Positions 1 to 64,000 of a stretch of 64,000 nt of DNA are shown here, in pieces; the stretch's first letter is position 1; the number at the start of each line of letters is the position of its first letter. The notes beneath the pieces were generated by a model. It did no database searches and was not told the origin of the DNA. It worked only from the letters and a program-made list of their open reading frames with translations. The position numbers were made by a program, and so were the translations under genes. This DNA is from Eledone cirrhosa (Eukaryota): contig OZ024745.1 in NCBI GenBank assembly GCA_964016885.1, positions 79,856,001-79,920,000 of the forward strand, given 5' to 3'.

Positions 1-2120
1 CTGTTCCAGCCATCCGGCTGAGGCCATGCTGGGGCACCACCCTTGTTGCTACACATTTTATCTCCAGCCTGTATTGGTTGGCCACTGGTGCAAGAGGGAG
101 TTTGTTGCTGCCGTCTTTAGGTTTCCCTCGTGCCTTGCTGTGGGCTCATCCGGGATCCTGGATAGCAAGGTGTCGAGATATTTCTTGAAGACATCCACCT
201 CCACCCCATGCAGATGTCTCAGATCCCTGGGCAGCTTGTTGAAGAGTTGAGGGCCCTTGAACCCCAGGCTATTGCAATATCTGCTCCTTATTCTAGATGT
301 GGAAGACGGGACCTTTGGCACCACACAGTGACGTTCTGTTCGACAGTTGGTGCAGCTCCCAATGCCAAAGTTTGGTGCTAGTCCCTCCAGGATTTTCCAC
401 ATGTAGATCATTGCGTATCTCTCCCGTCTTCGTTCAAAGGAGTAGAGGTTCAGTTCTTTTAGCCTCTCCCAGTAGCTTAACTCCTTCATCGTGGCAATAC
501 TCTTGGTGTAGCTTCACTGGATTGCCTCAAGCTCCGTGGTTAGTTTGACACTATGGGGTGACCACAACTGGGAGCAATAGTCCAGGAGGCTTAGGACAAA
601 TGTCCCCCATAGTGTCAACATGGTGTCTCGGTCTCTTGTCCGGAAAGTCCTCAAGATTCAGCCAGCGAATCGTCTGCACATTGTCGCCACTTTCATGATG
701 TGTGAGGAAAAAGATACATCATCGCTCATGTCTATACCCAGGTCTTGTATCGATTTTGACACGGGGATATCGTTCCCTCCTGGTCCTGCGTAACTGTATT
801 GTACTGTATTTGTGTTTGCGGGTTTGTATTGTAGGGCTTGGAATTTGCCAGCAGTTGTTGTCTTCCGCCCATTTTTATATGACATCCAGATCTTGTTGTA
901 AAAGGGCAGCGTCAGCCGGCTTTTCGATTGCTTGTGCTACCTTAGTGTCATCAGCATAGCTAGTGAGGGATGTTGTTGTATGTACTACAGAGGGAATGTC
1001 TGAAAGATTCACCAAAAACAGTAGTGGTCCCAGGACTGTGCCTTGGGGCACCCCACTTGTTAATGATGTTTTCTTTGAGAGGGCCCCGTTTGCTGCAACT
1101 GTCTGGCTTCTGTCCTTTAAGAAGTCATGCAGCCACTCACCTACTTTTACAGTTATGCCGAGTCTGTGTAGTTTGTGACATATCATTCCGTGGTCGACCT
1201 TGTCAAAGGCCTTCGCAAAGTCAAGATATATCACGTCCACACGTGAGCTGTCTAGCAGTTGTTTCAGTACCCAGTCGTAGTGATGTAGCAGCTGCATAAG
1301 GCAGCTTCTTCCTGGGCGAAAGCCATGCTGCGTGCTAGTCAGGCGGTCATTTTCCTCGAGGAAAGTGATCAGTTTCTTTCTGATGACTTGCTCCATGACC
1401 TTACTGATATGCGACGTCAGGGAGACTGGCCTATAGTTTTTGGCCTCCGCTCTGCTACCTCCTTTATGGATAGGGCATATTATGCCTTCTTTCAGCTCCC
1501 TGGGTAGTATACTGCTAGCCAAGAAGCTTCTGAAGAGCGTCTTCAGTGGAATTGCTAAGGCCCGCTTACATGTTTTTAAGAGGGCTGCTGGGAATCCATG
1601 AGGTCCAGCAGCTGAGTCTGTTCTAATTTCATCTATGGCGTATACCACATCCTCCTCTGTTATGTCTATGTGGTTGATGGTCGCCATTTCTTCATGTAGT
1701 GTTGTGGCATCAAAGAACTCCTCTGGCTTTGTTATTTGCATGTGCCTCAGTGGACATGTGAACACACTTTTGTACTGTTCGTTCAGTATTTCACATATCT
1801 CTTGGGGATTCTCGGTTAATGAACCGTCTGTATGGAAGAGTGGCCCAATCTTGCAGTGTACCGAGGCATGTTCTTTTGCAAACTTAAAGAAGGCATTAGG
1901 GTTTGTTTTAATATTTTCTATGGCCCTGCTTTCTTTCTTTGCCCTCTCATTTTCATGGGAAAGTTTGAGTGCAATCTCGGTGTCTAGTAGTACACGTTTC
2001 AAATAGGATTCCTTCATGTTTTTTTTTCTTGTTGTGCATGGTTGAGAGCTTGGTTCTACGTCTCATAATGATTTTCCTATCTCTGGGAATAAGATTTTTG
2101 TGTTTGTTTGCCTTTTTCCC
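1..2120 (-). mobile_element. 5'-truncated, disrupted LINE of the CR1/L2 group (RT plus C-terminus and 3' tail)
   Basis: ORF 875-2017 has RT motifs NYRPVSLTS, QHGFRPGRSC, YLDFAKAFDKVDH, SGVPQGTVLGP, YADDTK. It continues through broken frames 658-885 and 58-489 (LSYWERLKELNLYSFERRRERY). The 3' tail at 1-42 recurs at 46916. Confidence 0.92.
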
Positions 2121-2132
2121 ATATATATATAT

Positions 2133-2550
2133 AGTGAAAGAATGAAGAGTAACTTGGTTGGCTGTACAATAAGGGACTTTATTTAAAGTACTGACAATTG
2201 TTTCGTTGGTCAGGTGAGTCTAGAGTTCGCTAATCGCTTGAGGTTGCGTCACTCGATCTCCAATACATTATTTACCTCTGGTCAACACATCAGAGTACGT
2301 AGATATAAAAATAATTTACTCGAGGCAAAACATATATAGAAGAATAGCGTATAATCAAAACAATAACATCAATAATAAAACATATATGGTAAATAGGTAG
2401 AGAAGTTACAGATGTAAAAGTAAAAAGTATGAGATAAGATAGGGTACATTAAAAAAGTAAGAAATGATAAAATGGAAAATATAAAGAAATAAATAAGGAT
2501 AAGTGAGAGCATGTAAGTATATGTACCTATAATGATAACTTGTTATCCCA
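2133..2550 (-). mobile_element. PLE 3' end (pLTR) fragment between (TA)n tracts
   Basis: TA-flanked. The minus strand carries a hammerhead-like core followed by AATAAA. Confidence 0.6.
2188..2298 (-). ncRNA. Type I hammerhead-like ribozyme with long stem II (core variant CUGAUGU)
   Basis: Minus: gtact-CTGATGT-gttgaccag...ctgaccaac-GAAA-caattg-TC-agtac. Stem I gtact/agtac; palindromic stem III. Confidence 0.6.
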
Positions 2551-2579
2551 TATATATATATATATACATATATATATCA

Positions 2580-2730
2580 GTCTGATCTTTGAGCTTAAAT
2601 TTTGAAAGTGCTGCTGTGGTCTGGGCAGATCTGGCGAGTACTTCGGGTTTAAGTCCTTCATCTGAAATGATTGCCCCCAAATATTTAAAACTGTTGACGC
2701 ACTCTTGTTTCTCGCTGTTGACCCTGATGT
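2580..2730 (-). mobile_element. RTE-clade LINE RT fragment
   Basis: Manual translation IRVNSEKQECVNSFKYLGAIISDEGLKPEVLARSAQTTAALSK (FKYLG motif). Confidence 0.7.
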
Positions 2731-3121
2731 GTGCGTATCACCCGTATGTATAATTAAATTACAATGGAATAAGATCCCTAACTTAAGTTTTCCTTTTGAC
2801 TAAACACAACACACATTGGGTAAGCCCTTGTCTATTAATAGAGTAGTAAAATATATCATAAGTGTAACCTGATAATTAAATATGAATATAGACAAATTTA
2901 GTCAATATTCCTTATCTAACCCTTTATTTTCTATTTTTTTTATTTTTCTCTTATATGGTTTCTTCATTAATTAACATTTCTTAATTGATTGAGTCTTATT
3001 AACAATTATAATTGAATTTTCATTATATTATCCTGCCAGCACACTACTGATAAATTATTTATACCTCCTGGGATAATACTCACTTTATACACTGTTCTTT
3101 AGTAATAGCCTAATGTTATAT

Positions 3122-3350
3122 AAATAATTGTTTTTACTATTGGCACAAGGCCAGTAATTATCACAGTACATTACTGGTACTTTATTTTATCGACCCCCGT
3201 AAGGATGAAAGGCAAAGTTAACCTCGGCGGGATTTGAACTCAGAATGGCAAGGGCCGTAACTCTATGCATCAAAGCGTGGCGTCCGACCCTCTACCGATA
3301 CTGTCAATAATTGTTTCTACTTTTGGCACAAGGCCAGCAATTATCCCAGT
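3122..3350 (-). mobile_element. tRNA-derived SINE plus a partial second 3' end
   Basis: B-box GAGTTCAAATCCC on minus; core CCTTTCATCCTTACGGGGGTCGATAAAATAAAAGTACCAG; about ten copies in the window. Confidence 0.85.
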
Positions 3351-3352
3351 GT

Positions 3353-4066
<714 letters not shown>

Positions 4067-4185
4067 CATATATACATAGAAGTGGCTACACAACAGTTGG
4101 TTCACCATACCGAGAACAATTGTTTCACCTTAGCAGATCCTCAACTGCTCTACCACTACGGATATTACCTTTCAGTCTTCTACCA

Positions 4186-4262
<77 letters not shown>

Positions 4263-4263
<1 letters not shown>

Positions 4264-4790
4264 AAGTATGTATACGTACATACATATATGTATACAGACG
4301 TACGGTAGTATGTATATATATATACATACATGCACACATATATATATGTACGTATGGGTTTATCCATTTATTATAATGTTCGGTTTGTTTGTAAACAAAC
4401 AGCCCGAATTAAGCCGTACAGTGTTCGGCAACCATCGTCGCCCGTTTGTTCAACACTGACAAAAGAACGATGAACTAGTTTCAAGCTTATTAGCTATCGT
4501 CAGCATCGTATATCTTCCTGTCAGATGATTGAACGTTTGAAAGTATATACTTTCCTTATGCATATTAACGGCTGAGCAGCCTAATTTGCATATCGAGTGA
4601 GTTAGTCGGCCGGGCGTACCGAAAACGATAAATGGAATAGAATGAAACGAAATTTCATTTCTGACTCTTAGTACGGCTGATACTTAAATATAAGTATGTA
4701 TACATATATGTACGTAAGTATACATCCTTATATTTAAGTATCAGCCGTACTAAGAAAGGAGAAATTTCATTTCATTTCATTCTTTTCCAT
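4263..4790 (-). mobile_element. PLE family C pLTR fragment with terminal fold-back palindrome
   Basis: Copies at 7275-7775, 53380-54150 and 63292-63955; HHR inside; 4667-4755 is a hairpin. Confidence 0.75.
4467..4509 (-). ncRNA. Minimal type I hammerhead ribozyme (family C)
   Basis: Minus: acgatg-CTGACGA-tagctaataagctt-GAAA-ctagt-TC-atcgt. Stem I acgat/atcgt; palindromic stem III aactagtt. Confidence 0.85.
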
Positions 4791-4816
4791 ATATATATAT
4801 ATATATATGGAAAAGA

Positions 4817-5197
4817 ATGCCCTACATCACCAACACCACCACCTTCCAGGGTCCCAACGGCCACTCTCTCTCTGTCCGGCATGCCTTCCGCTCCACCTCC
4901 TCCAGCCTAGTCTGCGGACTACGCTGCACGGATTGCAGCGCAACCTACGTCGGACAGACTGGACGTCGCCTGAAGGACCGGTTTAACGAACACCTCCGAG
5001 ATATTCGTCTCGGTGGTAGTTCCCCCATCGCCCGCCACTTTGGTGCCCCTGGACATTCCGCACACCACCTCACAGTCTGTGGCCTACTCCAATGCCACGG
5101 AACACCCGCCACTCTCCTCAGGGTCGAACAACGAACCATCTTCACCCTACAGACCCACACTCCCCCCGGCCTGAACTCCCCACCCTTATTACTTTAG
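4817..5197 (+). CDS. PLE GIY-YIG endonuclease domain (C-terminal fragment)
   Basis: LVCGLRCTDCSATYVGQTGRRLKDRFNEH...PIARHF...GH...RVEQRTIFTLQTHTPPGLN: YVG, RxxEH, CCHH and GLN motifs. Confidence 0.85.
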   Translation: MPYITNTTTFQGPNGHSLSVRHAFRSTSSSLVCGLRCTDCSATYVGQTGRRLKDRFNEHLRDIRLGGSSPIARHFGAPGHSAHHLTVCGLLQCHGTPATLLRVEQRTIFTLQTHTPPGLNSPPLLL

Positions 5198-6697
5198 CCT
5201 TTAACCGCCCCCTCCCCCCACACATATCCCCCACTAACACCACTAACACACCCCTCCTTTTCACCACCCACCCCACAACTGACAATACTAACACCTCCAC
5301 CCCACACCCGACCACCCTTCCCCAACTAACATACTAACATCCCTCCCTTCTTCTCCCCTCTCCCCTTATCACACGCACACACCCACCGGTACATATATAC
5401 ACGCGCTCACACTAAACACACACCCTACTACCACCACTAACCCTCACCCCCACACATCCACCCCACCACTCCGCAACTAACATCACTAACACCCCCCGAC
5501 CCCACGCACACGAACACACACACCCGCTTATACCACCCACTCTACACGCAACTAACATCACTAGCACCCCCCAACCCTACGCACACGAACACACACACCC
5601 ACTTACACCACCCACTCTACACACCCTACCACCACTGACCCCCACTCACACCCGCATTCAACCCTTTCCCCACCTCCAGTATACTAACACCCACTAACAT
5701 CCCCTTCACCACACACACACTCAACCAAACACGCACACACACACCAGTACACTACACTTCCTCCACCGCCCCCACACCCTTCTCTCCCCGCTCCACCCAC
5801 ACCCTTTCTCACACACACACACATCCCACTAACACCTCTACTAATACACACACACCCCCTCCTCACTCCAACTTTCACACCTACCCATCCCCTCCCCTGT
5901 CCACCGCACCTCCGCACACACTGACACACCGACTTTATTCACTTACCATTCTCCCCGACTGCTGCTATGCCCTTATCTCTGACCACCTCCCCGCACACAC
6001 AGACACACAACCCTCCTCCTGCCTTGACCCGCTGACCACTTCCTGTTGCGAGCGCACCCCACATCTCCCCTCTTCCGACCAACCCAACCACGGATTACAC
6101 ATATTGAACATCGATCCCTAGAATCCACCACATCCCAAGGATATTACCCAGCATTCCACCACATCCTCTACGGAACTACCTTAAGGACTCAGCCACTGAC
6201 ATACACTCAAAATAATTTTTTTCCCACACGCCACCTACATCCACCACACACATAAACACCACACACACACGTGCGTACCCCCACATATTTACACACTCAG
6301 TTTCCGGAATCCTCTCCCCCCACCCCTCTGACCCCTCCCCATCCACACGCACACACACAACGACCTGCACCCCACCCCACACACACCTCTTCCTGAACAT
6401 GCAACTCCGTTCTTCCCCCAACTCTTACTTTCACATACACACACACACACGTACACCTACACACAAACCACCTTCAGCCCTCCCCGCTCGGACATCCCGC
6501 CTCCCTCTCCCCACTCGACCCGCCACACCCCTACACGCCCCACACCCTTCCACCACCTGTTTTACTTCATGTTTATTTTTATTTTTATTATGCTTTTATA
6601 TTTAATTTCATTTGTACCGTTTCCTCTCACCCCCTTTTTTCTATATGTCTCTCCACCACTCCCCTACACACCCTTGGAACTCTCTTCCCACACACTT

Positions 6698-6733
6698 TTC
6701 ACCTGAAGAAGGGCTTATGCCCGAAACGTCGTT
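6698..6733 (+). ncRNA. Minimal hammerhead ribozyme
   Basis: CTGAAGA-agggcttatgccc-GAAA-cg-TC; stem I is weak. Degenerate copy at ~43453-43483(-). Confidence 0.7.
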
Positions 6734-7272
6734 CCCCACCACCACCCCACTCTCAAGAGCGTGAAACTAATAAACCTTTGTTCATACTGCCTCTCTGTTT
6801 TGTTCCCGTTCAATTGTTTACTATATATATATATTTTTTTTTTAATATATTTTTATAGATTTTTACCCTTCATTGTTCTACTTACCGTTTCGACTTCCTA
6901 TCCCTCCCCCTCCCTAGTATCTTCTTTGACCTCACGCCCAGCTGTAGCCGGCACTACCAACGCATGAATAGGTCTACCCCACCCCCTCCCCCTTTTCTCC
7001 TACCGGCAGGTTTAGCTACCCCTTCCCCCACTAATTTGCCATCACAGAATTACTACTAACTTGTGACCAATCCTTGTGACAATCACTTTGACCATATATG
7101 GAATTACCCCTTGAGAAGCTCGGCTATTTAAATACCAGGATAAATTTTCATTTAGTCCAGAATTAGCCGTCGAAATGGCTTGAGCTCAGCCGTCGGGGTC
7201 TTACTGGTTCCTATATATATATATATGTGTGTGTGTGTAGATAAATCTACCAAAATATACGGTAGTGTCCAA

Positions 7273-8199
<927 letters not shown>

Positions 8200-8200
<1 letters not shown>

Positions 8201-9632
8201 TTTTAAAAGTGCTGCATTAGCTAATACAACATCCTTGGCTGAAATAATTAATAATTATAGAAAAAAGAATATCGATTATAACCTGACCTGGAGTGTGCTC
8301 AAAAGGGCCACCCCTTATCAAAATAACAGATATGAGTGTAGATTATGTTCCCATGAACTTTTTGAAATAATGAAATCTAAGAATATCCTATTAAATAAGC
8401 GACAAGAATTAATTATATCGTGCAATCATAGAATATTATAAACCTAATTAATATAAACTTATATTTTACAAATAATTAGTTTTTTTTAATTTAGTTAACC
8501 TATAATTAGTATTTTACTACTGAGAACTTCATAATTTTATTTCCCTTTTTCAGCTATCTTTTCCTAAAATTAATACCTATAAGTATACATATAAACTATT
8601 TTAATTTCCTGTTATGAATCTAAATTCCTTGTAGTCTATATAAGTTTGTTATTTCTCACTAATACATTTATGCCCCCAATTTTTTTTCCTTCGTTTTTAA
8701 CAACATTCTTTAATAACATCTAACTCTTATTTATCACATCTATATGAATTAATATACATTTATCCCTATGAGTATACCTATCAATTAAATTAATTTAATT
8801 TCTTTTTATAGATCTAAATTCCTTATGTTCTAAATAAGATTGGTATTTTTCACTAAAACATTTATCCTAAAATTTTATTCTCCTTAGATTTTAACATTAG
8901 CATTATTCTTTAATAACATCAAATTTTCCTGTACCTTTCACCGGCTTGACCTCTTTTCACCCCCAAAGTAATCTTTTCATTCAAAGTATTCTTTCCATTC
9001 AAACTGAAGTCTGCATTCCTCTACCCCTAAATTAAATTTCTACTACTACTATTCTATCAACTTGACCACTTACTACTTTTCTATTGGTCAATTCAAAACC
9101 TGTTCCCAAACAGACCTATTATATTAAATCTTTGTTGGGTTTTTTTTCAATAAACAAATATCATTATTTCTGCTTTCATCCTTACGGGGTCGATAAAATA
9201 AAGTACCAGTAATGCTCTGGTTAATTGCTGGCCTTGTGCCAAAAGTAGAAATAATTATTTCTGAAGACAGTAGATCGGCAGTATCGGTAGAGGGTCAGAC
9301 ACCATGCTTTCCAGCATAGTTACGTCCCTTTACGATCTGAGTTCAAATCCCGCCGAGGTTGACTTTGCCTTTCATCCTTACGGGGTCGATAAAATAAAGT
9401 ACCAGTAATGCACTGGATAATTGCTGGCCTTGTGCCTAAAAGTAGAAACAATTATTTCTGAAGACAGCATATATATGTGTAGGTATGTATATTCCCTCTG
9501 ATAGTTTGTAAAATGTTGACATAGATCTATATGATATACATACCAACACACATATATATAGAAACGATCGTAAAATGATGAATTTTTTAATATAACGAAC
9601 TGTTTCTTTGTTTTTATTCATTGTTTTTATTA

Positions 9633-9637
<5 letters not shown>
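8200..9637 (+). mobile_element. PLE family A (Hydra-type) 3' portion: GIY-YIG C-terminus, 3'UTR, HHR; interrupted by two SINEs
   Basis: SFKSAALANTTSLAE...LTWSVLKRATPY...CRLCSHE...LLNKRQELIISCNHR; ends in a long (TA)n. Confidence 0.88.
9172..9455 (+). mobile_element. Two tandem tRNA-SINE insertions at one site
   Basis: Truncated copy 9172-9255 and near-full copy 9272-9451; ttatttctg(aagacag) is repeated around them. Confidence 0.85.
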
Positions 9638-9712
<75 letters not shown>

Positions 9713-9914
9713 TAATCAGAGATCAGAGCAAACAGCACGGACACTCTATCTCAAAATTATTTTTGAAAAGCATTTAGAAATGCGCAACCGGTAAAAACTT
9801 AAAAACTTAAAACCACAACTGAATACTAACCCATACAATCACTAATACTCTTTTATTCCTAATTAAACCATTTTTCAACTGTGAACAATTTGTCAGCATT
9901 TTCTATTCCGTTTA

Positions 9915-10029
<115 letters not shown>

Positions 10030-10125
10030 TGAGCTGTTTTTTAGAGACAAGACATGTTTGAGATGTTTGATTTTGTATCATTCATGACACCCTTTACTTT
10101 GAACGTAATAATAATATATATAATA

Positions 10126-10320
10126 TATTCATTTATTATGGCTATTGGTGAGATTTGTTACTCTAAAGTTTCACCTGTGCACTCACAGGATCACCTTTCT
10201 TCTCTGATGATCCTGTGATTATGCAGGTGAGACTCCGGAGTAACAAGGCTTAGCCATAATAAATGAGTATTTAAACTATACTTCGGTATTTAGTTTTCAT
10301 TCTTACGTCCGTCAATAATT
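10126..10320 (+). mobile_element. PLE family G pLTR end as fold-back palindrome with HHR (10200-10245)
   Basis: CTGATGA-tcctgtgattatgcaggt-GAGA-ctccggag-TA (GAAA in the copy at ~23835); 10126-10193 is inverted; a further copy begins at 63979. Confidence 0.7.
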
Positions 10321-10513
10321 CACGTACTCTCAGGTCTTGAATAATCGTCCCCACCCCTCCGCTTATTAATTTGTCAGGCCCCCGCACCCCGAGTTTTGTT
10401 CCACCCCACCCTCACCTGCATATTAAATTTTGCTAATCTATCTCCGATGAAAATTTAATGTAAGTGATTCATATTGATACAGCAGCTAGAGAATCTAATA
10501 ATTTTATTTTGCA

Positions 10514-11930
10514 CTAGCTCCGAAGTGCCGTATTTTCCATCCCATCTCCGCATTGCCATAGGGGGTGTCATCCTAGCTCCATATTTCCATACTGTATCAC
10601 TGAAGCTCCCCAGTTACATAGTGTGCCACCCTAGCTCCGTAGTGCCATACTGTGGCACCCTAGCTCCGAAGTCCCGTATTTTCCACCCTATCTCCCCATT
10701 GCCATAGAGGGGGGGGGGGGGTCATCCTAGCTCCATATTTCCATACTGTATCACTGAAGCTCCCTAGTTACATAGTGTGTCATCCAAGCTCCGCAGTGCC
10801 ATAGTGCGTTACCCTAGCTCCGAAGTGCCGTATTTTCCACCCTATCTCCCCATTTCCACAGGGAAATCACACTAGCTTCATATTTTCGTACTGTGTCACT
10901 GAAGCCCCCCAGTTCCATACTGTGCCTCCTAGCTCCGCAATGCCATAGTGCGGCACACTAGATCCGAAATGTCGTAATTTTCAACACTGTCTCTCCATTG
11001 CTATAAGGGTGTCAACCTAGCTCCATTTTTCCATACTGTATCACTGAAGCTCTCTAGTTCCATAGTGTATCGTTCTAGCTCCGCGGTGCCATAGTGCGGC
11101 ATACTAGATCCGAAGTGCCGTATTTTGCAACCCTATCTCTCCATTGCCATCGGTGAGGGGGTTCACCGTAGCTCCAATATTTCTATACTGTGTCACTGAA
11201 GCTCCCCAAATCCGTAGTATGCCACCTTAGCCCCACAGTGCCATAGTGCGGCACGCTAGCTTCAAAGTGCCATATTTTCCCACACTATCGCCCCATTTCC
11301 ATAGGGAAATCACACTAACTTCATATTTTCAAACTGTCACTGAAGCTCTCTAGTTCCATAGTGTGCCACCCTAGCTCCGCAGTGCCATAGTGCGGCACAC
11401 CATATCCGAAATACCGTAATTTGCAACACTGTCTCCCCATTGCCATGGGGGAGGGGGCACCCTAGCTCCAATATATCCCTAGCTCCAATATATCCAAACT
11501 GTGTCACTAAAGATCCCCAGTTCCATAGTGTGTTACCCTAGCTTCGCAGTGCCATAATGTCCCACCCTAGCTTCGCAGTGCCATAGTGCGGCACACTAGA
11601 TCCGAAGTGTCGTATTTTGCAAACCTATCACCCCTATTGCCACAGGGGGTTGTCCTAGCTCCAATATTTCCATACTGTGCCATTGAAGCTCCCCAGTTTA
11701 ATAGTGTGTCACCAAAGCCCCGCAGTGCTATAGTGCGGCACACTAGATCCGAAGTGCCGTATTTTTCCACCCTGTCTACCTATTGCCATAGGGGGTCACC
11801 CTAGCTCCATATTTTCGTACTGTGTCACTGAAACTCTGCAATTCCATGGTGTGCCTCCTTAACTCCGCAGTGCTATAGTGCGGCACCCTAGCTCCGAAGT
11901 GCCGTATTTTAACATTCTATCTCGCCATTG
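10514..11930. repeat. Tandem array, ~10 diverged units of ~146 bp with internal ctagctcc/ctagatcc sub-repeats
   Basis: Unit starts (ctagctccgaagtgccgtatttt) at about 10514, 10660, 10814, 10957, 11105, 11256, 11400, 11597, 11743, 11888. Confidence 0.9.
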
Positions 11931-12092
11931 TCATATTTTACCATCCTATGTTCCCAGTGCCATACTGCCCCTTAACAGCATCTTAAGACGATTATGTATA
12001 TGTATTTGCTTGTTGTATCCCAACAATTTAAATAGAACTTCTACATATATTCTGCTCCTTTATTGTCGAGCGCTTTATATTATAACTGAAAA

Positions 12093-13772
12093 ATGGAATT
12101 CTTTAAGATCTCTTCTTCTCTAAAGGACATACCTTTACCTAGGAATAAAGACTTTATTAAACAATTAATAGAAAAATCAGACTCTTTTATAAGAAGAATC
12201 AGGTGGTGTGCTTTCCACTTCGATAAATCTGATGTAAATGAGAATGTCTCCAAGCTTGATAAAATCTTCAAATCTAAAAAAAATCAACCCCCCAACAAAA
12301 ACTACTAATGGATTTTGAAAATGAAATCATATCTATCATTCAAAGCATCAAATTCAAAAACAACTTCAAAGGCCAGGATTACCTAAGAAATATCAAAAAT
12401 AATATTGAAAACTTGGAGAAAACTGAGAAAATTCTAGTCAAGTCAGACAAAACCAATAATCTTTACGGAATACAAAAGGACATCTATAACGACCTTATAT
12501 TAAAGGAATTAAGGAAGAAATACAAAATAACAAATAATGACGACCTTGAAAAATTGAATACAGATGCCTCTTATATGATGCATAAATTAGGCATTGAAAA
12601 TAGGACACAACCCTTCATGCCAAGGAAACCTAAAATTAATATGAAGGATCACAAAAGGAACTTTGAAACTGAATTACTAGTCAGATTAATTGCACCATCT
12701 AAATCGGACCTTGGCATACTTAGCAAGAATATTTTAGACAGAATAATACCACAAATTAAGGAATTATCTTATTTAAAATTATGGAAAGGAACTAATGAAG
12801 TTATCGAATGGTTTAAGGAAATTAAATATAACTATAATAATAAGTTTATTCAATTGGATATTGCTAATTATTACTCATCCATCACTCCTAATCTACTTAA
12901 TAAAGCACTAACATATGCATTTAAACATACAGACTTAACTAGTAATGAAATGCACATTATCTTAACGGCACGGAAAACATTAATAGAATTTAATAACCAA
13001 CTCTGGACTAGAGCAGATAGAAATAATAATTTCGATATAGCTATGGGATCATCCGATTCCGCTCAGGTAACGGATCTTGTGGGCCTCTTTATAAATAATT
13101 CTCTACATAGGAAAATACCTGAGATGACCGGAGGTTTATATCGTGACGACATGCTATTACTTATCGAAAATAATAACTGTGAATTAAATAGGAAAAGAAA
13201 AGAAATTATACAATTATTTAATTACCTTAATCTAAAAGTAGAAATAGAGAATAACCATAAAATAGTTAATTTTCTAGATGTAACATTAAACCTTAACACA
13301 TGTCTTCATTATCCATTTCACAAACTAAACGAGAACTTAAACTACGTTAATTTTAACTCTAATCACCCAAGATCCGTTAAAAATACTATAGTGAATTCTG
13401 TACAGCAACGCATTTCTAGAATTTCAGCTAATAAGAATATATTTGATGATAAAGCACTTATTACAACGAAGCGTTAGGTAGAGCTGGATATAGAAATAAA
13501 ATTAAATACATTGATAATAATAATATAACAACTAACCATAATCTTAACAATTTTAACAACTATAATAGAAAACCTTACAATAATTCGGAAAACAAAAAAA
13601 GAAATAGAACTAGGAATATATTATGGTTTGCGCCTCCTTTCTCATTAAATATTAAAACTCCTATTGCTAAACTATTCTTTAAAGCTCTTGACAAATGCTT
13701 CCCTAGAACACATAGATATTACTCAATATTTAATAGACATACTATAAAATTAATTTATTCATCCACCAAAAA
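12093..13772 (+). pseudogene. PLE reverse transcriptase, frameshifted near 12300 and 13460
   Basis: KSDKTNNLY, MKDHKRNF, VRLIAPSKSDLG, FIQLDIANYYSSI, FDIAMGSSDSAQVTDLVG, GLYRDD, VNFLDVTLNL, SNHPRS, then RNILWFAPPFS...IFNRHTIKLIYS. Confidence 0.9.
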
Positions 13773-13830
13773 TTTATCTGATGAAAGCACACCATAATTT
13801 AACTTGGTGTCCTTGAAATATGTATAATGA
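13773..13830 (+). ncRNA. Type I hammerhead ribozyme (family H)
   Basis: ttat-CTGATGA-aagcacacc[loop]ggtgtcctt-GAAA-tatg-TA-taat. Copies at ~39350-39406(+), ~39121-39178(-), ~63160-63216(+). Confidence 0.8.
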
Positions 13831-13876
13831 AATAAATATGGTTTTATAAATATAGTTTCCATTTGTTAATATATCG

Positions 13877-14017
<141 letters not shown>

Positions 14018-14104
14018 GAGTTTATGTTGGTTGTATACCAACACCTCAGTATGCAGGCTGGAGCACTCGACGAAGTGCGCAGGTTGGTTTGGTTACTCCG
14101 GAGT

Positions 14105-14772
14105 AATATAAAATAAAGTTAAATAAAAACTCAAATGATTAAAATTTAGCTTCGTTTATTACTGCTATATATATTTCAGTGACAGCCATCTTTGGCTGTG
14201 ACCTCTTCAGGCAGTTTGAATTAGTATGGTATAGACAAGTACATATGTTGTTGAGGTGTATAATATTGTCAATACTCTGATATGCCCAGTTCCTGGTTGG
14301 GTTGTTATTTCACTGAGGAACTGGAATCATATGAATTCAAACAAACGAATTTCAGTGTCAAAAGTCTTCTTCTCCTCTCATTGGTCAGTTATTAGAACAT
14401 TCCTCATTCTAAGTGTTGTTATTGTTGGAGTTAGCTTAAAACATTGATAAAATGGCAGAAGGGACAAGGTGTTAAAGGAACAAAATAACAAAAAAAGTGT
14501 CAAACTTCCCATTGGTCAGTTCTGAGAGCATTCCTCAGTCAGAAGTCTATAGAATTCTTTCTGGGGTGAGGCTCCCTCTAGTGTTTTTGTTTGCTATTGT
14601 TAAGTACCTAAACAACATATGTACTTGTCTATACCATACTAATTCAAACTGCCTGAAGAGGTCACAGCCAAAGATGGCTGTCACTGAAATATATACAGCA
14701 GTAATAAACGAAGCTAAATTTTAATCATTTGACTTTTTATTTAACTTTATTTTATTTAACTTTATTTTATAT
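14105..14772. mobile_element. Inverted pair of PLE pLTR ends, each with an HHR (14161-14215 minus; 14648-14702 plus)
   Basis: actgc-CTGAAGA-ggtcacagccaaagatggctgtcact-GAAA-tatata-(t/c)a-gcagt; ~150-bp arms around a 350-bp spacer. Confidence 0.82.
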
Positions 14773-14984
14773 ATATATATATATATAGTTATACTTGGGG
14801 AGGGTCATATTTGTGTAATATTGCCAGAATTAATAACAGAACACACTCACTGTTTGGTTGGTTTTCGCTTCTCGCTTCTGTGTCTTTTATATCGGTAATC
14901 TAACTTACTCGGTCCTCAATGTTGCCATTGACTGACCGACGGTCAAAAATAATACAGATACAATATAGACACAAACACATATAT

Positions 14985-15628
14985 ATAGTTTATCATAAAT
15001 CTTTCGTTGCACATCTGCAACATCGTCAGTAGTGCTATCTTTTCCTCCTGTTGTATTGTATGTCTACGCCATTTTTATTCAGTTTGTCTATATATTTATT
15101 TATTTATTTGCTTGTTTGTTTATTTTATTTTGTCTTCTTTGCGCATGCGTTTGCGTGTGTGTATAGTGTTTTGTTTGCTGTGTGATGGGTGACTAGTGTG
15201 TGTTTATGTGCTTGTTGTTATTGTGTTTGTGTATGTATTTATTTATTTATTTATTTATTTTATTTTATTTACTTATATATACTTCTCTTAGGTCAGTGTT
15301 GTTTGTTTGGGTGTTGTTGTTATTCCATTCATTCTTTCTGTTTAGTCTTGGTCTTCTAATTTCTATTTCACTGGCCTCTCTGATTTGCCTATCTGCTGGG
15401 TCATTTCTATGTTTAGATATTATTCTAATTTCTATGTTGTCTATGTTACCGTCTAGCATGTTCGTATAGTACTGATCCGTTTTTTCGTCCTTTTAGTCCC
15501 CCCCCAGTGTTGGTCTATCCTTTCACCTATGCTACGAGCTGTCTCACCTATGTATGTTGTTGTCATGTTTCTGCAAGTACCCTCTGTACATCTTATGCTA
15601 TAGACTACGTTTCTAGTTTTCTACGTTT
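14985..15628 (-). mobile_element. PLE 3' end: degraded CCHH GIY-YIG, short 3'UTR, HHR, (TA)n
   Basis: Manual minus translation KTRNVVYSIRCTEGTCRNMTTTYIGETARSIGERIDQH /fs/ GSVLYEH /fs/ NIEIRIISKHRNDPADRQIREASEIEIRRPRLNRKNEW. Confidence 0.85.
14993..15034 (-). ncRNA. Minimal type I hammerhead ribozyme
   Basis: Minus: cacta-CTGACGA-tgttgcagatgtgcaac-GAAA-gatt-TA-tg. Stem II gttgca/tgcaac; stem I imperfect. Confidence 0.7.
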
Positions 15629-15632
15629 CTAC

Positions 15633-16738
15633 GTTTCTGCTGAAATTGTCAGTGGAATAGTTTCAGGTTCTTTCACACCCACAACTCCTCGAAGTATATC
15701 AATGGGAACAGGCTGAGCATGGAATTGGTAATCAATTTCATCATCTGTCATGGCCTTCTTCGTTGATGGAATCTTGCTGCCAGGCAAATCAAATGGCTTC
15801 ACAGTGGTTAGCTCTTTCTTTGGTACTTCCTTCACACCAACTGGTGCCTCTAAGATCTTCCTATTTACGTCCTTTGCTTTGAACTGGTTCATCTTTATCT
15901 CTTCTAGTTCCTTCTCTTCTAACTCCTTTTGGCTGAGAACGTGCACAGGTCGTGACCTTTCAATACAGCTCAACTAAGGTGATTTGGCAATGGTACATCT
16001 TGGTGCACACCATGCTTTTTTGGGTGCAGGCTCTTTCGTTTGACGAGTTCTGAAGCGATCTGGAGTTTTCTTAGAGAAATTATTAATTTGTTCTGCTACT
16101 AACTGAAATTTGCTGGTGGTTGTAGACTTATTGTGACTGGTTTCACTGAACTTAAAAGGCTGACCATCCGTTCTTGCTGGTACCTTACTTGCAAGATGAT
16201 TGTCTCCTTTGCGCAAGATCCGAGTGAAATCTGAGATGGGAGATTTCACATTATCAACTGAGCGACTACGGAGCCGTTTATCTGAGCTGAACTGAAACTC
16301 TTTTGCAACTGTCAATTTTTTTATTGGAAGTTGATACCCTTTTGAGTTTTTCACCTTTTTCAAGGATTCTTCAGCCAATCTGTTGGTTGCCAAGGCATTA
16401 TTTCGCGCCCTCTCCATCTTTAGCTCTTCAATTTGCTCATATGTCATTGCTTTGGTTGTTCTGAGTAGGTTGTCTTTTAACTTGGGAACTTCAGAAAAAG
16501 TCTTTGTATTCGAAGAAGCCATTTTATCTAAGCCTCCTCTGTTCTTGGCAGCAAGTTTATCTGAGGAATTTGAACGCCTGATATCGAGCTTCTCTTTAGA
16601 CAACGATTTTTCGATGTTTCCCTATGAGAATGAACGTCTCATATTGCATTTGTTTGAAGAAACAGGGAGCTTCTTAAGTGGTTTTGTTGTAGAATCAGAC
16701 TTTTTCTCTGTGGGGTTTGCTGGGTTTTGATCGGGCTT
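15633..16738 (-). pseudogene. TPX2: Processed (intronless) partial retrocopy of TPX2, targeting protein for Xklp2
   Basis: About 370 codons in one frame with TAG stops at 16622-16624 and 15974-15976. TPX2 motifs KLTVAKEFQFSSDKRLR, AEQINNFSKKTPDRFR, CTIAKSP*L..RSRP, ELEEKELEEIKMNQFKAK, LTTVKPFDL, YQFHAQPVP. No splice sites at the ends; (TA)n on the 5' side. Confidence 0.85.
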
Positions 16739-17089
16739 TATATATATATAAGCACACGATCTGAGGTTATAGTAGAAGAAACTTACTTAAGGTGCTGCAG
16801 ACTATGATTGAACCCAAAACTACGTGGTAACATGGCGAACTCCTTAACCTCATAATCCTGTCTGCAATTCTATATATAGATTTTTTTCTGTTAAGAATCC
16901 GGGATTAAGGGTTATATTATATGTACCTGTAATTCCTGGTGGAGTCGTAGGAGCGCCGTCGTCATATACAGCGTTTTTTAAGCACTTTCCTAAAATCTGG
17001 CGGGGCCCATCTCCTCTCCAGCCCTAAACACACCCGATTTCTTCCAAAGAATGACAGAGAGTGATAGAGAGAAAGAGATATATAAGACG

Positions 17090-17232
17090 AATCTAGCCCA
17101 GTATTGAACTGGTACTTTTTATCGACCTCAACTTTTCCTTTCAGCCTTTTGGATGAAAGGAAAAGTTGACCTCGGAGCGCAGAGAGCTGGAGTGAATACT
17201 GCAAAGCATTCTATGCAACATTCTAACGACCC
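17090..17232 (-). mobile_element. Degraded tRNA-SINE fragment
   Basis: ctggtacttttttatcgacc...ggatgaaaggaaaagttgacctcgg core. Confidence 0.65.
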
Positions 17233-17338
17233 TGAAGGAAAATACTTTAATATATCGTTTTACACTATATCACAAAATCGTACACACCCACGAGCACCTA
17301 CATACACATATGTATCTCTATATAACTATATATATATA

Positions 17339-17377
<39 letters not shown>

Positions 17378-17455
17378 ATAAATTACATATAGATATATAT
17401 GAATATAGTAAGAGAGAGAGAGAGAGAGAGAGAGAGTGAGAGAGATAGAGAGAGA

Positions 17456-17507
<52 letters not shown>

Positions 17508-17972
17508 CAAAAAATCTACGTAATATGACGGCTGCAACCTGACGACGTCCATTGCATCAATGTCAGGAATTGGTGCAGGGGCTGGGTGTTGTTTTAATGA
17601 GGGGAGGGGGTATAGTATGATTTTGAAGGTCGAGTTTGTATTTTAAAGTATGTGTTGTACGGTATATCTCTGGTGGTTAAGGTTATTCAAACTATTATGG
17701 TTTGCGTTTGCTTGAGTTCGTGGATAACATGGATGTATGATAGATTTGTAGTTCAAGTTAAGGTAATTGACGTATTTAGTTATATATGCGCGTACGTGTG
17801 GGCGTGCACGTGTTTGTGTGTGTGTGTTTTATATATATCCATACATATATATATATGTGTGTGTGTGTACATATATACACACATATTCAAAATATATATG
17901 CGTGGGTGAGCTTATATATTTAAAACTACTGATAAACACCCCACCCACACATAAATATATATGTATGTATGC

Positions 17973-18039
<67 letters not shown>

Positions 18040-18056
18040 CACATATATATATATAT

Positions 18057-18127
<71 letters not shown>

Positions 18128-18154
18128 TACATACATATATATATACATATATAT

Positions 18155-18273
<119 letters not shown>

Positions 18274-18683
18274 GTGTTGTAAAACTTCGGTACGTGTGGG
18301 CAGAATATTTCAATATTTCAAACAGCATACAAATAAACAGGCATGCAGGCAAAAAGATTATCTGAAGCCCCTCCTATGAGGCGAATATTATAGTGATGCA
18401 CTCCTATACATTAATGGCAGCTAGTGAATGTGTTGAGGAAATGCAATATAGAATGACGCTGAGCAGGCGGAGATAGCATCGACCAATAAATTGACGGAGT
18501 CTTCCCGCCTTCTTGACATGACGTCAGCACATCCAACCTCTTATTGATAGCAAAGCCTTATAACCTCAATTTCCTTACAATGTCTTGACTGAAACATTCA
18601 AAGACCAGAACAAAAAGCCGGCACTAATACGAAATCAAGAAGAGATCTAAACAGTAGTCACAGGTGTATACACACATACACAT

Positions 18684-18754
<71 letters not shown>

Positions 18755-19314
18755 GATATAGATATCAAAAAGATACATTACCTTTGCTATTTGTCTTAAA
18801 ATCAAGTTATAATACACACTCGATTTCTCCATTAAGACTAAGGTAAGAAAAATCATCTATACTGCTTTTTATATTTTTATTATTATTACTTAACATTCTA
18901 TAATTAACGCAATGTATACAAAATTACACACACACACACAAACACATACACACACAGACGCATAGATACGCACACACACACACACTCACTCACACACACA
19001 CATATATATATACACGTTTTATGATAGGTAATTATATGAATGACTGAATACACACGTACTTTTTCTGAAATATTTTTCCATTCTTTCCTTTTGTCACTCT
19101 CCATGTTTTTATTTCATTTTTTTATTTCTCATTCTGATGAAGAACTAGTGTCTTAAACGTGAAAACTCTTTTCCTACTACCCACTATATCAAGCGTTAAA
19201 CTGATATATTTCTCCATTGTACTGTGTTGTTTGCTTAGTTGTTTACTTTTTGCACACATATATGTATGTATGTATGTATGTATGAAGTTCTCCTTTTCGG
19301 GTAGTGTTTCCGAT

Positions 19315-19500
19315 GCTCAGAGAGTGGGATTGGTCAAGTGCAAGGCCTTTCCCCACTTTAAAAAAACCTTCAAAGCACAGGCATTGCTTGTTCAGGATCT
19401 GTTATAGGTTCGTGTGGCTGGCCGTAGCCTAAAAGTGCACCGAACTCTATAATTTGACAAGCGATTGCAATACACTTAGCAGAGTTTGCAGTCCTCATGT
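19315..19500 (+). mobile_element. 3' fragment of a non-autonomous retroelement with microsatellite tail (related pieces at 19655, 46360-46598, 51137-51325)
   Basis: gctcagagagtgggattggtc...ctgacaagcgattgcaata...agagtttgcag..atcat end is shared among copies. Confidence 0.65.
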
Positions 19501-19894
19501 GTGTATGTGTTGTATGCGCGGGAACATGGAAATACTTGGTTTAGTGACTGAGCGCAGAGTTAGCTCACCGGGTGGGAGAGACTCCTAGTTCTTGTTAGGA
19601 CCTCGATGGCAGCCAATGCTGACCTGCTCTTCTGTTTGGATAACTATCACCGTTGTTCAGAGAGTGGGATTGGTCCAGTGCAAAGCCTTCCTTCACTTAT
19701 CAAGCTTCAGCACTGGCATTACTTGATCTAAACAATGTTCACGTGTTGTGTGTGAACATGGCCTTCTCTTCTTTCTGCAACATATACAGAAAGGAATCTA
19801 CGTTCTTTGCATGGCTAAAAAAATCCTGTTCGTGCCACCCAATAAGTCATGGTGATTCTCAAAACCGAGATGCAGGCATTATATATACGGTGAA

Positions 19895-20070
19895 TTGGTA
19901 GTATTGGTAGAGGGTCAGACATGCTTTCCAGCGTAGTTACGTCCCTTTACGATCTGAGTTCAAATCCCGCTGAGGTTAACTTTGCCTTTCATCCATACGG
20001 GGTCGATAAAATAAAGTACCAGTAATACACTGGATAATTGCTGGCCTTGTGCCAAAAGTAGAAACAATTA
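19895..20070 (+). mobile_element. tRNA-derived SINE
   Basis: gagttcaaatccc B-box, ggggtcgataaaataaagtaccag core, gaaacaatta end. Confidence 0.85.
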
Positions 20071-20111
20071 TATATATATATACATATATATATACACACA
20101 CACATATATAT

Positions 20112-20708
<597 letters not shown>

Positions 20709-20879
20709 TATATATGTATATGTATATATGTATATGTATGGGTGTGTGTGTATATACATATACATATGCATATATATAAATATATGTGTGTATGTATGTG
20801 AATGTATTTATATACATACATGCTTATGTATACTTGTGTATATGATATACAAATGCGTGTGTGCCTCTCTCCTCCTCTT

Positions 20880-20950
<71 letters not shown>

Positions 20951-21727
20951 TTGTGTGTGTGTGTTTGATATGCTAATCCATGCATCCATTGAGGAGCTGG
21001 TGGCAACATTCCAGACATGCCTAAGAAATCTGGAAATAAGCTTGGCAAAAACTATGGTTTTATTAGGTGAGATGGAGGACAGGAACCTGGTTCTATCAAA
21101 GAAGAGGTCTTTTTCGATATGCAGTATAGGTGTGGGCAAATGTACTATAAGATCGACATGGTGCGATCTATGCACATGAGATGTAGTGGGTTCACTTGCA
21201 GGTTGATGGAGGTGATAGACTTTTGAAGCAGCGGGTGCACGGCGCAAAGTAAGCTCTGGAGTACACGTGAAATAGATTCTCTCAATTGTCCGTGAGGCGC
21301 CATAGAAACTGTTGACGGATTTTGTTGCCTGGGTGACCTAGCCAATGATGGAAGGAGGGTTAACCCAAAAGTTGTAGACGTAGTGGTTATGCAAGCTAAA
21401 TGTATTGTCCGGCCCATTGGAGAGATCAGTGGCACTGATTAAGTACTAACTTGGGAGTTGGTCTCTGGTGACTCATCCGACCATTGCTAGCAGGAAAAAC
21501 AGACATTGAATGATGGTAATGCTGATGCTGATTATATATATAATAACTAACAAAAAGTACTCGCTCTACATATGCAAGCAGCCTCTTTATGAGGAGCTCA
21601 TTCTACCGACAAGGCTTATAAAAGAGGTGTTTGCATAATTGCAAACGAATCGAATATTATTAATATTCGAAAAACTCAGATTACATTTATATATATATAT
21701 ATATGTATTTATATATATACATACATC

Positions 21728-21836
<109 letters not shown>

Positions 21837-21869
21837 TATACTTATATATACACTATATATAATTATAAA

Positions 21870-23379
21870 AAAACCATGACCGCAGGAAGGCACTTTGCTC
21901 TAGCTCCCTCTAATATCCTCCTCAGCATTAGGATGTGACTGGTGGTTGATCTTCCCTCTCTGAAGCCGTTCTGGTTGTCCCTGAGCTTCTTCTCCATCTC
22001 AGGCTGGATTCTGTTAAGAATCATCCTGTTGAGGGTTTTTGCCACAAGTGACATCAGTGAGATCCCCCTGTAGTTGTTGGTGTTAGAGAGATCTCCCTTC
22101 TTTGGCACTGGGACGATGTTACTGATCCTCCACTGATTTGGGGCAACTCCTTTCTCCGGTGCCCGGTTACAGAACCCCAGAATGATATCATCAAAATCAC
22201 ACCTCTTCATCAGCTCTGATGCCACTCCATCTTCTCCATGAGCCTTGCCCTCCTTGATCCTCTTCTTGGCTCTCTGAAGCTCCTTCTTTAGGAAGGCCTT
22301 TGATTCTGTGGACCGTTACTGCCTGATGAAGATCTTACAGGCTTATGGAATCCCCAAGAAGATAGTGGACCTGATATCACTGCTCTACACCAACACCAAA
22401 GCCCAAGTCATTACACCTGATGGGATGACAGAGTTCTTTGAGATACTGGCTGGAGTGCTCCAGGGAGATACATTGACTCCCTACCTTTTTATCATCGTAG
22501 TGGACTATTGTATGCGCCTTGCACTGGAGAAACACCAGGACTCTGGCTTTACTGTAGCACCGGCTCAGAACAGGAGAGTTAAGGCGAAAAAGGTATCGGA
22601 TATGAATTTGCCTACGACATAGTTTTGGTGACAAATACAGTGAAGAAGGCAGAGGATTTGATGCAGGAGGTTGAGACTGTGTCGATGAGTGTGGGGATGA
22701 GAATGAATGAGACTAAAACAAAATATCTGGTAGAGAATGTTGAGAAGCCAGAGGGGATCACTAATGTAGGCGGGAAGCCGCTAGAATTGGTTGAGGGCTT
22801 CCTGTATTTGGGAGCAAAGATTGGGAATACGGAAGATGATGTGGTTGAGAAGAAGAGCAAAGCCTGGGCGGCGTGCCACAGCTTGAGATCGGTGTGGAAG
22901 TCGGACCTTCGTGAAGACCTGAAAATCCGCCTCTTCATTGCTGTAGTGGACTCTGTGCTGCTGTACGGGTCTGAGACTTGGACACTGACCAAGAAACTCA
23001 CTCAGATGGTGGATAGGTGCTACACGAGAATGCTGAGGATGGCTCTGAACATTAATCAGTATACACTGAGGATGAAAAACTCAGAGCTGTATGGGGGCAT
23101 CCCAAAAGTCAGCTCAAAAGTGACACAGAGGAGACTGAGGTTAGCTGGACATGCTCACCGACATCCAGAGTTGACATTGCACTCAGTGCTCCTGTGGGAT
23201 CCCCTACATGGACACACTAGAAGATGAAGACCAGGGTTAACGTATGTTGATGCCCTAAGGACAGACACTGGTCTGTTGGAGACGCAGGACATGGCAGCGA
23301 TAATGAGGGACATAGACCGCTGGATAGAACTCGTCCATGGATCTCGTGAATTTTACCCGCCTTAGATAGAGATAGATAG
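21870..23379 (+). mobile_element. RTE-clade LINE, 5'-truncated with 5' inversion (21870-22288 inverted), (TAGA)n tail, 13-bp TSD
   Basis: The minus segment ends ...AKCLPAVMVF and the plus segment starts FRKAFDSVDR; GVLQGDTL, FLYLG, LLYGSETW motifs; atataattataaa at 21857-21869 and 23380-23392. Confidence 0.92.
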
Positions 23380-23695
23380 ATATAATTATAAACAGGAACG
23401 GTCAGTAATTCATTACCACCTTATTACCAGTAAGAAAAATAGCTCAATGTAAATACATCAGATGGGGGGGGGGGGGGGGGGGGGTTATACACCTATTATT
23501 TGACGACAAAAACATCTATATCCTTAATATAATATTTAATTTCAATAATTAGTTCTAATTTGTTTTATAAGAAAATTTCTGTCATATCTGGAAACGATAC
23601 ATGTATGTTTGTATGCATTCATGTATGTATGTATCTTTGTATACGTATATACGTATGTATGTACGTATGTACATGTATGTATCTATGCATGTATG

Positions 23696-23750
<55 letters not shown>

Positions 23751-23775
23751 GTGTGTGTGTTAAGGCCAAATAGTG

Positions 23776-23912
23776 AGTCTTGTTACTCTGGAGTTTCGCT
23801 TGCTTCTCATATGGTCATCATGTGACAAGCAGGTGAAACTCCAGAGTAACAAGACTTAAACTCTACTTCGGTATTAAGTATTCTTTTCTCTCGGCCGTCA
23901 ACTACATACGGA
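23776..23912 (+). mobile_element. PLE family G end, palindrome centred on HHR stem II
   Basis: gagtcttgttactctggagtttc...gcaggtGAAActccagagTAacaagact. Confidence 0.7.
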
Positions 23913-23962
23913 TATATATATATATAGATATAGAGATATATATGTGTGTGTGTGTGTATGTG

Positions 23963-23997
<35 letters not shown>

Positions 23998-24101
23998 GCG
24001 TGCGTGCGTGTGCGTGTGCATATGCGTGTGTGCGTGTTTTGTGTGTGTATATATATATATTCTAAAGACTTAATCATGCGAGTTTTTTTTTTTACTATAA
24101 T

Positions 24102-24292
24102 ATAATTGTTTCTACTTTTGGCACAAGGCCAGCAATTTCCAGTACATTACTGGTACTTTATTTTATCGACCCCGTAAGGATGAAAGGCAAAGTTTACCTC
24201 GGCGGGATTTGAACTCAGAATGGCAAGGGCCGTAACTCTATGCGTCAAAGCATGGCATCCGACCCTCTACCGATACTGTCAATCCACCGCCC
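24102..24292 (-). mobile_element. Full-length tRNA-derived SINE
   Basis: 5' GGCGGTGGATTGACAGTATCGGTAG (A-box region), B-box and core; ctataatataat on both sides (probable TSD). Confidence 0.9.
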
Positions 24293-24609
24293 TATAATAT
24301 AATATACATCATACCGCCCTGCCTGTTTTATTATTTCTCTCCTTACTATATTTCTTCTCCTTCGGCTAAGATCTTGCACACACTATATTTCTATAAACTT
24401 GTCCCTACTTGTTTTGTTATGTCCCAATGTACACTGGAATGGAAGATAATCTTAATGCACCGAACCCGTAGTGATTTCCAGAGGTTAACTAAGGATATTT
24501 ACATACATGTTTATAAGTATATGTGTGTATGTGTATGTATCTTCTCTACTAATATAGTGCCTTATTTACTTGGGTTTCTTCCTGGTCCCCTTCGGAAGAC
24601 CATTCTTAA

Positions 24610-25045
24610 TCTTATAGAGCATTTACAGCGGATGAGAGATGAGAGGTTGCTTAAGCGAATTTGTAATGGAGAGTTAACTCTTGATAAACACCCCAAGAAA
24701 CATTTCAGGGATGTTATCAAAGGCAACCTGAAGAGACTTGGTATTAGTGCTGGGAATTAGAAAGACGAGGCAGAAAGTATATCTGGCTGGAGAAGTTTGG
24801 TTTATGGTAGTTGTGATCGTTTTGAGATAAAAGGGATGGAATATTCGGTGTTTAAAAGAGCACTCAGGAAAGGTGATGTAGACTTAGTCCCGGGGAATAC
24901 CCGGTCAGAACATGTCTGTAACATCTGCGAAAAAGTTGTTTTTTCCCGTGCCGGGTTTGCTAGTCATTTAAGAGCCCACAGCAATCAGCTGTCTGGGGCT
25001 GATTATGTTGGTGTCCTCCCTGCAAGGCCTGCGGACTATTTGTAT
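24610..25045 (+). mobile_element. RTE/BovB-like LINE C-terminal fragment with C2H2 finger
   Basis: HLQRMRDERLLKRICNGEL..PKKHFRDVIKGNLK ... WRSLV ... HVCNICEKVVFSRAGFASHLRAH. Confidence 0.75.
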
Positions 25046-25789
25046 GAGTAGGAATGTCGTTCGGGGTCCCAGGACACCAAAAGTTTCTACCGCTATAGGT
25101 TTGACAAGAACCCAGTTCCCTTCATGGGGCCTATCACGCGGATGGCCAACTCGGCCCGATAGCAACGAGTAGACGGGTGGTTCAGGAACGCAGAATGCAA
25201 GAAGGCCCCACCGCTATAGCTTCAATGACAAACTTATCGGAAAACGGCCCTTAATTTCTACAACGATTATTAAATAATTAAACAATACATAACTGATGAG
25301 TAACTCTATTAATTCATTTACTACTAAAATACACAACATGCTTCTAAGCTATGTAAAGCTGTGGTGTATCTGGAGCGGTGGATCTCTAGATTTCTAGACA
25401 GCATTTTATCAATATCTTTCGTGTCATAGATATATTTGATCAGGATTGTCCCGATTGTCCCGAAGTCTACACAACAAACAATACGCAGAGCTTGTTTTTC
25501 ATTTTTACCAGTTTTACCAGTCAAATATCCCCACAGCTTTCAGTTCGTATATTACTAATCTTCTCTTAATTAGATTTAATTTTCTGGTAATTGTCGTACT
25601 CATCGCTCTTATTGTAAAACAACGAATCAGCGTCTGCGCGGTCGCTCAATCAGCCAGATATAACAGCCAAATTCCATCCCACCCCAAAGATAATAAAAAG
25701 GATGACTTGGACAGTGTGGTCGTGCAAACCTCTAAGAGACGGGATGGTCACAGCTGACATGGCTTTGATCATTTATCAGGGCTGATCTC

Positions 25790-26297
25790 GATATCGACCC
25801 CTAGAGGTCAATGGGACTCTTCAAGGAGTCGATAAATGCCTGTGAGTCAAAAGGGGGTCGACAAATGCCAGGAGTTTATTATTATTTAATGTTGGGTTTG
25901 GTATCTAAACTAAGGGCAATGCAAATGTAGCGTACGTGTATAATATAGGGATCGGCAAAGTTCAGCTTGTTAGTCAGCCTGCCATTGTCTGTCTGTCATG
26001 AAACTCCTCCGACACTATCACAGTAAACAGTTTTTCCTTTTTGTTTCCCTATATTTCATGAGACATTTACAGGGGTAACGGATATAGAACAAGTTTTGCA
26101 GGGCATTGTATGCAGTTTGTCATACTGATGTATATTGAAAGCAGGGTTTGATATGCAGCTTCCCGCATTATGTACATGGAAATTGCACTTCTACTTATTT
26201 ATTATTATTATTTTTTTTTTTTGCATATGTCTGGGGTCGATAAGGGATCAAGGAGTCCATGAAGGGGTCGATGGTCTAAAAAGTTTGGGGACCCCTG
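25790..26297. mobile_element. hAT (Charlie-like) non-autonomous element, left end eroded
   Basis: Right TIR aagtttggggacccctg followed by ctcta; repeated subterminal ggggtcga motifs near both ends. Confidence 0.6.
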
Positions 26298-26815
26298 CTC
26301 TAATATAAAAAATATCAGGAATTAACACGGTTAACTCTCGATTTAAAAAGTTCCAAGGAAACAATGTTTCCATTGCTGGTACTATCTGTCAGTCACAACT
26401 GCTGGCAGAATAAAGGAGCCGATCATGAGATCGAACCAAGGAAACAATGTTTCCATTGGTCTTTCCATTTCTGAAACTATCTGTCAGTCACAACTCTTCA
26501 CAGAAGGAGCAACATGAAATAAAATATTTCACCGAATAATACAACGCACCAGCCAATGCAGGAATTGAGTACTCGGCGGTATGAGCGTTAGTCCAACAGC
26601 CTACCCACTAGGCCACCCTAATCAATAGAATCGAACTTTATTCATATTCACTTATACATATTTACAAACAGCAAGAGAGAATAAAGAAAAATAGGTTGGA
26701 AGACAAAACAATGGTGATGTGATCACATTAGTGATTAAACATTTCAAACTTTCTAAAGTCTGGCAGCTGTTTCGAGATCTTCATAGAGTTTGTTATTTCA
26801 ACTGTAAACGTGCTG

Positions 26816-26862
<47 letters not shown>

Positions 26863-26975
26863 AGCTCGAGCACAGAAATACACACATGTGCACACAAAAA
26901 CAAACAACACACACTCACTCACAGTCACAACTACACACACACACATACACACAGACACACACACACACGCGCGCG

Positions 26976-27042
<67 letters not shown>

Positions 27043-27235
27043 CCACTCACACACAAACAAAAACAACAGGCACACATACATGCATACAAACACACTCGTA
27101 TACTGACACACGCACACACATACACAGGTACGTGTATGAACTCTATTTTCTTTAATCATTATCAAACATATATACTCTAAATTACGAAGAATTTGCTCCA
27201 ACTTTTATCTCCCGATCTATCTATCTATCTATCGT

Positions 27236-27600
27236 ATCACTTTAGAAGGAGAATCAGAGTGGAGAGAGAAACACTGCACTCCAGTAAATTTACTGAAAGG
27301 TGGGTGAATGAAGCGAAAACGGCCCGAGTGATTGGGCCTTCTCTGTTTATAAGTCTGTAGGTTAAAGAAGAGAGCAAACGGAAGAAAGGAGCACTTGCAC
27401 AACACGCTCCTGGAGTTGAGGGTTGTTCTATCGACGGGGTATTAAACAACCCATTTGTGGCGCTTCCCCCTATTGGGGATTTCGATTGTTGTAATTGTTT
27501 GTTTTCATATTTTTTTACACGACTGTATGTAAAATCCCCGGCATGTGTCTTTGTATTGTCCCCTTTTCTTCTGCGCCCTTGTGGCAAATAAAGAAATATA
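27236..27600 (+). mobile_element. Tx1/L1-like LINE short 3' fragment in (TATC)n
   Basis: Homologous to 28225-28600; flanked by tatctatc repeats. Confidence 0.75.
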
Positions 27601-27635
27601 TCTATCTAGCTGTGTAGCTGTCTATCTATCTATCT

Positions 27636-28600
27636 GGCACCTCGAGTGCCTACAAGCGCTCACAGCCCTCTACCAAGCGGAAACTGCAATCAGCAGAGAC
27701 TCTACTTCGACATTCCATAGGGGATTAGTGGAGGATAAGTGCGACGACGTTCTCGGAGAAGCTCTAGGCATCGAGGAGGACGAACTGACCAGTCTGTTCG
27801 GGAGGACTTTCCGTCCAGGGCCTATGGATAACTTCCAGAGGTCTCTGGCCTGGCAGTGATACCGAGGAGCTCTACCAGTTCGAGACAAAATCTACAGGCA
27901 CGGACGCCCTGGCAGAGATCCTGCCAAAAGGACCTGCCCAAGATGCGAGCAGGACATCGAAACCGTTCTGTGCGCAATTGTTCAGTACTCAGGGGTGACC
28001 GACCTGTGGAATTATGTCGAACAGCTGCTGTCACGTGTGGGACGCATCCAGTTGTCAGCCGAGTCCATCGTGAGGATCACCCCGCCGCCTTCATTTAAGA
28101 ACGAAGGAGAGGCGGCTTTCCTCTGTCTGGTAGCTATGGCGAAAGAGGTAATATGGTGGACGAGGTTAAAAGGACTGAGGGCAAACACCTTTCTCTCCGG
28201 ACAGCAACTTGTCCCCTTCTTTAAGTATCACTTCAGAAGGAAGGTGAGAGTGGAGAGAGAGGTGCTACACCCCAGTAAATTCGCTGAAAGGTGGGTGAAT
28301 GTGGCAAAAATGGCCCGAGTGAATGGGCCTTTTCTGTATATAAACCTGTAGGTTGAGGAAGATAAACAGAGGGAAGACAGGAACACCTACAAAACGTGTT
28401 CCTGGTGTTGAGGGTTGTTCTATCTACGGGGTGTAAAACAACCCTGCAGTAATGTTCCCCCTACTGGGGATTTTAATTGTTATTTTATTATATATAGTTT
28501 ATTGTTATTTATTAATGTTAAAGTTATTTTTATGTAAAATCCCTGCCGTCACGTCTTGTAATGTCCCATTTTTGTACACCCCTGTGGCAAATAAAGAAAG
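27636..28600 (+). mobile_element. Tx1/L1-like LINE 3' fragment (zf-RVT region plus 3'UTR) followed by (TCTA/TCTG)n
   Basis: FQRSLAWQ*YRGALPVRDKIYRHG...CPRCEQDIETVLCA...LWNYVEQLL...AKEVIWWTR...FAERW. Confidence 0.8.
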
Positions 28601-29324
28601 ATATTTACCTATCTGTCTATCTATCTGTCTATCTGTCTATCTATCTATCTGTCTATCTATCTAACTGTCTATCTATCTATCTGTCTATCTATCTATCTGT
28701 CTATCTATCTATCTGTCTACCTACCTCTTGGTAGCTGGACGCACACAATTTTGCTGGTAAGTTTCTGTCAATTTATTTAGAAAAAACAGTAATTCTTTTT
28801 AAAAAAAACACATTGTTTTGTAGATTAATCTATCTATCTGTATATATATATTTATATATATATCTATATCCAAAATTAAGATAAATTAAATGAATTTAAT
28901 CCAAATCGAAATTATGGGTGTCATGCCATAACGGCGTGCGCCATGTCGCCCGGAAAATAAGCTCAAAGATTCTATCGTGTAGGTCCGAGCATTTTATAAT
29001 AACTAGAAATTGATTAACATATATATAAACATGGATAATCACAGGAGATAATTTTTACAAGCGTGTAACCACGCATAGCTAGGTAGGTAACAAATAAATA
29101 AAGTTGACTAGAACTTCAAAAATAGATACCTTTTAATATGATTAATCTTCCCTGTATATATTCCATTAAAGAAATATATTTCACCAATTAATCAGATGTT
29201 AAGTCACGGAAGTGGATATTTTTGGATTATCAACAAGGAAGAAAAATGTCCACCAATCCATGCTTACACAGCGAGTTCCTGTGATTATTCATGTTTATAT
29301 ATATCTTAATCAATTTCTAGTTAT

Positions 29325-29424
<100 letters not shown>

Positions 29425-29572
29425 GGAAAATGTTTTGACGGCTATTTCTGGACGTCGAAACGGCTTGAGCTCTGCCGTCGGGGTCAATCATTTTCCTATT
29501 ACCTACTCTACCCTAAGTATTGAGTACTCTGGTGCGTTATGGTAAATCTGGTTTTTTACCACACCTCCTTCG

Positions 29573-29619
<47 letters not shown>

Positions 29620-29622
<3 letters not shown>

Positions 29623-29815
29623 ATAATAATAAATTTGAAGACTAAAATCCAAAGAGGGCTCAATAAGGATAAATATATATCAAATATATATAAATATATA
29701 TCAAATATATAAGAACCGTAGAGCAAATATTTATTAAAATAACAGATTAAAGTTTAAGTAAAGAATCGGTGCTTTCACCCTTAATCTGTTATTTTAATAA
29801 ATAAATAAATATATA
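29620..29815 (-). mobile_element. PLE family J pLTR end with fold-back (copies 48930-49085, 53097-53265)
   Basis: TA-flanked; ttattaaaataacagatt...aatctgttattttaataa inversion around a degenerate HHR half. Confidence 0.7.
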
Positions 29816-30290
29816 TATATATATATATAATTTATTAACCTGCCATTGAACCACATTGGCATTTGGTTGGACAATACATGCGTCCCTTAGCGCCTTGTGC
29901 GTGAAGGAACACATATCCTATTATTACTACTCTCCTCTATTGTTGAGAGACAAATTGGGTCGCTCCGACTGCTGCTAGTGATAGTTGCGGCCGGTTTGAC
30001 CCTACCTCCCTCTGCCTCTATCTTTACTTCGGCCCTTGAAAAACTTGTTTCTACATCATCCACTCTCATCCCAGGAACAGCTTTGATAGCGCTAGTTCGT
30101 AATTTAAATTCAAGAATTTTATATTCTTCGAATGAAAAGAACCTTCTGACGAGAATCTTTCTTTGCAACGAAGGCCGTATGGTCTCCGTTTATTTTGGGG
30201 ATTCGAAACTGATCGGTAAAGGTAACTATAGTAGGTAAAGTCAATTTTTTTAAATTTATTTTGAAACTTTTTCATTATTTGCTAAACCTT

Positions 30291-30348
<58 letters not shown>

Positions 30349-30585
30349 GGACTGTTATTGGGATTCAGGCTTTGTTGTTACTGTTGTTGTAGTCTGAAGA
30401 TAGATACATTGGTAAATGTACGGAAATAGATGACTGTAGATTGCAAGTTAGAAGAGATATAAAGGTGGCTAAATATAGAAATATATATATAGAGAGAGAT
30501 TTCCTTATTTGTCACATGAGCGCACAAGAAAGGGGATAAACATGAAAACAGGTAAATATATATATATACATACACACAGACACAA

Positions 30586-30620
<35 letters not shown>

Positions 30621-30621
30621 G

Positions 30622-30726
<105 letters not shown>

Positions 30727-30779
30727 ATATACATATATGTATATATATGTATATATATATATGTATATATATATGTATG

Positions 30780-30874
<95 letters not shown>

Positions 30875-30877
<3 letters not shown>

Positions 30878-31335
30878 TATAGAGAAAAATACTGCAGGTA
30901 GCACATGGATAACATGTAATAAAATAAGTCCCTCATCAGTGATTTGCCGAAGATCATAGATATTTCATTGCATTAAAAATCATATATCTCACGTCGGTGC
31001 AATAATAACCAAAATAAGTTATTAGGACAATTAAAACGCGTAAAGCGAGTGAGACAGGAGAACAACAGAAAGTATAGCATACCGTAAGGGACAGAAACAA
31101 GCTTCAAAAATTATTCTGTTTAGCATAAGCTAGGTGAATATATGAGCGCTTAGAGAATAGAACCTACACGAACGAGGGCTATGAGCAGAGAGAGAAAAAT
31201 AGCGTTCGTGATGTGCAGGATGAAATGAAGAGAAGAGGGAGAAAAACAGTGAGTGAGTGAAAGTGTGAGGAAGAGTTAACGGACATGACAGAGGGGGAGA
31301 AACAGAGAGAATGGGGGAACAGTAAGAGAGCGAGA
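30875..31335 (-). mobile_element. TA-flanked repeat family D with permuted hammerhead-like motif (copies 40785-41220 minus, 51330-51760 plus)
   Basis: Minus: tgcaat-GAAA-tatc-TA-tgat[loop]atca-CTGATGA-gggac. Confidence 0.65.
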
Positions 31336-31374
<39 letters not shown>

Positions 31375-31660
31375 CGTGCGTGTGTGTGTATGTGTGTGTG
31401 TGTATGTGTGTGTGTGTATATTGCAAGAGATGTCAACATGAATGGACCTATTATTTTTATCTAAAGATATTTTTCCCAATTCCATCCAGCCCGTCTCCTT
31501 AATCTGTTTTATTTCTCATACTTTCTTCTGGTGAATGACTAGCGCCGGAACGTTAAAACCCTCTTCCTATTATATCAAGCGTTAACCTAATATATACCTT
31601 CCATGTACTGTACCGATTGTGTTGTTATTTCTGTTTACCTTTTACATATATATATATATA

Positions 31661-31865
31661 TAACGAAGGAAATGTGGTAAGGAACCAGGTGGACCATAAC
31701 GCACCAAAGTACTCAATACTTGAGGTAGTAGAGTGGGTAATAGGAACCAGTAAGACCCCGACAGCTGAGCTCAAGCCGTTTCGACGGCTAATTCTGGACG
31801 CTAATTCAGTCCAGAATTAGCCGTCGAAACGGCTTGAGCTCAGCTGTCGGGGTCTTACTGGTTCC

Positions 31866-31868
<3 letters not shown>
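31661..31868. mobile_element. PLE pLTR palindrome (copies 55560-55758, 29424-29575, 7150-7212)
   Basis: Arms join within ctaattctggac...gtccagaattagccgtc-GAAA-cggc; flanked by (TA)n. Confidence 0.75.
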
Positions 31869-31929
<61 letters not shown>

Positions 31930-31934
<5 letters not shown>

Positions 31935-32249
31935 AGGAGGTGAGTTTTATTGTAGTACAATAAAGCAATGCAGATATCGGATAAGAAGCACTCTACAGTT
32001 TGTGGGACTGGAGTATGCATAATATAAGATCAAAAGATGGTTAAAGGAGTTCAATATATTTTATTATGCGCATTTCAAAAACAAACATCATCAAACAATA
32101 ATATTTGTGTTTTCATCAGATAAAACAGGAGAACATGATATGAAGGCTAAAAAAACACTTGTTGATAGTGCAGTTTTAAATCAACATATGTTTGTTTTTG
32201 AAATGCGCATAATAAAATATATTGAACTCCTTTAACCATCTTTTGATCT

Positions 32250-32260
<11 letters not shown>
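31930..32260. mobile_element. PLE pLTR fold-back with HHR at 32059-32125 (minus); copy at 55315-55550
   Basis: Minus: ttttat-CTGATGA-aaacacaaata...tgtttgttttt-GAAA-tgcgca-TA-ataaaa. Confidence 0.8.
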
Positions 32261-32287
<27 letters not shown>

Positions 32288-32415
32288 GTATATATATTGT
32301 ATATATATATGTATATATATAAATGTTTCACCTTAGCGGATCCTCGACAAGAGGATCCGCTAAGGTGAAACAATTGTTCTCGGTATGGTGTGAACTAACT
32401 GTTGTGTAACCACTT

Positions 32416-33276
<861 letters not shown>

Positions 33277-33609
33277 CAGATTGGAGGCGGTAAAAACCAG
33301 TTAGACAATTACTCTCCAAAGTACTTGATACTTGGGGTAGTAGCGTGGGTAATATGAAAAAATTCAGGACCCCTACGGCTGAGCTCCGGTCGTTTTAACA
33401 ACTATATCCACTCTAATATTATAGTTACGTTTGTTGATAGATGTTGGTTGAATAGAGGATTAAAATCATTCACGTTTCTCTTTCTAACGTCCATGGGAAT
33501 GGGTGTAGGTCCCTGCATGTATGTTAACTTGTCCTTATGTTCATACCGAAGCTTTGCTTTAGTATACCAAAATAAAACCTATATCCAAGCAATATCATAT
33601 ACACTAGAT

Positions 33610-33936
33610 CACGGGTTCTCAACCTGGTCCATATGGACCAGGAAAATTCAGGTGGTCCACAGAAAATTTTTAATAGCAAATTCTTTTTTTATCCATGCAT
33701 TTGACTTAAAGCGCTGTTCTTATTCTTGGCATAAGTACGACTTCAGTTGTTTATTTGCATAAATTTTTAGGCACTGCGACATTATAATAGCATTTTCTAA
33801 TTCATTGAAAAAAAAACAACTACTGATGCTTATAAGTAGCAGTTCTATTACAAAAGATTAAAAAGTTTAGGTTTAGGTTTAGGAAAAAATTACTTATTTT
33901 GGTTGTCGACAGCGAAAAAAAGGTTGAGAACCCCTA
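33610..33936. mobile_element. hAT-Charlie-type MITE
   Basis: TIRs cacgggttctcaacct / aggttgagaaccccta; 8-bp TSD cactagat / cactacat. Confidence 0.82.
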
Positions 33937-33984
33937 CACTACATGGACATTTCTACTTAATCTCAAATCAACCCTCGCAAGGCT

Positions 33985-34468
33985 GAAAGTCTGGTGGAAC
34001 TGGTAAGGTGTCATCCACTACGTCTGCTCCCACCGAACACCAGAATAATATCTGATGTCTATTGCCAACAACTTAACAGATTAGCGGCGAAAATCGCCCA
34101 GGTATGCCCATATAATGGTTCTGTTCAATTCCTTTCTGATAACGCTCGGTCGCATACATCAACGATAACCCGCGAGAAGCTGCTGGATCTAGGTTGATAG
34201 TTTCTGCCCACCCACCGTATTCGCCCAACCTCGTGCAAACAGACTATCAACATGTCTCAAGACCAGTTAAATCAGTGGCTGACGGAATTCTTTGCATCGA
34301 AACCAGAAGAATTCTACAGGGATGGAATCATGTGCCTTTCTAAAAGATGGCAGATGGTAATCACAAATGATGACGGTTATTTTGACTTCTAAAATTTTCC
34401 CAATGTTAAAAAATACCAAAGTCAATAACATTTTGAAAAAAGGCGAGAACTTTCTGTCCAACCTAATA
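33985..34468 (+). mobile_element. Mariner transposase 3' remnant with right TIR
   Basis: WWNW*GVIHY, YCQQLNRL, DNARSH, HPPYSPNL..TDY, FFASKPEEFYRDGI...RWQMVI; end aactttctgtccaacctaaTA. Confidence 0.88.
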
Positions 34469-34574
34469 TGCATGTATGCATGTATGTATGTATGTATGTA
34501 TGTATGTATGTATGTATGTATGTATGTATGTATGTATGTATGTATGTATGCATGTATGTATTATGTCAGGTCAC

Positions 34575-35174
34575 CAGTTGGTGCTACTGGTAACATGTAT
34601 CCCAGTACAACCTGTCTCGTGGTCGGGTCGTTGGCGACTAAACTGGCAACCCCACCAACGTTTCATGGTGAGGAGGGTGACTTTGGACATCCTGCAGGAC
34701 TAAAAACAAAACCTGTCAAAGGGCAAAAGAGCTCTTAAGAGTCAATGGCCATCCAAAATCACCGGGAGAGATGACCTCTTAGCCTTTGTCAAGACAGAAT
34801 TCTAGGAGAAGGTAAACTCTGATATAACACCTGCAACTCTGATGGTATCCAATGATGTTGACTTGTTCTTCTTTTTGGTAAATATCATCTTGGTTAAGAG
34901 AGTGGGACTGGCTTTGTGCAGTGCCTTTGCTCACTATAAAAGCTTCACGGCACAGGTATTGCTTTATATCTGGAGATCTCTCTGCACTTGTCGTCAATTG
35001 GTACCATGGGCCCAGCACTATGTGTCAATAATTGTCACAAGTGTAGTGTTTGTTCCAGAGTTTTCAAGTCGCTGGCTGGGCTAAAAAGTCACACTCGTTC
35101 AGCGCATCGGTAGGAGTTCTCCTACATGGATATAAAGTAGTGGCCGTACTCGAAAACGAGTTAGCAGCCACCAT
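34575..35174 (+). mobile_element. Non-coding retroelement in (ATGT)n with RTE-like 5' region (copies 40288-40755, 56985-57487)
   Basis: Near-identical blocks ending gcagccaccat(gtat)n; 5' end resembles an HDV-like ribozyme; no ORF. Confidence 0.7.
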
Positions 35175-35491
35175 GTATGCATGTATGTATGTATGCATTA
35201 TGAATGTATGTATTATGAATGTATGTATAAATCCCACCCTTTCTTCGTAAATTTAAATCTATACTCTTCTTGTACTAAGTCTTTATTCAGTTGATGTTTT
35301 ATTTATATATAATTTTACATAAAACGCCTCCATTGATATGTGTGGGTGTTTGTACCTGCATGTATGTATATACACATATGTGTGCGAAGTTTCCTTCCCA
35401 CTTTCATCCCCTCAATCTAATTATTTTTCTCTGTATCCCTTCGTGCTCATCACCACAACCACTATCTCTTCCTTACTACTCGTAATAAAAT

Positions 35492-35632
<141 letters not shown>

Positions 35633-35667
35633 GTATATGTGTGTGTGTATATATATATATGTGTGTA

Positions 35668-35699
<32 letters not shown>

Positions 35700-35756
35700 T
35701 GTGTGTGTGCGTGTGTGTGTGTGTGTGTTTGCATATGTATATTATATATGTATGTA

Positions 35757-35961
<205 letters not shown>

Positions 35962-36042
35962 CGATAAATTAACAGAGCCATAGACTCTCGCTATTCCCTG
36001 TCAATAATGTGCTCAAAGGAGAAGGAATCCTGAGCTCTTTAT

Positions 36043-36215
36043 AATACAATATGTTGAAAAGGTAACACACGAGAGAGAGAGAGTGCGCCATCAATAAACG
36101 TGTGTCTACCCTGCCTTTCATAGGTTATACATTCCATACACTGGTGGTTTTTCCCTGTTTTATTGATGGTGTACTCTCTCTCTCTAGTGTGTTACCTTTT
36201 CAACATATTGTATTT
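36043..36215. repeat. TA-flanked inverted repeat (probable PLE end)
   Basis: aatacaatatgttgaaaaggtaacac...ccatcaataaa versus its reverse complement at 36158-36215. Confidence 0.6.
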
Positions 36216-36313
<98 letters not shown>

Positions 36314-36406
36314 GTACAGAACAATCAAATCTATGTTTAATACATTTTATTGCTGAAATCGTTTCTTCCAAACACCCGTTACACATAATTCAATTTATGT
36401 ATGTAT

Positions 36407-36564
<158 letters not shown>

Positions 36565-36654
36565 TTATTTATATATATACATATATATATGTATATATAT
36601 ATACATATAACATATATATATGTATACATATATATATAATATATATATATATAC

Positions 36655-36699
<45 letters not shown>

Positions 36700-36893
36700 C
36701 ATATATGTATATATATATACATATATATATGTATATATATATATATAAATAAATAAATATATATATATATGTGTGTGTGTGTATACATAAATTTAATTAT
36801 GTGTTTAAACTTGCCAATGCTCCGATGATGCCAAATGGCTGTTTGGAAGAAACGATTGTCACCAATAAAATGTATTAAACATAGATTTGGTTG

Positions 36894-36963
<70 letters not shown>

Positions 36964-37684
36964 CTATTTTTATCATTCATATTTCAGCTACCTTTTCAAT
37001 TGTGCTGCCTCTCTCTACCGCCAGCAGATAAACCACCAAATTTATATGGCCTATCACTGTTTTATTCCTACTATACATCTCCTCTTCAACTAAGATATTT
37101 TGCCTCATCTAACAAATTATCCACTATCCTTGCCTCTGCAATAATTTATTAATCTTTTGATAAATTACATTCATTTCAAATAACTATGAAGTTATATTCA
37201 CTGAAAAAAATATCTTTTTGTTTGTTTGTTTTCTTCTCTTTCGAATATAATGATCAAAATGGCCGCTGTAAACCCGATGAATTAATATATATTTTAAAAG
37301 TGTCTTCTCATCAAATTTATTTAAACGAGCTCCCCAGATAAATTGCATATTTCTAAATAGAAGGAAATTTACTGAAAGTCATTCACTTTGTTTGCTTATA
37401 GTAATATATGTTATACTATTTTTCGATATCAATAGTTATTCTTTCTAACAATGGCGCAAGGCCAACAATTTTGAGGAAAAAGAAATTGGATTATATTGAT
37501 TCCAGTGCTTTACTGGTACTTTATTTTATAGACCACGAAATGATGAAAGGCAAATTTGACATCAGAGGAAATGGAACATAAAAGATAAAAGGTTGGGAAA
37601 CTCCTGCAAGTAGTAGTAGTAGTAGTAGTAGTAGTTGTGGTGGTGGTGGTGGTGGTGGTGGTGGTGGTGGTGGTGGTGGTGGTG

Positions 37685-38085
37685 AGACCTTTAACTGCGT
37701 TGTTAAACAGGAATGGGCCCGTATACAAATGCTATGGCAAAAATATCAACCATCTCTTGTATACTGACGATCTTAAGTTGTATATTGCAAATGATAGATA
37801 ACTGAAAACATTACTGCAGACAGTACATGGATTTACAAAAGAAAAAGACATGAAATTTGAAATAGAAAAATGTGCCAATGCAACCCTGAAGAGGAAAAGA
37901 TTATCTAAAAACACCAATATCACACTAAATAAAGAAACAGAGATAAAATATTTAGACCACACAGAGACATAAATATATAGGAAACAATGAAATAGGTGGC
38001 GTACAACACACAAATAAACGAAAAGATTAGACAGGAATATTTTGGACGCATTAGATTAATACTTAAACAGAACTAAATGCCAAAA
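37685..38085 (+). mobile_element. R4/Dong-clade LINE RT fragment between trinucleotide repeats
   Basis: GKNINHLLYTDDLKLY...LLQTVHGFT...MKFEIEKCANATLK...ET*IY. Confidence 0.75.
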
Positions 38086-38552
38086 CAACAACAACAGCAA
38101 CAACAATAACAATTATTTATTTATTGGCTACAAGGGCCGACATGAAGGGGTTAATACAAAAGACAGGGACAGTGGGGGTTTACAATAAAATCAAGTAGAA
38201 AGAAATTAACAAATAACAATAAACAAAAGAATTACATCAATGAAAGTTCCTCAGTGGGAACGTCTTTTGGGGAACGTCTCACCCTTTACTGGTAGCGGGG
38301 GACTGGAACGGCATCTAGACGCACGCTGGGAATGTGTGGGAGTAGCTGAAAGTGAGTGCAAAAGCCTCAAGTACCTGACCAGCCATTTCCAACTGCCTGA
38401 CAGGTACCGACAGGATTTCCCGAATGAACCAGTGTGGGCCTGGACTAACTGCATAGGGTCATTTAGATCGTATATAGATAGACGTTTCCTTAATTGAATA
38501 CTCTAGCTGTTTCAGTAATAAACTGCAGTATGTTACCAGAGGAACAAAAGGG

Positions 38553-38633
<81 letters not shown>

Positions 38634-38927
38634 TTCGTTTCGGCTCTCTGTGCGCTGAATTCAAAACTCCCCGATGTTAATTATGCCATTCATTCTTTCG
38701 AGGTCGATAAAAAAAGTACCAGTCGAATACTGGGTCGATTCATCTCTTTCTCACTTCCTCTCTATCATTCTCTAAAAGAAACCAGCTGTGTTCAGACCTG
38801 AAGAGGAGATGGGCCTCACTAGGTTTAAAATGCCGAAGAAACGCCATATGTCACTGCAGTACCCAAAGAGAAAGAATAAAGTACCAGTAATGAACTGGAT
38901 TATTGCTGGCCTTGTGCCTAAAGTAGA

Positions 38928-38984
<57 letters not shown>

Positions 38985-38989
<5 letters not shown>

Positions 38990-39455
38990 GAAGTTCTATT
39001 TAAATTGTTGGGATACAAGCAAATATTTTTATAACTGATATAAAGCACTCAACAAATTATTGGAGTAAAAATACGATATATTAACAAATGAAAACTATAT
39101 TTATAAAACCATATTTATTTCATTATACATATTTCAAGGACACCGAGTTAAATTATGGTGTGCTTTCATCAGATAAAATATAATATAGATCAGTTTTATA
39201 AACAAATATTGACATAACCTTAAAGAATGCGACCATTCCTGTTGGAAGTTCCCGATTAGTATATTGACTATCCGGGAACTTCCAACAGGAATGGTCGCAT
39301 TCTTTAAGGTTATGTCAATATTTATTTATAAAACTGATCTATATTATATTTTATCTGATGAAAGCACACCATAATTTAACTCGGTGTCCTTGAAATATGT
39401 ATAATGAAATAAATATGGTTTTATAAATATAGTTTCCATTTGTTAATATATCGTA
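38985..39455. mobile_element. PLE family H pLTR palindrome with an HHR in each arm (second example 62890-63263)
   Basis: ~185-bp arms joined at ggaagttcccga...tccgggaacttcc; (TA)n on both sides. Confidence 0.85.
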
Positions 39456-39521
39456 TATATATATATATATCAAGTAAGAATATTTTCGAAACAGCGAGTG
39501 GGTTTGAAATTATTAGAAATG

Positions 39522-39632
39522 TAAGTTCTCGCCGTATTTTGACTAAAGAAATTAAAGAAATTATTTAGCCTGATATTATTTAGCACTATCAGACTAAATA
39601 ATTTCTTTAGTCAAAATACGGCGATAACTTAT
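39522..39632. repeat. TA-flanked fold-back palindrome
   Basis: taagttctcgccgtattttgactaaagaaatta...taatttctttagtcaaaatacggcgataactta. Confidence 0.7.
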
Positions 39633-40213
39633 ATATATATATATATATGATAGAATTGGGATTTAGCTTCAGGCATAGCTGTATACACATATGCATTGGA
39701 ATTTCGTATTTCTAAAGAAACGTACGATCATCATCATCATTTTACGTCCGTTTTTCCCTGCTTACAAGGGTGGGACGATAGATAAAGATTTAGAATGCCG
39801 TAGCTATGCAAAAAACACCGAGGGCGGGGAGCTATCGCCCTCTGGTGGTGTCCAGCAGAACCAAGGGGACAATCGTCGATGCATTTCGAACTTAACTGGA
39901 TCTCAACAGGACGATCCAGCCACTGCTGGACTTGAAAACAGTCGAGAATATATAGTTTTCTCGTCTGTGTAAATGAAGTGATTAATCTCATTTGCATATG
40001 AATCTACATAAGTTGGTGCAACTATTAATAGAATAGAATTAGGATTTAAATTCATGCATAGTTGTATACTGATATGTATTGGAATTTCGTATTTCTAAAG
40101 AAACACCCTATGTTTATAGATAAACATTTAGAAAGCCGTAGCTATGCAATATATATATATATGTGTGTGTGTGTGGGGGGGGGGGGGTGCGTGTGTGTAA
40201 GTATGTATGTATG

Positions 40214-40289
<76 letters not shown>

Positions 40290-40751
40290 AAACCTGTCAA
40301 AGGGCAAAGGAGCTCTTAAGAGTCAATGGCCATCTAAAATCACCGGGAGAGATGACCCCTTAGCCTTTGTCAAGGCAGAATTCTAGGAGAAGGAAAACTC
40401 TGATATAACACCTGCAACTCTGATGGTATCCAATGATGTTGACATGTTCTTCTTTTTGGTAAATATCATCTTGGTTAAGAGAGTGGGACTGGCTTTGTGC
40501 AGTGGCTTTGCTCACTATAAAAGCTTCACGGCACAGGCATTGCTTTATATCTGGAGATCTCTCTGCACTTGTCGTCACATGGTACCATGGGCCCAGCACT
40601 ATGTGTCAATAATTGTCACAAGTGTAGTGTTTGTACCAGAGTTTTCAAGTCGCTGGCTGGACTAAAAAGTCACATTCGTTCAGCGCATCGGTAAGGGTTC
40701 TCCTACATGGATATAAAGTAGTGGCCGTACTCGAAAACGAGTTGGCAGCCA

Positions 40752-40786
<35 letters not shown>

Positions 40787-42257
40787 TAAAGTTAGTCCCT
40801 CATCAGTGATCTTCCAACCATCATTGGTATTTCATCGCTTTAAAGACCATATACCTCCGGTTGGTGCGAGCAACGGCTAAAAAAAGTCGTTGGGACACGT
40901 AAATAAAGGGGACACGAGTGTAAACAAACAAAAATGGTGAAGCAACGAAAAGTGAGGAAGAAGGAGTCAAGTCCCAAATTTCTATGAATTTAAATTCGGT
41001 GAAATCGTGAACGAGAGAGAATAAAGACCATCAAACCTGGTTGGAATGTGAGCAAGGAAGGAATTCCGTACAGGTCTAACGGGAGGAAGAAGGGATCTAG
41101 TCTGTGAATTCGGTGAACGTAAGTTCTGTGAAATCGTAGACATCGTCAGGTTTTCCGGCGATTTCATCATAGAATGAAACAGTACTAATCATCTAAGAGA
41201 CACCTCTGAATAAAATAAATTACAATATCCTCTCTACATGATGCAACTTATTTTAATTGCGGTTTCCTTCTCTTATTTAAAGGAATAGCCCTTCTACTAT
41301 ATATATATATAATGTAGGAGAATTGATTTGCCTGTTATAAAGGGAAGGAGTAACCGAGATTAGGATGTTGAAATCTTGAAGAGGTGATCTTCTTCCTCCT
41401 TAAAACTGGTTGAACGAGAAGTTTGAATTTCTGAATGTGGTTGTTTAAACCTAAGCGATCTTTTACAGATTTTTACAAGTCGTTTATTTGACTCATTCTC
41501 GTTTTGTTCGCCAATTCAGGTCACTGGTTTTTTAGATCAGTCTTGAACAATATCGATCCAGCCAGCTATTAATTCTTAGTTTACATTTTCTGTTATATAG
41601 AAAAGCAGGTTAATAGCAATTCATAGAGTAGCATATGTTCTTCAAATCTTGGTATTTCTATTATTTTCCACATACAACTGAGTATTCAAATTGTGTGTGT
41701 TATTTATTTTTAATGTTGTTTTCTTTTCGCTTGTTAAAGTTTTTAATGAACTAAATCACACGGTTGATTCATTATGAATATGTCGAAACATTCTGTGGGT
41801 TTCCGTTGCAATTCAATAGTACTTCGAATATTACTGAATAGTAAAGGTTTTGAATTTTCCCCTTTATAATTTCCTACTGGCTGATGTCTCTTAAATATTA
41901 TGTCATATTTTCTCATTGCTTTGTTGTTTTATAGCTCCAGTTTATTCCTGATTGATCAAATCTATTATCAGATACGTTCCAGCCATAACCATCCCATCTT
42001 TCTTTATATCAGGTACAAACAGAGGGAACTCAGAAGATATTGTTATTGGTACGACAATTTAGATATCTTGTACAAAATATATACATTTGTATATATATAT
42101 GTGCGTGCGTATATGTGAGTATATATATATATATATAGTATATAAAAACGAAAAATCAGTGATGCATCTGGACTCAGTTTATTGCGTGTTACAATTGTAT
42201 ATCTGGAACTAGCTGTTGAAACGGCAACATCTCTTGCAAAACTGTATATATATATAT

Positions 42258-43320
42258 ATAGTTATGTAATAAACAAGATAAAGCAATTATTCCATTTACC
42301 AGTGGTTTCTTAAAAGCAAAAAATGTTGCTTTCAATCCTCAGAATGAAAAAATCCTGGTCTGTTTATTGAATTTGGATTTTAAAAACAAAAATGCAATCT
42401 ATATGAAAGTGAGGCTGGAGAAGGAAGAAGGAAAGGAAAAATAAAATAAAACTACACATGCAAACACACACACAAAAACACAAAAGCATACATACACACT
42501 CACATATATATATATACATATATATATATATACATATATATACATACATATACATACACATATACATACATATACATACACTCATACATACACACACAAA
42601 CACATATATACATACGCACATAAATATCAACACATCCATACATACAAATACATATATACAACCACACACACATATATACACACATACATACACATAGAAA
42701 CATAAATATAAATACATATACATACACACATATACATACATATATATATATATACACATATACATATATATATATATATGTGTACAAGCATACACATACA
42801 CAAACATAGCCATACACACATACATAAACATACTTACATACATGCACACAATCATACATATATACACACGTACATACATACACATACATAAATGCACTCC
42901 TCTACATATTCACACACGCAAAAAAATATAAGAAAAAAAATATATATATATATATACGATATTAAATAAATGGAAACTATATTTATAAAACCATATTTAT
43001 TTCATTATACATATTTCAGGGATACCAAATTAAAATATATATATATATGTGTGTGTGTATGTATGCTTTTGTGTTTTTGTGTGTGTGTTTGCATGTGTAG
43101 TTTTATTTTATTTTTCCTTTCCTTCTTCCTTCTCCAGCCTCACTTTCATATAGATTGCATTTTTGTTTTTAAAATCCAAATTCAATAAACTGACCAGGAT
43201 TTTTTCATTCTGAGGATTGAAAGCAAAATCTTTTGCTTTTAAGAAACCACTGGTAAATGGAATAATTGCCTTATGTTATTTATTACATAACTATTAAGCT
43301 CTGTTACCTACATAGAGCAC
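42258..43320. mobile_element. Inverted pair of PLE pLTR ends with HHRs at 42290-42348 (minus) and 43204-43262 (plus)
   Basis: ttcatt-CTGAGGA-ttgaaagcaaaatcttttgcttttaa-GAAA-ccactgg-TA-aatgga. Confidence 0.8.
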
Positions 43321-43365
43321 TCTTTTTTCCTGGACTTTTCCGACGGAATTACTTCATTTATATAT

Positions 43366-44950
43366 ATAGTGAAAAATGGAACGTGAACAAAACAGAGAGG
43401 CAGTACGACCAAAGGTTTATTAGTTTCACGCTCTTGGGAGTGGGGGGGGGGGGCGTTTCGGGCATAATCCCCTCTTCAGGCGAAAAGTGTGCGGGAAGAG
43501 AGTTCCAAGGGTGTGTAGGGGAGTGGGGGAGAGACATTTAGAAAGAGGGGTGAGAGGAAATGGTGGAAGTGGTACAAATGAAAATAAATATGAAAGAAAA
43601 TATGAAAAAAATAATAATAAAAATAAAAATAAACATGAAGATAAACAAGTGGTGGAAGGATGTGGGGCGTGTAGGGGTGGTGGCGGGTGGAGTGGGGAGA
43701 GGGTCGGTGTGTCTGAGTGGGGAGGGCTGAAGGTGGTTTGTGTGTGTAGGTGTACGTGTGTGTGTCTGTGTGTGTGTATGTGAATGTGAGAGTTGGGGGA
43801 AGAACGGGGTTCCATGTTCAGGAAAAGGTGTGTGTGGTGGGGTGGGGTGTAGGTCGGTGTGTGTGTGCGTGTGCGGATGGGGAGGGGTCAGAGGGTGGCG
43901 GGGAGAGGATTCCGGAGGCTGAGTGTGTAAATATGTGGGGGTACGCACGTGTGTGTGGTGTTTATACGTATTGTGGATGTAGGTGGCGTGTGAGAAAAAA
44001 ATGTTTTTTGAGTGTATGTCCGTGGTAAGTTCCTAAGATAGTTCCGTAGAGGGTGCGGTGGGATGCTGGATATTTTCCTTGTGATGGAGTTGATTCGTGG
44101 AAGCGAGGTTCAATGTGTGTAATCCGTGGTTGGGTTGGTCGGAAGAGGGGAGATGTGGGGTGCGCGCACAACAGGAAGTGGTCATAGGGTCAAGGCAGGA
44201 GGAGGGTTGTGTGTCTGTGTGTGCGGAGAGGTGGTCAGAGGGTCAGGCACAGCAGCAGTAGGGGAGAATGGCAGGTGGAGAAAGTCGGTGTATCAGGAGG
44301 TGCGGTGGACGGTGGAGAGGATGGGTAGGTGGGAAAGGTGGAGTGGGGGTCGTGTGGGGGGAGGGGGTGTATTAGTAGAGGTGTTAGTGGGATGCGTGTG
44401 TGTGTGAAGGGGTGTGGGTGGAGCGGGGAGAGGGAGAGAGCTGTGGGGGACGGTGGAAGGAGTGTGGTGTACTGGTGTGTGTGTGCGTGTTTGGATGAGT
44501 GTGTGTGTTAGTGAGTGTTAGTATACTGGTGGTGGGGAAAGGGTTGAATGCGGGTGTGTTAGTGGGGGTCAGTGGGGGTAGGGTGTGTAGAGTGGGTGGT
44601 GTAAGTGGGTGTGGGTAGGTGTGTGTTCGTGTGCGTGGGGTCGGGGGGATGTTAGTGGTATTAGTTGTGGGGTGGTGGGAGTGGATGTGTGGGTGAGGGT
44701 TAGTGGTGGTAGTAGGGTGTGTGGTTAGTGTGAGTGCGTGTATATATGTACCGGTGGGTGTGTTCGTGATAGGGGAGGGGAGGGGAATGGGGGGGAGAAA
44801 GGATGTTAGTATTGTTAGTTGGGGAGGGTGGTCGGGGGTGGGGTGGGGGTGTTAGTATTGTTAGTTATGGGGTGGGCGGTGAAAAGGAGGAGTGTGTTAG
44901 TGGTGTTAGTGGGGGATAAGTGTGTGTGTGTGTGGGGGGGGGGGGACTGG
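43366..44950 (-). mobile_element. Second copy of the Neptune-like PLE 3'UTR/pLTR
   Basis: Reverse complement of about 5195-6825. Confidence 0.88.
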
Positions 44951-45011
44951 GCGGTCGAAGATATATATATATATATAAGTTATAGTTCACTTGAAGCATT
45001 ATGTAATGAGG

Positions 45012-45357
45012 TATAAACGTTTGTATATGTATAATAAAGCCAAAACAATGCAGGTATGGACACAGAATAAAGAATGCAAATGCAAAAGATATTGTTGACA
45101 ATTAGTCTTTTACCTTAGATTTATTTAAATGTCCTTAATTTTCGAGATAATATCTCTTCTTCGGAGGGAAGTAAGCTATTTAGAACACTGGTTTAACCGC
45201 TTTACTTCCCTCCGAAGAAGAAATATTATCTCGAAAATTAAGGACATTTAAATAAATCTAAAGTAAAAGACTAATTGTCAACAATATCTTTTGCATTTGC
45301 ATTCTTTATTCTATGTCCATACCTGCATTGTTTTAACTTTATTATACATATACAAAC

Positions 45358-45360
<3 letters not shown>
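45012..45360. mobile_element. PLE pLTR palindrome with degenerate HHR
   Basis: ~165-bp arms; cct-CCGAAGA-agaaatattatctc-GAAA-at-TA-agg at ~45208-45243. Confidence 0.7.
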
Positions 45361-45398
<38 letters not shown>

Positions 45399-45503
45399 GT
45401 TTTGCAAGAGATATCAACATGAATGGACCTGTTATTTTTATCTAAAGACATTTTTCCCAATTCCATCCCGCCCGTCCCCTCAATCTATTTTAATTCTCAT
45501 TCT

Positions 45504-45540
45504 TTCTTCTGATGAAGGACTAGCGTCCGAAACGTTAAGT
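45504..45540 (+). ncRNA. Minimal type I hammerhead ribozyme (family F; copies 46761-46797, degenerate at ~19133, ~31526, ~51935)
   Basis: tctt-CTGATGA-aggactagcgtcc-GAAA-cgt-TA-ag, inside a ~240-bp TA-flanked repeat. Confidence 0.8.
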
Positions 45541-45992
45541 CCCCCTTCCTGCTATATCAAGCGTTACCCTAATATATACCTCCCATATACTGTACCGATT
45601 GTGTTGTTATTTCTGTTTACCTTTTACATACATATATATATGTGTGTATGTATCACACATACCCAAACATTCCTTCTAGCAAAACCAGCAATCAAAACAA
45701 ATTTAAATGGTCACCATAATTGAGTGTGAATCATTATATACTATTTCAAAGTCCTAAGAGGTTCTTTCCGTCATTACCACAATAGAAGTCCGACGATCTT
45801 TTGATTCCAGAGTCGGGCTAGATCGATATAGATCGAACCTTGAGCTGATCAATAGTGAAAAGCACGTCACTACTCAATAAACGTTATGAAGGCATAACAA
45901 ATCGTCCTCTCTATTATATATAAAAGAGAGAGAGAGTCAAAAAAAGGAAACAAAAATATTTTTCTTCCTCATAATCGACTCTTTCTCCCTGT

Positions 45993-46083
<91 letters not shown>

Positions 46084-46283
46084 AGAAAAACCACAGACCC
46101 TCCATCTCAACTCTACTTTTGAAAAGCAGAAGAACTGCGAAACCGGTAAAGGAACCAAATAAATATATATATTTTTTTTAAAAATAAGACTCCAGTTGCA
46201 TTTTCGATTTCATCTTTTTTTCTTTATACTTTCACTCGTGTAGGACACCTCGGTTATTTTTCATTTTGTAAAAAAAACCTCAC

Positions 46284-46362
<79 letters not shown>

Positions 46363-46915
46363 CTTGAGCAAATCTGGTCTCAGGTGCTACAGTCGCAGCC
46401 ATGTTGAAAGAGAACCAGTGAACTATGATCTCCGCGGTGTTGTGAGGGTTCACGGGCAACCTGATACAGGACATCAAGCCAGGGAGATCCATAGTTTTCG
46501 TCAGTGTGTCTAGCAGGCTTGAAAAGCCATATCCGAGCGTCCTACATCTGAATCTGACAAGCGATTGCAATACTCTTGGCAGAGTTTGCAGCCATCATAT
46601 ATATATACATATATATATATATATACACATCATACACAAAACGCCAGCCTCAACAGTTTTCCAAGAGATGGCAATATGAATGGACCTGTTATTTTTATCT
46701 AAAGACATTTTTTCCTATTTCACCCCGCCCGTCCCTTCGATCTATCTAATTTCTCATTCTTTCTTCTGATGAAGGACTGGCGTCCGAAATGTTAAGACCC
46801 TCTTCCTGCCATTTCAAGCGTTAACCTAATATATTCCTTCCATATACTGTACCGATTGTATTCTTATTTCTGTTTACCTTTTAAATACATATGCGAGATG
46901 GCTGATTTTTTACAA

Positions 46916-46975
46916 GGGCGGTGCCCCAGCATGGCCTCAGCCGGATGGCTGGAACAGGTAAGAGAGTAAAAGAGT
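46916..46975 (+). mobile_element. Ultra-short copy of the 3' tail of the LINE at 1-2120
   Basis: ggtgccccagcatggcctcagccggatggctggaacag is identical to the reverse complement of 1-38, followed by gtaagagagtaaaagag. Confidence 0.85.
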
Positions 46976-47229
46976 ATATATATATATATATATATATATA
47001 GCGATTAAAATTATAGCAAATCTGGTGCTAGGATGGATGGTGGTGTTGTGATGTTGATTCGGCTGTTGTTGTGGTACTCGTGGATTGCTGAGTGATGTGG
47101 TGACTGTTGTGTAGAGTGAAGACGAAGGAAGGTTGACGTGCTTGATAGTGTGACCAGAGATTGCAGGTGTGCAAGTCAGTGAGGAACAGTTTCATTATAA
47201 TGATGATGATGATGTGATAATTACCATGG

Positions 47230-49081
47230 GTAAATGATTTACTTGATCAGATAGGAAATGGAATATATAACCCACATTAACACAAAACTGCTATATTATT
47301 AATTTATTAAATATAACGACGATACAAGAAGAAAAAATATCCACAGTTGAATTGTGTGATGTTATGTATCAGGTATGATGTATATGTTTTCTTGCAAAGG
47401 TATTATTACAAATGTAGTTACCAAACTTCTGTTGATGGGACGAATTTTAACAAAGTCAATCTGTGAACGCAGAAGTGAATATTTCAAAAAAACGTTGCAA
47501 CCAGAGGAAGACAGGAAGACGATACTTTGGTTCGTGGAAACATTCCCTGGCAAAGAACGGGGAAAAACGAATATAATACGTCATTATTTGGAACGGTGAA
47601 AAACAATTACGCGCAAAGACAGAACCACGTTTATGGTATAAAAGAAGTCGTAGACTAATATTCTCTTAGGTGGTTCATAGAGACGTTCTCTGGCAATGAA
47701 CGGAAAAAACGAAGATAATACGTCATATGTAGACCGTGGTGAACAATTGCACGCAAAGACAAAACCACGTAAATTGTATAACTGATGTCGTAGACTAAAA
47801 TTCTAACTAGGAAACCGAATGAATCTCCGCTTCAGAGTTAAGAATAAAGTAAATAAAATACACAGGTAATTGAAATTAAATAAATACATACACGCATCCA
47901 TATACGTACATACACAAGCATACGCGAAAACACTCGCCATAGGTATAGAAATACACGCACATATAAATATGTGTGTGTGTGTGTGTGTGCGTGTATACAA
48001 ATAATTAAATAAACGTATATAAATAAATACGTATATAACAAGCGCACACACATACCTACATGTAAATACACATATGTTCGGAGACGTACGTCAACCAAAA
48101 CACGAAGTACACATATACACACACCGTACATACGTACGAACCCGCATACTCACACAGACGCAAAACTCACGTATACACATAACCAAAGTACCAGAATATA
48201 TAAAATATACCCCATAACATATACAATCAAATATACGTACATGAAAGTATACGTACCTTCACAAAACATACAGGTAATATATACTTACCTATACAAATAA
48301 GTAATGGTATAAACATAACATATACTTAGCTACCACATCAAGACGTAAAATATCCGCGTATAGAACGTACTATCCGTTAGGGTATAATGTGGGGCTGTAA
48401 TACAGGAAAGTTTTGTGCAATTTATGTTTACAAGCCGAAATTGCCTCAGATTTTTTTGTTTAAGATGCGGTCTGTGGCGTAGAGTATTTCCAGGGCCTCA
48501 ACGGCGCAGAGGTCACATGGTCTTTTATTTCCGTTATACGATCTAGCCCTAGCTAGGATCTCCCAGTGTAACTTATATTGGGTGTGGTTGTCTTTTAAAC
48601 TCCAGATATAAGCTGAAAGTGACGTCATATTCCTTCTTAGAGGGTAACGAAAAGATTATCTTCGTTTTTTCCGTTCATTGCCAGAGAACGTCTCTATGAA
48701 CCACCTAAGAGAACATTAGTCTACGACTTCTTTTATACCATTAACGTGGTTTTGTCTTTGCGTGTAATTGTTTTTCACCGCTCCAAATAATGACGTATTA
48801 TATTCGTTTTTCCCCGTTCTTTGCCAGGGAACGTTTCCACGAACCAAAGTATCGTCTTCCTGTCTTCCTCCGGTTGCAACGTTTTTTGAAATATTCACTT
48901 CTGCGTTCACAGATTGACTTTGTTAGTTTCAGAAGATCTCGTTAAGGGTGAAGCAGCGATTCTTTGCTTAAACTTTAATTTGTTATTTTAATAAATATTT
49001 GCTCTACGGTTTTTATATATTTGATATATGTTTATCCTTATCGAGCCCTCTTTCGATTTTAGTCTTCAAATTTATTATTAT

Positions 49082-49085
<4 letters not shown>
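47230..49085 (-). mobile_element. Hydra-type PLE family J: GIY-YIG C-terminus (48420-48655) and 3'UTR on minus, plus inverted pLTR segment 48658-49085
   Basis: MTSLSAYIWSLKD...LHWEILARARSY...CDLCAVE...ILNK; 48658-48925 is the reverse complement of 47449-47717. Confidence 0.82.
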
Positions 49086-49180
<95 letters not shown>

Positions 49181-49195
49181 TGAGAGATAGAGAGA

Positions 49196-49248
<53 letters not shown>

Positions 49249-49781
49249 GGGTGGCAATGAGAGGGAGGTAGAGACCCAAAGGGATCGGTGTGTGAGACCA
49301 CTATATCTTAGCTGGTCGGTATGAACTCTGCGACTGCTTGGATTGGGAGTAGAATGGTCTAAAAAAAAGTGTTATCTTAAATAACCTGCCACTAACCACA
49401 GTTGGATTGTTTCCTCTAGACAAACTGGCGACACTAATTCGAAACAAAGAAAAGGTGATCACCGTGTTGCCCAGAGGTCAGCCTATGTGGAGGCACTCAC
49501 ATCAACACACGAGTTCAAATTACTGCTATATATATATATAGAGAGAGAAACCTATCGAACGTATTGAAAAATATCGTTCGATATGTCCAGGTCAGTTGTC
49601 TAACCTGATTAGTTTTTTCGTTGTTTTTGTCTACCTGCCGCAATTTTCAATTTGTCAAGCTGTCTAAACGTATGTTATTACTCTAAGGCCTGCAACCTTA
49701 TTGAGTGCTTTGCTGCTCATTCCTAATTGTAGGTCGTTAGCTTGGCCACAGCCAAAGTTTCGATTTTACTAAGCTTCCATT

Positions 49782-49835
<54 letters not shown>

Positions 49836-49840
<5 letters not shown>

Positions 49841-50745
49841 AAACGAAAAATCAGTGATGCATCTGGACTCAGTTTATTGTGTGTTACAATTGTTTCGCCG
49901 GCAGATAGCTCGAGGCACGATCATTGTATGGATCTGTCTGATTCTAGATCTGCAGGTTCTTCGGACACATGCAATACTTTCGGAACAAATTTTCTCACTG
50001 GTATATGTCTGTACGTGTTTGTGTATATGAGCAAATGTACGCGTACGCAGGTATGTGTCCTTGTATGCGTGTACGTGTGTGCGCGTGCGCGTGCGTGTGA
50101 GAGCGGATGTACGAGGGCATATAGGCAGGCGCCTGTGGACGTGTATGTTGGTATGTATATGGTCGTGGGCGTGTGTGGGTGTGTGTGAGAGAGAGTGTGT
50201 GTATATGTATATGGGTGTGTATATGTACATATGTGTGTGTACTTATGTGTATATGTATGTGCGTGTGCGTGTGTATGTGTATGTGTATATATATGTGTGT
50301 GTATGTGTGGGTATATATGTATGTGTGAGCGGACTTGTGAAATACCAAGCCCAGCATGAGTCCATTGAAGTGTATCGGACGGAGAGTAGCTGATGGCCAG
50401 TATGGCAGCAAATATTGACCAGAATTTATGATGACGTAGAAAAACAACAGCCAATAGCAAGACAAGAGAGGAAGATGTTTTTTGAAGCTAACACTCCAGT
50501 GAGAAAATTTGTTCCGAAAGTATTGCATGTGTCAGAAGAACCTGCAGATCTAGAATCAGACAGATCCATACAATGATCGTGTCTCGAGCTATCTGCCGGC
50601 GAAACAATTGTAACACACAATAAACTGAGTCCAGATGCATCACTGAATCACTGATTTTTCGTTTTATATTATATCACACTCTACTCTATAAGAACATAGA
50701 GTGCTCAACTGGCATACCGCCTATGGAAGCATCATAGCTATCATT
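49836..50745. mobile_element. PLE family E inverted pLTR pair
   Basis: 49836-50001 is the reverse complement of about 50497-50672; same tail as 20370-20440. Confidence 0.8.
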
Positions 50746-50752
50746 AAACACC

Positions 50753-50853
<101 letters not shown>

Positions 50854-51812
50854 TGGAAAATGTTCGAAATCCTTGGTACCCAGACACACTCAAATCTCTC
50901 TTAAATATAGAGTCACACATCACAACACAACTTGATCTCAGATTGACAATCGCCACCGACGAATGCGAGAAAGTTCTCCAGGAAAGTTAACCAGGAATCT
51001 TTAAAAATCTCGCCGCCGAAGTTAACAAAGAACTTACTAGATCTACAAAACCAAATTGTAAAATTATAATATTATGAAATTAAATCAAATTGTTTAGAAC
51101 TACAAGTGAACCCATTTTTTTCCCTTTATATATATATGCTCAGAGAGTGGGATTGGTCGAGGGCAAGGCCTTTTCCCACTTAAAAAATCTTCAAAGCTAG
51201 GGCATTGCTTGTTCAGATTATGCTACAGGTTCGTGTGACTGGCCGTAGCCTAAAAGTGCACCATTTTCTGGAATCTGACAAGCGATTGCAATACTCTACT
51301 CTTAACAGAGTTTGCAGGCATCATATATTTAACTCTTTCTCTCTACTGACCTCTTCCTCGCACTCCCACTCACTCAGTCCCTGTTTCTCCCCTTCTTTCT
51401 TCCTCCCGTTCGCTGGGAAAACGGTTTTCATTCTTTCTAACACCGGATTCACTAGCGAAAGGTCTGTTTTCTGACTCGCTCATATATTCACACAGCTTAT
51501 GCTGAAAGAATAACTATGTTGCTTGTATTTATTTCCATCTTCGGTTAGCTTCCCCCTGTGTTGTTTACTTGTCTCACTCGCTTTACGCGTTTCTATTGTC
51601 CTAATAACTTATTTTAGTTATTATCGCTCCAACGTGAGGTATATGATTTTTAATGCGATGAAATACCCATGATCGTTTGGTAAATCACTGATGAGGGACT
51701 CATTTTATAACATGTTATCCATGTGCAACCAGCAGTATTCTTCTCACCCATATTTTCATATACATTTATATATATATATATACATTTTCATATTTTCATA
51801 TATATATATATT

Positions 51813-51898
<86 letters not shown>

Positions 51899-52051
51899 TA
51901 TATACACATATATATACATGTATATATGTATATAGGACTAGCGTCTGAAACGTTAAGACCTTCTTCCTGCCATTTCAAGCGTTAACCTAATATATATTCC
52001 TTCCATATGCTGTACCGGTTGTGTTCTTATTTCTGTTTACTTTTTACATAC

Positions 52052-52104
<53 letters not shown>

Positions 52105-52327
52105 TAAAAAAATAATGAATAAAACAATGAAACAGTTCCTTATATTAAACAAAAAAAGTTCATTATTTAACGATCGTTTCTAGGATATATATGTGTTAGA
52201 ATTGGCATGCATATTCAACAGATCTATGTACAAAATTATACAAAATTATACAAACTATCAAAATTAAATATACATACCAAACACATATATATGCCGTCTT
52301 CAGAAATAAACTCTTGGTAGATTTATC

Positions 52328-52378
<51 letters not shown>

Positions 52379-52726
52379 ATATATATATATACATGTATAT
52401 ATATATATGTGTGTGTGTGTATGCACATATTTAATATGCAGACACGTTAACGTGTCAAAAAATACGACTTTCCCTGTAAATTTAAACAAATGATAAACAC
52501 CTTAAATATTAGAGACATTGAAACAGAGACATATACACATTCACACGAGCATGTTTAGACAATAAACAGACACGAACCACCATTGACATACGCAACGCAA
52601 ATATATACCGATACACATAATTCCCTAGAGGGAACAGATTTATCACACTTCTATTCAATCAATCGCATCGCCACTATCTCCATCGATTGAAACAGTCGCA
52701 GAAAAAAAAAGCGCAGACATTTTTCT

Positions 52727-52795
<69 letters not shown>

Positions 52796-53023
52796 TAGTT
52801 TACAACTTTCTAATATCGACGCTAATTCCGCCTCAATCCCATCCCGACTGTTGTACATGCTCCTGGCTATAACATATCACTTTACTGTCCGTCGTTTTAA
52901 TAACTAACATAAATCGATAGCAGAGGTTAGAATAAAGCAGACGATATACCAACCATACTGGAACACAGATTAAGCAATAGGAAAACTGTTTATTATGATG
53001 ACTTCCTTCCTGTAGAATATATT

Positions 53024-53100
<77 letters not shown>

Positions 53101-53260
53101 ATAATAATAAATTTGAAGACTAAAATCCAAAGAGGGCTCGATAAGGATAAATATATATCAAATATATAAGAACCGTAGAGCAAATATTTATTAAAATAAC
53201 AGATTAAAGTTTAAACTTTAAGAATCGCTGCTTTCCCCCTTAACGGGATCTGTTATTTTA

Positions 53261-53301
<41 letters not shown>

Positions 53302-53379
53302 TGTGTGTATGTGTATATGTGTGTGTCGATATATGTGTGTGTATATATATGTATGTGTGTATGTGGATATATATATATA

Positions 53380-54151
53380 AACGGGAAAAAATGAAACGAA
53401 ATTTCATTTCTCACTCTTAGTACGGCTGTTACTTAAATATAAGTATGTATGTATACGTACATACATATATGTATACAGACGTACAGTAGTATGTATATAT
53501 ATATATACATACATGCACACATATATATATGTACGTATGGATTCACCGAACATTTATTATAATGCTCGGTGTGTTTGTAAACAAACATCCCGAATTAAGC
53601 CGTACAGTGTCTAACAACCACCATCGTTGCTCATTTGTTCAACACTGACAAAGGAACGCTGTACTAGTTTCAAGCTTATTAGCTATCGTCAGCAACGTAT
53701 ACCTTCCTGCCAGATGGTTGAACGTCTGAAAGTATATACTTTCCTTATGCATATTAACGGCTGAGCAGCCTAATTTGCATATCGAGTGAGTTAATCGGCC
53801 GGGGTACCGAAAACGATAAACGGAAAAAATGAAACGAAATTTCATTTCTCACTCTTAGTACGGCTGTTACTTAAATATAAGTATGTATACGTACATACAT
53901 ATATGTATACAGACGTACAGTAGTATGTATATATATATATATATACATACATGCACACATATATATATGTGCGTATGGATTCACCGAACATTTATTATGA
54001 GCAACGATGGTTGGTAGACACTGTACAGCTTAATTCGGGATGTTTGTTTACAAACACACCGAGTATTATAATAAATGTTCGGTGAATCCATACGTACATA
54101 TATATATATGTGTGCATGTATGATATATATATATACATACTACTGTACATA

Positions 54152-54155
<4 letters not shown>
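53380..54155 (-). mobile_element. PLE family C: tandem plus inverted pLTR fragments, HHR at ~53656-53698
   Basis: Direct repeat 53380-53560 / 53820-53997, then an inversion 53995-54150. Confidence 0.78.
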
Positions 54156-54207
<52 letters not shown>

Positions 54208-55800
54208 ATTAAATAAATGGAAACTATATTTATAAAACCATATTTATTTCATTATATATATTTCGGGGATATCATATTAACAATATGCTATGCCTTCCTC
54301 AGACAAAATACAATATAAACAGTTTTATAGATAAATAGATTCGACATACCGTAACAACACAGACTTGCATTTGGAGAGGTTGAGCTGGCAGCTCAACTGC
54401 CACCTATCAGTTGTTATCAGTTGTATTATAACTGTTCCCGTGTGCCTTTTCCCAAAAATGTAATGGCCCTTTTGAGTCCTTGGATTTCAAACCCCTGGCT
54501 TACAGTAAGATCTTTTCTCAGGCAATGGAGGATTATGACAAACCAACATAAGAAACTCTACATGCATATTTATTTTGTCTTCCTTGATTCAATTACATCT
54601 AGGACACATTATAGGAATAAAAATCGACCAGTACTTTAGGATTTCATTGTTTCGATTCACGGATTTCCTGACCAGAATAGTTGCTAGAAATAGCAGCTAT
54701 ATCTGCCTTAGAAAAGGAAAGACACGGTGGATACTGTTGACGTAGATATACTACGCCTGAAAAAGAAAAAAGACGCATTTGGTTACTGCTGTAAAATCTT
54801 TGATCGTACGTCGGATCAACCAGAGCTGAGTTGGGGCTAAACAAGGCAAAGAACCACTGCCGCGCCACTACCACCAGCGCCACCATCACAACAGCACAAC
54901 CACCACCACCACTACAACAACAACACCAACAACACTATCACCAGAACGGATCACTGTTTGAGAGTGAGAAAATGCCTGCCACATATATTTCGAGCTTATC
55001 GTAATACCTGTCCTTGTTCCGGTCAATCATCACGATTTGGCCCTTGGCATAATTTCACAAAGTCTACTTTGTTGCTAGCATTAGACTTATGTCTCTAGTC
55101 TAAGGATACCTTCCTTAATTCTCACTTTTCTCGGAAGTCCTGGAATGAGTTATAAATGCAGCCCTTCATTCTGTGGCTAACCCATCTCTCTCTCTCGCTT
55201 TCTCTCTTTCTTTCTCACTCTCTCTCTCTCTCTCTCACACACGCACAGACACCACACACACACACACATACACACACACACACACATACACACACATATA
55301 TATATATATATATATAATATATAAGATCAAAAGATGGTTAAAGGAGTTCCATGTATTTTATTATGCGCATTTCAAAAACAAACATCATCATGCAATAATA
55401 TTTGTGTTTTCATCAGATAAAACAGGAGGACATGATATAAAGGCTAAAAAACACTTGTGGATAGTGCAGTTTTAAATCAAACTGTAGAGTGCTTCTTATC
55501 CGATATCTGCATTGCTTTATTGTACTACAATAAAACTCACCTCCTACATATATATATATATAGGAAAAAATATGACCCCGACGGCAGAGCTCAAGCCGTT
55601 TCGACGGCTATTTCTGGACTCAGAAATAGCCGTCGAAACGGTTTGAGCTCTGCCGTCGGGGTCATACTTTTTCCTATTACCCACTCTACTACCCTTAGTA
55701 TTGAGTACTCTGGTGCGTTATGGTCCATCTGGTTCCTTACCACATTTCCTTCGTTATATATCATCATCATCATCATCGTTTAACGTCCATCTTCCACGCT

Positions 55801-56958
<1,158 letters not shown>

Positions 56959-58098
56959 TATGCAAGCGTGGAAGATGGACTCTTGAGTGCTACTGGTAAC
57001 ATGTAACCCAGTACAACCTGTCGCATGGTCGGGTCGTCGGCGACTAAACCGGCAACCCCACCAAGTGATTTTGGACACCCTGCAGAAAAAAGAAAAAAAA
57101 ACCTGACAAAGGGCGGAAGAACTCATAAGAGTCAACGGCCATCCGAAAGTGTGTAAATATGTATATACACATGTACCGCGCGGTTAAACCACTGGGAGTG
57201 AAGGACCCCTAGCCTTTGTCAGGGCATTCTTCTAGGAGAAGGCAACTCAGGAAACTGGGATAACTCCGATAAAAACCTGCGGCTCAGTAGTTACCGATGA
57301 TGTTGATCTTTTCTTTTCGGGTTATAGCTACTGTCGCTCAGAGCGTGGGATTGGCTCAGTGCACAGTCTTTCCCCACTTTAAAAAATATCTTCATGCACA
57401 GGCATTGCACGATAGAATTAATTAATAATTATTAATAATGGTATATCGTGCAATGGCCATACTCGAGAGCGAGGGAGCAGCCATCATGTATGTATGTATG
57501 TATGAATCTATGTATAGCGACTAATTCAACTTGAAATTTTCTAAATTTACTTCAACTTCACTTAAATCCTCTTATGATTTGTGCTTTTCCTCGTCTAACT
57601 TTGCAAAAATATTTAAAGATTATGAGAAATCTATCTTTCTGCGGGTTAGCATCCAAACACTATATAATTTACAAATGGACATAGATACAGTTTATATAAA
57701 ACTAATGATTCCCAAAAGAATCAACCCCATAAAAACAAAAGAGTTAAAAATAACAAAGAAGAATGAAATGTACACTTCAACTGGGAATACTGTTGTTGCT
57801 CTCTAAAAGTGTTTGAGGCAAGCCACGACACTCACGGCATTATCGCGGATATTAGCAAGACCAAGCGCTGAAATACTCTCACAAATATCACCTGATACTT
57901 CAATAAGACAAGCCGACAACGATGACAACAATGTTGTTCTCAGTGGCCCAGCTTCATCGAATATTTCAGAAGTTTACTGAACCTTCGCTGCACTATATAT
58001 GGTGTGATAAAGAGAGAAAGTGTCGTTGACAATTATGTGTCAAATCCCAGCCAAACATATTAACGTCTTAGTTTTCAGATAACCAAAGACGCTCACAT

Positions 58099-58252
58099 GG
58101 CGACGAATCGGCAGAATCGTTAGAACGTCGGATAGAATGAATGCAGTATTCGTTCAGGCTCTCTACGCTCTGGGTTCAAATCCCGCCAAGGACAACTTTG
58201 CTTTACCTCCTTTCGAGGTCGATAAAAAATGTACCAGTCTAGTACTTGGGTC
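58099..58252 (+). mobile_element. tRNA-derived SINE (older subfamily)
   Basis: ggcgacgaatcggcagaatcgttag, gggttcaaatccc, gaggtcgataaaaaatgtaccag. Confidence 0.8.
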
Positions 58253-59195
58253 GTTTGTTCTCTCTCTCTTCTCTCTCTCTCTCTCTCTCTCTCTTCACTC
58301 TCTCTCTTCTCTCTGAAAGAAATCAGTTGTGTTCAAACCTGGAGAGGAGATGAGCTCCACCAGGTATTTAAATGCCCAAGAAACGCCGTATGTCATTATC
58401 GTGCTTCTACAATTCCACGAGAAGATACGGGTACAAAAGCAAAAAAAAAAATAAAACGATCACAGAATTTACTGGTCCCTAATCTGTTTTGCTCCCTATT
58501 AACTCTGTTTGTAATATGTGAGATTCCCTACTCTCCTAACAGTTCTCTTTTAAGTACGTGTGTGTGTTGAACTTCCGACGGTTCTGACGGCGAGTGTTCC
58601 GGGTTTTTTTTAGAATAACGAAATAGTCTGCTCATGGAATTAACAGACACGTGTACACTTAACTGGGGTATTTAGCGTCACACAGTGTTTGTGATGAGGG
58701 TGCGTTTTTGGATCACAACTACTTCTCATTTTTTCCAGGGCGTGAAATAAAGTGTCTTATTCAAAAACACAACGCGCTGTCATGAATCGAACTCACGATC
58801 TTATGATCATTGACCGAGCAGCTTAATCACTAAACCACCTGCCTTCCCTGTTGCTTTATAAATCAATAAAGAAAAAGGAAAATATAGTCGTGGAGATTTC
58901 TATAGTTCTTGGTCCCCGAACCATCTCCCTACTCACTATAAAATTCACCGGGACATGCGATCCCCACTAGTTGTAATGACTATACCAACGCTTCTCTCTC
59001 GACATCCTCCGAGGAAGCATTTACTCCATTCTGTCCTCCACGAGGACAACGAAGTAGTCAGTGCCTGGGCTCCCCAGACCGCCCGGACCCACATCATTGG
59101 GGCAGCGATGTCAAGACAATACTATATATCTTATTTCACATATTTTCTCTCGTGATACATTTCTTTTAGGAAAAATATTTATGCACCAATAATGA

Positions 59196-59418
59196 AAATA
59201 ATTGTTTCTACTTTAGGCACAAGGCCAGCAATTTGATGGGATGGGGAAAGTCGATTAAATCTACCCAGTGCATTACTGGTGCTTTATTTTATCGACCCCG
59301 TAAGGACGAAAGATAAACCTAACCTCGGCGGGATTTGGACTCAGAACGTAAAAGGCCGTAACTCCATACTGCGGGGCATGTTGTCCGATGCTCTACAGAT
59401 TCTGCCAATCCACCGCCC
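59196..59418 (-). mobile_element. Full-length tRNA-derived SINE
   Basis: Minus GGCGGTGGATTGGCAGAATC head, core, gaaacaatta end. Confidence 0.85.
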
Positions 59419-59611
59419 TTATCGATTGTGAAAATAATAAAATAATTAATATATATATATTTATTTACGTAGACCACGGAGCATATGCGCATAAACGCAC
59501 ATGTACCGTGTCGTATTTGTGACAGTATTGTATAAGCTCAATGTACGAGAACAGAACCGTTATATGTAAAAGAAATCAAAGAGCGCCTACATACTCATAC
59601 AATTTTTATTT

Positions 59612-59656
59612 GCTGACAATGTTTCATCCATACCATTGGGCAGGAATCATCAGAGC
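59612..59656 (-). ncRNA. Type I hammerhead ribozyme in a PLE end (59460-60150)
   Basis: Minus: gct-CTGATGA-ttcctgcccaatggtatggat-GAAA-cattg-TC-agc, followed by AATAAA. Confidence 0.72.
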
Positions 59657-60375
59657 TTTATAAACAAAAATACAATGCTGAGTATAAGCTCTACCGAGCT
59701 TAGTCACATGAACATTAGGAATTCAATAGAGAGCAACAAGAGGGAGATCGTGAATGGCGAGTACGGAGAGAGTGCATAGTGGGGTTATTATTCAGAACTA
59801 CAGCTATATGCTAGGGTACAGACAGATATTTTCACAAGATGCAGAAGCACGTGAGGGCACATAAAGGCAAAAAGTATAAACAATAGTTAAAACATATAAT
59901 AATAAAGTAAAAGGAAAATAATAATATAAAGAGATAAAAAAAAAATTTTTTATAAAAAAAAGAAAAAAGAAAAAGTTTTAAAGCACACAAAAAAACAGAG
60001 GAAGCTATGCGTTGGTCACTATATATAACAGGTGATTTAGTTCTCCATAACTTAGAGTTATAGAAATACTAAAAGGCTCCCAAGGTATCTTCAAAAAGCC
60101 CAAATGGGATTTTATTCCTCCCCATAGTATACATAATCAAGGTAAACTAGTATATATATATATATATATATATATGTTTAACCTCCTGCTGCTGATTCGA
60201 CCTATTAGATGTAACGTCAGCCTCATAGACGGTGATACACTGCTGCTGCAGAGGGCATGCCGCGCAGAATCCAGTCAGCTCATATACACTTCCGTTATCA
60301 CTATAACCATACACGAGTTGAAGAATCCTTCGGGTGGATCACGCGTTCTCAACTATGGTGGAACAAACTCTCTCC

Positions 60376-62239
<1,864 letters not shown>

Positions 62240-62347
62240 TTCAAAGGGTATATATAATTAGACATAGTCACAGATACATATATGAGTTTGTCAACCATTC
62301 ACGGTGTGGCTCAATGAAAAATTAATTAAATAATTATTAATCACAGC

Positions 62348-62645
62348 TATATATATAAATGTAAGTCCAAAGAATCATTAGATAAAATATATACAGTATT
62401 TCCTCTGCCAATCACTGTAAATCAACCACATAAAAAAATCATTTAAACAAGGCTATAAGTTTAAAATATACTTATGAAGAAATAATTGACAAATGATACA
62501 GATTATTTTCCGCGATGTCTATTATTTCTTCATAAGTACATTTTAAACTTATAGCCTCGTTTAAATGATTTTTTATGTGGTCGATTTACACTGATTGGGA
62601 GAGGGAATACTGTATATAATTTATCTAATGATTCTTTGGACTTAC

Positions 62646-62706
<61 letters not shown>

Positions 62707-62800
62707 TCCAAAGAATCATTAGATAAAATATACACACTGTTTCCTCTCCCAATCAGTGGAGAGGAAATACTGTATATATTTTATCTAGTGATTCTTTGGA

Positions 62801-62803
<3 letters not shown>
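62348..62803. repeat. Two adjacent TA-flanked palindromes sharing the same terminus (62348-62660 and 62703-62803)
   Basis: taagtccaaagaatcattagataaaat...atctaatgattctttggactta at both. Confidence 0.8.
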
Positions 62804-62894
<91 letters not shown>

Positions 62895-63260
62895 AAAGTT
62901 CTATTTAAATTGTTGGGATACAACAAGCAAATATTTTTATAACTGATATAAAGCACTCAACAAGTATTTGGAGAAAAGATACGATATTAACAAATGGAAA
63001 CTATATTTATAAAACCATATTTATTTCATTATACATATTTCAAGGACACATATTTCAAGGACACATATTTTAAGGACACATCCGGGAGCTTCCAACAGTA
63101 ATTGTTGCATTTTTTAAGGGTATGTCAATATTTATTTATAAAACTGATCTATATTATATTTTGTCTGATGAAAGCACACCATAATTTAACTTGGTGTCCT
63201 TGAAATATGTATAATGAAATAAATATGGTTTTATAAATATAGTTTCCATTTGTTAATATC

Positions 63261-63291
<31 letters not shown>

Positions 63292-63294
<3 letters not shown>

Positions 63295-63955
63295 GGAAAA
63301 AAATGTAATTTCATTTCTCACTCTTAGTACGACTGATACTTAAATATAAGTATGTATACGTACATACATATATGTATACAGACGTACAGTAGTATGTATA
63401 TACACCCATACATGCACACATATATATATGTACGTATGGGTTTACCGAACATTTATTATAATGCTCGGTTTGTTTGTAAACAAACAGCCCGAATTATTAG
63501 CCGTACAGTGTTCGGCAACCATCGTTGCCATTTTGTTCAACACTGACAAAGGAACGCTGAACTAGTTTCTAGCTTATTAGCTGTCATCAGCACCGTATAC
63601 CTTCCTGTCAGTCAATTGAACGTTTGAAAGTATATACTTTCCTTATGCATATTAACGGCTGAGCAACCTAATTTGCATATCGAGTGAGTTAGGCGGCCGG
63701 GCGTACCGAAAACGATAAATGGAAAAAATGAAATTTCATTTCTCACTCTTAGTACGGCTGATACTTAAATATAACTATGTATATGTACATACATATATGT
63801 ATACAGACGTACAGTAGTATGTATATACATACATATATGCACACATATATATATGTACGTATGAGTTTACCGAACATTTATTATAATGCTCGGTTTGTTT
63901 TCGGTACGCCCGGCCGACTAGCTCACTCGATATGCAAATTAGGCTGCTCAGCCGT
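63292..63955 (-). mobile_element. PLE family C tandem and inverted fragments, degenerate HHR at ~63554-63597
   Basis: Homologous to 4263-4790. Confidence 0.78.
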
Positions 63956-64000
63956 ATATATATATATATATATATATACATTTATTATGGCTATTGGTGA

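Follow-up and report, generated by a model that had tools for sequence, protein, structure and literature searches.

A spliced TPX2 mRNA copy fused to a truncated Penelope-like element between TA repeats in Eledone cirrhosa

Layout of the locus

We analysed a window of 64,000 nucleotides from Eledone cirrhosa (G000:C5:79856001-79920000), with genome searches covering 3.0 Gb. Read on the minus strand, the window contains an insert consisting of a (TA)6 tract (16739..16750), a processed TPX2 fragment (15638..16738), a 17-nt junction stutter (15621..15637), the 3' piece of a Penelope-like element (PLE; 14788..15620) and a (TA)10 tract (14768..14787), the latter being the likely priming side. The TPX2 and PLE parts share the same orientation, and both ends of the insert are TA repeats. 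The flanks outside the insert hold an old SINE-like remnant (16751..16890, minus strand), 72-87% identical to dispersed copies, and a distinct high-copy element (14013..14761) whose inverted arms of 156 bp each carry a hammerhead motif.

The TPX2 fragment and its parent

A preliminary description of the window had pointed to an intronless TPX2 coding segment of ~1.1 kb. Indeed, positions 16738-15638 matched the Pfam profile TPX2_importin (PF12214, E 5.7e-16) and corresponded to residues 150-507 of a 770-residue homologue, the closest proteins being three octopod TPX2 sequences (Octopus bimaculoides, O. sinensis and Argonauta; 61-67% identity). A genome search with the 1,101-bp piece returned seven matches, namely the window itself and six exons at a single locus (G000:C4:353336151-353343913), which is the sole TPX2 parent and is 95-99% identical to the window over its exons. 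The fragment comprises parts of these six exons; both of its termini fall mid-exon, and the parent has additional exons on either side. All five parental introns (830, 3455, 544, 870 and 960 bp; 5/5 with GT..AG borders) are precisely missing from the window, and the spliced parental joints were identical to the copy at 29-30 of 30 bases. The fragment is thus a copy of spliced mRNA, as had been suspected. A 2,767-nt contig from run X4 covers the whole TPX2 piece, overshoots both of its ends and carries parent-type letters at the positions of both stop codons, as would be expected from the parent's spliced mRNA.

Consistent with the preliminary description, the 3' end of the fragment bears no poly(A) and lacks the 3' part of TPX2, since the piece breaks off 42 nt inside an internal exon. 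Two downstream exons, the next one and the last coding one, were each found once in the genome, at the parent only, so no TPX2 3' remainder was found; the 64-kb window contained no further TPX2 pieces. Compared with the parent, the copy shows 31 substitutions over 1,097 aligned bases. Two in-frame TAG stops (16624 and 15976) had already been noticed, and three indels (+3 at 16604, -7 at 16331 and +1 at 16322) had been missed; stops and indels together disable the copy. The chimera lacks its own promoter and start and has since decayed. It is a dead pseudogene present in a single copy, shows no sign of function and is predicted to have none. A signature of A-to-I editing was considered for the TPX2 copy and set aside as unconvincing, because only 6 of 17 transitions were A>G in an A-rich sequence.

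The Penelope-like partner

The other part of the chimera (15620-14788, minus strand) is an 833-bp, 5'-truncated 3' piece of a young PLE. It showed 90-97% BLAST identity to 39 other scored copies (out of 1,922 candidates), and a 19-mer taken at the element's 3' end had 14,317 exact matches in the genome, compared with none for the reversed control. The GIY-YIG partner named earlier was recovered by PF01541 above its Pfam cut-off. Its coding end (15268..15620, minus strand) is out of frame with TPX2 and, in alignment with sister copies, broken by a 1-nt insertion near 15505 and an 11-nt deletion at 15453. One sister copy (L032) retains reverse transcriptase (RT) motifs through to a C-terminal GIY-YIG domain in a single frame, and the family has a CX2-5CxxC linker and a CCHH motif; its RVT_1 profile match was weak, the best E value of 4.8e-6 lying under the cut-off. 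Judged by domain order, linker and motifs, the layout appears to be of the EN+ Neptune/Nematis type, for which the available text of PMC8557442 gives the same order of RT and C-terminal GIY-YIG, the same linker and CCHH. Membership in Naiad was rejected because the endonuclease is C-terminal.

Alignment with sister copies revised the 3' boundary. The preliminary description had ended the element in a (TA)n at 14985 and taken a TA run at ~14979-14987 as the target. The element in fact runs ~200 bp further, to 14788; the TA run is internal to it, being present in the sister copies that cover this region, and the target is the tract at 14787-14768. A putative hammerhead-like core (14986..15029, minus strand) has both conserved motifs and stem II, and is conserved among sisters. 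The hammerhead proposed earlier is a candidate one, its best in-cis cleavage-site pairing giving a non-canonical stem I of 1-3 bp; an Rfam search returned no hammerhead match.

Within the family, 3' ends concentrate on a few positions in a ~65-nt stretch ahead of the ORF start, and the window copy uses one of them. Among 99 unbiased 3'-end hits on C1, 63 had a TA run no more than 10 nt from the 3' motif and 27 more had one within 90 nt, giving 90/99 within 90 nt and none in 9; this PLE family thus targets TA tracts. At the 5' side, 86 of the 99 hits could be resolved (the other 13 stand outside this classification), with an inverted arm as the commonest structure (38), followed by other junctions (30), TA (13) and the edge of the fetched DNA (5). 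As far as PMC8557442 and PMC11167929 were available, the EN+ PLEs described there likewise show 5' truncation, inverted arms, an optional tail and (TA)n targets, and the 3'-end clustering resembles the tail and internal RT starts in the latter. Upstream of the window's PLE breakpoint, all 29 fetched sister loci carry element sequence and not TPX2. The chimera is a single copy and was not mobilised as a unit.

Junctions and target site

At the left joint, (TA)6 directly adjoins TPX2, with ~1 nt of microhomology to the TPX2 start. At the opposite end of TPX2, the stutter at 15637-15621, noted in the preliminary description, proved to be 17 nt long and wholly element-derived, consisting of re-copied pieces of the element's first 17 nt. 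It parses into slips on 3-nt microhomologies with 1 nt common to TPX2. These slips read alike in both directions of synthesis, so the sequence of the joint does not assign the enzyme. The TPX2 frame terminates inside the stutter and GIY-YIG follows in a different frame, in agreement with the out-of-frame fusion reported before. The TPX2-PLE junction lies mid-exon and has no splice donor. By chance, a point would fall no more than 3 nt from a (TA)5+ end in about 0.4-2% of cases. Because TA repeats stand at both ends, a target site duplication (TSD) cannot be told apart from them.

The old SINE-like remnant is the likely source of the target TA tract, given that some SINE relatives end in (TA)n. 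In an attempt to rebuild the empty site from flanking repeats, the continuation of the SINE was missing downstream in a comparison with 12 relatives, and the upstream flank had no close second copy in the genome. Other repeats crowd the downstream side, and the site as a whole is an insertion hotspot. Among runs from relatives, X5 matched little besides the SINE and X6 matched nothing, so that the TPX2 piece had traces of coverage at most.

Contigs from runs X1 and X3, which represent one sample and possibly the source of the assembly, bridge two TPX2 exon joints with zero differences. At the left joint their coverage reaches 29 letters into TPX2 (criterion 31), and the bin over the stutter (15595-15638) has single-copy-like depths of 8.7 and 8.8; none of the contigs in the records listed formally bridges the TPX2-PLE joint. 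Contig depth at the retrocopy versus the parent was about 8 versus 7 in X1 and about 7 versus 12 in X3, the two runs disagreeing.

Ages of the two parts

In an alignment that omitted L042, a duplicate entry for the L040 locus, the PLE part differed from 28 close sisters by 6 substitutions over 828 bases (0.7%) and two indels. With the three octopod proteins as outgroups for polarising replacements, the retrocopy branch carried 9 non-synonymous changes at ~861 sites (1.0%), with 2 more ambiguous, and the parent branch carried 6. The two rates, 9/~861 and 6/828, were similar (Fisher p=0.61). If both parts were of the same age, the mutation spectrum of the family would predict 6.2 retro-branch replacements (P(>=9)=0.18; P(>=11)=0.05). 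Synonymous differences between retrocopy and parent, in contrast, numbered 14, compared with 4.1 expected at the PLE's age (P=1e-4), indicating either that the source allele had already diverged from today's allele or that the retrocopy is older. An age fitted to the synonymous count predicts ~21 replacements (6.2 x 3.4), whereas 9-11 were seen. The ages are best fitted by a source allele that would have diverged under selection before a recent copying event; a retrocopy up to ~2x the PLE's age may also be compatible, the ages agreeing only within about two-fold.

At the six parent-side replacements, the dead copy agrees with the outgroups, which suggests a copied allele markedly unlike the present-day TPX2 allele, or a fast-evolving parent.

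Origin of the chimera

We consider it probable that the chimera is one PLE insertion, during which the reverse transcriptase of the element jumped from its own RNA to spliced TPX2 mRNA. Such an insertion would start when the GIY-YIG endonuclease cuts the TA tract at the tail of the old SINE, and the cut end would prime cDNA at one of the usual 3' start points of the family. After 833 nt the enzyme may have stalled and re-copied 8-9 nt twice through slips on 3-nt microhomologies, and then switched on ~1 matching base into the middle of TPX2 mRNA, of which 1.1 kb would have been copied across five splice joints. Joining of the cDNA end to the TA tract's other half would complete the insertion. 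This reading explains the shared orientation, the TA at both ends, the absence of poly(A) and of the TPX2 3' part, and the mid-exon joint. It is also favoured by the compatible non-synonymous ages and by a second tailless, TA-flanked spliced retrocopy in this genome (of TMEM131, below). The common orientation of TPX2 and PLE fits the requirement of continued first-strand synthesis; priming from the other break end would be expected to leave an inverted arm, the family's commonest 5' structure. From the preliminary description, which had already proposed a jump by the PLE enzyme, the spliced-mRNA retrocopy, the PLE partner, the TA targeting and the single, non-amplified copy stood up to analysis; the switch by the RT itself we infer as the best reading, because neither an empty site nor a TSD is visible.

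Stutters resembling that of the window were seen at the 5' joints of two sisters (L147 and L169). As a class, junction repeats were not enriched (5/77 joints versus 77/860 random flanks, a noisy control). The 16-mer of the stutter had 9 matches in the genome (control 5); beyond the window, one lay in an older copy (L095) and one ~400 bp from another (L096), neither with a TPX2-type chimera. The repeats at the joints of L147 and L169 are a 10-mer present five times and a 12-mer present twice.

Alternatively, the chimera might have arisen in two steps, the PLE having primed at the 3' TA of an earlier tailless or LINE-made TPX2 retrocopy within a TA tract and its 5' end having been joined inside that copy. 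We regard this as unlikely, though several results favour it. The synonymous excess (14 versus 4.1) is accommodated directly, and an even split of the synonymous changes would make the retrocopy ~4x older than the PLE part (7/243 versus 6/828, p=0.014). The genome also contains a TA-flanked retrocopy without a PLE (of TMEM131, below), the site is a hotspot, and sister PLE 5' ends do adjoin older foreign DNA. At one locus (L191, G000:C1:5399800-5409000), (TA)n is followed by a sense LINE cut near its 3' end, a 791-bp PLE copy and (TA)n. The LINE part has endonuclease and RT frames and a branch of 5.2%, compared with 1.8% for the PLE, and it does not continue downstream of the PLE copy. Since the LINE is older and absent downstream, PLE 5' ends probably do become joined to resident DNA of greater age. 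A loose automatic classification placed sister 5' ends on foreign DNA without TA at 20 of the 30 'other' junctions, and inspection by eye at fewer. Against two steps, the age fitted to the synonymous count predicts ~21 retro-branch replacements where 9-11 were found, and the six parent-side replacements better fit a diverged source allele. With 14,317 3' ends for an estimated at least 1.5 million TA tracts, any given tract is hit with a chance of ~1% or less. The scheme further needs the right orientation, a TA-less 5' join, a short time gap and deletion of the TA together with TPX2 of unknown length at the PLE 5' join, and processed copies look scarce in two family searches.

The arrangement at L191 can itself be read as a target deletion or as a jump onto old LINE RNA. 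We did not count it as a second RNA jump, the LINE being older than the PLE and showing no A-to-G bias.

Less probable again is repair capture in one event, in which a free TPX2 cDNA made by a LINE or another RT would have been patched in by microhomology end joining, the stutter being a templated insertion of the repair polymerase. Polymerase-theta end joining typically leaves short templated repeats with microhomologies of 1-3 nt, and slips that are identical in both synthesis directions suit a repair polymerase as well as an RT. As stated in the available text of PMC11702581, complex L1 insertions arise either via template switching or via ligation of independently reverse-transcribed ends. 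However, this requires a second RT to have produced, where and when the PLE inserted, a TPX2 cDNA primed internally, and random orientation would be expected where the fragment is in fact in sense.

Very improbable are an artefactual chimera of the assembly, trans-splicing, and 5' transduction by a PLE lying within the TPX2 gene: the first has in its favour that the TPX2-PLE joint is formally unbridged and the left joint two letters short, yet X1/X3 contigs cross two exon joints cleanly, depth over the stutter is single-copy-like and the copy has its own stops and indels, while the mid-exon joint without a donor argues against trans-splicing and the element's coding and 3' sequences match the 50 kb around the parent only in a short motif and simple repeats. 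Junction anatomy led us to dismiss trans-splicing, RNA ligation and 5' transduction, and the polymerase-type repeats at the joint would speak against plain RNA ligation.

Comparison with known chimeric retrocopies

Template switching by LINEs is known to yield 5' chimeric retrocopies, such as U6/L1 and others (PMC4476161, available text), and 17 mRNA or lncRNA/L1 chimeras are listed in the accessible part of bioRxiv 10.1101/2025.02.02.635956. As in these cases so far as those texts describe them, the window has a foreign RNA copy 5' of a truncated retroelement, on the same strand and in one apparent insertion. The partner here is instead a PLE, with GIY-YIG, no poly(A) and a TA target, and the joint is stuttered; the captured piece is internal, multi-exon and cut mid-exon, whereas the human mRNA/L1 cases in these texts often involve first exons and splice-like joints. 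A classical LINE-made processed pseudogene shares the precise intron loss but not the missing mRNA 3' end and poly(A).

Penelope-mediated mobilisation of host genes has been described in Adineta vaga (PMC3846280, available text), where PLE machinery is likewise implicated in duplicating host coding sequence. The gene described there retains introns, is framed by pLTRs and shows a TSD of 8 bp, whereas the cargo here is fully spliced and partial, with element sequence on one side only. LTR-mediated retroposition also captures partial internal mRNA through template switching, and its joints sometimes contain inserted bases (PMC5131818, in the text at hand). Those copies have LTR-element sequence on both sides, two switches and a median microsimilarity of 6 nt, and can be remobilised; ours would need one switch and has an overlap of ~1 nt and a single copy, with TA and SINE upstream and the PLE downstream. 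For Neptune/Nematis PLEs, capture of spliced host mRNA does not feature in the available text of PMC8557442 and PMC11167929, and a literature search, covering few subscription papers and main texts without supplements, found no description of spliced host mRNA fused to a PLE.

L1 and LTR mRNA chimeras are already published; what appears to be new is a template-switch-type chimeric retrocopy with a PLE partner. Retrocopies have been credited to L1-like and LTR elements (PMC9977147, in the available text), as are animal retrocopies generally to LINEs and LTR elements, and the PLE precedent found has intron-containing cargo. If the PLE RT made the chimera, PLEs would join the few known makers of retrocopies, and the fusion would show that this enzyme meets and uses mature cellular mRNA. 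PLEs would then also be candidate makers of tailless, TA-flanked retrocopies. The order TA, exon-joined fragment, stutter, PLE 3' end and TA provides a search signature for PLE-rich genomes, and the in vitro PLE system of PMC11167929, as its available text presents it, puts template jumping and repeat addition within direct test.

Other retrocopies and surrounding sequence

The preliminary description had suggested a screen for PLE 3' ends preceded by spliced host mRNA. No second host-mRNA chimera emerged at the 86 resolved junctions, where a scan of 71 of the 115 upstream ORFs gave only RT and PHD hits, and none of the 11 tubulin or GTPase candidate regions had a PLE chimera beside it (0/11), indicating that the event is rare.

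The genome does contain a TMEM131 retrocopy (C4:43382726-43384901; L245, L248 and L249) made up of 18 exon-sized blocks, 89-100% identical to the parent on C1:396394861-396433245. TA tracts flank both of its ends and it has no poly(A); a comparison with this PLE family gave no match. It sits in the type of target used by this PLE. A broader proposal is that PLEs are among the main makers of retrocopies in octopods, their telomerase-related RT stuttering when it stalls, jumping to spliced mRNAs and also priming mRNAs at TA cuts to give TMEM131-like tailless copies, with the TPX2 chimera as a case in which the element's tail is still attached. We put this forward, as one joint claim, only tentatively.

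Three further sequences came to light. One is a degraded 5' fragment of EF1-alpha type that contains stops, shows no obvious introns and terminates near microsatellites without poly(A) (L214, G000:C4:107680900-107681550). The others are an intronless 434-codon frame for a divergent beta-tubulin (L233, G000:C5:15609800-15611100) and an intronless 486-codon mitochondrial EF-Tu-like frame (L242, G000:C1:141385600-141387000), each a possible intact retrogene.

TA microsatellites and fragments of retroelements abound in the window. Long open frames at 12278-13794 (plus strand) run toward a TA tract at 13880; by eye they resemble the RT of another PLE family, and a Pfam search returned no RT hit for them. 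A satellite at 10512-11964 has nested periods of 29, 145, 154 and 442 bp. The arms of the element at 14013-14761 are 97% alike, and each has a minimal hammerhead motif, with a stem I of 5 bp in the arm near 14210 (minus strand). This element also occurs at L017, and it looks like a head-to-head retrozyme or a PLE-type insertion into the same TA hotspot.
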